NCBI GenBank assembly: GCA_965221165.1
Contig: CBDCRP010000003.1
Span: 1 to 64,000, forward strand
Length of the DNA stretch: 64,000 nt
Origin: a bacterium
GTDB taxonomy: Bacteria > UBA8248
Reading direction: 5' to 3'
Part shown: one piece after another, positions 1 to 64,000 of the stretch
Position numbering within the stretch: position 1 is the first letter of the stretch
How the letters are laid out: each line of letters opens with the position of its first letter
Program-made: the position numbers and the translations under genes
Notes under the pieces: model-generated
Databases searched by the model: none
Told to the model about the DNA's origin: nothing
Seen by the model: the letters and a program-made list of their open reading frames with translations, nothing else

Positions 1-85
1 TCATTTTGGGGTAAGCAAAGGGGTACGAGGTCTTTTTCACTTGACCCATACTCCCCTTTTCCTTTCTTAATGAGAGGAAAATAAC

Positions 86-880
86 GTGGACTTAAGGATC
101 AAAGGAAAAGCGGCCCTGGTGACGGGAGGCAGCCGGGGCATCGGCCGCGAGACGGCGAGGCGCTTCCTGGAAGAGGGCGCGCGAGTGTTCACCTGCGCGA
201 GAAACGAAGAGGCTCTCGCAGAAACCTGCGCCGGGCTCGCCGCCGAGACGGGAGGCGAAATCCACTACGCCGTAGCCGATACCTCGAATGCGGCCGAACT
301 CGCCCCGCTGGTCGAGCGCGCGCAGGAAAAACTGGGGAGCATCGACATTCTGGTGAACAACGCGGGCACCATGAGTTCGGGCAGGTTCGAAGTGTTGGAC
401 GACGATGCCTTACAAAAACAACTCGACACCAAATTGTTCGGTTTCCTGCGCCTCATCCGCCTCGTGGAGCCGGGGATGCGCGCCAAAGGATGGGGCCGCA
501 TCGTGAACATGATCGGCGGCGCGGGCAAAGAGCCGGACCCCTATATGTTCGGGAGCGGCATGACGAACAGCGCGCTCTTGAACATGACGAAATCGCTTTC
601 CACCGAATTCGGCGAAGCGGGAATTCACGTGAACGCGGTATGTCCCGGCTGGGTGGACACTGCGCTCTGGAGAATGAACGCACAGGGCCTCGCCGCCGAA
701 CTGGAGACGGACTCGGAAGAAGAGGCGCGCCGCCGCGCGGCGCGCAAAAACGCGCTGGGCCGTTTCGGCAGGCCGGAAGAGTTGGCCGACGCCATCGTCT
801 TTCTCTGCTCGGAACGAGCGAGCTACATCACCGGAATTTCTCTCAATCTCGATGGCGGCAGGCTCAAATCGCTCTGGTAG
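86..880 (+). CDS. Short-chain dehydrogenase/reductase (SDR)
   Basis: TGGSRGIG Rossmann motif, NNAG, NAVCPGWVDT and C-terminal LDGG; GAGGA RBS before the GTG start. The usual YxxxK catalytic motif is not evident. Confidence 0.9.
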   Translation: MDLRIKGKAALVTGGSRGIGRETARRFLEEGARVFTCARNEEALAETCAGLAAETGGEIHYAVADTSNAAELAPLVERAQEKLGSIDILVNNAGTMSSGRFEVLDDDALQKQLDTKLFGFLRLIRLVEPGMRAKGWGRIVNMIGGAGKEPDPYMFGSGMTNSALLNMTKSLSTEFGEAGIHVNAVCPGWVDTALWRMNAQGLAAELETDSEEEARRRAARKNALGRFGRPEELADAIVFLCSERASYITGISLNLDGGRLKSLW

Positions 881-897
881 ATCAATCGCGGCTGATG

Positions 898-1042
898 AGG
901 GAGCGATTGTTGCCCCTACGGGTCAATCCCAGTAAAGAGGGGGGTGCTGGTTTTGTAGGGTCAGACATATATGTCTACCACCTGTGTGTTCTCCCGCGTT
1001 CGATATGACCCCTGGTTCCGTAGGGACAGGTCGCGACCTGTC
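898..1042. repeat. Cluster of three GTAG-type REP-like palindromes
   Basis: GTAG at 1020 followed by perfect palindrome GACAGGTCGCGACCTGTC (1025-1042); GTAG at 955 followed by perfect palindrome AGACATATATGTCT (963-976); minus-strand GTAGGGGCAACAATCGCTCCCT (919-898). Lies between convergent genes. Confidence 0.6.
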
Positions 1043-1088
1043 GTTGCACTCCGCCGGTTAGATCCGAAAGCCCTCGCTTGCGCGAACA

Positions 1089-1400
1089 TCACCCCATCGT
1101 CGAATCGAGGGCTTCGAGGAATTTCACACCCACGGGCTCTGCGAGCAGGTCGGGCAGCTTCGCCCGGAAATTCTTGTAGTGCGTCTCTTCGCGGTGCGCG
1201 TCGAGTGCGGCTTGTGATTTCCAGCATTCGATGAAGTGAAACGCGCCCGCCTCGTCCGTCGCCTTGAAGAGATTGTAGAAAATGCATCCCTCCTCGGCGC
1301 GCGAGGGGGCGCACATTCCCCCCAAAAGTTCGGCCATCTCGTCTTCTTTTCCCGGCTTTGGTTTGAGCCATGCGATCAGGAATACTCTCTCATCCGCCAT
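1089..1400 (-). CDS. Putative quinol monooxygenase (ABM family)
   Basis: KPKPGKEDE...SRAEEGCIFYNL...FIECWKSQAALDAH; GGAGG RBS supports the ATG at 1400. Confidence 0.88.
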   Translation of the reverse strand: MADERVFLIAWLKPKPGKEDEMAELLGGMCAPSRAEEGCIFYNLFKATDEAGAFHFIECWKSQAALDAHREETHYKNFRAKLPDLLAEPVGVKFLEALDSTMG

Positions 1401-1560
1401 TGTCCGCCTCCCGTTCATGGAATAACTGTCAAGTCGTTTGAATAGCCCATTCTATCCTCCGGGCGGGGATGTGACCAGGTGGGTCGGGTGGAGTCGCCGT
1501 CTGGACGATTTCAGGCCGCCTCCTCGCCTCATGAGGGTTCGCGGTGTATAGTCCCGCCGC

Positions 1561-2463
1561 ATGAGCGAGTGGATATCATCATGGCGCAGTCCTGAATTTC
1601 TCGCCGTGGCGACCTCGTTCACCTATTCCATCACACTCGTAGCGGTGCGCCGGGCGATGACGACCGGAAGCCCGCTGATGAGCATCATCGTCTTGAATTC
1701 GCTGGTGAGCCTGGTGGGGCTGGCGGCCGCTTTTTTCGAGGGAACCCTTTTTTCCGCCGACTTGAGAGCCCTCGGCTGGTTCGCTCTTACGGGGGTTGCG
1801 GGCCACGGCACGGGGAGTCTTCTTTTCTTCTCGGCCATCGAGCGCATGGGCGTGAGCCGGGCCACTGCGGTCCATTCGTCCGCTCCGCTTTGGGGCGTTC
1901 TTTGCGCCGTCGTCTTTCTGGGAGAGGAGCCGGGAACCTATGTGCTCCTGGGAACCTTGGGTATCGTCGGGGGCGTTTTTCTGCTCTCCTGGCCGGAGAA
2001 GAAGCGCAACAGGGGCGGGCCTGAAAACCTGACGCGGAGAGAGTACCTCCTGCCGCTTGTCTCATCCGTGTGCTATGCGATTGCGCCGGTGTTCGCCAAG
2101 CCGGGTCTCGCCCGCCAGGAAGCGCCCTACCTGGGCTTCGGCGTGGCGTTCGGCTCAGGGCTTTTGCTCATGCTGGCGGTGAGGCGCATGATGCCCGGCG
2201 GCGGGGTGATACGGGGAAACATGGCGACACTCAGGACGCTGCTGGTAGGCCTTCCGTTCAACGTCATCGCCGCGTTTTTGATGTGGACGGCGTTCGTGAC
2301 GGGCATGGTGTCGAGCGTCTTGCCGCTGAGCCGGATGACGCCTCTGTGGGTGATCCTGTTCAGCTTTCTGTTTCTGGGGAAAATAGAGCGCGTGGCCCCT
2401 AAAACGGCGGTCTCCGCGTGCCTCGTCGTGGCCGGCGGGGTGATGATCACCCTGCTCCGCTAA
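1561..2463 (+). CDS. DMT/EamA-family transporter
   Basis: About 10 hydrophobic helices in two repeats; AIERMGVSRA and FLGEEP motifs. Confidence 0.88.
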   Translation: MSEWISSWRSPEFLAVATSFTYSITLVAVRRAMTTGSPLMSIIVLNSLVSLVGLAAAFFEGTLFSADLRALGWFALTGVAGHGTGSLLFFSAIERMGVSRATAVHSSAPLWGVLCAVVFLGEEPGTYVLLGTLGIVGGVFLLSWPEKKRNRGGPENLTRREYLLPLVSSVCYAIAPVFAKPGLARQEAPYLGFGVAFGSGLLLMLAVRRMMPGGGVIRGNMATLRTLLVGLPFNVIAAFLMWTAFVTGMVSSVLPLSRMTPLWVILFSFLFLGKIERVAPKTAVSACLVVAGGVMITLLR

Positions 2464-2509
2464 CACGCTCTCCGCGGCGGGACGCATGGTTCAGGAGTTG
2501 TGAGTTTAT

Positions 2510-3409
2510 ATGTCGGGTCTTTTCGCACAAGCGGGTTGGGGGGAATTGCTGGCGGTAGGGGCGTCTCTCTCTTATTCGGCGTCCCTCATCGCGATCCGCC
2601 AGGGGGTGAGGAGCGCGACGCCGATAGCGGGCGTCCTGATCCTGAGCGCGACGGTCTCGGTGCTGGGTCTCGTCATCGCCGCCGCTCGCGGCACGCTCTT
2701 AGAATCCACCCTCACCCCCGTATTGCTCTTCATGCTCGGCGGGTGCCTCGGCCAGGGCGTGGGGCAGCTTACGAGCGCCATCGGCATCGAGAAGATGGGC
2801 GTGAGCCGCTCCGTACCCATACAATCATCCACCCCCATCTTTTCGGTCACCTTCGCCATGATTTTCCTGGGCGAGCGGCCCGGCATAGGCGTGGGGATGG
2901 GGACGCTCCTCATCGTGGCGGGCATCTGCCTCCTCTCGCTGGGCGAGCGGCGCAGCCACCAGAGTTTCAAGAATTTCTTTCAGGGCGCGCTCGTCTATCC
3001 GCTCACCTCGGCGTTCTCCTACGCTCTGCTGCCCGTTCTGGCGAACGTCGCGTTCACCTACCAGAAAACCCCCATCGTGGGCTTCGCCTGCGCCTTCACG
3101 GCGGGCACCCTGCTCCTGGCGGTAACGCGCCCCCTGCTGCCCGGCGGCGGCAAGCTCAAGGCCGATGCGAGGGCCGTCTACTTGTTTCTCGGCGCAGGAG
3201 TCACCACCACGCTGGCGGCCATCATGTTCTGGAAGGCCATGACCATCGCACCCGTCTCGACCGTGATGCCGCTGAGCAGGCTCGTGCCCCTGTGGGTGGT
3301 CTTGTGGACCTATTTCTTTCTGGGCGGGCTCGAGCGCATTACCTCGCGCATTGTACTGGCGGCGATGATGGTCGTGGCGGGCGGGGTGCTGATCACCGCT
3401 TTCAAGTAA
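2510..3409 (+). CDS. DMT/EamA-family transporter
   Basis: Paralog of its neighbours; GIEKMGVSRS, FLGERP, PLSRLVPLWV. Confidence 0.88.
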   Translation: MSGLFAQAGWGELLAVGASLSYSASLIAIRQGVRSATPIAGVLILSATVSVLGLVIAAARGTLLESTLTPVLLFMLGGCLGQGVGQLTSAIGIEKMGVSRSVPIQSSTPIFSVTFAMIFLGERPGIGVGMGTLLIVAGICLLSLGERRSHQSFKNFFQGALVYPLTSAFSYALLPVLANVAFTYQKTPIVGFACAFTAGTLLLAVTRPLLPGGGKLKADARAVYLFLGAGVTTTLAAIMFWKAMTIAPVSTVMPLSRLVPLWVVLWTYFFLGGLERITSRIVLAAMMVVAGGVLITAFK

Positions 3410-3460
3410 TACGCCCGCGCTTTCTCGCGCGAAAACCTTGGGGCGTGTATAGTCGCGCGC

Positions 3461-4366
3461 ATGAACGCGCAAGGGCCTTTTTTTATGTCGGGCGAAATCC
3501 TCGCTCTCTCATCTTCGTTCATCTATTCGGCGGCGCTCATCTCCTTCCGCCGGGGACTCAGGAACGCCTCTCCCATCACCGGGGTGCTCATCACCAACGC
3601 CGTGGCGAGTTTTCTCCTCTTAAGCCTCGCGTTTATCCTCGGTACGCTGCAGACCTCATCGCTCAAACCCGTCTTGTGGTTCATGCTGGCGGGATGTCTG
3701 GGGCAGGGAATGGGCCACCTCGCTTCCTATACGGCCATTCAGCGCATCGGCGCGAGCCGGACGAGTCCGGTGCAGGCTTCGGCCCCGATATGGGCGGTTT
3801 TCTTCGCCGCCTTCTTTCTGGGGGAAGAGCCGGGCGTGGCGGTCGTGCTCGGCACGCTCTCCATCGTAGGCGGCGTGGCGCTCATCTCTATGGGCGAGGG
3901 CAAGGATGTCGCCAAGGGCGGCATGGGGCCGGAATTCCGCCGCGCGCTGATTTTCCCCGTCTTCGCCTCGTTCATGTACGCCGCTATGCCGGTGATCGCG
4001 AAAATCGGCTATGCCGAGCAGAGAACGCCCTTCGCGGCGGTAGGCTTCGCTTTTCTGGCGGGCTGCATCTTCCTGCTGGTGGCGAAGCCGTTCCTGGGCG
4101 CGAGCGGCAGAATCTACGCGGCCAGGCGCGGCGTCTGCTGGATGCTGCTGGGCTCGGTGTTCTCCGCCACCGCCACGGGGATTTTGTGGTACACCCTCAC
4201 GTTCTCGGACGTCACCGTCGTGCTCCCCCTGAGCCGCACCGCCCCGATATGGGTGGTGCTCTTGAGCCTCATCTTCATGGGCGACATGGAGCGCGTGAAC
4301 GCGCGCCTTTTCGGCGCGGCGGGGCTGGTGGTGTTCGGGGGATTTTTGATCACGAGTTTTCGGTGA
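3461..4366 (+). CDS. DMT/EamA-family transporter
   Basis: AIQRIGASRT, FLGEEP, PLSRTAPIWV; about 10 TM helices. Confidence 0.88.
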   Translation: MNAQGPFFMSGEILALSSSFIYSAALISFRRGLRNASPITGVLITNAVASFLLLSLAFILGTLQTSSLKPVLWFMLAGCLGQGMGHLASYTAIQRIGASRTSPVQASAPIWAVFFAAFFLGEEPGVAVVLGTLSIVGGVALISMGEGKDVAKGGMGPEFRRALIFPVFASFMYAAMPVIAKIGYAEQRTPFAAVGFAFLAGCIFLLVAKPFLGASGRIYAARRGVCWMLLGSVFSATATGILWYTLTFSDVTVVLPLSRTAPIWVVLLSLIFMGDMERVNARLFGAAGLVVFGGFLITSFR

Positions 4367-4456
4367 ATTAAATATTAAGTAACAGTATATTACATACAAT
4401 AGATAAAGTATTACTTTAATAAACAAAGCACCGGAAACACCTGGTAGGCCTTATGC

Positions 4457-7198
4457 TCATCGCCGCCGTCTTCTCACCTTTCTCACCCTCACGGCGCAGA
4501 ACTTGAATTCCGGTATCTTTCCGTAGGGGTCGAGGTCGTCTACGGTGAGCAGGTTCGCGGCGGCCTCCACGTAGTGGAAGGGGATGAATACCTGGCCGGA
4601 CCGCACGCGCGCCGAGGCCCGGGCGGGGAGGGTGATCTCCCCGCGTCTCGATTCCACCCGGACGTCCGCATCGTTTTTGAGCCTCAAGCGTTTCAGGTCG
4701 TCGGGCGCCATTTCCACATAAGGGCCGGGCTCTGCGGCCTCTAAAGCCTGCGCCCTTCTGGTGATGGCCCCCGTGTGCCAGTGGTAGATGTTTCGCCCCG
4801 TGTTGAGCACGAAGGGATAATCATCATCGGGCATCTCCTTGGCGGGGGCATACTGGACGGGAATGAGCTTTCCCTTGCCGGACGGGAACGATCTGGTGAA
4901 CAAAATTTCCGTGCCCTGATGGTTGGGTCTGGTGCACGGCCAGACGAGTCCGTGATCTCCTAAGCGATCATACGACATTCCCGCCATGAACGGTGTTAAG
5001 GATGCGATTTCATCGAAAATCTCGTCTTCCGAGTCATAGTCCATCGGATAGCCGAGGCGTTCTGATAATTCGGCCACGATTCGCCAGTCCTCCCGCGCCT
5101 CGCCGGGCGGGCCGATGGCGCACCTGCCGATCTGAACTCTCCTGTCTGTATTCGTATAGGTGCCCGTTTTTTCGAAAAAAGCCGTGGAGGGGAGCACCAC
5201 GTCGGCGAAATAGGCGGTTTCGGTCAGGAAAATGTCCTGTACGACGAGGAATTCGAGATTGGCGAGCGCCCCCCTTGAGTGGTTGAGGTTCGGGTCGCTC
5301 ATGGCCGGGTTCTCGCCCATGATGTACATGCCCTTTATATCGCCCCGGTTGGCGGCGTCGGCGATTTCCATGACGGTCAGGCCGGGTTTTGGGTCGAGTT
5401 CCCGGCCCCAGGCCTCTTCAAATTTTTTCCGGATTTTCGGTGAAGAAACGTCCTGATAGGCGGAATAGACCATGGGGATGAGGCCCACGTCCGATGCGCC
5501 TTGCACGTTGTTCTGCCCGCGCAGGGGGTGTAAACCCGTTCCTTCGCGCCCGATATGGCCGCAAATCAGGCAAAGAGCGATGAGTGCCCGGCAGTTGTCC
5601 GTGCCGTGGGTGTGCTGGGAGAGGCCCATACCCCAGAAGATCATGCTGCGCTCAGCCGTCGCGTACTCTCTGGCCAGTTCCCTGAGCGTTTCGGGGGGAG
5701 TTCCCGTGAGTTTGGCGACGTTCTCGGGCGTATAGGGTTTCACGTTTTCTATGAGTTCTTTGAATCCCTCGGTTCGCGCGGCGACGAAATCGGCGTTGTA
5801 GAGCTTCTCCTCGATCACCACGTTCAAAAGCCCGTTGAACAGCGCCACGTCCGTGCCGGGGCGGAACTGCACGAACATATCCGCATGGTCGACGAGGTCG
5901 ATTCTTCTGGGATCGATGACGGCCAGCGTGGCGCCCGCATTGGAAGCCTGTTTGATGAAGGTGGCGGCCACGGGGTGGTTCTCGGTGGCGTTCGCGCCCG
6001 CAACGAGGATGAAATCCGCCTTCAGCGCGTCCGAGAAGGGGTTGCTCACGGCGCTCGAGCCGATGGTCTGGGAAAGAGCGGCCACAGAACTCGCATGGCA
6101 AAGCCGCGTGCAGTGATCCACGTTGTTCGTGCCGAATACGGCGCGGATGAGTTTCTGGAAGAGATAATTATCCTCGTTCGAGCATTTGGCAGAACCGAAG
6201 CCGGCCATACTCGAGGGGCCGTGGGTTTCATGGATTTTCCCGAGTGAACTCGCGGCGAGTTCCATGGCTTCATCCCAACTCGCCTCGCGGAACAAGGAAA
6301 GCGGATCTCCGGGCAATTCCGTCGTCTTGGGCGCGCCCTCTTTTCGGATGAGGGGGGTCGTCAACCTGTCCGGGTGATGGGCGTAGTCGAACCCGTAGCG
6401 CCCCTTCACGCAGAGCCTGCCCTGGTTCACGGGACTCGTCTCATCCCCCCGTACGCTCAAAAGGGTGTTGCCCGCCACCTCGTAGGTGATGGCGCAGCCC
6501 ACGCCGCAGTAGGGGCAGATGGAGTCCACCTCTTCCGAGTCGCCAGGAGCGATTTGCAGCGTGAGGGATTTGTTGGTGAGCGCGTCCGTGGGGCAGGCGG
6601 CCATGCACTCCCCGCAGGAGACGCAAGTGGATTCTCCCATCGGCGAATCCGCATCGAACACGATACGCGCGCTCCCGCCTCTGCCGCCGCGCCCGATGAC
6701 GTTGTTGCCCTGAACGTCCGTGCAGGCGCGGATGCAGCGATCGCACAGGATGCACGCGCTGTGGTCCACGGCGATGACCGAAGATGAATTATCGCGCTCG
6801 CGCGGCGTCTCCGCAGGCGGGAGTGTGCTCACGCCGTTGCTGACTTCCATCTGTTCGGCGAGTGCGGTGAGTTCACAGTTAGCAGGCTCGGACTCCGCGC
6901 CGTGGTCGGCCATCAGCATGGCCACCAGCGTTTTCTGCGCGCGCAGGACACGCTCTGTTTGCGTGTGGATCACCATGCCGGGTTCGACCTTCCGGTGGCA
7001 GGAGGGAACCAGCGTTCGCGCGCCCTCGACCTCCACGGCGCACACGCGGCACACGCCCACGGGGTCCATGCCGGGCTGGTGGCAGAGTTTCGGTATATCG
7101 ACCCCTATCGACAGGGCAACCTCCCAGATGCGCGCGCCGGCTTCCGTCTTGATTTTCTGCCCGTCGATGGTGATGGCTATCGTCTTTTCGTCAGACAT
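4457..7198 (-). CDS. fdhF: Formate dehydrogenase alpha subunit (Mo/W-bisPGD, Cys ligand)
   Basis: N-terminal 2Fe-2S (LCH...GVCRVC...SC), two CxxCxxCxxxC motifs, CPYCGVGC, LCVKG, HCTRLCHASS active site, PLRGQNNVQG, C-terminal PEFKFCAV. Confidence 0.95.
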   Translation of the reverse strand: MSDEKTIAITIDGQKIKTEAGARIWEVALSIGVDIPKLCHQPGMDPVGVCRVCAVEVEGARTLVPSCHRKVEPGMVIHTQTERVLRAQKTLVAMLMADHGAESEPANCELTALAEQMEVSNGVSTLPPAETPRERDNSSSVIAVDHSACILCDRCIRACTDVQGNNVIGRGGRGGSARIVFDADSPMGESTCVSCGECMAACPTDALTNKSLTLQIAPGDSEEVDSICPYCGVGCAITYEVAGNTLLSVRGDETSPVNQGRLCVKGRYGFDYAHHPDRLTTPLIRKEGAPKTTELPGDPLSLFREASWDEAMELAASSLGKIHETHGPSSMAGFGSAKCSNEDNYLFQKLIRAVFGTNNVDHCTRLCHASSVAALSQTIGSSAVSNPFSDALKADFILVAGANATENHPVAATFIKQASNAGATLAVIDPRRIDLVDHADMFVQFRPGTDVALFNGLLNVVIEEKLYNADFVAARTEGFKELIENVKPYTPENVAKLTGTPPETLRELAREYATAERSMIFWGMGLSQHTHGTDNCRALIALCLICGHIGREGTGLHPLRGQNNVQGASDVGLIPMVYSAYQDVSSPKIRKKFEEAWGRELDPKPGLTVMEIADAANRGDIKGMYIMGENPAMSDPNLNHSRGALANLEFLVVQDIFLTETAYFADVVLPSTAFFEKTGTYTNTDRRVQIGRCAIGPPGEAREDWRIVAELSERLGYPMDYDSEDEIFDEIASLTPFMAGMSYDRLGDHGLVWPCTRPNHQGTEILFTRSFPSGKGKLIPVQYAPAKEMPDDDYPFVLNTGRNIYHWHTGAITRRAQALEAAEPGPYVEMAPDDLKRLRLKNDADVRVESRRGEITLPARASARVRSGQVFIPFHYVEAAANLLTVDDLDPYGKIPEFKFCAVRVRKVRRRRR

Positions 7199-7213
7199 TT
7201 CTCAGCCCCGGTT

Positions 7214-8863
7214 TCACTTGAGCCTCGCTTCGATATCCGCCGCGAAGTATTCTAACAAAGAAAGATAGGGAATGGGCGCGGCCTGGCCCAATCCGCAGAT
7301 GGAGGTGTCCTTCATGGCGTCGCATATCTCGCGCATGGCGGGCAGTTCCGATGCTCTGGCCTCTCCGCTAAGGACCCGCTCTAAGAAGGCGGTGAGTTTT
7401 TCCGTTCCCAGGCGGCAGGGCACGCACTTTCCGCAGGACTCGTCTCTGAAAAAGCGCACCACGTTGTGGGCGAGCGCCACCATGTCTACCCCCTCGGGAA
7501 TGACGACGAGCGCCCCGCTGCCCAGCATGCTGCCCGCCTCCTGAAGGGGCGTGAAGTCGTAGGGAACGTCCACTAGGCTGGCGGGCAAAAATCCGCTGCT
7601 CGCGCCTCCCGGTGAGAACGCCATTAAGCGCGCGCCCTCGGGCAGCCCGCCCGCGGGACCCTCGATGATCTCACCGATGGGCGTTCCGAACTCCACCTCG
7701 TAGACCCCCGGTTTTCGTACCGCACCGCTCACGCCCACCACCTTGAAGCCTTTCCCGCCGTTTCGTCCGAAGGAGGAGAACCAGGCGGCTCCTTTTTTGA
7801 GCACCGCCGGTATGAGCGCGAAGGTCTCGACGTTGTTGATGAGGGTGGGCTTGCCGAACAGGCCCTCGGAGCCGGGGAAGGGAGGTTTGTCGCGGGGCTG
7901 GGCGCGCTTGTCTTCCAGAACTTCGAGCAGCGCCGTCTCTTCCCCGCAGATGTATCCACCGGGACTCGTGAAGATTTCGAGAGTGGGCGTGTTCTTCGCC
8001 CCGAGCAGGCGGGCCTTGCGCGCGCGCTCGATGGCGCGCTCCAATTTTCTCGCCTGCGCGCCGTATTCGTGGCGTATGTAGATGATGGCGCGCTTCGCCC
8101 CGACGGCCCGGCAGGCGATGAGGATTCCCTCGACCACGAGTTCGGGGTGTGAATCCATGATGGCGCGGTCCTTGAACGTGCCGGGCTCGCTCTCATCGGC
8201 GTTGCAGACGACGAATTTCTCCTCCCCCGGCGCGCTCAGGACGAAACTCCACTTGAGCCCGACCGGAAAGCCCGCCCCGCCCATGCCGCGCAGGCCGCTT
8301 TCCTTGAGGACTTCGATGACGCTTTCAGGCTTTTCGCTTTTCATCAGGGAGCGCAGGACGCCATACGCCTGATTCTTGCGGTACGGATTCAGGCGGGATG
8401 CGTTTGTTAGTTTCTGCGCTCTGGAGGCGGGTCTTGGCGCTCCGTTTTTCCAGGACTCGAGAATCTTTTGAAATTTCTCATCCGTGAGAGATGAATAAAT
8501 GCGACCCTCGATTTCGGCGGCAGGCCCCTTGTCGCACCGGCCCAGGCAGGCGCAACTCTTCGGCTGAGCGTTTCTGACTCCTGCGCGGCGGGCGAGTTTT
8601 TTTGCGTTTTGAAGGAGTGTCTCGCCGCCTGCGAGCATGCAACTCATGTCCCGGCAGATGTGGATATTCGGTTTTGCGGGTTTTTCCAGATGAAAGTGCG
8701 GGAAAAAGCTGGCGATGCCGTATGACTCGTATATGGGCACGCCCAGGTCTTTGGAAATCTCCGTAATCGCTTCCTTGGAGAGATAGCCTTCTTCTTTTTG
8801 GCGTGAAAGCAGGGCTTCGATTTTAGCGGGAGATTCATAGGTCGTCGACGCATCGTTCATCAT
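7214..8863 (-). CDS. NAD-linked FDH beta subunit, NuoE-NuoF fusion (2Fe-2S, FMN, 4Fe-4S)
   Basis: CRDMSC...CLGRC (NuoE-like); GLRGMGGAGFPVG, CNADESEPGTFKDR, YICGEETAL, ESCGKCVPCR, ICGLG (NuoF-like). GGAG RBS before ATG 8863. Confidence 0.92.
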   Translation of the reverse strand: MMNDASTTYESPAKIEALLSRQKEEGYLSKEAITEISKDLGVPIYESYGIASFFPHFHLEKPAKPNIHICRDMSCMLAGGETLLQNAKKLARRAGVRNAQPKSCACLGRCDKGPAAEIEGRIYSSLTDEKFQKILESWKNGAPRPASRAQKLTNASRLNPYRKNQAYGVLRSLMKSEKPESVIEVLKESGLRGMGGAGFPVGLKWSFVLSAPGEEKFVVCNADESEPGTFKDRAIMDSHPELVVEGILIACRAVGAKRAIIYIRHEYGAQARKLERAIERARKARLLGAKNTPTLEIFTSPGGYICGEETALLEVLEDKRAQPRDKPPFPGSEGLFGKPTLINNVETFALIPAVLKKGAAWFSSFGRNGGKGFKVVGVSGAVRKPGVYEVEFGTPIGEIIEGPAGGLPEGARLMAFSPGGASSGFLPASLVDVPYDFTPLQEAGSMLGSGALVVIPEGVDMVALAHNVVRFFRDESCGKCVPCRLGTEKLTAFLERVLSGEARASELPAMREICDAMKDTSICGLGQAAPIPYLSLLEYFAADIEARLK

Positions 8864-9014
8864 TGCAGTCTCCACGTGAGTCGCGACACAACACAAATTA
8901 TTCTAAGGGTAGGCTGCGCGCGGTGTCCAGCCATATTTCCCGGGTGGTCTGTGGCGGGGAGGTGACCCGGCTTTTCGCGCTCATGCGCGGGCGTGATTGT
9001 CCTCGGGATGAGGC

Positions 9015-9632
9015 TTGAGAGCCGCCGCGCTTGTCGAGTACATTGGGAGTCTTCGCGGGGGGATAATTCGCAGCTGGCACGAGGAGTTCGGTTTGGCCGC
9101 TTTGGTTCGCTCTTTTCATTTCGCCCTTCTCGTATCGTGGCTCGCCCTCACGCTGGGCGTTTGGTGGGTGGCGACGAATTCATTCGATACGTTCGATGTG
9201 GAGAAAAACCCGGTGGCGTCGAAGCTGTTCGAACCCGCCTCGACGACGGAAATCAAGGCCCGCATGGCCGCGAGAGAAGTGAACGCCCGCATTTTCCAGT
9301 CCTGGAATCGTCTGCAACTCATTTTTTGCGTCTTGTTGTTTCTCCTCATTTGGCGCGCAGGGCGGATGAGCGTTGCGCCGCTCGCGCTGGCCGGGTGTCT
9401 GCTTCTCATCGTGTGTGTGCACGTCTTTTGGTTCTCACCGAAAATAGAAGCGCTCGGAAGAATCCTCACAAGTGCCGAGGCTTCGGGAAACCCGCCGGCC
9501 CTGAAAGATGAATTCGGGCGCTACCACGGCGCCTACGTAATCACGGACGTGCTCAAGGCGTGCATACTGCTCGCGGCGGTATGGATTTCTCCGTGGCGCG
9601 CGACCTTCGGGAGCGAAGCGCCGCGCGAGTGA
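9015..9632 (+). CDS. DUF4149/TMEM205-like membrane protein (start uncertain)
   Basis: Four hydrophobic segments and a FGRYHG motif before the last helix. Confidence 0.6.
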   Translation: MRAAALVEYIGSLRGGIIRSWHEEFGLAALVRSFHFALLVSWLALTLGVWWVATNSFDTFDVEKNPVASKLFEPASTTEIKARMAAREVNARIFQSWNRLQLIFCVLLFLLIWRAGRMSVAPLALAGCLLLIVCVHVFWFSPKIEALGRILTSAEASGNPPALKDEFGRYHGAYVITDVLKACILLAAVWISPWRATFGSEAPRE

Positions 9633-9686
9633 AGGGGAGGAAGGGATGCCGCGTTGTCGTTTTGCTCGCCGACGTGGGGTAGTGTC

Positions 9687-10478
9687 TCAGTTTCCCATTT
9701 TAAGATGCTTGTTGAAAAATTTGGTTACGCGATCGAGCGATATGGCGGCCGCCTCGGCATCCCATCGCATGATTCTACCACGTCGGTTTTTATCGACGCC
9801 TTCCTTGTCGAATCCGTGGTGTGCGCCTTCCAGGAAGATCACCCTAATTTTCGGGTAAAGCGCTCTCGGGTAAAGCGTGGCGAAACGCTCGCACTTTTCC
9901 GGGTTGGTGATTGTGTCGGCGGTTCCCATGACCACCAATATGGGAACATCCAGGAGCAAGTAGTCCCTACGGGCGCAGCCTCCGTAGATACCCGCATAGG
10001 CCGCAAAGGCGCCTTCTCCTGAGTTGAGCAACTCATCGGTATATCGGCGACGGACAAGGCGTAACGCCACTGCGCCACCAAATGACCATCCCATGATGGC
10101 GATGCGATTCCCGTCAATCTCGGGACGTTTGCGAAGCGCCCGCAACGTTTCGACCACGACGGGTAGGAAATGCTTAACTGGCGGGCGGTTGCGGCTGCTG
10201 GTGAACACGCCGGACTTGATGTCGAGGGAGTATGTTCCGATGCCCAGAGGCAGCAGGCGGGCTCGGTAGAAGCTGTGTCGTTGATCCACGCCGTCCGTTC
10301 CAGGAATCATCACCACGATAGGCACGGGGATTGTTGCGTTCGGCAGATAGAGGTTTCCATCGTACAGGTGACCGTCTGGGCCGGTGATTGGGATCGAAAT
10401 CTCCGCGCTATGGGCCGCGGGGGATATGGCCGATAATACCAGCGCAATGATTGTAAGGTTCATCATTTTTTTGAACAT
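9687..10478 (-). CDS. Exported alpha/beta hydrolase (dienelactone hydrolase-like)
   Basis: Signal peptide (...PAAHS), GWSFGG nucleophile elbow, GTAD, HHGFD; AAGGAG RBS. Confidence 0.85.
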   Translation of the reverse strand: MFKKMMNLTIIALVLSAISPAAHSAEISIPITGPDGHLYDGNLYLPNATIPVPIVVMIPGTDGVDQRHSFYRARLLPLGIGTYSLDIKSGVFTSSRNRPPVKHFLPVVVETLRALRKRPEIDGNRIAIMGWSFGGAVALRLVRRRYTDELLNSGEGAFAAYAGIYGGCARRDYLLLDVPILVVMGTADTITNPEKCERFATLYPRALYPKIRVIFLEGAHHGFDKEGVDKNRRGRIMRWDAEAAAISLDRVTKFFNKHLKMGN

Positions 10479-10732
10479 GGGATGGTTCTCCTTTTCTAGG
10501 ATGCATATGCGCCTAGTATACAGCAGTCTGTCTGCTTGGATGAAAGGCCGGAGTTTGGGGGCTGACTATTCACGAAGGGTATAAATGCGGTAGAATTGCG
10601 CATTCGCGCCGCCGCGTTGTCGCTATGATGTCATCGCAATGTCGTAGCGATGTCGTTACGGGGGACGACATATTGAACCCCACCTCTGGGAAACGTTGCT
10701 CTTATCCGCGCCGAAAAGATTGCTTTCCGGTG

Positions 10733-11554
10733 ATGAGAGCCACTTTTTCGGTTTTTCTCGTCTTATCGGCGCTCATCCTCTCATCCACTCTCGCATGGGC
10801 TGCCGAGGGCATCTGCAAGCCGGGGATCGTCCATCGCGATGGGCGCTTAATCCCCGTTTCGATGAGAGGCGGTTGGGCGAGTGTTCGGCGAACTCGCGAG
10901 GTGCGGCTCAAATTCCTGGGCCATTCGAGTTTTCTGATCAGCGCGCCGGGCGGCGGGCGGGCCGTCATGGACCCCTACGTCATCCCCATTCTTGATCCGC
11001 CGCCCGAGGCCGTCACCGTCAGCAATTTTCATGAGACCCACTCCATCACGGGACCCTACGTGGGCAAGTCGGCGATTTTCTTCGGCGTGACGAAAGAGGG
11101 AAAGCCCAATGCAATCGACGAAAAATTCGGGAACCTGAGAATCTCCTCTTTCCCCCAGGTCGACGGGGACGAGAACCATCCCTTCGTGCTCAACACCATC
11201 CACGTCTTTCAGGCGGGCGGACTTTGCGTCGCGCACTTCGGGAACGCGCGCTTCGGTCCATCGCCCGGACAAATTCGGGCGCTGGGGAAAATCCACGTGC
11301 TTCTGCTCCCGATCGACGGCTTGTTCACGGTGCCCCACGAGGTGGCGGCCAAGATCGTCAAGCGCATCGGACCCAATATCGTGATACCGATGCACTATTT
11401 TGGTCCCGAATTGACTGGAGAGTTCGAAAAGGCCCTGAGGGCCGAGGGCATCACCAGAGTTATTCGCCCGAGGGACACCGAGCTCGTCCTGACGAGAAAA
11501 AGACTGCCGCCTCCGACGACTTACGTGGTATTGCCGGATGTCAATGTTCCATAA
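10733..11554 (+). CDS. Exported MBL-fold protein with a degenerate metal site
   Basis: Signal peptide (LAWA), FLGHSSFLI, DPY and IPMHY. The HxHxDH motif reads NFHETH and HLGD reads HFGN. Confidence 0.8.
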   Translation: MRATFSVFLVLSALILSSTLAWAAEGICKPGIVHRDGRLIPVSMRGGWASVRRTREVRLKFLGHSSFLISAPGGGRAVMDPYVIPILDPPPEAVTVSNFHETHSITGPYVGKSAIFFGVTKEGKPNAIDEKFGNLRISSFPQVDGDENHPFVLNTIHVFQAGGLCVAHFGNARFGPSPGQIRALGKIHVLLLPIDGLFTVPHEVAAKIVKRIGPNIVIPMHYFGPELTGEFEKALRAEGITRVIRPRDTELVLTRKRLPPPTTYVVLPDVNVP

Positions 11555-12386
11555 ATCATCCTTGAGCCGCCGGGCGTTCATCGCTCGCGCAGCGATGGCT
11601 GCGACCGCGCTGCTCGGCTTCCCCGGAGGGGCGAAAGCGCAGTCTCCTCCTCCTGTGAGCGAGTGGCGGAAGAATCTTTTCCCGCGCTCCTCGGAGGAGG
11701 AAAAAGTTTTTCGTCCCGATTTCACGCCGGCGCAACTTCGCTATTCCGGTGGACGCTGGCAGGAATATCCCACGGCCATGGGGTCTTTCCTTGCTGAGGT
11801 GAGAAATCGCACGAGCATCGAAACCGCGCAGGATGCGCAGCCGGTGGACATCTCATCGCCCGAAATTTTCGAATATCCTTTTTTGTATATGTCGGGACGC
11901 TACGAATTCGAGATGCCCGACTCGATGGCGATAGACAATCTGAGGCGTCACCTCACCTACGGGGGGTTCTTGCTCATCGACGATGGCCTCGGGCTTGAAG
12001 AAGAGGCCTTCGGTGGCGCCGCTAAAAAACTCATGCGCCTGGTTTTTCCCAGAAATTCTTTTGAGGCGCTCCAGCGCGAGCACGCCGTTTTCAAGAGTTA
12101 TTATCTGGTTCGCTCCATCGGCGGACGCCAGGCCGTCAGCCAGGACCTGCAGGGTATTCACGTGGGCATGATCACGCCCGTCATCTTTTGCCGAAACGAC
12201 TTGGGCGGCGCCTGGGCGAGGGGTCCCGGCGGCGGATGGCTCGAAGAATGCACCCCCGGCGGTGAGACCCAGCGCCTCGCGGCCTTCCAACTGGCGGTGA
12301 ACATCGCTCTCTACGCGATGACGGGCAACTACAAGCAAGACCTCATCCACCACCCCTTCATCCAGCGCAGATTGAACCAGGGATAG
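11538..12386 (+). CDS. DUF4159 protein with Tat signal peptide
   Basis: SRRAFI twin-arginine motif; YPFLYMSG, LTYGGFLLIDD, NDLGGAW, VNIALYA. Confidence 0.85.
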   Translation: MSMFHKSSLSRRAFIARAAMAATALLGFPGGAKAQSPPPVSEWRKNLFPRSSEEEKVFRPDFTPAQLRYSGGRWQEYPTAMGSFLAEVRNRTSIETAQDAQPVDISSPEIFEYPFLYMSGRYEFEMPDSMAIDNLRRHLTYGGFLLIDDGLGLEEEAFGGAAKKLMRLVFPRNSFEALQREHAVFKSYYLVRSIGGRQAVSQDLQGIHVGMITPVIFCRNDLGGAWARGPGGGWLEECTPGGETQRLAAFQLAVNIALYAMTGNYKQDLIHHPFIQRRLNQG

Positions 12387-14732
12387 ATGATGGACTGGTC
12401 CACACTCCATTGGCCCGGCGGCGCTCCCTGGTGGTTGATTGTCCCCGTGGCGGCCGTGCTGGGCTGGGCCCTCGTTCGCAGACATCGCGACTTGACCGAA
12501 AAACTCCCGGCGGGGCGCGTCTGGCTTCTTCAGGGACTCAGGGGCCTGCTGTACGCCGCAATCGTCTTTTTCCTCGCCGGCCCCACGCTGATCGACAAGC
12601 GCGAGCGCTCCCTGCCGCCCAAGCTGCTCGTTCTCGTCGACAGTTCGGCGAGCATGAGCGTTCAGGATGTGAACAGGAAGAAATCGCGCATCGATTTAGC
12701 AAAAGATTTTCTGTTGGTTCCGAAAAAGCCCGGGAAATCGCATACCCCCGAAGGGGAGGAGCAGGGAGATGCGCCGACGAGCCTGCTCACCGGTCTCAGA
12801 AAGCTCTACGACGTGCAACTCGCCCACTACGATGCGCACAGAACCCCCATTGGAGTGGGGGAGATCGAAAACCTTCAGGCCAAAGGCGTGGGCAGTGACC
12901 CTCTCGGCGCTATCCGGAGCGCTCTGCAAAGCGCCCGGGAGGCGCGCGCTCCGGCGGGAAAGAGGGAGCAAAATAATCAAGACGGCCCCCTCGGCATTTT
13001 GATGCTCTCGGATGGAGGGGATACAACCGAGGCGATTCTGCCGCCCGGGGACGTGAAATCCTTTCCGCCCCTGATCGGGGTGGGCTTCGGGGCGCCGGAA
13101 TCTTTTCGGGACATCGCTATTCAGGACATACAGGCCCCGCGCATCGCCTTTCAGGGAAAGGAGATGAGTCTGGAGGTTTCGCTCTCGGTAAAGGGTTTTT
13201 CGGGCCGTAAGCTGCCGGTCGCCCTGACGCGCGACGGCCGCATTATCAGGACGCAGTCGATAGACGTCAGGCGCAGTCCGTTGCGCCGTCTCGTGAAATT
13301 CCGTTTTACGCCGAGTGAAGTGGGGAGCCAGGTATTGAGCGTGGTTACACCCGTTCAGCGCGGCGAAATCGTGGAGTCGAACAATCGTGTAGAGATTCCC
13401 CTGGAAGTGAGGCGGGACAAGATTCGGGTGTTGACGATTACGGGCTCTCCCACGTGGAACTATCGATTTTTGCGCATGGCGCTCAAGCGGGATCCCGCCA
13501 TCGATCTCGTGTCGTTCGTCTTTTTGAGGACATCGGAGGATGACCCGGGTGTTCCAACGCGACACCTGAGCCTCGTGCCATTCCCGGTAGACAAGCTGTT
13601 TTTAGAAGAACTCAAGAATTTCGAGATCGTGGTTTTCGATAATTTCTCCGCCCAGGAGTATTTCAGCAACTACTACCTCAAGCGTGTGGGAGAGTACGTT
13701 CGAAAAGGAGGGTCGCTGCTCGTGTTCGGCGGCAGACAATCCTTTAGCGCAGGCGGATATTACCGAAGCCCCATCGAGGATCTTCTGCCCGTGCGCTTGC
13801 AGCAGGAAAGTGATTATCAAGATAAAAGACGCCTGCTCGCTCAGCTTACGCCCACCGGCGGCAGACATCCCATCACCCAGCTCTCCTCGGACCTTGAGGA
13901 GAACAAAAAACTCTGGACCTCCTTTCCTCCCTTGAGGCGCGTCAATGCGACGACGCCGTTCGGAAAAGGGCAGATTCTCGTTTCCGCGAAAGACGGTGGG
14001 GTCCCTCTCCTCGCCACGAAGCGGATCGGCGAAGGCAGGGTGGTGACCGTTTTCTCGGACGATGTCTGGCGATGGAATTTCGGAATGGTGGCGGCGGAGA
14101 AGACGAATCGCCTCTACATCCGCCTGGTCGCGCAGATGATCCGCTGGCTCTCGGACGACCCCGGAAGCTCGCAGGTCCAGATACTTCCCGAGGCGGAGCA
14201 GACGAAGGATGGAATCTACGTCCTCAGGATGCAGGTGCGGGACGAATCCTATCAGCCTGCCCAGGCGGCGCGGGTGCAGGTGCAGCTTCGCGATCCCTAT
14301 GGCGTCACCAGCCAGTATCGCGCGGCCTATCGTCCAGATTCCCGGGAATTCGAGATTCACTTTCGCCCCCGGGGGAACGGGAGCTATCGAGCGAGGATGA
14401 CGGCCGTCCAGGATGGGCAAGTCATCGGCGAGGCGGTTCGGACGATCGGCATCGGACGCGAGGCGGGCAAGGCGGAGTGGGCCGACGTCAGCCCGCGCTG
14501 GGAGAACCTGCAAACGCTGGCGAAAAACACAGGCGGGCTGTTTTTTCGCTCCGACGCGGTGGGGAAAGAAGATTTGACCGCCCGCGTCCTGGACGCTTTG
14601 AAAGGCAAGGTGCCGCACAGGGTGATGGAAGTGCGCGACGTGCGGCTCTGGAGCATTCCCTGGATCGGGATGATTCTCATTCTGCTGCCGGGTCTGGAGT
14701 GGACCATCCGGCGGCTTTGGGGGCTGGCTTAG
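12387..14732 (+). CDS. Membrane-anchored vWA plus GATase1-like domain protein
   Basis: Two N-terminal TM helices, DSSAS MIDAS and LSDG, YVRKGGSLLVFGG, GEGRV...WRW, C-terminal TM with EWTIRR. Confidence 0.8.
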   Translation: MMDWSTLHWPGGAPWWLIVPVAAVLGWALVRRHRDLTEKLPAGRVWLLQGLRGLLYAAIVFFLAGPTLIDKRERSLPPKLLVLVDSSASMSVQDVNRKKSRIDLAKDFLLVPKKPGKSHTPEGEEQGDAPTSLLTGLRKLYDVQLAHYDAHRTPIGVGEIENLQAKGVGSDPLGAIRSALQSAREARAPAGKREQNNQDGPLGILMLSDGGDTTEAILPPGDVKSFPPLIGVGFGAPESFRDIAIQDIQAPRIAFQGKEMSLEVSLSVKGFSGRKLPVALTRDGRIIRTQSIDVRRSPLRRLVKFRFTPSEVGSQVLSVVTPVQRGEIVESNNRVEIPLEVRRDKIRVLTITGSPTWNYRFLRMALKRDPAIDLVSFVFLRTSEDDPGVPTRHLSLVPFPVDKLFLEELKNFEIVVFDNFSAQEYFSNYYLKRVGEYVRKGGSLLVFGGRQSFSAGGYYRSPIEDLLPVRLQQESDYQDKRRLLAQLTPTGGRHPITQLSSDLEENKKLWTSFPPLRRVNATTPFGKGQILVSAKDGGVPLLATKRIGEGRVVTVFSDDVWRWNFGMVAAEKTNRLYIRLVAQMIRWLSDDPGSSQVQILPEAEQTKDGIYVLRMQVRDESYQPAQAARVQVQLRDPYGVTSQYRAAYRPDSREFEIHFRPRGNGSYRARMTAVQDGQVIGEAVRTIGIGREAGKAEWADVSPRWENLQTLAKNTGGLFFRSDAVGKEDLTARVLDALKGKVPHRVMEVRDVRLWSIPWIGMILILLPGLEWTIRRLWGLA

Positions 14733-14849
14733 TCTGAGAAAGCCTGGGCACGGTTTTTTATGACGAACGTGCGGTAATTTTCGTCATGTACTACAATTTA
14801 ATTGTCATTTCATGCTCCTCGCCGTTCACTCATGGGAAGGAAACGAGAG

Positions 14850-17800
14850 ATGGCCGAGCAATCTTTCAGGAAGATAACCGGGTTTCTCGACTCCGTGATT
14901 CGCGCTCGCCTCAAGGTCCGGCGTCTCGAGGCGGGGATGGTTCTACTGCTGGGCGTTTTGGCCGTATTGCTGCTCGCTCCGGCGGCAGTCGTCTTGCAGG
15001 CTCGCTTCGGTTATTCCGCCATCACCTACGCCGGGCTGTCGATACTTCTGCTGGGCGCGACGCTCATCCGCTGCTGGTGGCTGTCCACTCGCCGTCCCTG
15101 GCGGCAGAGCATCGCCCTCGACATCGAAGATACCCACCCGGACCTGGGCAGCAACCTCATCAGTTCGCTTCAGCTTTTCCCGCGTAAAGGAGAACTCGGC
15201 GATGACGACCCCACCTCGCCCGCGCTCATCGATGCTCTGGTGAACGATACCAGCCGGGAGGTGGAATCCCTCAAGCCGGAGGCCTACGTCTCTCAGGCCG
15301 GGTTTCAAAGGCTCGGGCGGCTCGCCGGTATTCTGACCATCGCGGTGCTTCTTATGGCGTTCATCTGGCCGGGGCTCTATCCGCAAGCGGGTTATCTTCT
15401 CGCGAACGCGGCGGACCTCATGCCCTCGCGCATCACTCACCTGGAGATTTGGGCGGAGCGCACGACGCTCCTTCCCGGGATGCCCGCGACCCTTGAAGTC
15501 AAGACCAGAGGGCGTGAGACGAGTTCCGTGGAGTTGGAGGTGCAGCAGGGTTCCGGGTCCGTATCGACCATCGGGATGGAGAAAACGGCCCCTCACCATT
15601 TCCGCGCTCGCTGGCTGGCGCCCGGAGCCGATGCGCGCATCACTGCGCGTACGGGCAGGTTCCATTCGCGGACGATCGAGGTTCGCGTGGTCGCCCCGCC
15701 CAGGGTGGAATCCATCGAAGTGGTTCACTATCCACCCGAGTATACGAAGCTCAAACCCGGCATGGGGGGAAATGGCGGTCATATCCGGGCCTACATGGGG
15801 TCCGAGGTGCACTTGACCGTGAAGACGAACAAACCGGTTCAGGAATCGCTCATCGCACTGGCCGACGGCTGGCGATTGCCGCTCAAGCCCTCGGCGGACG
15901 GCGATTCGTTGGGTGGGAAGATGATCCTCGGCGGAGCGGGCTCTTATCAGGTTCGCTTGAAGGATGCGAACGGGTTTTCCAATCTCGCGCCCCAGCGCTA
16001 TCAGATCGATATCATCCCCGACGCCTATCCCAAAGTGATTGTCACGCACCCGGGCAAGGATCTCACGCTGGAGGCCGACGAGCACGTAGTCGTGAAATAT
16101 CGGGCGTCCGATGATTTCGGGCTCAAGAGTGTGTATCTCGAAGCCAGACTCGGGACTGGCCGCCCGAGGAGAATCAAGGTGTGGGGTGGTGAGGCTCCCC
16201 AGAACGATGTAATTGGCCGCTATGAGTTCGACCTCAGGAGCATGGGCATCCGGCGGGGGGGAGTCCTCTCTTATCGCTTCATCGCACCGGATGTGGATAC
16301 GGTGAGCGGCCCCAAGATCGGGACGAGTAAAATCTACCGGATCAAAATACGCGACAGGGAAGCCGTGATGGCCGGGCTGGAAAGGAACCTGGGCGAAATT
16401 TCGAACGAACTCCTCGACCTGCTGGGTGATTACCTGGAGAAGGATCTGCCGCCGGAAGATAGGGCCAAAGAAGCGAAGGAAACGGGGAAGCCCGCCCCCA
16501 AAGGCGGATCCATCGAGAAGAAGGCCGCCAAAATTCTGGAGCGGATTAAGCGGACGAGAGCGGTGCTCAGGCCCAAGAATCCGCGCGAGTCGCTCTCCGA
16601 CATGGATTTGTCCACTCTGGAACGCCAACTGCGGGATGCGATTTCGCAGTACTTGAAACCCCTCTCGCGATTGTCGAAATTAGGCAAGAACGCACAAGAG
16701 GAAAAGAAAAGCCTGAACCGCGAGATAGCCTCCCGCCAGGAGGAGGCGACGGAAACGCTGGAGCGCCTCGCCACGATGGGGGAGGAAATCCAGCGCAACG
16801 TCCGGGTGGACAGGGCGGGCCGCACGACGGAATCGATGCTCCAAAGACAAAGGGCCATCGAGCAGGCGCTGGAGAAAATGCGCAGAATGGGTGCGGACGA
16901 AGAGGCCCTCCGGCGGGTGGGGAAGGAGTTGCGAAAACTCAGGGAGCAGTTGGGTAAACTGATGCGGCAGATGGCTTCGCTGGCCCAGCGCATGCCCGCC
17001 GAGTTCATGAACCAGCGCAGCATACGCGAGATGCCCATGCAGGACATGATGCGCGCCTTCGAGCGGATTCGCGAGATGATGCGCCAGAAAAATTTCCAGG
17101 GCGCCCTGGAGCAGCTCAGGCGCCTGATGAGCCAGTTGCAAAGAATGCGCATGGCGCTGCGCGGCATGCAGCGCCAGCAGATGATGAGCCAGCGCGGGGG
17201 CGGGCCCATCAAGCGTCAGCAAAGCGAGTTGGCCGCCATCGTGGAGGAGCAGCAGGCCATCCTGGGCGAGACGGTGGGAGTGCTCGAGAGCGTGGTGGAT
17301 CGCCTGAAGAAGAAATGGCCAAAGGATGTTTCCCCCGTATCACGTAGCGCGCGGGCGTATTGGAAGAAAACGAGCGAGTCGACCGCCAAGCCGCTTCCGC
17401 CGGATTGTCTGCCGAAGGCGGAATCTGCAAAGAAGGCCGAACCGGTGACGCCGACGATTCCGCTATTGCTGCCGCCCGCTGTGGCGGAGGAGAAGAAACT
17501 CTCCCCTCAGGCGCGCGCCGAGAAAATTCAGCGCGAGAAAATGCGGGCGCTCTCTGAATTCGACGCGATGCTCAAGAAAGGGGAATGGGGAATCATCTTC
17601 CAGCGGTTGCCGGAATGGGCGGCGACGCTCGCGGAATCGCCCTGCGTCGCTCCCGCGCATGTAGTGAAGAAAGAAGAAGAGGCGCCGAAAGTGGCGAAGA
17701 CCCTGGAAGATTCCGGCGCCGGGTCCCTCGCGGGGGGAGTGTCGAATATAGTCGAAGAAGCGCCCTGGAAGAAGGTGGTTGGGAACCTCGATAAGATTCT

Positions 17801-18410
17801 GGATAAATCAGAAAAAGACGCAGGCGGCACGGAAATCGCGAAACTCGACGGCCTGCGCTTCAAGCAGGAGGCCTTGCGCAAGAGGTTGGACGTTTTAGAG
17901 CGGCACTTGCGTCAGATGATGCAGGTGTATCCCTTCATCAACCCGAGCATTCTGCGCAGAATCTCCGAGGCGGGAAATGCGATGGAGCAGGCCACTGCTT
18001 CTTTGGGGAAACGCCGTTCCTCCCGTGCCGTGCCTCCCGAGGAGGAGGCGATACGCAAGCTCGCGCAGGGGCAGAACTCCATGCAGCAGGCCATGCAGCA
18101 GATGGCCCAGCGGGGCAGCCTGGGATTGGGCACCCCCCGTGGATTCGGCGCTTTGGGGCCGGGCAGGGGCGGGAACAGGCCCTGGTGGTCGCGAAACCCG
18201 AATTTCCCCCAACCGCGCGGTTCGAACGAGCGGGGGAGGGAGGAGGATGGGAATCTCGGCACCCAGTTCAGTGAGGTTCTCATACCTGACCGCGAACAAT
18301 ACAAGGTGCCCGCCAAGTACAGGGAAGAGATCATGGAGGCGATGAAAGATGGCCTGCCGAGCGGGATGCGCGGCGAGATCGAGAATTATTTCGACAGGTT
18401 GACCAAATGA
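14850..18410 (+). CDS. DUF4175-like membrane protein with long coiled-coil C-terminus
   Basis: Three TM helices, an Ig-like region (PPEYT, PDAYP, ASDDFGL), Q/M/R-rich coiled coil and terminal P..YREEI...IENYFDRL. Confidence 0.75.
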   Translation: MAEQSFRKITGFLDSVIRARLKVRRLEAGMVLLLGVLAVLLLAPAAVVLQARFGYSAITYAGLSILLLGATLIRCWWLSTRRPWRQSIALDIEDTHPDLGSNLISSLQLFPRKGELGDDDPTSPALIDALVNDTSREVESLKPEAYVSQAGFQRLGRLAGILTIAVLLMAFIWPGLYPQAGYLLANAADLMPSRITHLEIWAERTTLLPGMPATLEVKTRGRETSSVELEVQQGSGSVSTIGMEKTAPHHFRARWLAPGADARITARTGRFHSRTIEVRVVAPPRVESIEVVHYPPEYTKLKPGMGGNGGHIRAYMGSEVHLTVKTNKPVQESLIALADGWRLPLKPSADGDSLGGKMILGGAGSYQVRLKDANGFSNLAPQRYQIDIIPDAYPKVIVTHPGKDLTLEADEHVVVKYRASDDFGLKSVYLEARLGTGRPRRIKVWGGEAPQNDVIGRYEFDLRSMGIRRGGVLSYRFIAPDVDTVSGPKIGTSKIYRIKIRDREAVMAGLERNLGEISNELLDLLGDYLEKDLPPEDRAKEAKETGKPAPKGGSIEKKAAKILERIKRTRAVLRPKNPRESLSDMDLSTLERQLRDAISQYLKPLSRLSKLGKNAQEEKKSLNREIASRQEEATETLERLATMGEEIQRNVRVDRAGRTTESMLQRQRAIEQALEKMRRMGADEEALRRVGKELRKLREQLGKLMRQMASLAQRMPAEFMNQRSIREMPMQDMMRAFERIREMMRQKNFQGALEQLRRLMSQLQRMRMALRGMQRQQMMSQRGGGPIKRQQSELAAIVEEQQAILGETVGVLESVVDRLKKKWPKDVSPVSRSARAYWKKTSESTAKPLPPDCLPKAESAKKAEPVTPTIPLLLPPAVAEEKKLSPQARAEKIQREKMRALSEFDAMLKKGEWGIIFQRLPEWAATLAESPCVAPAHVVKKEEEAPKVAKTLEDSGAGSLAGGVSNIVEEAPWKKVVGNLDKILDKSEKDAGGTEIAKLDGLRFKQEALRKRLDVLERHLRQMMQVYPFINPSILRRISEAGNAMEQATASLGKRRSSRAVPPEEEAIRKLAQGQNSMQQAMQQMAQRGSLGLGTPRGFGALGPGRGGNRPWWSRNPNFPQPRGSNERGREEDGNLGTQFSEVLIPDREQYKVPAKYREEIMEAMKDGLPSGMRGEIENYFDRLTK

Positions 18411-20131
18411 TGCTCAAAAAATTTCTCGCAGGCTTCGTTTGCGCTTGCTTGGGCGCGGCCTTCGCCCTGCCCGCATGGGCGCATACCGTCAATCGCGCGG
18501 TGCCGCTCTCCCAGGCCGTGGAGCGGCCCGATGGTTATCGTGCGGTGGTGGATGAGCTTCGGGCATGGAATCTCACGGCCGCGAGAAAAAAAATTGAATC
18601 GCTCGAGGCCAAGTCTCCCGGCTCGGCGGAATGGCGGGCGCTCTCGGGGGCCGTGGATTATCTGGAAGGCAGGTATTCCGAATCGCTCGCCAATCTCAAC
18701 GCGGCGCTCAAGAAACGGCCGGGAGACAGCGAATGGCTCGAACTGAGGCTCCACGTGCGCCAGACGCAAACGGCTCTGAAAGGGTTCAAGGCCCATAAGA
18801 CGGAGCATTTCGACATCTGGTACGAGCCGGGGGAAGACGCCGCTTTGCTGCCCTATCTGGGCAGTACGCTGGAGAAGGCCTACGCGCGCTACGGAGAGGA
18901 ATTGGGCGTGCGGCCCAAGGCCCGGATTCGTGTGGAGCTTTTCTCGGATTCGGTCCGCTTTCATCGTTCATCCACACTCTCGAGGCGCGATATCGAGGAG
19001 AAAGGCGCGGTCGGGGTCTGCAAATTCAACAAGGTGATGTTTTTATCCCCCGGCGCGCTCCTGCGGGGCTATCGATGGCTCGACACCGCGGCGCACGAGT
19101 ATGTCCACTACCTCATCGTCCTGGCGACGAGAAACCGCGCTCCCATATGGCTGCACGAGGGAATCGCCAAGTATCTGGAGAAAAAATGGCAGGGCAAGGC
19201 GCTGGAAAGCTATCTCCACCCGGGCGAGGAGGCCTTGCTGTACAAGGCCAGAGAGAAGAACAACTATGTTCCGTTCAAGAAAATGGAGCCGAGCCTCATC
19301 TATCTCGATACGCCGCAGGAGGTGCACCTGGCCTACGCGGAAGCGGCTTCGGCCGTGGATTTCATCCACCGCAAAATGGGTGAGCGGGCTCTCGTTCGCC
19401 TGATGGCGGGCATCCGGAACGGCTCGCCCGCGCCAGGGCCACAGAGAGCGCCGGCTTCCGGGGATGAAAAGCCCGGGGTCCGCTACCGAAGACGGGCGAG
19501 TCTCGTTGAACTCGAGGCCACCGGTCCGCCCCAAAGCGCGGAGCCGGGGCTTCAATTGGTCGCCGGAGTCGACTTGGGCGGATTCGAAAAACTCTGGATA
19601 GAAGACCTCAAAAAACTCCCACTCCGCGCGCATGCGGGTTCGCAGGTCACGTTGCCGAAGCTCAAGCCCAAAGGTCCGATGAGCGAGCGTTCGATCGATC
19701 TGGCCGCGCTCAAGAGCGCCGTGGCCAGAAGGCGCATGAGGCTGGGGGACAGACTTTCGTTCCGGGGAAGGATGCGGGCGGCGCTGATCGAATATAGCCG
19801 CGCCCTGCGCAATGAGCCGCACTCCCAGCCCCTGCTCAACCGCGCGGCCCAGGTCGAGATACATCTGGGCATGATTCCCCAGGCCGAGCGCCACATTCAA
19901 AAAGCGTTGGAGGTGGACCCGGACTACGCGATGACGCACGTGCATCATGCGCTGGCGAGCGAGATGGGTGGGAAGGCGGAGCGCGCACTCCGGGCGTGGG
20001 AGGAGGTGTTGCAGATCAATCCCTTCATTCGTGTGGCTCATGAGCGCCTGCTGGCGCATTACGAAAGAACGGGCGAGGCGGAAAAAGCGAAGCGAGAGCG
20101 TGAGGTGCTTCGCGCCATGACGTCCCGCTAA
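18407..20131 (+). CDS. Exported TPR-containing peptidase MA-like zinc metalloprotein
   Basis: Signal peptide, HEYVH plus PIWLHEGIA gluzincin motifs, TPR-like repeats at both ends. Confidence 0.85.
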   Translation: MMLKKFLAGFVCACLGAAFALPAWAHTVNRAVPLSQAVERPDGYRAVVDELRAWNLTAARKKIESLEAKSPGSAEWRALSGAVDYLEGRYSESLANLNAALKKRPGDSEWLELRLHVRQTQTALKGFKAHKTEHFDIWYEPGEDAALLPYLGSTLEKAYARYGEELGVRPKARIRVELFSDSVRFHRSSTLSRRDIEEKGAVGVCKFNKVMFLSPGALLRGYRWLDTAAHEYVHYLIVLATRNRAPIWLHEGIAKYLEKKWQGKALESYLHPGEEALLYKAREKNNYVPFKKMEPSLIYLDTPQEVHLAYAEAASAVDFIHRKMGERALVRLMAGIRNGSPAPGPQRAPASGDEKPGVRYRRRASLVELEATGPPQSAEPGLQLVAGVDLGGFEKLWIEDLKKLPLRAHAGSQVTLPKLKPKGPMSERSIDLAALKSAVARRRMRLGDRLSFRGRMRAALIEYSRALRNEPHSQPLLNRAAQVEIHLGMIPQAERHIQKALEVDPDYAMTHVHHALASEMGGKAERALRAWEEVLQINPFIRVAHERLLAHYERTGEAEKAKREREVLRAMTSR

Positions 20132-20149
20132 ATCTAGAGGCGATACGCA

Positions 20150-21202
20150 ATGAACGACGTGACAGATGAAGTAAGAAACGAAGAATCGAACATGAGCGAG
20201 ATGGACGTGGAGCTGGCTCGCGAGATCGGCCTGAAGCGCGACGCCATACTGGAGCAGGTGCACAAAATCATCGTCGGTCAGGCGGAGGTCATCGATCTGG
20301 TTCTGATAGCCCTGCTTTCTAAAGGCCACTCTCTTCTGGTCGGCGTGCCGGGTCTGGCGAAAACCTTGCTCATACGCACTCTGGCCCGCGTGTTGCAACT
20401 CGATTTCAACCGCATCCAGTTCACGCCCGATCTGATGCCCTCGGACATCACGGGTACGGACATACTGGACGACACCACGGAGGGGAGACGCTCTTTTCGC
20501 TTCATTCGGGGACCTATTTTCACCCAGATTTTGCTGGCGGATGAGATCAACCGCACTTCACCCAAAACGCAGGCGGCCCTTTTGCAGGCCATGCAGGAAC
20601 TGCACGTGACGGCCGGTGGGAAGGCGCACTATCTGAATCCGCCGTTTTTCGTTCTCGCGACCCAGAACCCCGTGGAGCAGGAAGGCACATACCCGCTGCC
20701 CGAAGCGCAGTTGGACAGGTTCATGTTCGAGATAGGGGTGTCGTATCCCAGCCTCGCGGAGGAGAAGGAGATCGTCGCGCAAACGACCTCGAACTATGAC
20801 CCGAAGCTCGAAGAGATTATGGACAACGAGCAGATTCTGGCGTTTCAGGGATTGGTGCGGCGTGTGCCCGCGGCTCCTTACGTGGTGGAATACGCGGTGT
20901 CACTCGCGCGCGCATCCCGCCCCGACGATGAAACGGCTCCGGATTTTGTTCGCCATTATGTGGAGTGGGGCGCGGGGCCGAGGGCGAGTCAGTATCTGAT
21001 TCTGGGGGCGCGGGCGCGTGCGCTGCTCCGGGGACGCTACGCGGCCACCATCGAGGACGTGCGGGCGTTGGCCGAACCCGTACTGCGGCACCGGATTCTG
21101 GTGAACTTCCGCGGTCAGGCGGAAGGTCATGGTTCCGTATCCCTGATACGCCAACTGCTCGAGACCATCACGCCCCCGGCGGAGGCCACCGAAGCCGCGT
21201 AG
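20150..21202 (+). CDS. moxR: MoxR-family AAA+ ATPase
   Basis: GVPGLAKT Walker [20 protein letters not shown] Walker [23 protein letters not shown]. Confidence 0.95.
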
Positions 21203-21225
21203 ACGCCTCCTCTAAGGGGATCGCT

Positions 21226-22119
21226 TTGAACTCGGATATGTATTTCGACCCCGTCGTCATCTCACGATTATCCAATCTCCAGCTACGGGCCCACCACGTG
21301 GTCGAGGGCTTGATGAGCGGCGTGCACAGGAGCCGTTCACGGGGCTTCAGTGTCGATTTCGAGGAACACAGGGCGTACAGCCCGGGCGATGAACTCCGGC
21401 ACATCGACTGGAAAGCTTATGGGAAATTCGACCGCTACCTTGTGAAACAATATGAGGATGAGACGAACCTCTACGCGCATCTCGTTGTTGACGCCAGCGC
21501 TTCGATGGATTTCGGGGATGGTCCCCTGAGCAAGTGGGGATATGCTGCCACGCTCTCCTCATCGATGGCGCACTTGCTGCTGGGTCAGTCCGATTCGGTG
21601 GGCTTGGTGATTTCCCATGATGCGGAAGATACGCAGGTCCCGCCCAAGGCCGTCAAGAGACACCTCCTGGTCCTTTTGTCGGGCCTTCAGGCGGCCACGC
21701 CCGGCGGGGGAACCGGAATCGCCCGCTCGATGCTCGCCCTGGCGGAGCGCTTGAAGCGAAGGGGACTCGTCATCATCGTTTCCGATCTGCTCGATGACCC
21801 CGAAAGCGTGGAAAAAGCGCTCAAACTGCTGTGCCTGAAGGGAAACGACGTCATCGTCTTCCATATTCTCGACAGCGTGGAACTCGATTTTCCTTTCGAG
21901 GGCCTCGCCAGGATGGACGACGTCGAAACGGACAGGAACATCACGGTGGAATGCGAGGTGGTGAAAAGGCCCTACCTCGGGCTTTTGGAAGAGTTTCTGG
22001 AGCAAACACGCGAGCGATGTGCGGATATGGGGGTGGACTATCATCTCGTCTCGACGGCCGAGCCGCTGGATAGAGGCCTCATCCGCTTTCTGGCGTGGCG
22101 CAGCCGCTCGAAGGTGTAG
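21226..22119 (+). CDS. DUF58 (vWA-like) protein
   Basis: GVHRS...FEEHRAYSPGDELRHIDWK, DASASM, VSDLL. TTG start after AAGGGGA; ATG 21238 is an alternative. Confidence 0.92.
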   Translation: MNSDMYFDPVVISRLSNLQLRAHHVVEGLMSGVHRSRSRGFSVDFEEHRAYSPGDELRHIDWKAYGKFDRYLVKQYEDETNLYAHLVVDASASMDFGDGPLSKWGYAATLSSSMAHLLLGQSDSVGLVISHDAEDTQVPPKAVKRHLLVLLSGLQAATPGGGTGIARSMLALAERLKRRGLVIIVSDLLDDPESVEKALKLLCLKGNDVIVFHILDSVELDFPFEGLARMDDVETDRNITVECEVVKRPYLGLLEEFLEQTRERCADMGVDYHLVSTAEPLDRGLIRFLAWRSRSKV

Positions 22120-22143
22120 CGAGGCGTTTGGGAGAAGGCGAAC

Positions 22144-24276
22144 TTGAATTTTCAATTTTTACACGGCGCGCTTCTTTGGGGGATGGGACTCGTTTTTCTG
22201 CCCATCCTGATTCACCTGCTGCGCAGGCGCCTCGTTCGCAGGTACCGGCTCCCCACTTTCGAGTTCCTGCTCAGAACACAACGCCGCATCACGAATCGCA
22301 GCAGGCTCAGAAACTGGATACTCCTGTTTTTGCGGGTGTGCGCCGTGGGAATCGTCATCTTCCTGGCGTCGCGCCCTCTCCTGGCGACCGAAGGCGGCGT
22401 GTCTGGCGGCGGTTGGTTTCCGGCCCACACCGTCGCCGTGATCGACAACTCGGCGAGCATGGCGTTTTCCACCGCAAAGGGCAGTCGTTTCGACGTGGCC
22501 AGGCGCGCCGTGAAGCGGATGATCGAGGACATGTCCGATTCGGATCGCATGAGCATCGCGACGACCGTCGGTGAATCTCTTGCCGTTCCGCTGAAGGAAT
22601 TGAAGCGAAAGGACGCCCTGGCGGCGCTTGAGGGAATCGGCCAGACCGACGGCAAGGGTACGCCGGCTCGTGTCGTCCAGCATGCGCTCGAGAACGCATC
22701 GCCCAAGGCTGGGCGGAGTAGCATCGTCGTTTTCAGCGACTTCGCCCGAGGCGATTGGGAATCGTTTCAGATTCGCAATCTCAAGCAATGGAACCCGCAC
22801 GCGCATCTGCAGTTCGTGCGTGTGGCTCCCGAGGCGGGGGTGGAGGATGTGAGCCTCCAGGATGTGAAGATGAAGCCTTGGCCCCCCAAGGCCGGTTTTT
22901 CCTTCACCATCGGCGTGCGCGTTTTCAACCGGGGTGAGGAGAAGAAATCCAAGGTGCCCGTGCAGCTGTACGTGGGCGAAGAACTGCAGGAAACGCTGGA
23001 AGTGGACATTGAGCCGAACGGGACGAGTCCCGTGAGTTTTCGGGTGAATGCGCCTGAAAAGGGCCTGCTCTACGGACGCCTCCAGTTGCCGGCGGATAAC
23101 CTCTCCACGACGAACCGATTCTACTTTGCGGCAGGCATCGGCAAGCGTCTGCGCGCTCTGGTCATTGATGGGGATCCAAAGCGAGGGCTCCAGGACAGCG
23201 AGACCTTTTTCGTCGTCAATGCCCTGAGCGCGGCCCCTCTGGGCGGAGAATCCCCGGTGCTTACGCGCGTCGTGGCGTCTTATGAACTGAACAACGTGCA
23301 ATGGGACGAGTACGACTACGTCATCGCCTGCAACCTGGGCCGCTGGCCTGAGCAGGGCAGGCAGGGATTGAGGGATTTCGTTGAAAAAGGCGGCGGCCTA
23401 TTCTGGGCCACGGGCGAGTTGTCGAGCGAAAAGGCTGCGGGGTTCGGCTGGCTCCCGGCGACGCCGGGAGGACCCGTAACGCTGCGCCCGTCCCGGAGCC
23501 TCAAGATCGCGCAGGGCGAAGAGGCGCACCCGGCCTTCTCTTTGCTGGGGGTGAACGGCGGGCGGTTTTTCTCCGCCTTGCGTCTGGCCCGCATCACGCC
23601 GCTTGAGCCAGCGAGAGGTGGACGGACTTTGCTGGAGCTTCCAGACGGCACTCCCGCCCTGGTGGTTGGTTCGGTGGGTTCAGGACAGGTGATGGTGTGG
23701 GGCTCCACGTGTGATCGTGATTGGGCAGACCTCGCCGTGCGGCCTGTTTTCGTGCCGTTCATGAGAGGAGTCTCGGACTTTCTGGGTGGCACCCGAAAGG
23801 GCATATCCTCGTCTTCTGATGCGGGGGAGGCGTTCGAAATCAGGGCGCCCATCCGGCGTGCCGGGGAGGCGATACAGATACGCGGGCCGGCTCAGGAAGA
23901 ACGCGCGATTCAATTCATGGAAAAAGCACCGGGCTTGGAAACCGCGCCCGCTGATGGGCTCAGGCTGGGCAAGGCGGGAAGCGGCGGCGCCGTCGCCTAC
24001 TACCGGGATGCCTACCGCGCGGGCTTCTATCGCGTGCTCACGCCCGATGAAAAGCATTTCGTGGCCGTGAACGCGCCGGCATCTGAGGCGAAAATCTCCC
24101 CCGTGGAGATGAGCACGTTCAAGGATAAGCTCGAGAAACTCGACGTGCGCGATTTGCCGGCGAACGATTCGGATCCGCTGCGTTCGATTCTAAGGCTCAT
24201 CGACTTGGGCGCGCTTCTTTTTCTCGTGCTGGGGGGGATATTCGTCGCCGAGGCGTTCCTGGCGGACAGGACCTGA
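22144..24276 (+). CDS. BatA N-terminal domain plus vWA membrane protein
   Basis: LPILIHLLRRR...F BatA motif, DNSASM MIDAS, FSDF, FVEKGGGL, C-terminal TM. Confidence 0.88.
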   Translation: MNFQFLHGALLWGMGLVFLPILIHLLRRRLVRRYRLPTFEFLLRTQRRITNRSRLRNWILLFLRVCAVGIVIFLASRPLLATEGGVSGGGWFPAHTVAVIDNSASMAFSTAKGSRFDVARRAVKRMIEDMSDSDRMSIATTVGESLAVPLKELKRKDALAALEGIGQTDGKGTPARVVQHALENASPKAGRSSIVVFSDFARGDWESFQIRNLKQWNPHAHLQFVRVAPEAGVEDVSLQDVKMKPWPPKAGFSFTIGVRVFNRGEEKKSKVPVQLYVGEELQETLEVDIEPNGTSPVSFRVNAPEKGLLYGRLQLPADNLSTTNRFYFAAGIGKRLRALVIDGDPKRGLQDSETFFVVNALSAAPLGGESPVLTRVVASYELNNVQWDEYDYVIACNLGRWPEQGRQGLRDFVEKGGGLFWATGELSSEKAAGFGWLPATPGGPVTLRPSRSLKIAQGEEAHPAFSLLGVNGGRFFSALRLARITPLEPARGGRTLLELPDGTPALVVGSVGSGQVMVWGSTCDRDWADLAVRPVFVPFMRGVSDFLGGTRKGISSSSDAGEAFEIRAPIRRAGEAIQIRGPAQEERAIQFMEKAPGLETAPADGLRLGKAGSGGAVAYYRDAYRAGFYRVLTPDEKHFVAVNAPASEAKISPVEMSTFKDKLEKLDVRDLPANDSDPLRSILRLIDLGALLFLVLGGIFVAEAFLADRT

Positions 24277-24339
24277 AGACGCCGGAAATTTTAGGTGATT
24301 TTGCTCGGCAGGTTTGATTCGAGCGCACTATTGATTCGC

Positions 24340-24398
24340 GTGGTCCCGTGCCGCTCCACCCCAAATCGGGGCGGAGCGGCTCGGGCGGACGGGACCAC
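24340..24398. other. Long GC-rich stem-loop after the MoxR operon
   Basis: GTGGTCCCGT/ACGGGACCAC outer stem and GCCGCTCC-CCCC/GGGG-GGAGCGGC inner stem; no U-tract. Confidence 0.55.
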
Positions 24399-24610
24399 TG
24401 GAACTTATCCTTGGAACAATATGATTTTGAAGGCGATACATCGCCTGCCTTTTCCGTACTCATTTTCACACAAAAGCAGACGTGGTATCAAGTGAAAAAT
24501 GTATTGCGTGCATGATACGTCGCTTTTCCATAGGTGCTTATATGGTAATATATTGAGTAACTTCTCGAAAATGACGGACAACTAATTGATATTTGGAGGT
24601 TAATTTCGTT

Positions 24611-25447
24611 ATGGGGATATCACGGGATGAAATCTTGGCCCGCTTGCGGGCCGAGAGGGACGCCGGGCGCGCCGTCTACGACGCGCTGTGCGGTAGCGGC
24701 ATCACGGCGAAATTCGCCGCGCGCGGCGGAGCGGACCTCGTCACAACCTTCAATCTCGCCTACTACCGGATGCAGGGCTTAAGCTCGATGGCGGGCTACC
24801 TGCCCATCGGAGATGCGAACGCCATCACGCTCGAACTGGGTGAGCGCTCCATCTTGAACGTGGTGAGGGAGTGCCCCGTCATCGCGGGCCTTCTGGGCGC
24901 AGACCCCACGAGAGACATGTTCGCATTCGTGGACAGTATCGAGGCGGCGGGCTTCCACGGGGTGATGAACTGCCCGACGATAGCCTTGATCGATGGAAAT
25001 TTCAGAAAAGATTTGGAAGAAACCGGTATGGGCTATTCCAAAGAAGTGGACGTTCTGGGATACGCGAGCCGCAAGGGCATGTTCACCAAAGCCTTTACGA
25101 CCACGCCGGATGAGGCCCTCGCCATGGCCGAAGCGGGCGTGGACAACATCATCATCCATTTCGGGAACAGCTCGGGCGGCTCCATCGGTTCGAAGACGGT
25201 GATGCCGCTCGATGATGCCGCTCAACGAGCGGCAGCCATTTTCGACGTTCTCTTGCCGAAATATGAAGAGAGAATCTTCACCTGCCACGGGGGCGCGATA
25301 GAAACCCCCGCCGATTTCGAGCGGCTGCTCGATTTGGAGAGCCGCTTCGATGGCTACGTGGGCGGCTCCTCCGCCGAGCGTTTTCCAGTGGAGGATGCGG
25401 TGCCCAAGGCGGCGCAGGGCTTCAAGTCGGTTCGGTTGCGGAAATAG
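24611..25447 (+). CDS. TIM-barrel protein, PEP-hydrolase-like / Tm-1 C-terminal (TBST) family
   Basis: GSGITAKFAARGGADL, YRMQGLSSMAGYLPIGDAN, PTIALIDGNFRKDLEETGMGY, CHGGAI, GGSSAER; GGAGGT RBS. Confidence 0.9.
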   Translation: MGISRDEILARLRAERDAGRAVYDALCGSGITAKFAARGGADLVTTFNLAYYRMQGLSSMAGYLPIGDANAITLELGERSILNVVRECPVIAGLLGADPTRDMFAFVDSIEAAGFHGVMNCPTIALIDGNFRKDLEETGMGYSKEVDVLGYASRKGMFTKAFTTTPDEALAMAEAGVDNIIIHFGNSSGGSIGSKTVMPLDDAAQRAAAIFDVLLPKYEERIFTCHGGAIETPADFERLLDLESRFDGYVGGSSAERFPVEDAVPKAAQGFKSVRLRK

Positions 25448-25505
25448 GGCGCAGGTGCGTCGGGCGTAATCTTGGAGAAGGCAAATTTTGTCAGGTAAGG
25501 GGAAA

Positions 25506-26753
25506 ATGTCGATTCCGACTGTAGCGATTTTAGTGACGATGGACAGTAAGGGGGCGGAAGCGCGCTTTCTGGCGGATGTGCTCGCAGAATCGAGTGTAAA
25601 CTCCCTTCTGGTCGACTTGTCCTGCAGGCCGCACGACGCTGGCGGCGGGGATGTCCGCGGGGTCGAGGTGGCGGCCGCGGCGGGACGCAGTTGGGAAGAG
25701 CTGGGCGGCATGGAGAGAAACGCCGCTTCTGAAATCATGATGGAAGGCGGCAGGCGGATTCTGGCCGAAAAATTTCAGGCAGGTGAAATACAGGGCGCGG
25801 TCGGCCTCGGCGGGGCGAACGGCACCTCGATGGCCTGCGCCATCATGCGCGTACTGCCGCCCCTCGCGCCCAAGGTGATGGTGAGCGTCGTCGCCGCCAC
25901 GGCGGCCGTGCAATGGTATGTGGCGGAGAGCGACATCATCATGTTTCCCTCCATCGGCGATATATCTTTGAACCGCATCACACGCGGCGTATTGAAAAAC
26001 GCTGCCCTTGCTCTCGCGGGAATGGTGAAGCGAGAAGGCGCAGCGGTAATGAGCGAACTCTCCGGACCGCCCCTCATCGGGGTGTCGTCCTTCGGCGGCA
26101 CGGCGGCTTGCGTCGAGCGCGTGGAGAGAAAACTCACGGAGGCGGGCTATGAGGTCATATTCTTTCACGCCTCGGGCCCCGGGGGCCGCGCGCTCGAATC
26201 CCTGGCCGGGCTGGGAGAATTGGCCGGCGTGGTGGACGTCACGACGCACGAACTCACGGATTTGCTCGTGGACGGCGTCTACAGCGCGGGCGCGGGGAGG
26301 CTGGAGGCGGCGGGTGCGGCGGGCATTCCCCAGGTCGTGGTGCCGGGCGCGCTCGATCACGCGAATTTCTGGACGGGGCAGGTGCCCGAGAAGTATCAAA
26401 AAAGAGCGTTTTTCCAGTACAACGCCCAGAATCTCCTGATGCGCACCAACCGGGAGGAGTTCGAGGCTCTGGGCGTCCTGATGGCGGAAAAGCTCAACCG
26501 CGCCCAAGGGCCTCTCTCGGTCCTGATACCCACGAGAGGCTACAGCGAGCACACGAAGCGAAAGGCTCACGATTTGGACGGATGCGAGGTGGGTGACTGG
26601 CGTCAGCCTGAAGTGGACGCCGCTTTTGCGGCCTCGCTTAAGGAGCACCTGAAAGCGGGGGAAATCATCACGCTCGACCTCCACATCAACGATGCGGCCT
26701 TCGCCGATGCGTGCGCTGAGAAGATGGTCGAGATGCTGGGGCGGGGCGGATAA
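25506..26753 (+). CDS. Tm-1-like ATP-binding domain protein (UPF0261)
   Basis: TMDSKGAE, GLGGANGT, PKVMVS, FHASGPGGRALE, DVTTHELTD, GIPQVVVPGALD, HINDAAFA. TTG 25488 is an alternative start. Confidence 0.9.
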   Translation: MSIPTVAILVTMDSKGAEARFLADVLAESSVNSLLVDLSCRPHDAGGGDVRGVEVAAAAGRSWEELGGMERNAASEIMMEGGRRILAEKFQAGEIQGAVGLGGANGTSMACAIMRVLPPLAPKVMVSVVAATAAVQWYVAESDIIMFPSIGDISLNRITRGVLKNAALALAGMVKREGAAVMSELSGPPLIGVSSFGGTAACVERVERKLTEAGYEVIFFHASGPGGRALESLAGLGELAGVVDVTTHELTDLLVDGVYSAGAGRLEAAGAAGIPQVVVPGALDHANFWTGQVPEKYQKRAFFQYNAQNLLMRTNREEFEALGVLMAEKLNRAQGPLSVLIPTRGYSEHTKRKAHDLDGCEVGDWRQPEVDAAFAASLKEHLKAGEIITLDLHINDAAFADACAEKMVEMLGRGG

Positions 26754-26857
26754 ATCAGTACGCCTCCATCGTGGTGGGTCTTTTGCTCCGAATTGTTTTA
26801 AGATGCCCTCCATAATCAGTATTCTTTCCAAATCATTGGCGCGAAAGGACCATTCAG

Positions 26858-28594
26858 ATGGCGGGAAACATCGCTGAAGAACGCCACGAGACCGACGTGC
26901 TGATCGTGGGAGGGGGTGCGGCGGGCACGATGGCCGCCTTCGAGTGCGCGCAGGCGGGCGTGAGTGTTATCCAGGCCACCAAGGGTCGGGCCACGAGCGG
27001 CACGACAACCGTGGCGAGGGGCGGGTTCGCCGCGGCGATGGCCCCTGGAGACAGCCCCGATCTTCACCTGCAGGAAATCCTCAAATACGGCGGCGAGCTC
27101 ATCGACCCCGAACTGGCGAAAACCTGGGTGTACGACATCATCGACGTCGTGCGCGACCTGCGCGAATGGGGAGCGGAGTTCATCACGGACGATGAAGGCG
27201 ACCCCGACCTCAAGATGTTCCCGAGCCACACCTATCCCCGCGCCCTGCACCACCACGACACCACGGGCAACATGGTCACCAAGGTGCTCTCGAAAAGGCT
27301 CAGGGGTGACGCCCGCATCGGGCAGCATCCCCATGTGGCTATTGTGGATCTCATCATGGAGGAAGGCCGCGTCATCGGCGCCTGGGGGGTGGACTACTCG
27401 CGCGGCTGTCTCATGGTCTACGCCGCGCGCGAGGTGATTCTGGCCACGGGAGGCGGGAGCGGCCTTTTCTACGTGAACGACAACCCGCCGCAGGTGACGG
27501 GCGACGGCTACGTGCTGGGCTTCCGGGCGGGCGCTCCTCTCCTCGGCATCGAGATGATCGATTTTCAGGCCATGTGCTGCGCGCCAGAGGAGCTTTTCGG
27601 CTTCGCTCCCCATCCGACGGGGTTCATCAACGCGGGCGCCATATTCCTGAACCAGGAGGGAGAAGCGTTCTTGAAGCGCTATTTCCCGGACACGGCGGAG
27701 AAAAGCACGCGCAGCGAGGTCATTCTCGCGATGGCGAAGGAAATCCACGCGGGCCGCGCGGGTCTCACGGGCGGCATCTATATGGACGCCACCCGCGTCC
27801 CCATGGAAACGATTCAAAGACAGATTCCCCATGTATACAAAACGTGCCTCTCGCGCGGCATCGACATCACCAAGACTCCCCTGGAGGTGGCTCCCGGCAG
27901 CCATACCTGGCTCGGGGGGCTTGAGATCGACGTCGACGGGAAAACGCGCGTGCCTGGCCTTTGGGCCGCGGGCGAGACGGGGGGCGGCATCCACGGCGGA
28001 AACCGGATCGGCGGTTCAGCACTCTCGGCCTCGCTGGTCTACGGAAGGCGGGCCGGAGGGGCGGTCTCCGCACAGGTGAAAGAGAGTGACGGTGACACAC
28101 CGCCGGTTTTCGGGGGCATTCCCGAAACCGAACGCGCCTGGCTCGAAGCGCTCATCCACCGCAAAGAAGGCCCCCTCCAGAAGGACGTGCGCATGCGCTG
28201 CCGGATGCTCGCACACGAGAAGCTGGGTCCGTTACGAGACGCCGAGGGCTGCCAACATGCGCTGGATGAGTTTGAACGCATCGAGAGCGAGGAAATGCCC
28301 CGCATGCGCCTCGATGCGGGCGCGCGCTCATCCGAGAAAACAAAAGGCCAGGAACTCGAGAGCGCGCTATCGGTCCGGAATCTGGCGCTTCTGGGGAAAC
28401 TGCTCGCCACCGCCGCCCTGAACAGGAAAGAGAGCCGGGGCGCCCACTTCAGGCTGGATTATCCCGAGACGAACGAGGCGGATTGCAGTTTCGTGACGCG
28501 TCTCACGTACGGTGAAAAGGGTGAAATTTTATTTGAGAAAGACCCGCTGAAAATGTATTCGCCCGGGTCGGCGCAAGAGCAGTTGGCCCGTTAG
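26858..28594 (+). CDS. SdhA/FrdA/NadB-family flavoprotein, substrate unknown
   Basis: GGGAAG, LATGG, TGDG, HTWLGGL, AAGE, HGGNRIGGSAL, RKESRGAHFRLDYP. Confidence 0.88.
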   Translation: MAGNIAEERHETDVLIVGGGAAGTMAAFECAQAGVSVIQATKGRATSGTTTVARGGFAAAMAPGDSPDLHLQEILKYGGELIDPELAKTWVYDIIDVVRDLREWGAEFITDDEGDPDLKMFPSHTYPRALHHHDTTGNMVTKVLSKRLRGDARIGQHPHVAIVDLIMEEGRVIGAWGVDYSRGCLMVYAAREVILATGGGSGLFYVNDNPPQVTGDGYVLGFRAGAPLLGIEMIDFQAMCCAPEELFGFAPHPTGFINAGAIFLNQEGEAFLKRYFPDTAEKSTRSEVILAMAKEIHAGRAGLTGGIYMDATRVPMETIQRQIPHVYKTCLSRGIDITKTPLEVAPGSHTWLGGLEIDVDGKTRVPGLWAAGETGGGIHGGNRIGGSALSASLVYGRRAGGAVSAQVKESDGDTPPVFGGIPETERAWLEALIHRKEGPLQKDVRMRCRMLAHEKLGPLRDAEGCQHALDEFERIESEEMPRMRLDAGARSSEKTKGQELESALSVRNLALLGKLLATAALNRKESRGAHFRLDYPETNEADCSFVTRLTYGEKGEILFEKDPLKMYSPGSAQEQLAR

Positions 28595-28618
28595 ACACGG
28601 CAAGGAGAGGAATGAAAG

Positions 28619-29506
28619 ATGGCGCAAGCGAAAGTAGGCGTGGTGGGTTTGGGGAACATGGGGCGCGGCGTCGCCGGTAATCTGCACAAGGCGAAAATGC
28701 CTTTGATGGTCTGGGACGTGGCCCCCGAGGCGAGGGAGCCATGGGAGAAAAAACGAGGCGTCGAGGTAATGGAGCCGGGCGAGATGGCCGCTCAGGCGGG
28801 CATCATTTTCTTCGTGGTCCCGGGGTCGCCGGAAATCAATGAATCTTTGAAGGGGAAGACGGGTGTTCTGGCGAACGCGCGCAAGAATCTTGTGCTGTAT
28901 GATTTCACGAGTTCGGACCCCGCTGTGACCCGGCGGATTGCCCGGCGCGCGAAGGCGAAGGGGGTGGCTTATCTCGACGCAGGCATGAGCGGCGGCGCTA
29001 CGGGTGCGGCCGCAGGCACGTTGACGCTCATGATAGGCGGGGATGAGAAGGCGTATCGCCGGACGAAAAGATTTTTGAAGCCGATAGCGGACGACCTTTT
29101 CCATCTGGGCGAAAGCGGCGCGGGCCATGCCATGAAGCTCATCCACAACATGGTTTGCCACTCCATCTTCATGGCGACTTGCGAGGGAGGAAAACTCGCG
29201 GAGAAGGTGGGACTCAAGGTGGAGGACATGATCGACGTGTTCAACGTATCGAACGCGAGGAGCTACGCAAGTCAGTTCCGCTTCCCGAACCACATATTGT
29301 CCGAGAAATGGGACGGCAAGTCGCGCGTCTACAACATGATCAAGGACGTCGGCATGGCTGTTAAAATGGGCAAGAAGCACAGGGCGCAGACGGTGCATGG
29401 GGAAGCAACGCTCGAGTTTTTAGAAAAAGCCGTAAAACGCGGGATGATCGAAAAAGATTTCACCCTGTTGTATCGTGATTACGAGAAGGTTTCGAAGACG
29501 CGCTAG
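28619..29506 (+). CDS. Beta-hydroxyacid dehydrogenase (3-hydroxyisobutyrate dehydrogenase family)
   Basis: GLGNMG, DAGMSGGATGAAAGTLTLMIGG, GAGHAMKLIHN. Confidence 0.9.
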   Translation: MAQAKVGVVGLGNMGRGVAGNLHKAKMPLMVWDVAPEAREPWEKKRGVEVMEPGEMAAQAGIIFFVVPGSPEINESLKGKTGVLANARKNLVLYDFTSSDPAVTRRIARRAKAKGVAYLDAGMSGGATGAAAGTLTLMIGGDEKAYRRTKRFLKPIADDLFHLGESGAGHAMKLIHNMVCHSIFMATCEGGKLAEKVGLKVEDMIDVFNVSNARSYASQFRFPNHILSEKWDGKSRVYNMIKDVGMAVKMGKKHRAQTVHGEATLEFLEKAVKRGMIEKDFTLLYRDYEKVSKTR

Positions 29507-29534
29507 TAAATCTCTTGGAGAGCGGGGTTTTCCG

Positions 29535-30149
29535 ATGAAACTGGTGGTGGGCGTAACGGGTGCTTCCGGCTCGATATACGGCGTGCGCCTCATGGAGGTG
29601 TTGCACGATGCGTATCCCGAAGTGGAGACCCACTTGGTCGTCTCCAAGGCGGGTATCCGCGTCCTGGCCTATGAGACGGATGTGGACCTTGCCGGGCTGT
29701 CTTCGTGGGCGAGCGTCGTTCATCCCGAAAGCGACATCGGGGCGCGTCCCGCGAGCGGGAGCGCTGGTTTCGATGCGATGGTGATAGCGCCTTGCTCCTT
29801 GAAGACGCTCGGGCAGATAGCCACAGGCACCGGCGAAAACCTCATCTGCCGCGCGGCGGACGTGATGCTCAAGGAACAGAAAAAACTCGTTCTTCTGCCG
29901 CGCGAAATGCCGCTTTCGGCGATTCATCTCGAAAACATGCACAAACTCGCGTTGATGGGGGTTTTCATTCTTCCTGCATCGCCGGGATTCTACTTCAAGC
30001 CCCAGACGATGGAGGATTTGATCGATCACGTCGTGGGCAAGACCCTGACGTGCCTGGGGCTCGAGCAAAACCTTTTCGAGCAATGGCGGGGTCAGCACCC
30101 CGAGCGCAAGAGCCTCGCGGTGCGTCAGAATGGGGAGACGAGCGAATGA
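29535..30149 (+). CDS. ubiX: Flavin prenyltransferase UbiX
   Basis: GVTGASGSIYG, APCS, NLICRAADVMLKE, PREMPLSAIHLENM, PGFY. Confidence 0.93.
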   Translation: MKLVVGVTGASGSIYGVRLMEVLHDAYPEVETHLVVSKAGIRVLAYETDVDLAGLSSWASVVHPESDIGARPASGSAGFDAMVIAPCSLKTLGQIATGTGENLICRAADVMLKEQKKLVLLPREMPLSAIHLENMHKLALMGVFILPASPGFYFKPQTMEDLIDHVVGKTLTCLGLEQNLFEQWRGQHPERKSLAVRQNGETSE

Positions 30150-30331
30150 ACGAGAAAGCAGAGATCGCCGCGCAAATCGGGCGGATGGCGCAAGACGTTT
30201 TCGGCCTGGAGGATGAGGAGCGGGTCGCCGCCTATGCTGATGAAGTGGCGGAAATGCTCTTGACGATGTCTTCCGCCTCAATCGAGAAAACGCAAGAGCC
30301 TTTCGCTCCACCCGCCCAAGAAGTAAAATAA
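30146..30331 (+). CDS. 61-aa acidic protein, possible GatC/AtzG-like amidase partner
   Basis: ATGA overlap with the ubiX stop, GGGGAG RBS, amphipathic helix pattern and C-terminal QEPF. Confidence 0.6.
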   Translation: MNEKAEIAAQIGRMAQDVFGLEDEERVAAYADEVAEMLLTMSSASIEKTQEPFAPPAQEVK

Positions 30332-30332
30332 A

Positions 30333-31832
30333 TTGCCACTCGCAAGGCTCGTACTCCCTTCGTTCTACCAGGACTCCGTAAAACTCATGCGGCTCTCGCG
30401 CGAAATTCGCAAAAGGCCGGGTGTTTCCGAGATGGCGGCGCTCATGGGCACGCCTGCGAACCGGGAGATCATGTTGCAAGCAGGACTGGCCAGTGAGAGC
30501 GGCGCCGACGCCGGGCCGAATGATCTGATTCTCGCCGTCGAGGCGGATTCGCGAGAACTCGCGCTGGAAGCGATTGAAGAGGCAAAAGCCCTTTTGACGC
30601 AAGAACGGGTCGGCGGTGACGGCGTGAGCGATTTTTCGCCCTCGAGCTTGGCGGGAGCGCTCGCCGCAGCGCCTGATTCGAACCTCGCGATGATTTCCGT
30701 ACCCGGCGCTTACGCCGCAAAAGAGGCCATGAGCGCCCTGCGCAGTAGGCTCCATGTATTCCTGTTCAGCGACAACGTGCCGGTGGATGATGAGGTGGCG
30801 CTCAAGCGAGAGGCCATCAAGCGCGGTCTTCTCCTGATGGGTCCTGACTGCGGAACGGCGCACATCGGCGGCGTAGGACTCGGTTTCGCCAACGTGGTGA
30901 AACCGGGGCGAGTAGGCTGTATCGCCGCTTCGGGTACCGGTCTTCAGTCTCTCGTTTCACAACTCGATGCCCTAGGCGAGGGAATTTCCCACGGCATAGG
31001 CGTGGGCGGACGCGATTTATCCGCCGAGGTGGGCGCTTTAATGACGCTCCACGCGCTCGATTTTTTATCGAGTGATCCTGATACAGAAATCGTGGCGCTC
31101 ATATCCAAGCCGCCCGATGTGGAGGTATTGCCCAAAATCGAAGAGGCGCTCAAAAACTTCAATAAGCCGTACGTCGTCTGCTTTTTGGGTGCGGAAAACC
31201 CGGGATGGGCCGAAACTCTGGAGGATGCCGGCCACGCCGTGGCGGCGATCCTGAAAGGAGAAGACCATAGGCCGGAAAATTTCTTCGCTCAGACGGGGCT
31301 GAAGGAGAAAATCGCCTCCTTGAAGCCGGAAAAGGGAGCCGGGAGCGAGGGGATTCTCGGGCTTTTCTCCGGCGGCACGCTTGCCCACGAGAGCTATCTG
31401 ATTCTGGAGTCGTTGCTCGGCGGTGTGTCCTGGAACGAGGAGGTGGGCCGCCACCGGGTTCTCGACCTGGGAGATGATCGTTATACGGTAGGGAAACCCC
31501 ATCCCATGATAGACTCCGAGTCCCGCGCGGAATTCATCGTGCAATCTGCGGCGGATGATGGCGTAGGGGTGATCTTGTTCGATCTGATGCTGGGCAGGGC
31601 AAGCGCGCAGGACCCGGCGGGCCCTCTGGCGCGCGCGATTAAAGAGGCGGGAGCCAAGGCGAAGGATTTGGTTTTCGTCGCCTCGGTGGTGGGAACGGCT
31701 GATGATCCACAAGATATGGATGAACAGATGCGGATTCTCGAAGACGCGGGCGTGGTGGTTCTATCCTCGAATGCGGGGGCGACGCGCTTCTCCGCTGCCT
31801 TGATGCGGCCGGATTTGGTAGTGGACGCATAG
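30333..31832 (+). CDS. fdrA: FdrA/AllF-family protein (succinyl-CoA synthetase alpha-like)
   Basis: YQDSVKLM, MGTPANR, ISVPGAYA, FLFSDNV, LMGPDCGT, ASGTGLQ, GVGGRDLS, DLGDDRYTVGKPHPMID. Confidence 0.92.
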   Translation: MPLARLVLPSFYQDSVKLMRLSREIRKRPGVSEMAALMGTPANREIMLQAGLASESGADAGPNDLILAVEADSRELALEAIEEAKALLTQERVGGDGVSDFSPSSLAGALAAAPDSNLAMISVPGAYAAKEAMSALRSRLHVFLFSDNVPVDDEVALKREAIKRGLLLMGPDCGTAHIGGVGLGFANVVKPGRVGCIAASGTGLQSLVSQLDALGEGISHGIGVGGRDLSAEVGALMTLHALDFLSSDPDTEIVALISKPPDVEVLPKIEEALKNFNKPYVVCFLGAENPGWAETLEDAGHAVAAILKGEDHRPENFFAQTGLKEKIASLKPEKGAGSEGILGLFSGGTLAHESYLILESLLGGVSWNEEVGRHRVLDLGDDRYTVGKPHPMIDSESRAEFIVQSAADDGVGVILFDLMLGRASAQDPAGPLARAIKEAGAKAKDLVFVASVVGTADDPQDMDEQMRILEDAGVVVLSSNAGATRFSAALMRPDLVVDA

Positions 31833-31835
31833 ACC

Positions 31836-32009
31836 ATGAAAGATTTACGCCAAAAACCGCTCCGGGTCGTTAATCTGGGGCTAGAGATATTCGCGGATGA
31901 ACTAAAGAGCCAGAACGTGGCCGTGACGCACGTACGTTGGCGGCCACCGGCGGGGGGAAAGCCTCATCTGCTCGAAATACTGGAAAAACTCGAAGAACTC
32001 GATAGATGA
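31836..32009 (+). CDS. 57-aa stand-alone FdrA C-terminal domain protein (absent from the ORF track)
   Basis: Translated by hand: MKDLRQKPLRVVNLGLEIFADELKSQNVAVTHVRWRPPAGGKPHLLEILEKLEELDR. Matches the N[IL]GL..F...L...W.P.AGG motif of the FdrA C-terminus. Confidence 0.85.
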   Translation: MKDLRQKPLRVVNLGLEIFADELKSQNVAVTHVRWRPPAGGKPHLLEILEKLEELDR

Positions 32010-32045
32010 GTCATGGCGAACGATACAAAAGTAGGGGAGTGAAAA

Positions 32046-33401
32046 ATGAGTGAACCTTGGCGTTTAAGCCTCTCTGATGGGCTGAGAAAAATCGAGGAAG
32101 GCGGCTTGTCCTCTTCTGAATGGACGCGCTCTTTGCTGGAGCGGATCGATGCGCTCGATGGAAAACTCCTGGCGTGGGCGCACGTGGACAGGGAGGGCGC
32201 GCTGGCCGGGGCAAAGGCGATTGATGAGCGCATCGCCGACGGGCAGGGGAGTGGCGCGCTCGGGGGCGCCGCCATCGGCTTTAAGGACATCGTGGACGTC
32301 GTCGGTCTGCCGCGTGAGGCGAACTCTCCTCTGCTCAAAGGCTATATAGCGGATGAGGACGCCACCGTCACGACGCGCTTAAAAAATGCGGGCGCGCTTT
32401 GCCTCGGCAAGACGGTCACCACGCAGTTCGCCACATCCGATCCCTCGGAAACGCGAAATCCATGGAATTTCAAGAGAAGCCCCGGAGGCTCGAGCAGCGG
32501 CTCCGCAGCCGCCGTTGCCACGGGAATGGTCCCGGCAGCCCTGGGCAGCCAGACGGGCGGTTCGACCTTGCGGCCTTCTGCGTTTTGCGGGGTAGTGGGG
32601 CTCAAGCCCACCTATGGCCGGATACCGAGAAGCGGGCTGATTACTGTGTCGTGGAATCTGGACCACGTGGGCGTCATTACAAGGTGCGCCGAGGATGCGG
32701 CGCGCGTTCTCACGGCCATCTCAGGCGCGGATGGGCTTGACGCCCAAGCGCCCGACGTCGCCGTGCCCGATTACGCCCAAGCCTCAGCACCGGCAAAACC
32801 GAAGCGGGCGTGTTTCTGGAAAGAGGATCTCCTCCCCCACGCGAGCGAAGAAGTAGCCGGACGCATCGAGGAGTGCGTCGCGAGCTTGAAAGCTAGCGGA
32901 GTAGATGTTGCAGAAGCAAAACTACCCGTAGACGTGGACGAAATGCACGCGGCGCACCGGATCATCATGCGCGTGGAGGCGGCCGCCTATCACGACAAGA
33001 TGTTTCTGGAGAATCAAGACGCCTATGCTTCCCAGATTCGAAAAAATATCTCCACGGGCCTCATGACGCCTGCGGTTCACTACGTGAACGCCCTGCGCTT
33101 TCGCGCCCGCTTCATTCAGCGGATGGAGGATTTTTCCAGAAACTTCGACCTCGTCATCTTGCCCTCCCAGGTGGAGCGCCCCCCCATCGCCGAGGAGTCC
33201 ACCGGAAACGCCCTGTTCAACGAGCCCTTCACGCAAATCGGGTTTCCGGCGGTCAGCCTCCCGGTGGGCCGGGGGGATGAGAACCTGCCCATCGGGATTC
33301 AACTGGGCGGACGCCGTTTCGGTGAGGCCGCTCTTCTCTCCGCCGCCCGCTGGTGCGAGGCGGAACTGGGCTGGGCCTCTGAATTTCCGGATATCGGATA
33401 A
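32046..33401 (+). CDS. Amidase signature family enzyme
   Basis: FKD, GKTVTTQFA, TRNPWN, PGGSSSGSAAAV, GSQTGGSTLRPSAFCGVVGLKPTYG (Ser-cisSer-Lys triad). Confidence 0.95.
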   Translation: MSEPWRLSLSDGLRKIEEGGLSSSEWTRSLLERIDALDGKLLAWAHVDREGALAGAKAIDERIADGQGSGALGGAAIGFKDIVDVVGLPREANSPLLKGYIADEDATVTTRLKNAGALCLGKTVTTQFATSDPSETRNPWNFKRSPGGSSSGSAAAVATGMVPAALGSQTGGSTLRPSAFCGVVGLKPTYGRIPRSGLITVSWNLDHVGVITRCAEDAARVLTAISGADGLDAQAPDVAVPDYAQASAPAKPKRACFWKEDLLPHASEEVAGRIEECVASLKASGVDVAEAKLPVDVDEMHAAHRIIMRVEAAAYHDKMFLENQDAYASQIRKNISTGLMTPAVHYVNALRFRARFIQRMEDFSRNFDLVILPSQVERPPIAEESTGNALFNEPFTQIGFPAVSLPVGRGDENLPIGIQLGGRRFGEAALLSAARWCEAELGWASEFPDIG

Positions 33402-33521
33402 GGAGATTCATGCCGTTTTCGAGGCCCATCCGTACGGTTTGGTTTTTGTCGCAAAACGGTGATGTTTCTTGATTTAACCGTCCGGTATGATTTAAGATTT
33501 TTCCATACGGTATTTTGATTT

Positions 33522-33537
33522 CATACATTGTTGTATG
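33522..33537. promoter_or_regulatory. Palindromic candidate operator
   Basis: CATACA-N4-TGTATG in the AT-rich region upstream of the VOC gene. Confidence 0.35.
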
Positions 33538-33606
33538 GGCGATGCCGAAGGAGCAGTTTATTTATTTGTTCCTCCCGACATTCGGCCAGGAATGAACCGA
33601 GCGTTT

Positions 33607-34095
33607 ATGTTCAAGACGACTAAGATAGGGCACGTCGGATTCTGGACGAAAGATCTTGCCCGAATGGAGGATTTTTACACCCGGGTGCTGGGTTTCAAGG
33701 TAACGAGCAGAAGCGGCCCGGGAGCAATGGCGCCGGGAGGCGCCTCTGTATTTTTGCGCTGCAATATCACCCATCATGAGGTCGTATTCTTTCAGGCCCC
33801 GGAAGATGCCTCGGGGCTCTATCCCGAATCAGGTAATTCCATGGCGGAGACCAAGCCGGGTTTTCAGCATCTGGCCTTCGAAGTGCTGAACCGGGGAGAG
33901 TGGCTCAAGGCGCTTCGGCATGTGAAAGAGTGCGGCGTCAAGATTGAATACGGCCCTTTGGTGCATGGTCCCGAGGGAGACGGGTTCGAGCAGGGCAGCG
34001 GCAACCGCGCTTTTTATTTCTGCGACCCGGACGGCAACTACATCGAGTTGTATTGCGATATCGACACGTTTCGTGAAGAAGAGGAAAGTTCTTGA
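33607..34095 (+). CDS. VOC-family protein (extradiol dioxygenase-like single domain)
   Basis: IGHVG, FYTRVLGF, FLRC..HH, QHLAF, YFCDPDGNYIE (His/His/Glu ligands). Confidence 0.88.
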   Translation: MFKTTKIGHVGFWTKDLARMEDFYTRVLGFKVTSRSGPGAMAPGGASVFLRCNITHHEVVFFQAPEDASGLYPESGNSMAETKPGFQHLAFEVLNRGEWLKALRHVKECGVKIEYGPLVHGPEGDGFEQGSGNRAFYFCDPDGNYIELYCDIDTFREEEESS

Positions 34096-34371
34096 TTCCC
34101 GTTATTGTACGTAGATTCTGGGAATCGTTTTATTTCGTGCATTACTATTCACCAAGGAGGAAAGTCAGATGAAGTACCTGAAAAACGCTGCGCCTCTGGA
34201 AGCGGAATCTACCGAGGGATAACGCCAAGTGGAGAGGTATGCCCCTAGACGCTGATGCCTCCTGCTGAAATTCTGCTTCGGGGGCGTGAAGACTTTCCCG
34301 AATCGGATATACGCTTTGGGTCGATGCGCAGGCTATATCAAGGTGACGGCGCCCGGGAAAATCCCCACCAT

Positions 34372-35121
34372 CTAGGCCAGAAAGAAACCCCCGTTCACGT
34401 CGATGGTGACGCCGGTGACGTGGCGCGCGTCGTCCGAGGCGAGAAAGGCGACGACGCCCGCGATGTCCTCGGGCGCGGCGATGCGTCCGAGCGGCGTGGC
34501 GGCTTCTGTTTTTCGCCTTTGCGCATCGTTCATTTGCTCAAGGATGCGCTCGGTGCCGACGACGCCCGGGGCGATGGCGTTCACGTTGATGTTGTGGGGG
34601 CCGAACTCGCGCGCCAGATGGCGCGTGAGGCCGATGACGGCGGCCTTGGCGCTCGAGTAGTGCGGCCCCTGGAGCACGCTGGCCGAGCGGCCCGCCACGG
34701 AGGAGAAATTGACGATTTTGCCCGCCCTCTGCTCCTGCATGTGGGGCAGCACCGCCCAGCAGGCGCGGTAGGTGGTCTTCACGTTCATGTCGAACATCTT
34801 ATCGAACGCCTCCTCGTCGATTTCCAGCGCCGAGAGGGGAAGCCCTCCTCCGACGCAGTTGACGAGGCCATCAATTGGCCCGTGCGTCGAAATCGCCTCC
34901 TGAAAGACTCGTTTCACGTCTTCAGAGTCGAATGCGTCGAAGGCCGTAGCGTTCGCACTGCCAACGCCGCATTCTTTGATGCGCCTCGCGGTATCCTCGC
35001 GCGAGTCGGCGATGTCCATACAGACGACGTGCGCGCCCTCGCGCGCGAGCCTGAGCGCGCTCGCTTGTCCGATACCTCCTCCCGCGCCCGTAACGATGAT
35101 GGTCTTGTTCTCGAAACGCAT
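34372..35121 (-). CDS. SDR oxidoreductase
   Basis: TGAGGGIG, YSSAK, NAIAPG, DVNGG. Confidence 0.92.
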   Translation of the reverse strand: MRFENKTIIVTGAGGGIGQASALRLAREGAHVVCMDIADSREDTARRIKECGVGSANATAFDAFDSEDVKRVFQEAISTHGPIDGLVNCVGGGLPLSALEIDEEAFDKMFDMNVKTTYRACWAVLPHMQEQRAGKIVNFSSVAGRSASVLQGPHYSSAKAAVIGLTRHLAREFGPHNINVNAIAPGVVGTERILEQMNDAQRRKTEAATPLGRIAAPEDIAGVVAFLASDDARHVTGVTIDVNGGFFLA

Positions 35122-35310
35122 GTCATTTCTCCTCTGGATGAGGCCGCATCCTAGCCCAGGTTGAAAAAATTGTCTCGCTAGGTTGGAGCGCTTCTCAGGC
35201 CGTGAATAAGATGGTAGTTTGGGAGTTCTATGAGACGATAATACCGCTCGAGAAAGGGGGGATCGGTGTCAAGACCACGTATTCAGCAAGAAGACGAAGG
35301 ATGAGGTGAC

Positions 35311-36349
35311 ATGAAATTCTCGATTTTTTACGTGATTTGTCCCGAGGGAGACGAATCAGAAGCCGACGCCTACCAGAAGGTAATGGAGCAATGCCAGGCG
35401 GCGGATGAACTCGGTTATCACTGCGCCTGGTTCGCGGAGCATCATTTCTCAAAGGTAGGTATCTGCCCGGATCCCTTGCTGTGGTGTGCAGCGCTGGCGC
35501 AGAAGACCCAAAACATCCGCCTGGGCACGGCGATCTCCATCATGCCCTTCCACAATCCGGTGCGTCTGGCCGAGCAGGCGGCGGTGGTCGATCTGCTTAG
35601 CGGCGGACGGCTGGAACTGGGCGTGGGCCGGGGTTCTCAGCCCAAGGAGTTCAAGGCGTTCGGCATGAAACCCTCTGAGAGCAGAAAGCGCCTCGTAGAA
35701 GGCATGGAGATCGTCTCGAGGCTCCTGGAAGGCGAAGAAGTGACCTTCGAGGGCGAGTATTACCAGTGCAAGGACGTGCAGATTTCCCCCCGACCCATCC
35801 AAAAGCCGAGGCCGCCCATCTGGCTCGCCGGAACGAGTCCCGAGACCTACACCTACGCGGGCGAGAACGGGTTCAAGATCATGGCCTCGGCGGGCTTCAA
35901 GGGTCCCCAGGTCTACCGCGAGAAGATGAAGCTCTACGAGGTAGGCCGTGGCGGCGGCCGGGGGAGATACCTCCGACATCGACTACACCATGACGCATCG
36001 CTTCTACGTCTGTGAGGACAACGAGCAGGCCGATTATCTGGAAAATTTTGAAAAAGGGCTTTCCTCCTACCTCGAATACCGCGCCAGGGTGAACGAGGTG
36101 GAGTTCACGGACGAGGAGGGCAGGCACCTGCAGCGCAACTGGAGCTACCAACTCGACGCGCGCGAGTTTTTAAAAGGCGGCGGCGTCATCGGCTCCGCGA
36201 AAGAGAATATTCAGGAACTCTATCGCCTGAGGGATGATTTCGGGCTGAACCACGTGATTCTCGGCGTTTACGGCGACGGGATGAAACACGAGGAGTCTCT
36301 CAAACTTCTGGAGAGATTCGCCAAAGAGGTCGCGCCCGCGATGGCCTGA
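35311..36349 (+). CDS. Luciferase-like monooxygenase (LLM), one +1 frameshift near 35942
   Basis: WFAEHHF, RLAEQAAVVDLLSGGRLELGVGRG, PRPIQKPRPPIW. The C-terminal half (...LERFAKEVAP) continues in another frame; removing T35942 joins them. Confidence 0.85.
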
Positions 36350-36411
36350 CGCGCCGCTCACCCGGTGCGCCCCACGCCCACGCGAGCGCCAAGGCTTGGG
36401 AGGGTATCCGC

Positions 36412-36837
36412 ATGAGTTACGTGTTCGATTGGGACGACGGCGAAAAGATCGAGATGGAAGACATCGAATTGCCCCGGGGCTGGCGCATCCTCATCGACCC
36501 CCGGAATACGAAATCCCGGATGCTCAGCATGGGGAATCAGGACATCCCCGTCGGTGGCGGCATCCCCGTCCATCTTCATGAAAAAGAAGAAGAAATCCTC
36601 TTCTTCCACGAAGGAGAAGCCGAGGTGGAGGTGGACGGCGAGGTTCACCACGTCAAGGCGGGCATGACCGCCTTTCTGCCCGTGGGCGTGACGCATGGCT
36701 TAAGGAACACGGGCGACGTTCCCCTGAAACTCCTCTGGATGTTCTCACCCCCGGGATACGAGGAAATTTTCCGCCACATGGCGGGCATCGACACGGACCA
36801 CGGCAAGTACGAAGAACTGCATCCGAGGCAGGTGTAG
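36412..36837 (+). CDS. Cupin domain protein
   Basis: PVHLHEKEEEI...G and PVGVTHGLRNTG metal motifs; FSPPGYE. Confidence 0.9.
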   Translation: MSYVFDWDDGEKIEMEDIELPRGWRILIDPRNTKSRMLSMGNQDIPVGGGIPVHLHEKEEEILFFHEGEAEVEVDGEVHHVKAGMTAFLPVGVTHGLRNTGDVPLKLLWMFSPPGYEEIFRHMAGIDTDHGKYEELHPRQV

Positions 36838-37085
36838 GCCAACACAGACGTAACAGGGGGTATGATGCGAGTGGGGAGCGTTCTGCCTTCCTGCATCATC
36901 TCTTCAAATCGATCTTCTCGATCCAGTAATACTGCGAAGAGCGTGCTTAGGCCTGAGGGCGTTACGGAGACGAGTTCGGCCGTCGAATCCTTGACGCCGC
37001 GCATGCTGCCCAATTGCTGATAGATGCGAATGTGAAATTCCTCAGGCGGGAACTTCGCGCCAATCCGTTGTCCCGACTTTCAGCT

Positions 37086-37920
37086 TTACGCCTGCGCGAT
37101 GGGCGTATCCTCCCGGTTGCCCCACTCCTTCCAGGAACTCATGTAGTTTCTGACTTTGGGGTAATCCAGAAGTCTCAGGGCGAAATAACCGTGCGCCGCA
37201 CGGTAGCCCGTCTGTCAGTAGGCCGTCACTTCTTTTTCGGGCGTGATCCCGATGGCCTCGAACTGCGCACGAAGCTCGTCCGCAGGCTTCATCTCGCCCT
37301 CGGGCGTCAGGTGCTGGAGCCACTCCTGCCAGACGGCGCCGGGGATGATTCCGCTCCGCTTGGCGCGCATGCTCCGCCCCTCCCATTCCTCTATCGAGCG
37401 GGTGTCGAGCAGCATGTGGTTATCATCCTCGATGGCCGCCATCACGTCCTCGCGCGTGGCGAGGCGATGCGGCTCGAACGCCATTTCGAAAGAAGCGGCC
37501 CGGGGCGCTTCGGCGTCGCGCGTCGTCTCGAAGCCCGCCCGCTCCCATGCGCCGTAGCCGCCGTCGAGCACGTGGACGTCCTTATGGCCGAAAAGCTCCA
37601 GCATCCAGAAGCCGCGCACGCTCGTGTTGCCGACGAAGTCGTCGTAGAAGACGATGGTGTTCTCGAACGACACCCCCCGGTTTCCCAGCAGAAACGCCCA
37701 CATGCTGAAGAAATTCCTCAAGCGGGGCCTCGTCCGAATCGTCGCTGTTCACGCCGTAGACGTCGAAGTGGCGCGCGCCGGGGATGTGGCCCATCGTGTA
37801 GCGCTCGCCGGGGCGCGTGTCGATGATTCTTAAATTCTGGTCGTCCATGCGCTCTTTGAGTTCTTCGGCCGACCAGAGCAGATCGGGATTCGCATAACCT
37901 TTTGGACTGTCGCTCGACAT
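37086..37920 (-). CDS. Tandem-domain rhodanese/sulfurtransferase, probable selenoprotein (UGA at 37215-37217; +1 frameshift near 37720)
   Basis: [24 protein letters not shown]. Reading through UGA gives [36 protein letters not shown]...TAA, the canonical rhodanese C-terminus. Confidence 0.85.
37176..37214 (-). promoter_or_regulatory. Bacterial SECIS-like hairpin
   Basis: Immediately 3' of UGA: perfect ACCGUGC/GCACGGU stem, GGC loop starting 17 nt after UGA, lower stem GGGC/GCCC. Confidence 0.75.
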
Positions 37921-37935
37921 GGTGTTCTCCTCCGT

Positions 37936-38683
37936 CTAATCCGTCCAGAAACCGCCGTTCACGTCCACGGCTTCTCCGTTGATGTGGGCGGCCTCCTCGC
38001 TCGTTAGGAACAAGACGGTGTGCCACACGTCCTCGGGCGTCGTGAGCCTGCCCATCGGATGGGCGTTCGCGGCGTTCACCAGCATCTCGGGCGGAGACTG
38101 GAAGTGAAGGCCCGTATCGGCCGGGCCCGGCTGTATGGTGTTGATCGTTACGCCCGTCTTGGCGAGTTCGCGCGCCAGGTTGAACGTCATGGCGAGCAGG
38201 CCCGCCTTGGCGGCGGCGTAGGTGAGATTCGGGCCGATGCCCCCCATTTTACCCGCGATGGAGGCGAAACTGATGATGCGCCCCGTGCCAGAGGCCTTGA
38301 GCGCCTCGATGGTCTCCTGGATACAAAAATAAGGCGCCAGCAGGTTCACGCCGAGCACCACCTCCCAGTCCTCTTCTTCGAGTTCGAGGGGAGGGCGAAT
38401 CGGCATGTAGCCGGCCACGTTGGCCAGCACGTCGCAGCCGCCCAGCCACTCGAGAGCCGTGCGCATGGTGGTGCGAATGGCGTCCACGTCGGCCAGATCG
38501 CAGGGGAGCTTGAAGAGTTGATCGGATGGGCCGTCGATGGCGTCGAAGGCCTCGCCTTCCCTGTCGGTGGCGAAAACCTTGGCGCCGGCCTCCAGGTATC
38601 CTTGCAGGATGCGGCTTCCCATGGCGCCCGCAGCACCCGTGAGGATGACCTTTCGGCCCTGGAAAGTCAAAATGAATGGACAT
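37936..38683 (-). CDS. SDR oxidoreductase (probable +1 frameshift near 38664)
   Basis: TGAAGAMG, YAAAK, DVNGG. GGAG plus ATG 38683 gives MSIHFDF, which joins QGRKVIL if one T is removed; TTG 38670 is the unshifted alternative. Confidence 0.88.
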
Positions 38684-39025
38684 CGCGTTACTCCAACTCT
38701 GGGTTTTTGGTATGAACGGAAAGTCCCTCTTCAGCTTCTCGATGGGCGGATAATACACCACAAAACGAAGGGGAGGAAGCGGGAGGGGCTATTTCCCGAA
38801 ATGCCATGAGGGGCCTTTTTCGTCGATTTTTGGGGGTTTTACTTTGCCCCTGGAGTTGCTATGATAGGCTCATCGAATGCAAGGAAGGCGACATCGCGTT
38901 CTGTCGAATCCGGGGGATTGCGATGTGATCGATGTAGTATACCTATCCAATAATCAAGCAAAGGATAAGAACATAAAAGCGCCCTGCGGCATGCGCTTCG
39001 ATGCCGCAAACGAGTGGAGGTTGTG

Positions 39026-41311
39026 ATGGCTGAACTCTCATACGTCGGAAAAAGCGTGCCTCGCGTCGATGGACCGGAAAAGGTGACGGGCCGGGCCATG
39101 TACACCCTGGACCTCCAGTTGCCCAAAATGCTTCACGGGAAGCTGCTGGGAAGTCCCCTGCCGCACGCGCGAATCAAGAACATCGACACCAGCCGCGCCG
39201 AGAGGCTACCCGGCGTCAAACTCGTGATGACGTCCAAGGACATCCCCGAGGAAGTGGAATGGGGCGTCGTACCCGTTTGCTACGATCAGCGTCCCCTCGC
39301 CTCGGACAAGGTGCGACACGTGGGCGACTCGGTGGCCGCCGTTGTGGCGACGTCTGAAGACATCGCGAAAGAGGCGCTCGACTTGATCGACGTCGACTAC
39401 GAGGATCTTCCCGCCGTCTTCGATCCGCACGAGGCGATGCAAGAGGGCGCCCCCATCCTCCATGACAGATACCCGAACAACATCGCCTTCACCAAGCACA
39501 TGGAATTCGGCGACGTGGACCGCATGTTCGACGAAGCCCACCACGTGAGCGAGCTGGCCACCACCTCCTCGCGCCAGATGCACGGGTCATTCGAGATGCA
39601 CGTCTCCATCGCCGAGTGGTCGCAAAAGGGCGACGTGACGGTCTACAACTCCTCGCAGTGCCCGAGCCTTTCGAGCCAGTATTTCTCCAAACTCCTCAAG
39701 ATTCCAGAGGCCCAGATTCGCGTGATCACGAACTACGTGGGCGGGGGGTTCGGCGGAAAGGCGACGAGTAAGTTCAACATCGATTTCCTCTCCATCATCG
39801 CGGCGAAAAAGCTGGGTCTTCCCGTGAAATTCTACTATGACCGCGAAGAGGAGTTCCTTCTCGGCACCCACCGGACGAAGCAGTTCCACGTCTGGCGCAT
39901 CGCCACGGACAAGGACGGCATGCTCCTGGCGCGCGACACCCGGATGGTGGTGGAAAACGGCGGCTATTCCGATTACGGCCCGGCGGTCGGCGGCATCACC
40001 GCGCACATGGGCGGGAGCATCTACAACTACAAGGCCTATCGCCACCACGCCGACGTCGTCTGCACGAACGTGCCGCCCGGCGGCGCGATGCGCGGCATAG
40101 GCAACGGCGGCTATTCCTTTGGTTCGGAACTCGCGATGGAGAAACACGCCGAGGAAATCGGCATGGACCCGGCGGAGTTTCGCATCAAGAACTTCGTGAG
40201 GAAGGGCGACACCACCATCATCGGGGCCAAGATCACGAGTTGCGGTGTTTCCGAGTGCGTACAGGAAGCGGTCAAGCGCGTGCCCTGGCGTCAGGAACAA
40301 CCGAGCAGCAACGGGAAAAAGCGCGGCTTCGGGCTGGCCGCGGCGGTCCATTTCACCGGCGCGCGCGCAATGGGACCGGAGACGGCGGGCGCGTTCATCA
40401 AGATGAACAAGGACGGCACCGTGCAGTTGCTCTCGGGCACCATCGAGATGGGCAACGGCTCGGACACCACGCTCGCGCAGATTTGCGCCGAAGCGTTGGG
40501 TGTGCGCGTGGAGGACGTGCGGATCATCAACGGGGATACCGCGGTGAACCCCTACGGATGGGGCGTGCGGGGAAGCCGGACGACGACCATCGACGGCGAG
40601 GCTACGCGCCTGGCGTCGGTCCAGGCGAAGAACCTGCTCTTCAAGGGCGCTGCGGAACTGCTCGAGTGCGACCCGAACGACCTGGACGCTCGTGAGGGCA
40701 AGATTTTCGTCACCAGTTCTCCCGAGAGGCAGGTGACCCACAGCGAAGCCTACATGAAAATATACGAGAAAGAGGGTAGCGAGGCCGTCTACACGGCGTC
40801 TTCGTACGACTCGCCGAGCGAGACGCCCGACCCCGTAACGGGCTATGGAAACTGGTCTGCGGCCTATGCCTACGGCGCCAAGGTGGCGGAGGTGGAAGTG
40901 GACACCGAAACAGGCGCGTTCGAGGTCTTGCGGGTCATCAGCACGAACGACGTGGGAACCATCGTGAACCCAGCCGGCGCGCAGGGCCAACTGGACGGCG
41001 GCGTGCTGATGGGCGTGGGCTACGCCATGATGGAGGATTTCGAGGTCGAAGACGGCCAGCCCGTGAACGCGAACTGGCTCGACTACAAGCTGCCGACGAC
41101 GCAGGATTTGCCCGAACTCGAAGCGGTGCTCATCGAGACGGAAAATCCCTCGGGGCCTTATGGGGCGAAAGGGCTGGGCGAGATGGCGCAGTTGGGAACG
41201 TCGGCGGCGATAGGGAACGCGATCTATGACGCCGTGGGCGTGCGGATCACGTCGCTGCCGATAACGCCCGAAAAAGTGCTGGCCGCATTGAACGAGAAAA
41301 ACGGCGACTAA
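39026..41311 (+). CDS. Xanthine dehydrogenase-family molybdopterin-binding subunit
   Basis: PRVDGPEKVTG, SPLPHARI, VGGGFGGK, GAMRGIG, EMGNG, GQLDGG, GAKGLGE; GGAGG RBS. Confidence 0.95.
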   Translation: MAELSYVGKSVPRVDGPEKVTGRAMYTLDLQLPKMLHGKLLGSPLPHARIKNIDTSRAERLPGVKLVMTSKDIPEEVEWGVVPVCYDQRPLASDKVRHVGDSVAAVVATSEDIAKEALDLIDVDYEDLPAVFDPHEAMQEGAPILHDRYPNNIAFTKHMEFGDVDRMFDEAHHVSELATTSSRQMHGSFEMHVSIAEWSQKGDVTVYNSSQCPSLSSQYFSKLLKIPEAQIRVITNYVGGGFGGKATSKFNIDFLSIIAAKKLGLPVKFYYDREEEFLLGTHRTKQFHVWRIATDKDGMLLARDTRMVVENGGYSDYGPAVGGITAHMGGSIYNYKAYRHHADVVCTNVPPGGAMRGIGNGGYSFGSELAMEKHAEEIGMDPAEFRIKNFVRKGDTTIIGAKITSCGVSECVQEAVKRVPWRQEQPSSNGKKRGFGLAAAVHFTGARAMGPETAGAFIKMNKDGTVQLLSGTIEMGNGSDTTLAQICAEALGVRVEDVRIINGDTAVNPYGWGVRGSRTTTIDGEATRLASVQAKNLLFKGAAELLECDPNDLDAREGKIFVTSSPERQVTHSEAYMKIYEKEGSEAVYTASSYDSPSETPDPVTGYGNWSAAYAYGAKVAEVEVDTETGAFEVLRVISTNDVGTIVNPAGAQGQLDGGVLMGVGYAMMEDFEVEDGQPVNANWLDYKLPTTQDLPELEAVLIETENPSGPYGAKGLGEMAQLGTSAAIGNAIYDAVGVRITSLPITPEKVLAALNEKNGD

Positions 41312-41329
41312 CGAGGAGAGGGGATAACA

Positions 41330-42196
41330 ATGGCTTTTCGGCATCTATCCGCGAACAGCGCGGAGGAAACGCTCGCCGCCATGAAGGAGCACGGCGAGGA
41401 CGGGAAAGTGTTCGCCGGCGGCGTGGCCCTCTCGATTCTCATGAAATCGCGGGTGTACGAACCCGAGGTTTTGATAGACATCGCGGGCGCGGGGGACCTT
41501 GATTTCATCGAAGGAACCGAAAACGGAGGCGTCCGTATCGGGGCGAAGACGGTGCACCGCAAAATCGAACTCTCCCCACTCGTTCAGGAACGCTTCCCGC
41601 TGCTTGCGGAGATATTTCACAACGTGGCGACGATTCGCATCCGAAACCAGGGGACGGTGGGCGGCAACCTGTGCTTTGCGGAACCGGCATCGGATCCGCC
41701 GGGCGCTTTTTTGGCCCTTGAGGCCCGCATGAACACCAGGAAGGCGGACGGATCGGAGCGCGTGATTCCCGCGACGGAGTTCTGGACGGGATATTACGAG
41801 TGCGCCCTGGATGAGGATGAGTTGTTGTGCTCGATCGAGGTCGACCCGCTGCCCGATGGCTTCCGGACGGCCTGCACGCGCTTCACCACGCGCTCGAAAG
41901 AGGATAAGCCCTGCGTATCCGTCTCCACCGCGGTGCTCACCGAAGAAGACGGCAAAACGGCCAAAGAGGTGCGAATCGGCCTGGGCGGCGTGGAGGCCGT
42001 GTTCAGACGCCTCAGGGCGGCGGAAGAAGGCCTGCGAGGCAAGGAACTCACCCAGGAGAACATCGACGCCGTGCTCTCAGACGCGCTCGATGACCTGGAG
42101 CCTCTGACCGATATCCGCGCGAGCGGCGACTACAGAAGGCAGGTGACGCCCGTCTTGATCAGGCGAACCATTCTGAAGGCGTTGGGCGCATCCTGA
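41330..42196 (+). CDS. Xanthine dehydrogenase-family FAD subunit (CoxM-like)
   Basis: AGGVAL, IRNQGTVGGNLCFAEPASD, DIRASGDYR. Confidence 0.93.
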   Translation: MAFRHLSANSAEETLAAMKEHGEDGKVFAGGVALSILMKSRVYEPEVLIDIAGAGDLDFIEGTENGGVRIGAKTVHRKIELSPLVQERFPLLAEIFHNVATIRIRNQGTVGGNLCFAEPASDPPGAFLALEARMNTRKADGSERVIPATEFWTGYYECALDEDELLCSIEVDPLPDGFRTACTRFTTRSKEDKPCVSVSTAVLTEEDGKTAKEVRIGLGGVEAVFRRLRAAEEGLRGKELTQENIDAVLSDALDDLEPLTDIRASGDYRRQVTPVLIRRTILKALGAS

Positions 42197-42415
42197 CCTG
42201 AGGGCTTGGGTTTGTTACTCGAATTGGGGTTGATTGAGCAAGCTACGCCCACATAAAAATATGTTTCACCACGTCCGCGGATAAGGATGAGCGAGGCATC
42301 CTTTCGATTATTCGCTCCACAAGGGATACTTAATACTCGAAGAGGTCGTTTTCGTGAAACCGCCTCTTCAGTTGCAGGATGCTGCTTGTCGAACTTCAGA
42401 CGGTGGGACAGAGAT

Positions 42416-43768
42416 ATGAAGAGAAATAGGACAAATCGTTTCGGTTTAGCGCTTCTTGGATGTGTAACAGCCATGGCGTTGTTCGTTGCGTCGGCTGCCG
42501 GAGGCGAGATCGATGATATCAAGGCGCAGATCAAGGCGCTCATGAATCGGCTCGAAGGCATTGAAGCCCGAGAGAAGAAGATGAAGGCCGACATGAAGGC
42601 CGCGGCGGAAGCCGTCAAGACAAAGGCCGTGGCTACCGGCGACTTCCCGGGTTCCTGGAAGATGCCGGGGAGCAACACGTCGGTCTCCTTTGGCGGCTAC
42701 GTCAAGCTCGACGCGATCTACGATCTCGACCAGGCTCTGGGCGATACCTTTTTCGGATACGATTACGGGGGCGACCCGAGTCCCATTAAGCTGGATGACA
42801 GTGGTCAGCGCAAGTTCTCCATGCACGCCAATCAGACGCGCCTGCGTTTCGACAGCCTGACGCCGACGAAGATGGGCAACCTCAAGACTCGCATCGAGAC
42901 CGATTTCTTATACGACAGCGGCTCGCATCTTCGCCTTCGCCACGCCTACGCCTCTTTGGGTGGGGTGCTGGTGGGCCAGAACTGGTCGATCCTGGGGGAT
43001 GAGAATACCTACGCCGACACGATTGATGTCGAAGGGCCCGTGGGCGTGGTTGCCATACGTCGGCCCCAGGTGCGCTATACCTCTGCCATGGGGAAGAATC
43101 TCACCGCCCAGATAGCACTCGATGACCCCGACAGCCCGAAGATCCTGACCGTCAACGCTGAAAAGAAGAAAGCCGATGATCCGATTTTTCTCAAGAAGCC
43201 CTCCCAGGATCGGATTCCGAACCTTCTGGCGGCTCTGCGCCTGAAAACGAGTTGGGGCGCCATTAACGTGTCGGGCTTGGTGGGGCAGGTTCTCTACGAA
43301 GATAGGAAGCTGGGGGTGGAGGAAAATCTCACGATCTCCGCCCTCCACCTCGGCGCGAACGTCGGCTTGGGCAAGGACACCCGCCTCTGGGGGAGTTTCA
43401 ACATCGGCCAGGGCGGACTGCAGGGCTACATGGTCGGGGCGACCGCCGCCGCCACTCTGGGCGCGGGCGGTGAACTGGAGGCCGTAGACTCCACGGGCGG
43501 TTTTGTCGGCCTCACGCACAACTGGAGCGGCTCCGTGAGTTCGGGCGTGTACTACGGCTGGGTCGAGACCGATTATGAGGATTCCGCCAAGACAACCTAT
43601 GCGAGTGCCCACAGCCAGTCGCAGCGTACGCTCCACGTCAATTTCTGGTGGTCGCCCGCACCCAAGATGCGAGCCGGCGTGGAGTTCATACAAGGCTGGC
43701 GCGAGACCAACGACGACAGAAAGGGCAACGCTTCGCGCCTGCAATTGGGTCTTGTGTATAGCTTCTAG
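42416..43768 (+). CDS. DcaP-like outer-membrane porin
   Basis: Signal peptide, periplasmic coiled coil, FGGYVKLD, RIETDF, LRLRHAY, LVGQNWS, RRPQVRY, C-terminal YSF. Confidence 0.85.
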   Translation: MKRNRTNRFGLALLGCVTAMALFVASAAGGEIDDIKAQIKALMNRLEGIEAREKKMKADMKAAAEAVKTKAVATGDFPGSWKMPGSNTSVSFGGYVKLDAIYDLDQALGDTFFGYDYGGDPSPIKLDDSGQRKFSMHANQTRLRFDSLTPTKMGNLKTRIETDFLYDSGSHLRLRHAYASLGGVLVGQNWSILGDENTYADTIDVEGPVGVVAIRRPQVRYTSAMGKNLTAQIALDDPDSPKILTVNAEKKKADDPIFLKKPSQDRIPNLLAALRLKTSWGAINVSGLVGQVLYEDRKLGVEENLTISALHLGANVGLGKDTRLWGSFNIGQGGLQGYMVGATAAATLGAGGELEAVDSTGGFVGLTHNWSGSVSSGVYYGWVETDYEDSAKTTYASAHSQSQRTLHVNFWWSPAPKMRAGVEFIQGWRETNDDRKGNASRLQLGLVYSF

Positions 43769-43856
43769 GTTTTTCGTTCGAGGCTTGCGGCTCTCTGCTT
43801 GAATTGAGAGGCGTTGGGGGCGGGAGAGCCGCCCATTCCTTGATAACCTTCACTAA

Positions 43857-43893
43857 TAAAGCCCCGTCACCCTGCACAGGTGGAGGGGCTTTA
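43857..43893. terminator. Probable bidirectional intrinsic terminator
   Basis: TAAAGCCCC/GGGGCTTTA stem between convergent genes. Confidence 0.6.
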
Positions 43894-43962
43894 CTTTGTC
43901 GGCGCTCGGTCAAATGCGCTTTTTAGCGGGATGACGGCGAAAGGCTCCCCAAGCGTCTTGCT

Positions 43963-44634
43963 TCAACTCCCCGTTTCTTGTTTTCTCTTCCTGGCGGCCA
44001 GAAACTCCGCTTCCAATTCTAATATCCCATCGGCGATGTTTTGAGCGAATTCCCTGCGGTATTCCCGGCCCTTTCCTTGCGCCGGTTGGATGACCTCGCC
44101 CACCCGGATGACGAGCCAGGAGTCGAGGATTCCCCTCGGGCGGATAAGCGTATTCGACCCCGCGATATAGACCGGAAGAACGGGGGCGCGGCTCATGGCG
44201 GCGAGGGTGGCGACGCCTTCTTTCACTTCCACCTCGGCCGTCGAATCCACGATGCCGCCCTCGGGAAAAATCACCACCGCGCCGTTGAGGCTCAGGAGCC
44301 TGAGCGCCGTCCGGAAGGTGCTGGCGCGCACGGTCCCATCCCTGTCCACGGGAAAGGCGCCGAAATTGGTGATCAGCCTCGCGAAAACTGGATTGCGGAA
44401 CAACTCCCGCTTGGCCATGTGATACACCCGCCTCGGCAGGAAGGAGGCGAGAATAACGGGGTCGAGATAGCTGCGATGGTTCGAGGCGACGATCAGCGGG
44501 CCATCGGGCGGCACGTTGTTCATGCCGTGGACCTCGACTCCGCCGAAGGCGAGCCGAAAGCCCGCCTGGAAAATCTTTTTGAGCCAGGTCGGCTGGCCGC
44601 TCGAAGGCAGCGTGGATAGACGTTGCGTGTTCAT
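43963..44634 (-). CDS. plsC: 1-acyl-sn-glycerol-3-phosphate acyltransferase family
   Basis: NHRSYLD, MAKRELF, GAFPVDR, IFPEG. Confidence 0.9.
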   Translation of the reverse strand: MNTQRLSTLPSSGQPTWLKKIFQAGFRLAFGGVEVHGMNNVPPDGPLIVASNHRSYLDPVILASFLPRRVYHMAKRELFRNPVFARLITNFGAFPVDRDGTVRASTFRTALRLLSLNGAVVIFPEGGIVDSTAEVEVKEGVATLAAMSRAPVLPVYIAGSNTLIRPRGILDSWLVIRVGEVIQPAQGKGREYRREFAQNIADGILELEAEFLAARKRKQETGS

Positions 44635-44773
44635 TTTTGTGGTTCCGGCATTCTGTTTCCCGGCGCTCTCTTCTCCAAAAAACGATCCTCGCGAGCATGA
44701 ATATCCAGGCTTCCAGCTAGTTCATCATATGAAAATCTTCGCACTCTCCGCAAAGCATTCGGGAAGCGCGTCA

Positions 44774-46537
44774 TCAGTCGGGGCCGTGTTGATGGTGCTG
44801 CCGGCCGCGCCATACCTTGCCGAAGGCGTGGATCACGTCCTCGGCGGTGATGATTCCCAAAATCTCGGTCGGGTCCTCGCGGCTCACCACGGGCAGGCGC
44901 GAGATGCGCCTGTCACCGAGCTTGGCCATCACCGAATCGAGCGATTGATCCGGATGCGCGTGCATGATGTATTTCTTTTTCGCAATCTCGCCCAGGGGTT
45001 TTTGCAGGATGCCCGCGGCCTGCGCCTGGCTGAAGTCGTAATTACTCGCCATGCCGGAGAGTTTTCCGCTCGCGTCCAGGACGGGATATCCGGTGATCGC
45101 GCTCCCCCTCGTTCTCTGAATCGCCTCTTGTATCGTGATGTCCTCAGGCAGGGTGACGACGTCTCTGATCATGGCGTCGGACACGTGAATCTCGTGCAGG
45201 AGATGTTCGGTCTCATGGTCGGGCAGCGCGACGCCGTCTTGTGAGGAAAGCGCGCTGTATATCGGTTCGGGATGCCAGTATCGCGCGAGAGCGAGCGATA
45301 TGGCGTTGGCCACCATGAGCGCGAGAATGATGTTGTAGTCCTGCGTGAGTTCGAAGATGATGAGCACCGACGTCATGGGCGCGCGAATGACGGCAGCGAA
45401 GGCCGCGCCCATGCCCACGAGCGCGTAACCGCCCGGATGGGCCACGAAGCCGGGGAAGGCGAACTCGGCGAGAGAGGCCACGGCGCCTCCCGCCATCGCG
45501 CCCATGAACAGCGTCGGCGCGAAGATGCCGCCCAAAGAGCCGGTTCCATAAGAAACCGCGGTGGCGATGAGCTTCAAGACGAGCAGGGAGAAAAGAAAGG
45601 GCAGCGTATAGCTGTGCGTGAGCGCCTTGCTCACGGCGGGATAGCCCACGGCGAACACCTCGGGAACCCAGATGCCGACGACGCCCACGAACAGGCCGCC
45701 GAGACCGGTGGCGATCATGCCACGGAAGCCTCGCAGACGCTTCCATCCTGCTCGTATGAAGAGCAATCCCTTGATGAACGCCACGGCGACGATCGCGCAG
45801 ACGACGCCCACGAAGGCGTAGAGGAGCAACTCCAGGGAACTGTCCAGTGAATAAGCCGGCACGGAGAACACGGGTTCGTTGCCGAGTATGGCGCGCGAGA
45901 CGACCGAGGCGGAAACCGCGGCGAACACGATGGAGCCGAGTACGCGCGCGTTCAGGTCGCCCACGAGTTCTTCGAGCGTGAAAGTGACGGCGGCGATCGG
46001 CGTGTTGAACGCGGCGGCCAGGGCGGCGGCGCAGCCCACGGGGACGAGCGCCTGCACGCGCCGTCTTTTCAGCGAAAACGTCTCGCCTATCCAGCTCGCC
46101 GCGCCCGAGCAAATCTGCACGGTGGGGCCTTCGCGTCCCAGGCTCGAACCCGAGCCGATGTTGAGGACCCCGATGAGGAACTTGCCTATCCACACGCGCT
46201 TGTCGATGTGGCCGTTGTGGGCGACGTACGCGATTTTCGTCTGGGGGATGCCGCTGCCACGGGCTTCGGGGGCGAAGTATTGGAGAAAGAGCGCGGAGAG
46301 AAAAGCGCCCCCGGCAGGTATGACCGCCACCCAGTACCAGGCGCGGTGAATCTCGGAAAGATCGTGGGAGCCGAAGAGAACGTGATGCGCCCAGCCCAGC
46401 GCGAGATGAAAGAAGACGGCGACGAAGCCGGTGAGCGCTCCCACGATGATGGTCGTGAAGTAGAAGATGCCGTCGTCTGAGATATCGAAGTGGAGCAGCC
46501 AGCCGAGAAGTCGGATGCGAAAATTTTTCCAGCTCAC
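44774..46537 (-). CDS. ClC chloride channel/H+ antiporter with CBS pair
   Basis: GSGIP, GREGP, FNTPIA, GGIFAP, C-terminal CBS domains. Confidence 0.95.
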   Translation of the reverse strand: MSWKNFRIRLLGWLLHFDISDDGIFYFTTIIVGALTGFVAVFFHLALGWAHHVLFGSHDLSEIHRAWYWVAVIPAGGAFLSALFLQYFAPEARGSGIPQTKIAYVAHNGHIDKRVWIGKFLIGVLNIGSGSSLGREGPTVQICSGAASWIGETFSLKRRRVQALVPVGCAAALAAAFNTPIAAVTFTLEELVGDLNARVLGSIVFAAVSASVVSRAILGNEPVFSVPAYSLDSSLELLLYAFVGVVCAIVAVAFIKGLLFIRAGWKRLRGFRGMIATGLGGLFVGVVGIWVPEVFAVGYPAVSKALTHSYTLPFLFSLLVLKLIATAVSYGTGSLGGIFAPTLFMGAMAGGAVASLAEFAFPGFVAHPGGYALVGMGAAFAAVIRAPMTSVLIIFELTQDYNIILALMVANAISLALARYWHPEPIYSALSSQDGVALPDHETEHLLHEIHVSDAMIRDVVTLPEDITIQEAIQRTRGSAITGYPVLDASGKLSGMASNYDFSQAQAAGILQKPLGEIAKKKYIMHAHPDQSLDSVMAKLGDRRISRLPVVSREDPTEILGIITAEDVIHAFGKVWRGRQHHQHGPD

Positions 46538-46576
46538 GGCGTCTTACCCATGGAGAAACATTCCTCGTGCGGCGGT

Positions 46577-47179
46577 TCAGTGTGAGGGAACCCCTGTCGG
46601 ATGAGGACCGACGGGCGGATGAGGGGCGGGGTCGATTCCCTCCCGGCGGAGTCGATTTTCATACCATTCCTTCTCGATGCCGTTGGCCTCGTCCATCCGG
46701 GCCAGGTCGCAAAAGATTTCGATCCGGTGACCGTCGGGGTCGCAAAAGTACATGGCCCTGTTCTCTCCCCACGTGCCGTCGCCTTCGGGATGGGTGGGGC
46801 TGTGCACCAGGGGGCCGCGCACGATTTTAATTCCGCATTCCTCGAGCCACTCTTTCCAGGCCAGGAACTCGACCCGGTCTTTTACCCGAAATGCGAAATG
46901 ATGCAACCCCAGGTCCTTGATCGGGCCCTGATCGTCGGTTTTCAGTTGCGCCAGCGCGGGCTGCTCGCCGGTGTGGTATACTAGGTTCAAATCGTGATGA
47001 AACGCGGTACACCGCAGAAAACAAAGGCCCACGGCGAGGGTGGGGTGTTCTCCCGGGTCGTGGCGCTCCGAGAGGGTGAAGCCGAGAATCTCGGTATAGA
47101 ACCTGAGAGATTCCTCGATGTTCGACACCTTGACGGCGACGTGCTGGAGTTCTTGAAATGAGGTTTCCGGTCGGGGCAT
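46577..47179 (-). CDS. VOC-family protein
   Basis: LQHVA, FYTEILGF, FLRC..HH, GLHHFAF, YFCDPDGHRIE; AAGGAG RBS before ATG 47179. Confidence 0.88.
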   Translation of the reverse strand: MPRPETSFQELQHVAVKVSNIEESLRFYTEILGFTLSERHDPGEHPTLAVGLCFLRCTAFHHDLNLVYHTGEQPALAQLKTDDQGPIKDLGLHHFAFRVKDRVEFLAWKEWLEECGIKIVRGPLVHSPTHPEGDGTWGENRAMYFCDPDGHRIEIFCDLARMDEANGIEKEWYENRLRREGIDPAPHPPVGPHPTGVPSH

Positions 47180-47269
47180 GGTGCAACTCTCCTTGTTTTT
47201 GGCCATCCCGGGCGCGCTGCGTCGCGCGAAGCTGAATATAGCGCAACTTTTCTGTAGGAGAAACGCGGG

Positions 47270-48028
47270 TTGAGCCGTTTTGAGGGAAAAAAGGCGCTCG
47301 TAACGGGCGCATCGCGCGGAATCGGCGAATGCGTGGCGCATCGCTTCGCCGCCGAAGGGGCGAGCCTGTACCTGGCTGCCGATGGAACGCAGGATGAACT
47401 CGAAAACGTCGCACGCGAATGCGAAGCTGCCGGAGGCAGGGCTGCTATCGGGGTCTACGATCTAGCGGTTGAAGGAGCCGCCGAGCGCATGGTGGAAGCC
47501 GCCGCGGACGCTATGGGCGGCGTTGACGTTCTCGTGAACAACGCAGGAATTCGTGCAAGCCAACCATTCGGGACATTTTCGTATGCGGATTTTGGCCGCG
47601 TGGTCGCCGTGAATCTGCGCGCTCCTTTTTTCGCGAGCCAGGCGGTGCTGCCCCTCATGCGTGAGGCGGGCGGCGGCAGAATCATCCACGTCGCGAGCCA
47701 ATTGGGTTCCGTGGCGGCGCGCGAGACCGCGCTCTACAGCGCGACCAAGGCGGCGCTGATTCAGCTCACACGCTCCATGGCCCTCGAACTCGCCGGTGAG
47801 AACATTCTGGTGAACGCCGTCAGCCCGGGGCCTACGGCGACGGAATATCTCAAGAAACACGCCTACAAGACGCCTGAGGAACGCGCCCAGCGTCTGGGGA
47901 CGGTGCCGATGGGGCGTTTCGGCGAGCCGATGGAGATAGCGGGCGCAGTATTGTTCCTGGCCTCCCAGGACGCCTCTTTCGTGCATGGGCACAACCTCGT
48001 GGTGGACGGCGGTTATATCATTCACTGA
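47270..48028 (+). CDS. SDR oxidoreductase
   Basis: TGASRGIG, NNAG, YSATK, NAVSPG, VDGG; AGGAG RBS before TTG. Confidence 0.93.
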   Translation: MSRFEGKKALVTGASRGIGECVAHRFAAEGASLYLAADGTQDELENVARECEAAGGRAAIGVYDLAVEGAAERMVEAAADAMGGVDVLVNNAGIRASQPFGTFSYADFGRVVAVNLRAPFFASQAVLPLMREAGGGRIIHVASQLGSVAARETALYSATKAALIQLTRSMALELAGENILVNAVSPGPTATEYLKKHAYKTPEERAQRLGTVPMGRFGEPMEIAGAVLFLASQDASFVHGHNLVVDGGYIIH

Positions 48029-48122
48029 TGATGCATAGACAGTAAAATTTTCGTATCTGATACCGGCGGGCGAGGGACATCCATCCGCCGCCGCATTCAA
48101 AAGGAGCTTGAGAGCCGTGAGC

Positions 48123-49001
48123 ATGAAAGTGGGAGTCGTGGGTTTGGGCGTCATGGGCGGTGCGTTTTCGGGCCATATGCTGGACGCCGGCATGGAAGTG
48201 GCGGGTTATGACCCGCTCGATGCGATGTACGAGAAATTCGAGGGCAAGAACCTGCGCAGGGCATCCTCGCCTGCAGACGCCGCCAACGGGGCCGATCTGG
48301 TGATGACCTCGCTTCCGAACTACAAGATCGTGGAAGAGGCGGTGACGGGCGAGGGAGGCATTCTGGAAGGGATTTCATCCGGCGGCATCATCGCCGATAT
48401 GAGCACGGTTCCGCCGAAATTTTCCAAGGAAATGGCGGAAAAAGCGGGCGAGAAGGGTGTGAGTTGGCTGGATTGCCCGGTGAGCGGCGTGGGAAAGCAG
48501 GCCGCCGTGAAGGATCTGGTGGTGATGTCGGCAGGCCCCAGGGACGCTTTCGATAAGGCGAAGCCCGCCTTCGACGCCATCGGCAAGAAGACGATTTTCG
48601 TGAGCGAGCAAAACGGGTTGGCCGCCCAGTTGAAGCTCGTGGTGAATCTCGTGCTCTTCATCAACATGGCGGGGGCGTGCGAGGGCCTCACGCTCGGCCT
48701 CAAGGCGGGAATCCCCAAAGACGTCATGCTTGAGACCCTGTGCTCGGGCGCGGCCGGATCAAATGTGCTCGACGTGCGCGGTAAGGACATGCTGGCCGGC
48801 AATTTCCCCGAATCAGGCCCGATATGGATAGTCTTGAAGGACCTGGAATGCGCCATCGACTCCGCCAAGGACCTGGACGTACCCGTGCCGCTCGGCGGCC
48901 TGCTGGAACATTTCTATATGGCACAGCGGAGCAAGGGCAGGCAGCATGAGGACGGGAGCTCGATTTTCCGCATTTACCAGGAACTGGCCAACATCACCTG
49001 A
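48123..49001 (+). CDS. Beta-hydroxyacid dehydrogenase family
   Basis: MKVGVVGLGVMG, DMST, DCPVSG, KLVVN. Confidence 0.9.
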   Translation: MKVGVVGLGVMGGAFSGHMLDAGMEVAGYDPLDAMYEKFEGKNLRRASSPADAANGADLVMTSLPNYKIVEEAVTGEGGILEGISSGGIIADMSTVPPKFSKEMAEKAGEKGVSWLDCPVSGVGKQAAVKDLVVMSAGPRDAFDKAKPAFDAIGKKTIFVSEQNGLAAQLKLVVNLVLFINMAGACEGLTLGLKAGIPKDVMLETLCSGAAGSNVLDVRGKDMLAGNFPESGPIWIVLKDLECAIDSAKDLDVPVPLGGLLEHFYMAQRSKGRQHEDGSSIFRIYQELANIT

Positions 49002-49028
49002 GCGTGAGATAAGGAAGCGGTTTTCAGG

Positions 49029-49060
49029 GCCGGGTTGTCGGGACGAACCGGCTTTTTGTT
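49029..49060 (+). terminator. Probable intrinsic terminator
   Basis: GCCGG...CCGGC stem followed by TTTTTGTT. Confidence 0.6.
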
Positions 49061-49206
49061 GCCGTTAGTGTTCATTCACGCTTTGGTCAAGCAGGTGCGT
49101 GGATGCAAAAATAAGGCGATATACCACTTTAACTACTATCGGCAACTATCTGAAATAACATATATTCAAAAAATAATATTGAAACCTATCCCGCAACCGA
49201 ACTTTT

Positions 49207-49452
49207 CTAGCCGGTGACGGATGAGCGGATAATCTGACGCAACTCCTCGTCGTTCAGCCCGGCGATTTGCTCAAAGGTGATGAGGGCCATGGTGTCCGGA
49301 TCCCCCCGCTCTCCCCACCAGAGCCGGAAACTCTTCTCCTGGTAGCTGTAGCGGATATCCGCATCGACACCCTCGATCTCCCCGGCCAGAATGCCGCTGA
49401 TGCGCTCGGTCATGATGCGACTGTGTTTTCTTTGCGCCTCGATGTCTTCCAC
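49207..49452 (-). CDS. Hypothetical 81-aa acidic protein
   Basis: GAGGAG RBS before GTG; protein-like composition; no family recognised. Confidence 0.6.
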   Translation of the reverse strand: MEDIEAQRKHSRIMTERISGILAGEIEGVDADIRYSYQEKSFRLWWGERGDPDTMALITFEQIAGLNDEELRQIIRSSVTG

Positions 49453-49539
49453 GAAAGCGTCTCCTCATCCTTTGTTCTGTAATTTTAAAGAAGGCGATAA
49501 GCCGGATGGCTTCTTTACATCCCTCGAATCGCCGCTTCT

Positions 49540-50301
49540 TCACAAGTAATACGTTTTTCCCTCTTCGAGCAACTGGATTCTCGGCTCGTTCAATGCCTTG
49601 ATTTCCGCCTTGGTCTCATTGTGATACTGGGTCTTGATGTGAAAGATGTAGACGGGAATATCGGGCGGCATTTTTTGCATCTCCGCTTGGAGCATGGCCG
49701 GCGTCATGTGTTTGGACATGCGCGCGAGTTCCTCCATTTTGTTCGGAAACGACACCTCCGTAATGATGGCGCGCAGGTTCTCCGTCCCGGAAGCGCCCCG
49801 CCAGATGGCCTCAGTTGGGCCCGTGTCGCTGGTGTAGAGCAGCGCGCATTCTGTGTCCTGGATGATGTAGCCGAAGGTGGTGCCTTTGTGGTCGACTTTG
49901 TAGGGGGTCATCCGAACCCCGTTGCAGGAGCGGGTTTCCATCTCCTCGATGGCGGAGAAATCGAGTATCGGTGTGCCTTCGTGGCATATCGCGCAAAAAT
50001 CCGGCCAGACGGCGTTGTTGAAGATGGACTTTTGAATCTGCTCGAGCACGTCTCGCGCGCCGATGATTTTCAGCGAATCATCCCGCAGGCCGAAGATGTT
50101 GTCGGCAAGGTAGGGCAGTTCCGCAATATGATCCAGATGCGCGTGGGACACCAAGACGCCGGTGAGCTTGGCCTGCTCCTCGATGGTGAGGCCGGAAGCG
50201 GCCGATCCGCCCTCCAGCAGCAACTCTTCGTTAATGAGAAAAGACGTCAACTGACACCCGGGCGCTTTGCCGCCCGCGCAGCCCAACACACGGAATTGGA
50301 T
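49540..50301 (-). CDS. MBL-fold 3',5'-cyclic nucleotide phosphodiesterase (class II-like)
   Basis: VLGCAGG, SHAHLDHI, IFNNAVWPDF, YTSDTGPT, EVSFPN, HMTP, HIK. Likely start is ATC 50301; the ORF track starts at GTG 50289. Confidence 0.85.
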   Translation of the reverse strand: MQFRVLGCAGGKAPGCQLTSFLINEELLLEGGSAASGLTIEEQAKLTGVLVSHAHLDHIAELPYLADNIFGLRDDSLKIIGARDVLEQIQKSIFNNAVWPDFCAICHEGTPILDFSAIEEMETRSCNGVRMTPYKVDHKGTTFGYIIQDTECALLYTSDTGPTEAIWRGASGTENLRAIITEVSFPNKMEELARMSKHMTPAMLQAEMQKMPPDIPVYIFHIKTQYHNETKAEIKALNEPRIQLLEEGKTYYL

Positions 50302-50398
50302 GGCCTATCCTCCGCCTGAAGCCCCGTGAATGCAAAGAATCTTTCGCTTGCCGCCTGATTATAGGCACAGCCGAATCGTCTTGGGAAGATGTCTTTTT

Positions 50399-51124
50399 CT
50401 ATACCTTTTCCCATCTCCCGCTCTTCGAGCGCCTGCGTTTTCCGAAATCAGCCATCTGCGCGACGCTGCTCGCGGAAAATATGGGGCCGTCCGTACATAC
50501 GCGCCAGCCCGAGCAGGTGCATTGGCCGCACAGGCCCACGGCGCACTTCATGTACCGCTCGATGGCGAAGTAAGTCCGCTCGGCGGGGAGTTTCGGCAGG
50601 CACGCGGCCATCATTCGCTCAGGACCGCAGACGGCGTAGCTTTCCGCCTCGACGGGCAGGAGTTCGGTCACCAGGCCTTTGTGTCCGAGGGAGCCGTCCT
50701 CGGTGGCGACGTGGACGGGGCCGAGTTCGCGGAATTCTTCATAATACAGAATCTCATCCGCCGTGCGTCCGCCCAGAACAAAGCAAGGCGCTTCGGAGGC
50801 GAGTGCGAGCAGTCTCAGCTCCGCAATGCCCACGCCGCCGCCGATGAGAGCGGGGCGCTTGAGGGCAGGGTAGCCTTGGCCCAACGGGCCGCGCAGCCCT
50901 ATTTCGTCTCCCGGCTCCACGGCAGCCAGTTTTTCGGTGAACGCGCCCGCTTTTTTGACGGTGACGGCGTTCGGATAGGAGAGCGTGAAGGGTTTTTCGC
51001 CCAAACGCGGCAACCAGACCATCATGAACTGTCCGGGAGTGGACTCAATCTCCTTATCGAAGAAGATCGTCTGCGTCCACTCGCTTTCCCGGCGGTTTTC
51101 CACGACCTTATAGACGCTACGCAT
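50399..51124 (-). CDS. pyrK: Dihydroorotate dehydrogenase electron transfer subunit
   Basis: PGQFMMVW, EKPFTLS, RGPLGQG, GGGVGIA, CGPERMM, MKCAVGLCGQC...VCTDGP; overlaps the pyrD stop. Confidence 0.9.
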   Translation of the reverse strand: MRSVYKVVENRRESEWTQTIFFDKEIESTPGQFMMVWLPRLGEKPFTLSYPNAVTVKKAGAFTEKLAAVEPGDEIGLRGPLGQGYPALKRPALIGGGVGIAELRLLALASEAPCFVLGGRTADEILYYEEFRELGPVHVATEDGSLGHKGLVTELLPVEAESYAVCGPERMMAACLPKLPAERTYFAIERYMKCAVGLCGQCTCSGWRVCTDGPIFSASSVAQMADFGKRRRSKSGRWEKV

Positions 51125-52052
51125 GGGAGCCGCCTCCGTTCGCCGGGCGGTGCGCGCCGCCGATGAGCGCGGACATCGGCTCATCGCCCAGATATTCCTG
51201 AATCCCCTCCCAGATATCACGGGTGAGCGCTGCGGCCTCATGCGTGTTCTTTCGCAAGAAGGCGGTGCCGATTCCCAGGACGCAGGCTCCCGCCAAAATG
51301 TATTCCACGGCGTCCTCCCAGGTTTCGATTCCCCCGTATGCGACGATGGGGCAGCGAAAGCGCGCGTAGGACTCATACGTCATGCGCAGGTTGATGGGCT
51401 TGAGCGCAGGGCCGCTGATGCCGCCCGTCGTGCCCGCAAGAATCGCCGCCCGGCTCTGGATGTCCACCGCCAGGCCAGGTCCCAGGGTGTTTCCGCAGCC
51501 AAGGGCGTCCGCACCCGCGCTCAGGCATGAATCCGCCACGGCGAGGTAGTCGCTGTTGGGTGAGAGCTTGGCGATGACGGGCTTGTCCGTCTCGCCTCGC
51601 ACGCGCTCGATGACCTCGGCGGAGAGAGCGGGGTTTTGGCCGATGCTCTCCATGATGGTCTGCTCGCCCGGCTCCTTGTTGGGGCAGCCCAGGTTCACCT
51701 CGATGGCGTCGCTGAACCTCGACATCCGGCGCGTGACCTGTGCGAATTCTTTGGAATCTCCGCCATAGACCGAGACGATGAGTTTAGCGTTCTTGAGCTT
51801 TATCTCTTCCAGGTCGCGCTCCCAGTCCTCGGCGCTTTGCGTCGGCAGGGCGAGGGAGTTGAGCACCGCGCCTTCCGGGGGGTATACGACCACGGGATTG
51901 TCGTTGCCCGGCTTCTCCCGGGGGCCGACCGATTTCGTGACGTAGCCGCCCAGGCACGCGCCCGCGCTCTCGAAGGCGACAAAAACTTCCGGATAGCTCA
52001 AAATGCCGCTGGCGTTGATCAGCGGCGGGTGGATATCGGGGAGCGGTATCAC
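51117..52052 (-). CDS. pyrD: Dihydroorotate dehydrogenase family 1B catalytic subunit
   Basis: NASG, TKS, EVNLGCPN, AKLSPN, NT, GGISGPALKP; AGGAGG RBS. Confidence 0.88.
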   Translation of the reverse strand: MIPLPDIHPPLINASGILSYPEVFVAFESAGACLGGYVTKSVGPREKPGNDNPVVVYPPEGAVLNSLALPTQSAEDWERDLEEIKLKNAKLIVSVYGGDSKEFAQVTRRMSRFSDAIEVNLGCPNKEPGEQTIMESIGQNPALSAEVIERVRGETDKPVIAKLSPNSDYLAVADSCLSAGADALGCGNTLGPGLAVDIQSRAAILAGTTGGISGPALKPINLRMTYESYARFRCPIVAYGGIETWEDAVEYILAGACVLGIGTAFLRKNTHEAAALTRDIWEGIQEYLGDEPMSALIGGAHRPANGGGSHA

Positions 52053-52301
52053 GGTCTGCTGCCCCTCCTGAGGTGGAGTATGCGGGCGGGTTCAATTGGA
52101 TGGAGTATAGTGGGAATGGGTGCCTCAAGCCAACTTGGCGAGTAGAAAATCTGAGCCCGGGCGCCGGTGGCGCACCGGATTATTGCAAAATGCCCGAAAT
52201 GGTGGTCTAAATGGCTTTGTTCGCCCGTTTCCGTGGACGGAGATGGGAAAGGCTGTTTTCACAATCGCAAGGCGCGGCCTTGCGCTGAGAGGGAAACTCC
52301 A

Positions 52302-53069
52302 GTGGTCGCCATCCTGATCGGCTGCTATCTCGTTGCGGCGCTCACGCACCTGTATCTGCTCTTCACGGGCAGGTCCGCAGGCGTCGTCTACGGGGTCGGC
52401 GCGCTGCTCGTGGGATTTGCGCTTCATACCCTCATGCTGGGGGTGAGCTTCGCCTCCGGCACGCCCGAGGGCTGGGGGCCGTGGCTGAGCGGCATGGCGT
52501 GGGTGATCATCCTGATGTACCTGATCGTCTATGCGCGCTACCGCGATATCGCCCTCGGTGGTTTCGCCGTGCCTACGGCGTTCATTCTCGAGGGATACGC
52601 ATCGGCCTTTCCCGGCGTGTGGGGTGCGGGTTCGAGCGCCGTACAGGGTTATTTGCTGAAAGGCCACGCCGTGCTCGCGCTGCTGAGCTCAGGCGCGTTT
52701 TTTCTGCTCTTCGCCTCTGCGCTGATGTATCTCGTGCAATCCCAACAACTCAAATCAAGACGTCCCAGCGCCTGGCTGCACCGTCTGCCCTCGCTCGATA
52801 TTCTGGACGACCTGAACCACAAGATTCTCTATTTCGGCTTCGCGTTCCTGACGGCGAGCCTGCTGCTCGGCTCGATGTGGGCGAAATCGCGCCACGGCGC
52901 CTACTGGAGCCTCGACCCGGTGCGCACCTGGCCGCTGATACTCATCTGGGGCGCGTACGGTCTCCTGCTCTTCTGCCGGCTCACCAGAAGCTGGAAGGGA
53001 AAGCGCTCCGCCGTTTTCTCGATGGTGGCCTTCTTCGCCGCGCTCCTCGCGCTGGTCGTCCATTTCTAG
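52302..53069 (+). CDS. ccsA: Cytochrome c assembly / HemX-like membrane protein
   Basis: Multiple TM helices, LPSLDILDDLN, WA...GAYWSLDP; typical position upstream of hemA. Confidence 0.8.
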   Translation: MVAILIGCYLVAALTHLYLLFTGRSAGVVYGVGALLVGFALHTLMLGVSFASGTPEGWGPWLSGMAWVIILMYLIVYARYRDIALGGFAVPTAFILEGYASAFPGVWGAGSSAVQGYLLKGHAVLALLSSGAFFLLFASALMYLVQSQQLKSRRPSAWLHRLPSLDILDDLNHKILYFGFAFLTASLLLGSMWAKSRHGAYWSLDPVRTWPLILIWGAYGLLLFCRLTRSWKGKRSAVFSMVAFFAALLALVVHF

Positions 53070-53083
53070 GGGCGCGGAAGAAT

Positions 53084-54394
53084 ATGTCCATCATTCTCGC
53101 CGGCGTGAGCCACCACAACACGCCGCTCAGCATTCGAGAGCGCCTCTATTTCCCCGAAGGAAACATGAGCGAATGGCTCGACAGGCTGGCCGGCTACAAC
53201 GGGCTCGATGAGCGGCTCATCCTCTCGACGTGCAACCGGGTGGAAGTCTACAGCGCAGTGGATGATCTGGAACAGGGACTCGATGCGATTCATCGCTTTT
53301 TCCTGGAATCACGCGACGTCGGCCGAGAAGAGTTGAACGCCCATCTCTACGTTCACCGCGAGGCCGAAGCCACCCGGCATCTGTTCACCGTGGCGTCGAG
53401 CCTCGATTCCATGGTGGTGGGTGAGCCGCAGATTCTGGGCCAGGTGAAAGAAGCCTACCGGGTCGCCCATGCCTCGGGCCACGCCGGAAAGGCGCTCACG
53501 AACCTCTTCTCCCGCGCGTTTCGGGTGGCGAAAAAGATTCGCGAGCAGACGCCGATAGGCGAGTCGCCGGTGTCGGTGAGTTCCGTCGCCGTGGATTTGG
53601 CCAAAAGAATTTTTGGTTCGCTTGCGGGCAAGAACGTGCTCTTGCTGGGCGCGGGCGAGATGGGCGAGGCGGCGGCGAGGCATCTCAAGGCGAGCGGGGC
53701 CGACACCCTCCAGGTAGCGAACAGGACGCTCGCGCGCGCCCAGGAGTTGGCCGCAAAACTCGGGGGACTTGCGTTAAGTTTCGATAATCTGGAAGGAGCC
53801 CTCATCGACGCCGACGTCGTCATCGCATCTACGGCCTCGCCGGGTTTCATTCTGGATAAGCCGACCGTGGCCGCTGCGCTGGAGCGCCGCCGCGACGCGC
53901 CGGTATTCCTCATCGACATCGCCGTGCCGAGAAACGTCGCGCCCGACGTGAACGAACTGGAAAACGCCTATCTCTACGACGTGGACGATCTGCAATCCGT
54001 CGCGGCGGACAACCTGCGGGACCGCGAGGAGGTGGCCCGCGACGCGCGCGCGATCCTCGAATGCGAGGTGCAGACCTATCTCGCCCGCCAGAAGGCGGAG
54101 GAACTCAGGCGCACCTTCGCGGCCATACGCTTCTTTGCGGAGTCGATGCGCCGGACGGAAGTCGAAAAAACCATTCCCCGCCTGCCTGAAATAGGTAAGG
54201 GAGGCCGTGATGCGCTCGACGCCATGACGAAGGCGCTGGTCAACAAGCTTCTCCACCATCCCTTCGCCGTCCTGCGCCGGATGGCGGAAGAAGACGTGGA
54301 GGACATTTCCATTGAATCCGTCCAGAAACTCTTCGGCGTGGAGCCAGAAGGCGATGAGAACCCGCCCGGCCCGCCGCCGGATGAATCGGTCTGA
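53084..54394 (+). CDS. hemA: Glutamyl-tRNA reductase
   Basis: GVSH, LSTCNRVE, SLDSMVVGEPQILGQVK, GAGEMG, DIAVPR, NKLLH. Confidence 0.97.
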   Translation: MSIILAGVSHHNTPLSIRERLYFPEGNMSEWLDRLAGYNGLDERLILSTCNRVEVYSAVDDLEQGLDAIHRFFLESRDVGREELNAHLYVHREAEATRHLFTVASSLDSMVVGEPQILGQVKEAYRVAHASGHAGKALTNLFSRAFRVAKKIREQTPIGESPVSVSSVAVDLAKRIFGSLAGKNVLLLGAGEMGEAAARHLKASGADTLQVANRTLARAQELAAKLGGLALSFDNLEGALIDADVVIASTASPGFILDKPTVAAALERRRDAPVFLIDIAVPRNVAPDVNELENAYLYDVDDLQSVAADNLRDREEVARDARAILECEVQTYLARQKAEELRRTFAAIRFFAESMRRTEVEKTIPRLPEIGKGGRDALDAMTKALVNKLLHHPFAVLRRMAEEDVEDISIESVQKLFGVEPEGDENPPGPPPDESV

Positions 54395-54397
54395 GGG

Positions 54398-55318
54398 ATG
54401 AACGACACGCTGCGACTCGGCACACGGGGCAGCGCGCTGGCGCGCGCGCAGACGGCCGGTATAGCCACGCAACTGAAGGTGTTGAATCCGGGCCTCGAGG
54501 TGGAGGAAATCATCGTCCGCACGCGGGGAGACGCCATGCTCGGCTCCCCGATTCACGAACTGGGCGGCAAGGGCCTGTTCGTCAAGGAGATCGAAGACGC
54601 TCTGCTACAAGGCGGAATCGACGCCGCCGTCCATAGCCTGAAAGACCTGCCTAGTGAACTGCCTGAAGGGCTCATTCTCGCCGTGATCCCCGCGCGGGAG
54701 GAACCCTGGGATGCTCTGGTCTCGCGGGGCGGCGAATCGGTGCGCGGCCTGGCGCCCGGCAGTCGAATCGGCACGAGCAGCCTGAGGAGAATCGCGCAGC
54801 TCAGGCGCTTCCGGCGTGATCTGAAAATCGTGGAGTTGCGCGGAAACGTGGATACGCGCCTCGAAAAAGTGGCGGCGGGCGAGGTGGAGGCCGCCATACT
54901 CGCCCTGGCGGGTCTCAAGCGGCTGGGGCTCGAGGAGCGGGCGACGGAGACGCTCGCGCCCGAACTCATGCTCCCCGCCGCGGGACAGGGCGCGCTTGCT
55001 ATCGAAACGAGAGCCGATGATGCGGCCACGCGCCGTCTGATGGGAGGGCTGGATCACCTGGAGACGAAACGGGCCGTGATGGCCGAGCGGGTCGTGATGG
55101 CGCGTTTGGAGGGCGGGTGCCAGTTGCCCCTGGCTATCTTCGCGGAAATTCGCAAGAGCGAATTCCATATCAAAGCCCGTCTCGCGAGCGTCGACGGCGG
55201 GCGGATGGTGGAGCGAGAACGAGCGGGCCCGCCCGATAACGCCATGAGCATGGCCGAAGAGGTGGCCGAGGAGGTTCTCGCCCATGGCGGGGCGGAGATA
55301 CTGAGAGACGCGCGATGA
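54398..55318 (+). CDS. hemC: Hydroxymethylbilane synthase
   Basis: GTRGSALA, GGKGLFVKEIE, VHSLKD, GTSSLRR, RGNVDTRL, LEGGC. Confidence 0.97.
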   Translation: MNDTLRLGTRGSALARAQTAGIATQLKVLNPGLEVEEIIVRTRGDAMLGSPIHELGGKGLFVKEIEDALLQGGIDAAVHSLKDLPSELPEGLILAVIPAREEPWDALVSRGGESVRGLAPGSRIGTSSLRRIAQLRRFRRDLKIVELRGNVDTRLEKVAAGEVEAAILALAGLKRLGLEERATETLAPELMLPAAGQGALAIETRADDAATRRLMGGLDHLETKRAVMAERVVMARLEGGCQLPLAIFAEIRKSEFHIKARLASVDGGRMVERERAGPPDNAMSMAEEVAEEVLAHGGAEILRDAR

Positions 55319-56175
55319 GCGAGGTCATGAACGAGGACAGGGATGGACGCCCCCTTGCGGGCAGGCGAATTCTCGTTACGCGCCCTGATGAAGGGGCATC
55401 GCGCATGGGCGAGATGCTCGCGGACCTGGGCGCCTGCGTGCTCCTTGCGCCCATGATACGAATTACGGAACCTGAGGATTGGACGCCGGTGGATGCGGCG
55501 ATCCGCGCGCTGGATAAGTATCAATGGATAATTTTCACGAGCCCGAACGGGCCGAAATTTCTGGTGAAAAGGCTTGATGATCTGGGCGTCGCCCCTGAGG
55601 TGATCTCCATCAAAACTTCCATTCTGGCCGTCGGACCCGCCACGGCCGCAGCGGTGGAAAAACATCTGCGAAGAACACCCGAGAAGGTGGCCGGAAAATA
55701 TGTGGCCGAGGGCGTCGTCGCGCTGTTCGAAGGCCGGGATATGGCGGGAGAACGCGTTTTGCTGCCCCGGGCGAAAGAGGGGCGCGACGCCATCCCGCAG
55801 GCGCTTTTGAAAATGGGGGCCATCCTGGATGACGTGGCCGTTTACCGGACAACGCCTTTGGGACGTGAAGCGCTGCGCGAGGCGTGGGGAGAGCTTGAGG
55901 CCGGAAAAATTGATATGCTTACCTTCACGAGTTCCTCGGCGTTCGATGGCTTCATGAGGGCGGCGGGCGAGGAGAGGGCGAAGGGATGGATGAGGCGCGC
56001 GCGCGTGGCCACCATCGGGCCAGTGACCGCCGCCACGGCGCGCATATGGGGGGTCGCGCCGGATGTGGAGGCCGCCGAATCGACGATTCCCGGCATGGCG
56101 CGGGCCATCGTCTCGTTTTATCGGGAACAAGAGACGGCGAACGATACGCAGAAAACGGAGGATGAAATTTCATGA
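55315..56175 (+). CDS. hemD: Uroporphyrinogen-III synthase
   Basis: ILVTRP, FTSPNG, VGPATA, AVYRT, FTSSS, IGPVTA. Confidence 0.93.
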
Positions 56176-57209
56176 TGCCTGACGACAATTTAATACTCTC
56201 GGCTCTCGCGGGCGAGGTGAGAAACCGCACGAGGCGAACGCGGGAGACGGCCGCCATGCGGCGCATGGTGCGCGAGACGAGACTTTCCGTGGATAACCTC
56301 ATCTACCCGATGTTCGTGGTCGAGGGAGAGGACATCAAGCGGGAAATTTCCTCGATGCCCGGACAATACCAGCTCTCCGTCGACCGGCTCGTGGCGGATT
56401 GCGCGGAAATAGCCGCTCTCGACATACCGGGCGTCATCCTGTTCGGCATTCCCGATCATAAGGACGACCTCGCGAGCGGGGCTTACGCGGAAGACGGAGT
56501 CGTCCAAAACGCGGTGCGCGCGCTCAAGGAAGCCTACCCCGAGCTTTGCGTCATCACGGATGTTTGTCTTTGCGAATATATGGATCACGGCCATTGCGGC
56601 ATCATCGAGGGCGAGAAGATACTGAACGACCCCACACTCGAGCTTCTCGACCAGACGGCGGTGAGCCACGCGGAGGCGGGCGCCGACATCATCGCCCCAT
56701 CGGACATGATGGATGGCCGCGTCGGCTCGATTCGCACGGCCTTAGACGCTGCGGGATTCACCCAGACGCCCATCATGGCTTATTCGGCGAAGTTCTCGAG
56801 CGCCTACTACGGGCCTTTCCGCGAGGCGGCGGAGAGCGCGCCCGCCTTCGGCGACAGGAGTTCCTACCAGATGGACCCGGCCAACGCGCGCGAGGCCATG
56901 CGCGAGATAGCCTTCGACATCGAGGAGGGGGCGGACATCATCATGGTGAAGCCGGCACTCGTCTATCTGGACGTCATCGCCCGGGCGCGCGAGATGATGG
57001 ACCTGCCCGTCGCCGCCTACAACGTATCGGGCGAGTTCGCCATGCTGGCGGCGGCGAGCCGCAACGGGTGGCTCGACCCCGAGCGCGCGTTCACCGAAAT
57101 GCTCACCTCCATCAAGCGAGCAGGGGCTGATATCATCCTCACATACTTCGCAAAAGACGCCGCCAGAAGACTCAAGGGCGACGCCGCCACGCCGCTCTCG
57201 TGGATGTAG
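56172..57209 (+). CDS. hemB: Porphobilinogen synthase (Zn-type)
   Basis: [48 protein letters not shown]. Confidence 0.97.
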
Positions 57210-57233
57210 GGGGCTTTCAAGAAAGTCGAAAAA

Positions 57234-57262
57234 TTGACATATTACGCGATGGAGTATACCTT
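57234..57262 (+). promoter_or_regulatory. Sigma70-type promoter for the two-gene cassette
   Basis: TTGACA (57234-57239), 17-nt spacer, TACCTT (57257-57262). Confidence 0.55.
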
Positions 57263-57371
57263 CGATTCTTGAGTTGAATGGTCCGGGAGGGGTATCGAAC
57301 CTCACGAGTCGATGTTGGACTTCTGCTTTTCGCCTCGGCGTATTCGCCTCACAGAAAGAAATGGTGACGGA

Positions 57372-57575
57372 ATGGGCAAGAAAAAGAAAAAGACGGAACA
57401 AAAAGTGATTGTGTATCGCTCGGGGGTTTTGAACCACGCCGACGCGGATAGATTCGAAAAGGCGTGCGAGGCATACCTCAAGAAAATATCGAAATCAAAA
57501 AAAGCCGCGAGGGAGGCTCTTGTCAGGTTGGGGACCCACACGCCCGACGGACAACTTACCGAACGATTCAGGTAG
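57372..57575 (+). CDS. Small basic protein (67 aa), candidate antitoxin
   Basis: MGKKKKK...AREALVRLGTHTPDGQLTERFR; its stop lies 3 nt before the next start. Confidence 0.7.
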   Translation: MGKKKKKTEQKVIVYRSGVLNHADADRFEKACEAYLKKISKSKKAAREALVRLGTHTPDGQLTERFR

Positions 57576-57578
57576 AAA

Positions 57579-58166
57579 TTGCACCGACTAACGACGACTT
57601 TCGTGCTTGGATATCACGGGTGTGACGAGGCCGTGGCCGAGCGACTTATCTCCGGCGAACCATTTCAAAAAAGCATAAACGATTACGACTGGCTCGGTCC
57701 CGGAATCTATTTCTGGGAAGCCAACCCGCTCCGTGGGCTCGAATTCGCGGCTGAACTGCAGAACGCCCCCTGGGGTTCCGATATTACGACTCCTGCGGTT
57801 GTCGGGGCGATTATCGACCTCGGATTTTGCCTTGATTTGACGACGGCGGCGGGTATCCGGCAGGTTCGGGCCGCGCACGCGAGTTACATTTCAAACTGTG
57901 AACAAACAGGGGACGTAATCCCCCAAAACTCAGCGGATGCGAATTATCTTCGTCGTCAGTTGGATTGCGCAGTATTCACGCAGTTACATCAAATTCGCGA
58001 AGATGACGAAGATCAGCCCATAGACACCGTGCGCGGGGTCTTCGTGGAAGGCGAGCCGGCATATGAAGGGGCCGGTTTCCGCGCGAGAACCCATATCCAG
58101 ATATGCGTCTGCAATACCTACAGCATCAAAGGCTTGTTCCGGGTGCCCAAAGATCAACTGTTGTAG
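57579..58166 (+). CDS. ADP-ribosyltransferase-like protein, candidate toxin
   Basis: GYHGC (His13), WLGPGIYFW (Tyr44), IDL..CLDL and C-terminal HIQICV strand, resembling H-Y-[E/Q] clade ARTs. Confidence 0.7.
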   Translation: MHRLTTTFVLGYHGCDEAVAERLISGEPFQKSINDYDWLGPGIYFWEANPLRGLEFAAELQNAPWGSDITTPAVVGAIIDLGFCLDLTTAAGIRQVRAAHASYISNCEQTGDVIPQNSADANYLRRQLDCAVFTQLHQIREDDEDQPIDTVRGVFVEGEPAYEGAGFRARTHIQICVCNTYSIKGLFRVPKDQLL

Positions 58167-58425
58167 CGGCGTTCAACCCGACTCACCATCACCCCTTCTC
58201 ACGGCACTATCCAAAGCAAAAAATACTTGTTCTCGCACGGCGGATTTGACTTGTAGGAGCACGGATGAAACGTGAAGGCTTCCATCTGGAGCTTTCATGC
58301 TCATCTCACCCTCCACACGCACTCCCCTTGCGCTTCGCTTCGCCTTGGCGTTATGTTGAGGGCAAGAGAAAAAGATAAAACTGAAATTTTGTTTTCCTTA
58401 CATTTGAACCGGGAGGAATAGGGGA

Positions 58426-59616
58426 ATGTCGGATAAGGATATCGTTTTTCTGGGCGGAGCGCGGACGCCGTTCGGCGCTTTTCTGGGCGCCTTGAAGGAG
58501 ATGTCGGCCACGGAGCTGGGCGCGCTGGCGGCGAAAGAGGCGATGACGCGCGCAGGCGTTACGCCCGAGGATATCGACCACACCGTGGTGGGCAACGTCA
58601 TCCAGTCGAACTCGGACGGCGTCTACATCGGAAGGCACGTCGCGCTGGCGGCGGGCGTCCCGCTGGACAGGCCCGGCTACTGCGTGAACCGCATGTGCGC
58701 CTCGGGCTTTCAGGCGGTGGTGAGCGGGGCGAAGGAGATTATGACCGAAGACGCCGACGTGGTGCTCGCCGTGGGGGCGGAGAACATGAGCCTGACGCCG
58801 CACGTGATCAGAAATTCCAGAACCGGCATGAAACTCTTTCAGGCCCCGATGGAGGACGGCCTCTACACGGCGCTCACCGACACGCACGCCAACGTGCCCA
58901 TGGGCATCACGGCGGAGAATCTGGCGGATAAATACGACCTGCACCGCGAGGCGGTGGATGAGTTCGCAGCTTTAAGTCAGGCGCGCACACACGATGCGTG
59001 GGAGAGCGGACGGCTGGCGGAGGAATGTTTCGCCGTCGAGGTGAAAGAGCGCAGAAAGACGATTACTTTCGATCGCGACGAGCACCCACGTGCGGATTCG
59101 AACGAGGAATCGCTCGCGAGGCTCAGGCCCGCATTCAAGGAAGACGGCGTGGTGACGGCGGGCAACGCGAGCGGCATCAACGACGGGGCGGCGGCGCTCG
59201 TGATTTCCTCGCGCGCGGCGGCGGAGCGTTTAGGGCGCAAACCCATCGGGCGGCTCGTCTCCTGGGGCGTTTCGGGGTGTGATCCCAAAATCATGGGCAT
59301 CGGCCCGGCGGAGAGCAGCCGCATCGCGCTCAGGAAAGCGGGTTTACAACTCGACGACATGGATTTACTCGAGATAAACGAGGCGTTCTCCGCCCAGTAT
59401 CTCGCGGTGGAAAAAGATCTGGGCCTGGACCGTGAGAAGACGAACGTGAACGGCGGCGCCATCGCCATCGGCCATCCCGTGGGCGCAAGCGGAGCGCGGC
59501 TCACCCTCACGATACTGCATGAGTTAAGACGCCGGGGCGGGAAGTACGGTCTGGCGGGCGCCTGCATCGGCGGCGGCATGGGCCTCTCGGTGATCGTCGA
59601 GGCGTATGGGGATTAG
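58426..59616 (+). CDS. Acetyl-CoA C-acyltransferase (thiolase)
   Basis: NRMCASG, TAGNASGINDGA, NEAF, GHPVGASG, CIGGG. Confidence 0.96.
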   Translation: MSDKDIVFLGGARTPFGAFLGALKEMSATELGALAAKEAMTRAGVTPEDIDHTVVGNVIQSNSDGVYIGRHVALAAGVPLDRPGYCVNRMCASGFQAVVSGAKEIMTEDADVVLAVGAENMSLTPHVIRNSRTGMKLFQAPMEDGLYTALTDTHANVPMGITAENLADKYDLHREAVDEFAALSQARTHDAWESGRLAEECFAVEVKERRKTITFDRDEHPRADSNEESLARLRPAFKEDGVVTAGNASGINDGAAALVISSRAAAERLGRKPIGRLVSWGVSGCDPKIMGIGPAESSRIALRKAGLQLDDMDLLEINEAFSAQYLAVEKDLGLDREKTNVNGGAIAIGHPVGASGARLTLTILHELRRRGGKYGLAGACIGGGMGLSVIVEAYGD

Positions 59617-59655
59617 GGTTTCTCGACAAGGAGCGTTCCAGTACCCGGCGTAGGT

Positions 59656-59692
59656 GGAGCGGGGGAGTTTCAGAGGATGAAAACCCCGCTTC
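59656..59692 (+). terminator. Stem-loop after the thiolase gene
   Basis: GGAGCGGGG/CCCCGCTTC stem with a weak U-tract. Confidence 0.45.
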
Positions 59693-59750
59693 GTTTACCT
59701 TGCCTTGGGCGCGATAGAGTTGATTTAAGGGGCGGATCAAACCTGAAAAA

Positions 59751-59780
59751 TTCGATAAATATCGATAAAATACGATAAAT
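59751..59780 (+). repeat. Three tandem 10-bp direct repeats (WWCGATAAAW)
   Basis: TTCGATAAAT ATCGATAAAA TACGATAAAT upstream of the crotonase gene. Confidence 0.65.
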
Positions 59781-59844
59781 TAGCGGGGTTTTTCCGTAAA
59801 TTTATTTTGGTGAATACAGACTTGAGGAATAGGACGATAAACCA

Positions 59845-60627
59845 TTGAATTATAACAATTTGATATATGAAACGGACGGGCCGATCGCCATTTGCACGTT
59901 CAACCGTCCTAAAGCATTAAATGCTTTGAATACAGAGACGATGGATGAGTTTTCTCATGTGATATCTACTTTTAAAGATGATAATGGTCTGAAAATATTG
60001 ATATTAACGGGTTCAGGTGATCGGGCTTTCATCGCAGGGGCGGACATCAAGGGCATGGTGGGCCGAAGTCCACTCAGCGCAAAGTGGCTCTCGGAACACG
60101 GTACGAAAATCTTGAGAAACCTGGAAACCATTGGAAAACCTTCGATTGCGGCGGTGAACGGATTCGCCCTGGGGGGCGGCTGCGAGGTGGCGATGGCATG
60201 CTCCATTCGGTTGGCGTCGACGAACGCGCTCTTCGGCCAGCCGGAGATAAATCTGGGGATTATCCCCGGCTACGGCGCTACCCAACGACTTCCTCGGCTC
60301 GTCGGAGCGGGGAGGGCCCTTGAGATTATGATGACTGGTGATCCGGTAAACGCTGAGGAAGCCCACCGCATCGGCTTGGTGAATAAGGTTTGCGAGCCGG
60401 ACGCCCTGATGGATGAGGCGAAAGCGCTGGCTGGAAAGCTGGCGTCCAAGAGCAAACCTGCTATTGAACTGATTTTACAGGCCGTTCACGGTGGACTGGA
60501 GGGCGGCCTCGAGGAAGGTCTGACACTCGAAACCGAGAAATTCGCCTTGGTGAACAGCACGGAAGATTCACAGGAAGGCCTCGGCGCATTCATCGAGAAA
60601 CGTCGCGCCGATTTCCAGGATCGCTAA
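59845..60627 (+). CDS. Enoyl-CoA hydratase (crotonase)
   Basis: NRPKALNALN, FIAGADI, GFALGGGCE, GQPEINLGIIPGYGATQRL (both catalytic Glu present). Confidence 0.95.
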   Translation: MNYNNLIYETDGPIAICTFNRPKALNALNTETMDEFSHVISTFKDDNGLKILILTGSGDRAFIAGADIKGMVGRSPLSAKWLSEHGTKILRNLETIGKPSIAAVNGFALGGGCEVAMACSIRLASTNALFGQPEINLGIIPGYGATQRLPRLVGAGRALEIMMTGDPVNAEEAHRIGLVNKVCEPDALMDEAKALAGKLASKSKPAIELILQAVHGGLEGGLEEGLTLETEKFALVNSTEDSQEGLGAFIEKRRADFQDR

Positions 60628-60651
60628 TCCCGCCTCACCGAAGGCTCATCC

Positions 60652-61116
60652 ATGAAACGGATAAAGCCATTAAAAATAAAAGGGAAGAAAGGCGGCCGCA
60701 TCTGGAAAGTATCTGCGCCAAAGGGCCGAAAGCAAGACGGCCCCGAACTCATCCCGATGCACAAGACGAAAAAAGAGCGCCGCCTGGATGAAATCCAGAG
60801 GTGGATGGACGAGAACCTGCCTCCCGCCGGCACGCCCGAGTGGGAAGCGCTCTGCACTGGCTGCGGAAAGTGTTGTTACGACAAGGTGTGGGAGGGAGAC
60901 AGGCTGCTCTTGTTGACGAGCTCATGCCCGCAACTCGAAGTCGAGACGAACCACTGCCGAGTCTATGCCGATCGATTCGAGAAAGAGCCGATGTGCATGC
61001 CGATTGGCCCTGAAATCATCGAAATGGGCGCTCTTCCCGAGGATTGCCCCTACGTCGAGAATCTTCTGGGATATCGAGGTCCCAAAGTCGTCGACAAGAG
61101 CCTGGAGGAGATGTAG
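60652..61116 (+). CDS. YcgN/YkgJ-like cysteine cluster protein
   Basis: WEALCTGCGKCC, C..L.....CRVYADRF...C, LPEDCPY. Confidence 0.85.
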   Translation: MKRIKPLKIKGKKGGRIWKVSAPKGRKQDGPELIPMHKTKKERRLDEIQRWMDENLPPAGTPEWEALCTGCGKCCYDKVWEGDRLLLLTSSCPQLEVETNHCRVYADRFEKEPMCMPIGPEIIEMGALPEDCPYVENLLGYRGPKVVDKSLEEM

Positions 61117-61472
61117 CCGTCCCCCGGAGACTCGATTCATTGCCGGCCCACGCGGTTTTAGGTGCCGGCTCCTCCGAATCCCTCTCATCTCGAATCGCTA
61201 TCCATGCCGTTTCGTTCGTTTCATAGCGCCTGAAGCTATCCTGAAAGACGCATTCCGTGCCATAATCATTACTCCATATACTGCCTGTTAGGAAATCCTT
61301 TGGCGGAATTCTTCATCCACATTCTGAGTCGTTGCAAACCCCCTTTATCGCTCTCAACTTCGTTTTTTGAAATCCGGTGCCGTCTAAGGCGGATTATCGA
61401 CAGTACCGTGCGTATCCGGGGTCTCATGATGGAAGCATGGGGGAAATGAGTTTTTCATAAAAGGTCGACGTT

Positions 61473-62360
61473 TTGCTTGATGGCATTCATCCCAACATTT
61501 TAGCGCTCAGCTGCGCCACGCTCATCGCCTTCGCCCGTGTTTCGCAGCGCTATGCGATTCCGCGCATGAAAATGCACACGGCCAATCTGATTATGGCATG
61601 TGTGACGACCACTCTCGGTTGGTTTTTCTACTGGATGGAGGGTCCGCTCGATCAGATCCCCTACCAGGGTATTTTCTGGTTCATGGCCATGGGATTTTTC
61701 GGGAGTTTTTTAGGTAGATACATCAATTTCATCGCCATCCGCTATGCCGGTCTCGCGCGTGCGGCGGTGATGAACCAGACCGTTCTGGTGTGGTCGTCGG
61801 TTCTGGCCGTTTTTATACTGGGCGAACACATGTCGCTTCAGAAGGCGGGCGGAATTCTGGGCGTCATGTGCGGGGCGAGCCTGCTCGTCTACAACCCCAA
61901 GGGAGACATTGGACGCAGGATACCGCTTCATTATTATGCGATCCCCATCGCGTCCGCGCTGATGTACGCATTCGCGCATCTGGTGGGGAAGTTCGCGTTC
62001 GAGTGGATTTCCTCCTCCGCTTTCGGGATGGCGATAGCCAACTCGACATCGCTCACGCTCTTGCTGGGAATGTTGCCCTTCGCGCAAGGGCAAACAAACC
62101 CGGGCGCAGGCGGCGATAACAAAGGCCTTCTGGTCCTTCTCCTGGGCGCCGCACTGCAGGGGTGCGGTATTTTCTTCTTCTGGTCCTCGTTGAAACTCGG
62201 CGAGATCACCCGCGTGATTCCCTTAACCCGCCTGTCCGTCTTGTTGATCATCTTTCTGTCCTGGCTGTTGTTCCGGCAGCAGGAAAACGTGACATGGCGC
62301 GTCGTCCTGGGCGCGTTGATTGCTCTTGCGGGCGCTTTCTTTACCGTAACGGGAAGATAA
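61473..62360 (+). CDS. DMT/EamA-family transporter
   Basis: AIRYAGLARA, ILGEH, VIPLTRLSV, QENVTWR; about 10 TM helices. Confidence 0.88.
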   Translation: MLDGIHPNILALSCATLIAFARVSQRYAIPRMKMHTANLIMACVTTTLGWFFYWMEGPLDQIPYQGIFWFMAMGFFGSFLGRYINFIAIRYAGLARAAVMNQTVLVWSSVLAVFILGEHMSLQKAGGILGVMCGASLLVYNPKGDIGRRIPLHYYAIPIASALMYAFAHLVGKFAFEWISSSAFGMAIANSTSLTLLLGMLPFAQGQTNPGAGGDNKGLLVLLLGAALQGCGIFFFWSSLKLGEITRVIPLTRLSVLLIIFLSWLLFRQQENVTWRVVLGALIALAGAFFTVTGR

Positions 62361-62363
62361 GCG

Positions 62364-63242
62364 TTGGTCGATTCCATCCATCCCAATATCCTGGCTCTCA
62401 TCGCCGCTTGTTTTATCGCCTCCGCCCGCACTCTTTACCGCGCCGGCGTGGCGCGCCTGAGCCTGGTTGTGATGAACGTCATCATGGCTCCCGTGCAAGT
62501 GTGTTTCGGCACTGTTTTTTACTTCCTGGAAGGCGGTGTGGCGGATTGGCCGCTCGGAGGCCTGCTCAGGTTCGCCGCCATGGGTGTTTCCGGCTCGCTT
62601 ATCGGCCGTTATTTGAGCCTCGTGGGCATGAAGCTGGTGGGATTGGCGCGTTCCTCGATCGTCACTCAAACGAGTCTCGTGTGGGCGTCGTTGTTTGCGG
62701 TGGTTTTCGCAGGGGAGCAGATGACGTGGATCATCGCGGTCGGGACGCTGGCCATCATGATGGGCTCGATTCTTCTTGTTTATGAAAAAGGCGATATCCA
62801 AAAGCGCATCCCGCTTACTGCTATATCTTCCCTTTGGGGACCGCTGTTTTGTTTGCGATGACGCACCTGTTCGGCAAGTTTGGGCTGCAGCTCATCAAAT
62901 CCGCCTCCTTCGGTATGACGGTCGGCAGCATGATGGCGTTTTGTTTCATGATGATTGTCCTGCCTTTCTCCGTCGAGGGAAGAGCACCCAAATCCTGGGA
63001 TAAAAAGGGAGTCGTGGCCGTTTTAGGCGGCGCATGTCTGAACGCCATAGCGGCCTTTTTCTTCTGGTCATCCATCAAAACGGGGACATCGTTCAACTCA
63101 TTCCTCTCAACCGCTTCTCGGTGTTGCTCATCATTTTCCTGTCCTGGGTGTTTTCAGAAAACAAGAGGCGGTGGGCTGGCGTGTCGTCATCGGCGGTTTC
63201 TTGTTCGTCCTGGGAGCCGTTGGGGTTGTTTTGGGCAAATAG
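62364..63242 (+). pseudogene. EamA paralog broken by three single-base deletions (pseudogene or assembly error)
   Basis: Colinear with the upstream paralog when the frame is switched near 62814, 63078 and 63153; ends ...AVGVVLGK-TAG at 63242. Confidence 0.75.
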
Positions 63243-63365
63243 ATTTAAGGAAAAGGTCGCCCGCCCGGGCGGAGCAATTCAATTTTGCTCGTCTCGCGTC
63301 CCAAATGCTGATAAAGTGAGAGCACAAAACAGGTTTCGGGTATTCATATGTATGAGAGGAACACT

Positions 63366-64000
63366 ATGCTGGAAGTCGGTATCATCGTCGCGTTGACGCT
63401 CAAGGGCACGTATATCGGCGTCTATGAAAAGTTGAGAGAAATCGCCCGGGAGGCGGAGAGAATCGGCATTGATTCGCTTTGGCATTGCGATCATTTCGTG
63501 ACGCTCGATCCCGCTTCCTATGGGAACCAGACGGGCTTCGGCGCTCAGGATGAGAAAGAACAATCCGCCGACACTGCGATTCTCGAGCCCTGGACGACCC
63601 TGGCCGCCCTCGCGCGCGACACAGAAACCCTGCGGCTGGGTACATTGGTGACGTGCGTGGGATATCGGCCGCCGGCCATGCTGGCGAAGACGGCTGCGAC
63701 GGTAGACGTGATCAGCAAAGGCCGCGTGGATTTCGGGATTGGAGCCGGCTGGATCGAAAATGAATACCATTCTTTCGGGTATCCATATCCGAGCGCTTCC
63801 GTACGGATAAAACAACTCGAAGAGGCCATTCAGTTGATACGCGGGATGTGGACCGAACCCGCCCCCCATTTCGAAGGAGGGTATTTTCAAATTCAAAACG
63901 GCGTTTGCGACCCGCCTCCTGCTCAAAAACCGCACCCGCCGATATGGACGGGAGGTGAGGGCGATAAACTGCTCGGCGTTTCGGCCCGTCAGGCGGATGG
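63366..64000 (+). CDS. LLM-class (possibly F420-dependent) oxidoreductase, truncated by the window end
   Basis: Translated by hand: MLEVGII...LWHCDHF...LEPWTTLAALA...LRLGTLVT...LAKTAATVDVISKGRVDFGIGAGW...PHPPIWTGGEG; open to the end; GAGGA RBS. Confidence 0.9.
   Translation, partial: MLEVGIIVALTLKGTYIGVYEKLREIAREAERIGIDSLWHCDHFVTLDPASYGNQTGFGAQDEKEQSADTAILEPWTTLAALARDTETLRLGTLVTCVGYRPPAMLAKTAATVDVISKGRVDFGIGAGWIENEYHSFGYPYPSASVRIKQLEEAIQLIRGMWTEPAPHFEGGYFQIQNGVCDPPPAQKPHPPIWTGGEGDKLLGVSARQAD

Follow-up and report, generated by a model that had tools for sequence, protein, structure and literature searches.

A gene on the minus strand of the window (the entire 64,000-nt stretch of DNA analysed here), located at 37086..37920, very probably encodes a sulfurtransferase with two rhodanese-type domains, whose catalytic residue in the C-terminal domain is selenocysteine (Sec) instead of cysteine, inserted at an in-frame UGA codon by means of SelB and a downstream hairpin. 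The recoding signals and the machinery, as well as conservation and selection across the relatives, are observed directly. The initial annotation, made from the letters of the window, had proposed a Sec-decoding rhodanese that is truncated by gene callers. This proposal is borne out by the machinery of the genome, the catalytic column, the conservation of the TGA and the hairpin, purifying selection downstream of the TGA, and the 234-aa length of the public predictions.

Results

Gene organization and position of the in-frame UGA codon

The gene is of the thiosulfate/3-mercaptopyruvate sulfurtransferase type and contains the rhodanese domain (PF00581) twice. It starts with the ATG at 37920-37918 on the minus strand and ends with its true stop, the TAA at 37088-37086. 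The gene contains about 277 codons when an extra base at ~37723 is ignored and the TGA at 37217-37215 is read as Sec. In the deposited sequence, this reading is distributed over two frames, such that the N-terminal ~66 codons run from 37920 to ~37724 and the remainder from 37721 to 37086. In the open reading frame opened by the ATG, Pfam recognizes the first part of a rhodanese domain (PF00581, 1.4e-10). The second frame runs through ...EVTAY to the TGA and continues for 42 further codons up to the TAA. The U-containing translation across the TGA is reproduced exactly as the initial annotation gave it, and the three elements that it named (the TGA, the hairpin, and the break in frame near 37720) are all present in the window sequence.

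An intact copy of the gene in the same assembly (P0002; 277 aa, Sec at position 235, 94% identical to the window gene) was used as the query for domain and structure comparisons. PF00581 matches P0002 in two stretches (110.5 bits), and U235 is located within the C-terminal domain. The best solved relative is RhdA from A. vinelandii (1e0c), which is aligned over residues 10-274 with an E value of 6e-40, followed by the Thermus rhodanese (1uar, 2e-38). U235 is aligned with the active-site Cys of 1e0c (HCQTHHRS) and with that of 1uar, so that the TGA occupies the catalytic position of the loop Y-U-Q-T-G-Y-R-A. According to the alignment with 1e0c, the codons that follow the TGA specify both the loop of the active site and the C-terminal strand that is conserved in the rhodanese fold. 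The protein thus shows the two-domain rhodanese architecture, in which a loop of the C-terminal domain carries the catalytic residue.

The same column is occupied by Cys in remoter orthologs. The ortholog of G024, which is 64% identical and located directly behind the same short-chain dehydrogenase/reductase (SDR) gene, has Cys in the sequence PY-C-QTGYRS, and four class-level orthologs with 48-51% identity have Cys in Y-C-QGGYRS. The Cys codon in the TGA column of these 48-64%-identity orthologs is TGC or TGT. These results indicate that the UGA is in frame at a position where homologs have Cys, as the initial annotation claimed, and that Cys and TGA forms both exist at the catalytic column. 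The proteins predicted in public records for close relatives have a length of 234 aa and end right before the Sec codon. The relatives are named 'thiosulfate/3-mercaptopyruvate sulfurtransferase' by JGI.

SECIS-type hairpin downstream of the UGA

Folding and the constraints for bacterial SECIS (bSECIS) elements identify a SECIS-type hairpin at 37178..37209 on the minus strand, which begins 10 nt after the UGA. Its upper stem consists of 7 bp, formed by the 5' arm ACCGUGC (37204-37198) and the 3' arm GCACGGU (37194-37188), and encloses the apical loop GGC (37197-37195). The lower stem is formed by GGGC (37209-37206) paired with GCCC (37181-37178). According to the legend of Fig. 2 in PMC13188914, bSECIS elements have a loop of 3-9 nt, a stem of 4-16 bp, a spacing of 16-37 nt, a G in the first two loop positions and a minimum free energy of −7.5 kcal/mol or lower. 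The window hairpin satisfies all of these published constraints with its 3-nt loop, its 7-bp stem, its spacing of 17 nt between the UGA and the loop, and its minimum free energy of −15.8 kcal/mol (48 nt folded). Stem, loop, lower stem and spacing are all as the initial annotation described them when it assigned the geometry to the bacterial SECIS model.

The folding energy alone is not significant. A 76-nt stretch has a z value of −1.37, and 17 of 200 shuffled sequences are at least as stable, which is ordinary for the G+C-rich sequence around the hairpin. When a comparable hairpin is defined as one with a perfect 7-bp stem and a G in the first two loop positions at 16-37 nt after TGA, it is found behind 14 (0.76%) of the window's 1850 TGA trinucleotides. 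The real significance of the hairpin lies in the comparative evidence. The stem is absent from the Cys-form orthologs when these are folded. Similar hairpins, with a G-first triloop at 17-19 nt past the UGA, are present in the selD gene and in the second Sec rhodanese gene of the genome. The stem varies by CGT to CGC in two loci (L062 and L064) and by GGT to GGC in L065 and in the copy on contig C2, and the three stem variants have one uncompensated mismatch each. No compensatory covariation is detected in the stem among the aligned relatives and loci, in which variation is too low for a covariation test. Part of the conservation of the hairpin region is at the protein level, because the nucleotides of this region also encode the invariant active-site loop; only synonymous sites speak for the RNA.

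Conservation of the UGA and selection on the downstream region

Orthologs were searched for in 40 relatives plus the window's genome (G000). Of the 23 genus genomes, 22 contain an ortholog with 84-100% identity and exactly one TGA; in the 23rd (G004), the contig ends at residue 132, before the TGA site. The TGA is also present in G023, which belongs to another genus of the family and has a 72% identical ortholog, and it is absent from G024 and from all remoter matches of this search. All 21 aligned sequences have the TGA in the same column and a conserved downstream peptide, and in all of them the frame after the UGA is open to a shared stop region.

Species genomes of GTDB were also scanned, giving 28 loci with the labels Nitrospinota, Nitrospinae, Nitrospinaceae, Candidatus Tectomicrobia or just 'bacterium'; one of them (L074) ends before the TGA site. 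Each of the other 27 public loci extends across the site and has the TGA there. In 23 of these 27, the sequence from the TGA through the following 30 nt does not differ from that of the window, and the 23 include the six most distant loci (73-77% protein identity). These counts do not represent independent events, as the relatives are close kin from one clade, and the genus genomes and GTDB loci overlap, many being the same genomes. Both the TGA and the hairpin, whose loss from relatives the initial annotation named as evidence against a selenoprotein, are kept wherever the TGA site is reached.

Averaged over the gene, the pairwise synonymous difference amounts to 0.297; in the 11-codon segments whose first codon lies between 4 codons before U and 1 codon after it, it is 0.021-0.089. 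When all 277 segments are ranked, the eight with the lowest values begin no more than 6 codons before the UGA and no more than 1 codon after it. Synonymous diversity is thus lower in the hairpin region than anywhere else in the gene, which is characteristic of an RNA element superimposed on a coding sequence. The dN/dS value is 0.109 for codons 11-40 after the UGA, which are outside the hairpin (395 pairs), and 0.153 for the 165 codons that precede the UGA. Coding constraint thus continues after the UGA. The region downstream of the UGA is under protein-level selection, and is therefore translated.

Selenocysteine machinery of the genome

The genome to which the window belongs consists of 3 contigs with a total of 3.69 Mb, and is 96% complete with 8.5% contamination. 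It contains the full set of selA, selB, selC and selD, in accordance with what the initial annotation expected of a Sec-decoding organism, and all four score above their curated cutoffs. The selA (564 bits) and selB (384 bits) genes are adjacent and contain no internal stops; therefore TGA is not a general sense codon in this genome. A single tRNA-Sec with the anticodon tca is detected by ARAGORN and matches Rfam RF01852 with 75.9 bits against a cutoff of 47. The selD gene is identified by a profile search with 329.8 bits. A search with TIGR03167 for selU, the gene for tRNA 2-selenouridine synthase, detects none in the genome, which is 96% complete.

Two further selenoprotein genes are observed outside the window. 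SelD is itself a selenoprotein, with an in-frame TGA in KAGG-U-GSKLG (G000:C2:975065-976027), and the hairpin of its gene is located 17 nt past the UGA. A second two-domain Sec rhodanese, which is 32% identical and contains the sequence LVLY-U-RLSHRAS, is encoded at G000:C3:1059118-1059747. In its gene too, a hairpin with a G-first triloop follows the UGA, at a distance of 19 nt, and a TGA-containing match to this second type is listed in 22 of the 23 genus genomes.

Extra base in the window copy

The alignment of 21 sequences reveals a single, frame-shifting extra base at ~37723 on the minus strand, the placement of which is ambiguous within 37720-37724. The sequence at this site is GGCCCCGCTTGAGG in the window and GGCCCC-CTTGAGG in the nearest relative. 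The extra base is unique to the window, and is absent from all 20 other aligned sequences, including all 19 genus orthologs. The window copy is accordingly not a single open frame from ATG to TAA, even with the Sec codon set aside, and as deposited it cannot yield a full-length protein.

Contigs of four public runs (X1, X3, X5 and X17) were aligned to the window. One X5 contig, which spans 37096-37986, and one X1 contig leave out the extra base, and no public-run contig reported across ~37723 (these two) carries it. No alternative letter is found at 37215-37217 in the contigs of the four runs, all of which cover this site, although contigs can hide rare variants and none of the four runs need be the source of the assembly. 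The stretches of X3 and X17 without contig cover give no evidence either way. The contigs of the X17 metatranscriptome (37086-37222 and 37753-38000; 90-99% likeness) were also considered as evidence for expression, and were rejected because contigs from an RNA library cannot demonstrate that the gene is transcribed in the present organism.

Two similar insertions are observed nearby. A window-specific single-base insertion is located at ~38666, within the first codons of the SDR gene, and another at ~35942, inside a gene for a luciferase-like monooxygenase (35311-36349), which is split over two frames in the list of open reading frames. Both are absent from all 19 genus orthologs. Three conserved genes within 3.6 kb thus contain a window-specific insertion each (37723, 38666 and 35942), and none of the three extra bases is in a homopolymer. 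Over ~58.5 kb aligned to three relatives, with intergenic sites included, the number of lineage-specific indels with a length not divisible by 3 is 17 for the window, 6 for the sister genome G007 and 8 for G005, and another contig of the same assembly has 21 such indels. The excess of 17 over 6 relative to the sister genome is modest. Sorting of the indels between the window and contig C2 by open frame was uninformative, as G+C-rich DNA keeps alternative frames open, and did not flag 37723. When the longest open frame was determined for each indel, a comparison that is equally confounded, the window indels at 35942, 62816-63151, 22127 and 83 seem to shorten the frame relative to G007. At 62816-63151, three window-specific single-base deletions occur within ~340 nt, and the open frame of the G007 counterpart is longer (882 nt versus 531-666 nt). 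This region may represent another broken or mis-assembled gene.

A region of ~110 kb is present twice in the assembly. C3:1-110458 and C2:1-109126 are collinear, inverted versions of this region with 82-96% identity, and an intact copy of the Sec rhodanese gene is located at C2:70556-71389. The doubling looks like the merging of two related populations at contig ends, which fits the contamination estimate of 8.5%. The window copy shows no sign of relaxed selection, as its comparison with G007 and G005 gives dN/dS values of 0.14-0.15 for the part before the UGA and 0.03 for the part after it.

Gene neighbourhood

The SDR gene is located at 37936..38683 (start approximate) on the minus strand and is assigned by Pfam adh_short_C2 (1.9e-45). 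It lies ~15 nt upstream of the rhodanese gene, on the same strand, in all 28 loci, and is likely to be its operon partner. On the plus strand, a molybdenum hydroxylase is encoded by genes for a large subunit (39014-41311; Pfam Ald_Xan_dh_C, MoCoBD_1 and MoCoBD_2) and an FAD-binding subunit (41330-42196; Pfam FAD_binding_5 and CO_deh_flav_C). This hydroxylase is divergent from the SDR-rhodanese pair in 24 of the 26 testable loci, including those of MAGs labelled as Tectomicrobia; the flank is too short in two of the 28 loci, and it is present without the hydroxylase in L069 and L070. The arrangement described by the initial annotation is therefore a conserved one in this clade. The class-level Cys orthologs have neither the SDR gene nor the hydroxylase as a neighbour. 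In the window at 39014-43768, a porin-like gene follows those for the large and FAD-binding subunits, and no gene for a 2Fe-2S small subunit adjoins the hydroxylase genes.

The yqeB and yqeC genes are markers of the maturation of selenium-dependent molybdenum hydroxylases. In the genome, yqeB is detected with 360.6 bits (cutoff 220) and yqeC is detected twice, with 154 and 136 bits (cutoff 73); these yqeB and yqeC genes are ~500 kb from the rhodanese locus. The yqeB cluster (G000:C3:542572-546960, corresponding to L080:8572-12960) consists of yqeB, a gene for a CobS/MoxR-like AAA ATPase, a gene for a CobT/vWA-like protein, and yqeC. In this cluster (C3:542-547 kb), yqeB and yqeC are accompanied by CoxD/CoxE-like genes. 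No hydroxylase subunit is encoded within the 19 kb scanned around it. The second yqeC gene is located at C3:1667157.

Discussion

Interpretation of the UGA and of the frame break

The UGA could be regarded as an ordinary stop codon, giving a 234-aa product that lacks the catalytic residue. The public predictions for close relatives have exactly this length, and TGA is a normal stop elsewhere, some orthologs ending in TGA for example. However, the 42 codons after the TGA are open in all relatives, with a dN/dS value of 0.11, and a protein truncated at the TGA would be deprived of its catalytic loop and C-terminal strand, so that ordinary termination is extremely unlikely. It is also conceivable that the UGA is read through by near-cognate decoding, with insertion of Cys or Trp, as the identity of the inserted residue is predicted here from the sequence. 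Such a decoding is very unlikely, because the genome has a complete Sec system, the consensus SECIS hairpin is under constraint at synonymous sites, and precisely those orthologs that have Cys in place of the TGA are without the hairpin.

The family being a genuine selenoprotein family, the window copy might still be a real pseudogene that has been inactivated recently. The frameshift stands in the deposited sequence, the extra bases are not homopolymer slips, and the second, intact version of the 110-kb region (84-92% identity) could make one copy dispensable if both are in one cell. In contrast, inactivation would have to account for three independent window-specific insertions in three conserved genes within 3.6 kb, with no other lesion, and for dN/dS values of 0.03-0.15 between the window copy and its relatives. 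Besides, the extra base occurs in none of the public contigs spanning the site, and the location of the two 110-kb versions at the ends of two contigs points to merged populations rather than to duplication within a genome. Recent inactivation is therefore an unlikely reading, though one of appreciable weight, and the extra base at ~37723 is probably an indel error of the assembly. A programmed ribosomal frameshift at this site, for which the frame break itself is the only indication, has a negligible probability, as all 20 relatives are in one frame there and share no slippery motif. The frame break near 37720, which the initial annotation would have taken for gene decay if genuine, is thus present in the deposited sequence, but genuine decay is less favoured than an error of assembly.

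Proposed function

We infer the insertion of Sec itself, as well as the chemistry and the physiological substrate, as follows. During translation, SelB carrying Sec-tRNA(Sec) would bind the hairpin. The UGA at 37217-37215 would then be recoded as Sec, and translation would run for 42 more codons to the TAA at 37088-37086. The double-displacement cycle is established rhodanese chemistry, and by analogy with Cys rhodaneses the enzyme may follow the same mechanism. The selenolate at the active site would take sulfane sulfur, or selenium, from a donor to form an Se-S(H), or Se-Se, intermediate, and this intermediate would hand the sulfur or selenium atom to an acceptor.

The initial annotation raised, as a speculation, a link between the Sec rhodanese and the molybdenum hydroxylase, the cofactor of which needs a terminal S or Se ligand. 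All that speaks for this link is conserved synteny among close kin and the occurrence of yqeB and yqeC at other places in the genome, and it is still speculative. It is improbable that the Sec rhodanese and the SDR constitute a dedicated sulfur or selenium donor for the hydroxylase that would give the molybdenum cofactor its terminal ligand.

Gene callers cut the rhodanese at 234 aa, before the catalytic residue, in every close relative on record, and in the present assembly the gene will resemble a doubly broken pseudogene. Once it is recognized, the annotation is put right throughout a genus of uncultured bacteria that bear the label Nitrospinota and possess two or more distinct Sec rhodaneses as well as a SelD that contains Sec. 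The Sec orthologs of the genus and the Cys ortholog of G024, which are matched in the same gene context, form a clean pair for examining the benefit of Sec to a sulfurtransferase.

Comparison with known sulfurtransferases

RhdA (1e0c) has the same two-domain layout as the protein described here. It has Cys instead of Sec, and its loop is C-Q-T-H-H-R-S, compared with U-Q-T-G-Y-R-A, such that loop residues 4-5 differ. The UQTGYRA loop is nevertheless closest to the RhdA type. The 3-mercaptopyruvate sulfurtransferase of the E. coli SseA type (NF008557) also has the same two-domain architecture, and its model is aligned over the full length (residues 16-276). Membership in this equivalog family is rejected, however, at 134.3 bits against a cutoff of 250. 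The loop of these sulfurtransferases, which we take to be CG[ST]GVTA, is not matched by that of the rhodanese described here. The NCBIfam family NF041203 (rhodanese_LYCAU '(seleno)protein') is likewise a rhodanese selenoprotein family. Unlike the two-domain protein described here, its model represents a single domain of 126 positions with a CxU motif. Membership in this family is rejected as well, at 36.1 bits against a cutoff of 115 and with a match to the N-terminal domain only.

Sec-containing rhodanese-related sulfurtransferases have been in print since 2005, when the Sargasso Sea selenoproteome was reported (PMC1088965). Table 1 of that report has an entry 'Rhodanese-related sulfurtransferase', COG2897, with 3 sequences, and a SECIS element is depicted in its Fig. 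3. 'Sulfurtransferase COG2897' is given with 3 Sec and 4 Cys forms in the study of the Olavius symbionts (PMC1976440), and rows for cd01449 and COG2897 are present in the GOS survey (PMC2398784). Reviews of 2022 and 2026 list the Sec rhodanese family, including 'form 4' with the motif UxxG (PMC9312934, PMC13188914). The published Sec rhodaneses appear in these entries as computational predictions only, the descriptions given there being free of enzyme assays. A limited literature search found no paper joining Nitrospinota, selenocysteine and sulfurtransferase, and no paper on the biochemistry of a Sec thiosulfate sulfurtransferase. The initial annotation was therefore right to speak of a reported but little-studied family, as far as these listings go. 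It was not right to present the selenoprotein as hidden, since the family (COG2897/cd01449, UxxG) has been listed since 2005.

The gene described here is a genuine and conserved selenoprotein gene of this already described and biochemically unstudied family, and not a new kind of system. It has the PF00581 domain together with the UxxG motif (U-Q-T-G), and it fits 'form 4' by its domain, by the COG-type naming of its relatives and by this motif. As far as the published entries describe them, the Sec rhodaneses of COG2897/cd01449 have in common with it the rhodanese domain, the catalytic Sec within UxxG (here UQTG), a bSECIS hairpin with a G in a small apical loop, and the existence of Cys homologs. 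It differs from them in lineage, as it is found here in MAGs labelled Nitrospinota and Candidatus Tectomicrobia.

Follow-up and report, generated by a model that had tools for sequence, protein, structure and literature searches.

The window analysed here, a stretch of 64,000 nucleotides, contains an inserted cassette of about 1.0 kb on the forward strand, extending from the hemB stop codon to the conserved region upstream of a thiolase gene (57215..58240, approximate boundaries). The genes hemC, hemD and then ALAD/hemB (E 8e-152) precede the cassette, the thiolase gene follows it directly and an enoyl-CoA hydratase gene comes next, which agrees with the neighbourhood assigned in an earlier sequence-only reading. 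The first gene of the cassette (57372..57575, + strand, stop codon at 57573-57575) encodes a small basic protein of 67 aa, the candidate antitoxin. The second (57579..58166, + strand) starts with TTG and encodes a 195-aa protein with a predicted ADP-ribosyltransferase (ART) fold, the candidate toxin. A gap of 3 nt (57576-57578) separates the small-gene stop codon from the TTG start. Thus, the Lys-rich 67-aa frame, the short gap and the TTG-started 195-aa frame were all found as that reading had described them. The listing of open reading frames also offers an earlier ATG at 57312, from which the small frame would comprise 87 aa; since this codon is absent in the congener L095 and distant relatives of the small protein measure 48-76 aa, ATG 57372 is the likely start. 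The GC content of the cassette ranges from 0.50 to 0.57, compared with 0.58-0.68 in the upstream hem genes and 0.60-0.68 in the downstream thiolase gene, in line with the remark that its codons are richer in A/T than those of the flanks. Within the genus, the large gene (dN/dS 0.15-0.28) and the small gene (dN/dS 0.08-0.50) both evolve under purifying selection, which, together with the many relatives of each, argues that both reading frames are more than chance. A second copy in the source genome was considered as a paralogue located elsewhere, but turned out to be the same hemB-cassette-thiolase region again.

Upstream of the small gene, a putative promoter (57234..57260, + strand) consists of a -35 element TTGACA (57234-57239), a 15-nt spacer and a -10 element TATACC (57255-57260). 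We preferred this arrangement because the blocks TTGAC and GTATA do not vary across 10 aligned copies from the genus; the sixth base of the -35 element is A in nine of them and G in L095. The same TTGACA had previously been combined with a 17-nt spacer and a -10 element TACCTT (57257-57262). While the -35 element stood, the longer spacer and TACCTT did not, as the latter overlaps the better -10 element TATACC located after 15 nt. A consensus promoter scanner called no sigma-70-type site in 57100-58500, and its silence at TTGACA-17-TACCTT is explained by the fact that TACCTT agrees with TATAAT at only three of six positions. Judged by sequence conservation, it is plausible that the promoter is real. 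It is followed by a conserved leader of about 110 nt (57263..57371, + strand), kept in the 10 genus copies, which would represent the 5′ UTR. No Rfam family was matched anywhere in the cassette and the leader RNA folded no better than shuffled sequences (z = +1.1). Two metatranscriptome runs belonging to a single study yielded contigs that span 57180-57605 and thus cover the leader, the small gene and the first nine ART codons, ending before the body of the ART gene. They are 95-96% alike to the window and therefore perhaps derive from a relative, even from one that carries the candidate antitoxin only. Since RNA libraries can contain DNA, these contigs prove neither that the small gene is expressed nor that the ART gene is silent.

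The 195-aa protein yielded an AlphaFold2 model of high confidence (pLDDT 95.2, pTM 0.90). Foldseek comparison with the PDB retrieved exotoxin A, cholix, PARP1/2/4, AcrIF11 and MbcT. In VIA-align, 36 chains reached Z ≥ 5, and their titles mostly name ART-type proteins, chiefly PARP domains, diphtheria-toxin-group toxins, RES/ParT/NatT toxins and Rhs ART toxins, with DarT, Arr and Tpt1 in lower rows (Z 3.8-4.5); the BFVD matches were ART-PolyVal domains. These structural matches are modest, with TM values of 0.34-0.42 and a best Z of 8.0, a range that can mean a common arrangement only. The motifs highlighted in the sequence-only reading, YHG (residues 12-14), WLGPGIYFW (38-46) and HIQICV (172-177), were each located in the protein. 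In the model, H13 lies in strand 1 (residues 8-16) and Y44 in strand 2 (42-47), both being kept in 92 of 92 relatives, and position 174 lies in strand 5 (172-177) and is Q in 89 of the 92, E in two and S in one. The glycines G40 and G42 are invariant among the relatives, and G14 is nearly so. Passages in PMC7955679 describe the H-Y-[E/D/Q] clade as carrying its His in strand 1, its Tyr in strand 2 and its Glu, Asp or Gln in strand 5. The model showed both the split beta-sheet ART fold and the strand 1/2/5 placement of H-Y-Q that mark this clade, Q174 being assigned as the third residue by strand order rather than by residue-level superposition. The model thus places the 195-aa protein, with its ADP-ribosyltransferase fold and putative triad H13-Y44-Q174, in the H-Y-[E/D/Q] (diphtheria toxin/PARP) clade, and the ART fold that had been suspected from short motifs is borne out by the prediction, the ART structures matched and the conserved triad.

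Sequence searches were in part silent. The protein matched no Pfam or NCBIfam family significantly; among its 92 relatives, five matched PARP and four Exotox-A_cataly at E 7e-4 to 0.1, a hint only. A sequence search of the PDB returned nothing, and a profile search gave chance-level rows only (ornithine aminotransferase, E 0.02; an exotoxin, E 1.3). The phage protein family phrog_14664 matched the 195-aa protein over its full length (E 2e-15). The ART family is large, with 4,767 relatives at E ≤ 0.001 in a search at 90% identity and at least 2,450 clusters at 50% identity. A single longer, fused relative of 384 aa was found and no Rhs or polymorphic-toxin fusions, which is weak evidence by the search's own caveat; polymorphic-toxin fusions thus lend no support. 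The clearest sequence link was to the PADLOC CmdT model PD-T4-9_A, which matched the 195-aa protein at E 3.4e-5 and was matched by 87 of the 92 relatives (best E 1.9e-9). Passages in PMC9519451 and PMC11618068 equate PD-T4-9 with CmdTAC and give CmdT an HY-[E,D,Q] triad. As far as sequence goes, the link to CmdT, a defence toxin that modifies mRNA, is genuine and points to a probable distant kinship, but it spans only about 45 N-terminal residues (residues 7-50 of the 195-aa protein).

The exchange of Glu for Gln at the third triad position could mean weak or altered chemistry. It would also suit a catalytically dead ART fold, a pseudo-enzyme like TASOR or PARP13, in which case the pair would work through binding only, for instance as a complex that binds nucleic acid; the pseudo-PARP domains of TASOR (6tl1) and PARP13 (4x52) are among the structural matches. 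However, the invariant H13, Y44 and G40/G42 and the near-invariant G14 are typical of a preserved NAD+ pocket, and Q is an accepted third residue in the active H-Y-[E/D/Q] clade and in CmdT relatives, as stated in passages of PMC7955679 and PMC11618068. We therefore regard a dead enzyme as highly improbable.

The small protein begins with MGKKKKK and is Lys-rich, with a pI of 10.1 and a net charge of +10. Its model (pLDDT 82) comprises a disordered Lys-rich segment (residues 1-21), two helices (22-39 and 43-53) and a short C-terminal hairpin that bears a conserved G54/G60/Y66 motif. Neither Pfam, including any Xre or helix-turn-helix family, nor PADLOC, the PD-T4-9 models included, gave a match. 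The best NCBIfam row, the cg0963 family (E 0.0014, 18.7 bits), fell below its cut-off of 85, and Foldseek retrieved nothing from the PDB at E ≤ 0.001. Judged by its model, the candidate antitoxin is a basic two-helix protein with a fold not seen before. A profile search retrieved 94 proteins, every one annotated as ‘hypothetical’. The net charges of the small protein and the ART did not covary (rho -0.05, p 0.65, 77 pairs).

The two genes proved to be near-constant companions, so that neither of the two computational outcomes named beforehand as speaking against the reading, a missing ART fold and a lack of co-occurrence in other genomes, was observed. Across 80 loci from many phyla, an HMM of the small protein matched exactly one frame in 79, each time directly upstream of the ART gene and on its strand; among loci left out of model building the count was 55 of 56. 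At the single locus missed (L066), a 49-aa frame with the motif is present upstream, so that the small gene precedes the ART gene in 80/80 loci. The small frame was likewise present at all seven plasmid loci examined. The distance from the small-gene stop to the ART start was -1 to 25 nt in 78 of 79 loci, and the ART start codon was TTG in 44, GTG in 21 and ATG in 12 of the 80 loci (non-ATG in 68). The combination of a leading small gene and a weak toxin start, noted before for this cassette, is hence a trait of the whole family. Clustering of all flanking frames from the 80 loci and the window revealed no third conserved gene beyond close kin. By Pfam, 96 flanking frames from 49 loci were mostly unrelated housekeeping genes and included no SecB, macrodomain or NADAR gene; three were toxin-antitoxin (TA)- or Abi-like, and the flanks were not enriched for defence genes. 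The view that the cassette is a minimal pair whose architecture matches neither DarTG nor CmdTAC was thus upheld beyond the window. Literature searches outside subscription journals and supplements found no published description of this two-gene family.

Relatives occur on 70 plasmids, of which 35 are conjugative, and the plasmid-borne pair lies beside resolvase, ParA/MipZ and Rep genes or beside HipA, RelE/ParE and AbiEii modules. The family therefore displays two generic features of type II TA systems, namely a co-directional, coupled pair with the candidate antitoxin first and a mobile, patchy distribution that includes plasmids. Within the genus, the cassette is an indel of about 1 kb at a fixed site between hemB and thiolase. 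Three fetched sites were empty, two among the congeners with neither gene and one in a genome of another genus, and an empty-site alignment with G019, G006 and G029 gave a hemB-thiolase spacing of about 210 nt in each. Among 22 congeners, six carry both genes, nine an intact small gene only, none the ART gene only and seven neither; a full-length ART gene was thus present in 6/22 congeners compared with 0/14 other genomes of the family. Seven small-only loci could be mapped end to end. In these, the ART gene is broken after codon 15, with a palindromic repeat filling it. The breakpoint is mostly common to the nine small-only genomes (codon 15; near codon 37-40 in G013), suggesting few independent events, perhaps one to three. 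The small gene remains intact at small-only loci, with a median dN/dS of 0.21 (21 pairs) versus 0.20 (15 pairs) for paired copies. Both the plasmid residence of relatives and this lopsided decay within the genus lend further support to the TA reading. A divergent ART fragment in G014 was rejected as a separate candidate, for it is what decay has left of the ART gene, with residues 69-86 still recognisable.

In the genus, the cassette has been passed on vertically at a single site flanked by housekeeping genes, with dS similar to that of the flanks, a pattern that would suit a domesticated function as well. The enzyme might then be a non-toxic regulatory ART, and the small protein its substrate, targeting subunit or folding helper instead of an antitoxin. 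The mostly housekeeping character of the flanks elsewhere would suit such a role, the persistence of purifying selection after enzyme loss implies that the small gene has some function of its own, and a helper has a precedent, since CmdT needs CmdA to fold according to passages in PMC11618068. Yet the pair is patchy within a single genus, empty sites included; its relatives reside on plasmids beside maintenance and TA genes; the enzyme never occurs without the small gene, while the reverse is common (9/22 congeners); and the enzyme start codon is systematically weak. Patchiness, plasmids, one-way loss and weak start would together be unexpected for a housekeeping regulator, and we consider a domesticated ART improbable.

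Taken together, the locus is probably best explained as a self-contained, two-gene module of the TA type, in which a CmdT-like, chaperone-free ART toxin of the H-Y-[E/D/Q] clade is paired with a small basic neutraliser. The downstream gene would encode a putative NAD+-using ADP-ribosyltransferase, and the small protein would bind and neutralise the enzyme and possibly aid its folding. Contact is expected to involve the most conserved part of the small protein, the C-terminal G-x-x-T-x-x-G-x-L-x-x-x-Y hairpin. As the enzyme has a weak non-ATG start directly after the small-gene stop, the neutraliser should be produced before the enzyme and in larger amounts. Loss of the small protein through proteolysis, transcription shut-off on phage infection or plasmid loss may then free the enzyme, which would ADP-ribosylate an essential target and stop growth. 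By analogy with CmdT, this target would most likely be a nucleic acid, probably RNA.

CmdTAC is a toxin-antitoxin-chaperone anti-phage system of E. coli, in which a SecB-type chaperone serves as phage sensor and CmdT ADP-ribosylates the N6 of adenine in GA dinucleotides of single-stranded RNA. The pair described here resembles it in possessing a stand-alone ART of about 190 aa from the H-Y-[E,D,Q] clade as candidate toxin, and in encoding next to it a small partner with a helix pair, comparable to CmdA as described in passages of PMC11618068. In contrast to CmdTAC, where CmdT precedes CmdA (as given in part of PMC9519451), the small gene comes first here, and its product of about 67 aa is shorter than CmdA with 121 aa (10.1101/2024.02.24.581848). 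Moreover, no SecB-like chaperone gene accompanies the pair, and the small protein ends in a structured hairpin and not in a long, disordered C-terminal chaperone-addiction tail.

RES-Xre, ParST and MbcTA combine ART-fold toxins with helix-turn-helix or helical antitoxins. They share with our pair the two-gene layout, in which the (candidate) antitoxin comes first, and the ART fold of the (candidate) toxin, and they figure among the top structural hits (Z 6.0-7.6): MbcT (6fkg, Z 7.6), NatT (8qnl, Z 7.3), VPA0770 (8gug, Z 7.1), ParT (6d0h, Z 6.7) and a Pseudomonas putida RES toxin (9r35, Z 6.0). These matches, along with the Gln that replaces the usual catalytic Glu in nearly all relatives, would allow for a module with the same TA logic whose enzyme, in the manner of the RES toxins MbcT and NatT, destroys NAD+ by glycohydrolase or phosphorylase activity and transfers no ADP-ribose to macromolecules. 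The structural rows of the RES and PARP/diphtheria toxin groups are tied, their Z scores differing by less than 1. However, the conserved residues are H-Y-Q, whereas RES toxins carry R-E-S; Pfam detected no RES domain in the 195-aa protein and its 92 relatives; and the sequence similarity points instead toward CmdT, PARP and exotoxin A. The small protein, too, differs from the antitoxins of these systems in lacking an Xre/helix-turn-helix match. NAD+ destruction is thus an unlikely alternative to the ADP-ribosylating TA module that we favour.

DarTG pairs a DNA ADP-ribosylating toxin with a macrodomain antitoxin. Our module is similar in consisting of two genes, one of them for a candidate ART toxin (that of DarTG acts on nucleic acid), and DarT structures show a weak likeness to the model (Z 4.3-4.5). 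Unlike in DarTG, a DarT Pfam match is missing and neither protein nor the flanks contain a macrodomain or NADAR reversal enzyme, so that neutralisation in the favoured module would need binding instead of reversal. A further candidate relation emerged from a protein-language-model search of the ESM Atlas, where clusters automatically named ‘DUF3990 domain-containing protein’ were among the nearest (score 0.97), while a true PF13151 cluster scored 0.86. DUF3990 (PF13151) is listed as a member of the Pfam ART clan in part of PMC7955679, and in one strain of Serratia marcescens the Rhs5 protein carries it as its C-terminal domain (PMC4524185). The PF13151 model matched neither the 195-aa protein at E ≤ 1 nor any of the 92 relatives at E ≤ 0.1. 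The sole link to this uncharacterised ART-clan family is hence a feature-based proximity in the ESM Atlas, and the relation, if real, is remote.

The family is so far unnamed, and Pfam and NCBIfam models name neither protein. Among TA and anti-phage effectors of bacteria, ART toxins form an emerging class, with DarT acting on DNA, CmdT on mRNA and RES toxins on NAD+. With this pair, the class would gain a widespread family whose members occur in many phyla, on 70 plasmids and in a protein family of phages. If the TA reading holds, a CmdT-like enzyme could be controlled by a protein of about 60 aa alone, without a SecB-type chaperone; as that chaperone is the phage sensor of CmdTAC, the trigger would become the question. 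The small protein may also represent a new way to inhibit an ART, given that it has no recognisable fold relatives. More tentatively, and with considerable doubt, the cassette might be the founding example of a large, chaperone-free branch of CmdT-like ARTs with basic alpha-alpha-hairpin antitoxins of a new kind, whose H-Y-Q site ADP-ribosylates RNA and stops translation and which act as plasmid-addiction and abortive-infection modules, orphan antitoxins conferring immunity against incoming plasmid or phage copies. At about 0.8 kb, the system is small, and the natural alleles of the genus that retain the candidate antitoxin only provide a ready comparison.

The cassette lies downstream of hemC-hemD-hemB and upstream of genes for a thiolase and an enoyl-CoA hydratase. 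As the sequence-only reading had described, a Lys-rich gene of 67 aa (ATG at 57372, stop at 57573-57575, + strand) is followed after 3 nt by a TTG-started gene of 195 aa (57579-58166, + strand), both found in the sequence and the ORF list. The A/T-richness claimed for the pair was seen in the GC profile as well, with 0.50-0.57 compared to 0.58-0.68 in the upstream hem genes and 0.60-0.68 in the downstream thiolase gene. In the mechanical ORF list, the small frame opens at an earlier ATG (57312, 87 aa); because this codon is missing from one congener (L095) and distant relatives of the small protein measure 48-76 aa, we took 57372 as the start. A promoter scanner made no call at the cassette. 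Alignment of 10 genus copies revealed an invariant TTGAC (sixth base A in 9/10) and a likewise invariant GTATA block, making TTGACA-N15-TATACC the likely promoter. The predicted -35 element TTGACA (57234-57239, + strand) thus agrees with the earlier proposal, while the TACCTT placed 17 nt from it yields to the better, overlapping -10 element TATACC. Just 3' of this putative -10, several congeners (L087, L088, L089) carry the palindrome TTGAAC-N5-GTTCAA, degenerate in the window (57278-57295), a candidate operator through which the basic small protein could autoregulate the cassette. Contigs from the RNA libraries of a single study, 95-96% alike to the window, span the leader and the small gene only and are uninformative on expression. 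The thiolase/enoyl-CoA hydratase spacer (59700-59999) shows a sharp AT-rich dip (GC 0.36).

The 195-aa protein gave no significant Pfam or NCBIfam match, and a direct PDB sequence search was likewise empty. Relatives at E <= 0.001 numbered 4,767 (of 4,851 candidates) in a 90%-identity collection and 2,450 in an exhaustive search of 50%-identity clusters (1,269 at E <= 1e-10); among the 120 matches listed, all source names read 'hypothetical protein' and none had a precomputed Pfam domain. The motifs YHG (12-14), WLGPGIYFW (38-46) and HIQICV (172-177) are present as noted before. In an alignment of the protein with 91 full-length representatives (92 sequences), H13, W38, G40, G42, Y44, G76, C84, D129 and F187 were invariant, and Q174 (89/92), H172 (90/92) and E157 (87/92) nearly so. 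AlphaFold2 returned a confident model (pLDDT 95.2, pTM 0.90) with strands at 8-16, 42-47, 72-80, 84-86, 150-155, 172-177 and 183-188. Foldseek matched it in the PDB, at modest TM-scores of 0.34-0.42, to exotoxin A bound to eEF2 (E 1.2e-3), cholix toxin, PARP1/2/4, AcrIF11 and MbcT. An independent structure search aligned 48,161 chains, 36 of them at Z >= 5, although values below 8 may, according to the tool, mirror merely a common arrangement. By title these were mostly PARP catalytic domains, diphtheria-toxin-group toxins, the toxin-antitoxin toxins MbcT, NatT and ParT, and Rhs ADP-ribosyltransferase (ART) toxins; DarT, Arr and Tpt1 ranked lower (Z 3.8-4.5). The uniformity of this list and the conserved motif make the assignment to the ART fold persuasive. 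The clade definition given in PMC7955679 puts the H-Y-[E/D/Q] triad on strands 1, 2 and 5, which are also the main strands that carry H13, Y44 and Q174 in the model; by its strand position, Q174 would be the third triad residue. By fold and motif, the large protein is thus an ART of the H-Y-[E/D/Q] clade and a putative enzyme, in keeping with the His-Tyr-[Glu/Gln] signature initially recognized. A rival reading of the same fold is a pseudo-enzyme. Another is a RES-family-like NADase toxin, for which RES-family structural matches of equal rank speak; the toxin-antitoxin logic would be kept and the chemistry alone would differ.

The two genes proved to be paired far beyond the window. Scanning one genome per species yielded 220 relatives, and the best 80 loci were used, which by record title stem from Nitrospinota, Alphaproteobacteria, Binataceae, Acidobacteriota, Vulcanimicrobiota and a Flavobacteriaceae genome. 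A small-protein HMM, seeded with 24 locus ORFs and the C-terminal 52 residues of the window's own copy, was run on all stop-to-stop frames of at least 30 aa in these loci. Exactly one frame matched in 79/80 loci (55/56 among non-seed loci), always immediately upstream and on the same strand. The sole miss (L066) has a 49-aa ORF bearing the same motif; L032 is apparently frameshifted, and a divergent C-terminus was noted in L074. Across the 80 loci, the codon aligning with ART residue 1 was TTG (44), GTG (21), ATG (12), CTG (2) or ATT (1), and the spacing between the stop of the small gene and the ART start was -1 to 25 nt in 78/79 loci. The small-gene-first order, the weak enzyme start and the coupling, the first two already pointed out for the window, thus characterize the family as a whole.

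Alignment of 38 small proteins showed G60 to be invariant and F28, A46, L50, G54 and Y66 almost so. The protein is basic in 33/38 members (median net charge +9), the other five being short acidic variants. In its model (pLDDT 82), residues 1-21 at the N-terminus are disordered and are followed by two helices (22-39 and 43-53) and a short hairpin. Pfam found no common family among the 38 sequences, just scattered single-member matches; a fold search of the PDB gave nothing at E <= 0.001, and a profile search retrieved 94 proteins, every one 'hypothetical'. As a rival explanation, the pair might represent a domesticated regulatory ART with the small protein as a helper subunit. Within the genus, the small proteins fall into two C-terminal allele types, ending in REALVRLGTHTPDGQLTERFR and QKALQKLGIYTPTGRIAKRYR (window 57372-57575; L004, L005, L008, L091, L092, L096), with a hybrid in G020. 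ARTs paired with the second type (QKALQKLGIYTPTGRIAKRYR) are more divergent (72-74% identity to the window), a pattern consistent with cognate specificity.

When all flanking ORFs (>= 90 aa) of the window and the 80 loci were clustered, no family proved common beyond the window's close kin. A Pfam scan of 96 flanking ORFs from 49 loci (out of 141 picked) returned unrelated housekeeping genes (FtsH, exonuclease VII, fumarase, DnaE, trigger factor, glutamate synthase) and three toxin-antitoxin- or Abi-like neighbours (MqsA, RES, AbiEii-type AAA). SecB, macrodomain and NADAR were not among these ORFs, in line with the absence of a macrodomain and a SecB-like chaperone remarked on in the window.

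The PADLOC model PD-T4-9_A matched the window protein over residues 7-50 (E 3.4e-5) and 87/92 relatives (best E 1.9e-9). PD-T4-9, renamed CmdTAC, encodes the ART toxin CmdT first, followed by the antitoxin and a SecB-like chaperone (PMC9519451). As described in PMC11618068, CmdT carries the HY-[E,D,Q] triad, loses function upon Y41A exchange, requires CmdA for folding and ADP-ribosylates the adenine N6 in GA dinucleotides of single-stranded RNA. Similarity to CmdT suggests a nucleic-acid (RNA) target for the putative enzyme. The nearest ESM Atlas clusters were auto-named 'DUF3990 domain-containing' (score 0.97; true PF13151 cluster 0.86), yet the Pfam DUF3990 model (PF13151) matched 0/92 relatives. 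DUF3990 belongs to the Pfam ART clan according to PMC7955679 and forms the Rhs5 C-terminal domain in a Serratia marcescens strain (PMC4524185). In the literature covered on CmdTAC, DUF3990 and ART toxin-antitoxin systems, namely article texts outside subscription journals, this two-gene family was not described.

Profile searches for both proteins in 61 genomes (the window's own assembly, 22 congeners and 38 others) revealed both genes in 6/22 congeners (G010, G011, G016, G018, G020, G022), an intact small gene with no full-length ART in 9/22 (G002, G003, G004, G007, G012, G013, G014, G017, G021), neither gene in 7/22 (G001, G005, G006, G008, G009, G015, G019) and the ART only in 0/22. Seven small-only loci were mapped end to end and consist of hemB, the intact small gene, ART codons 1-15, palindromic-repeat filler and thiolase; some small-only loci retain the last 34-48 ART codons between filler and thiolase, and about 40 ART codons are left in G013. 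The shared breakpoint suggests few independent ART losses, perhaps one to three, and the decayed loci include both small-protein allele types. Orphan small genes were intact in 7/7 loci with a median pairwise dN/dS of 0.21 (21 pairs), compared to 0.20 (15 pairs) for paired copies, although this divergence may in part be older than the ART loss. Among intact genus copies, dN/dS ranged from 0.15 to 0.28 in the ART gene and from 0.08 to 0.50 in the small gene. The cassette dS resembles that of hemB and thiolase, indicating vertical inheritance within the genus.

The cassette is mobile and patchy in distribution. At three cassette-free sites (congeners G019 and G006, and G029 of another genus), the hemB-thiolase gap is about 210 nt, and the window is longer by about 1.0 kb. 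Relatives were also found on 70 plasmid records (66 at >= 80% coverage), which comprise 35 conjugative, 11 mobilizable and 24 non-mobilizable plasmids. A 57-76 aa small ORF with the motif preceded the ART gene in 7/7 plasmid loci examined (four by HMM, three by eye). Neighbours included resolvase, ParA/MipZ and Rep (Pseudomonas amygdali p4, Acinetobacter pBspH6), HipA and CopG-RelE/ParE modules (Aliarcobacter), an AbiEii toxin (Hydrogenimonas) and tra genes (Rhizobium, Komagataeibacter).

Taken together, the evidence points to a module of the toxin-antitoxin type whose toxin is an ART, since the small-gene-first pair is conserved with a weak, coupled enzyme start and no third gene, plasmid copies reside beside maintenance and toxin-antitoxin genes, and the enzyme in no case persists without its partner, which itself often persists without the enzyme. 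We thus consider the cassette a genuine candidate, with good support, for a new family of chaperone-free ART toxin-antitoxin systems that is widespread, unannotated and easy to test.

In five congeners (G002, G007, G014, G017, G021), a palindromic MITE-like repeat with inverted GTCATTCCGGCGAAAGCCGGAATCCAT arms stands in place of the deleted ART body and occurs in direct and inverted copies (L091 2760-3300; L096 340-1090; L105 1777-2800; L106; L107). Its left junction is constant, after ART codon 15, in two small-gene allelic backgrounds, which suggests target-site preference or else recombination. No copy of the repeat was found in the window. A second hemB-cassette-thiolase region (G000:C2:50443-51027, - strand, with surroundings in L084/L086) occurs in the window's own assembly. 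Compared to window 56172-59616, its ART is 89% and its thiolase 97% identical. Contamination is estimated at 8.47%. Two related strains have probably been merged in the bin, duplication being less likely.

Phage proteins matched the ART as well. The phage family phrog_14664, of unknown function, aligned over the full length (E 2e-15) and with 92/92 relatives. The highest-ranked structure match of the ART model was an ejection protein of cyanophage A4 (PDB 9k3a chain B, residues 1418-1605, pre-ejectosome; Z 8.0, 149 residues aligned). The terms 'ADP-ribosyl', 'transferase' and 'NAD+' do not occur in the structure paper, and the protein may therefore contain an ART-like domain so far unremarked. 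In Synechococcus phage S-B28, a gene flanked by an hli gene and psbA (L104 2968-3321; MK016662.1 24341-24694) encodes a hypothetical protein of 117 aa that aligns with ART residues 9-92 (37.6% identity, E 8e-11), corresponding to the N-terminal half of the fold only.
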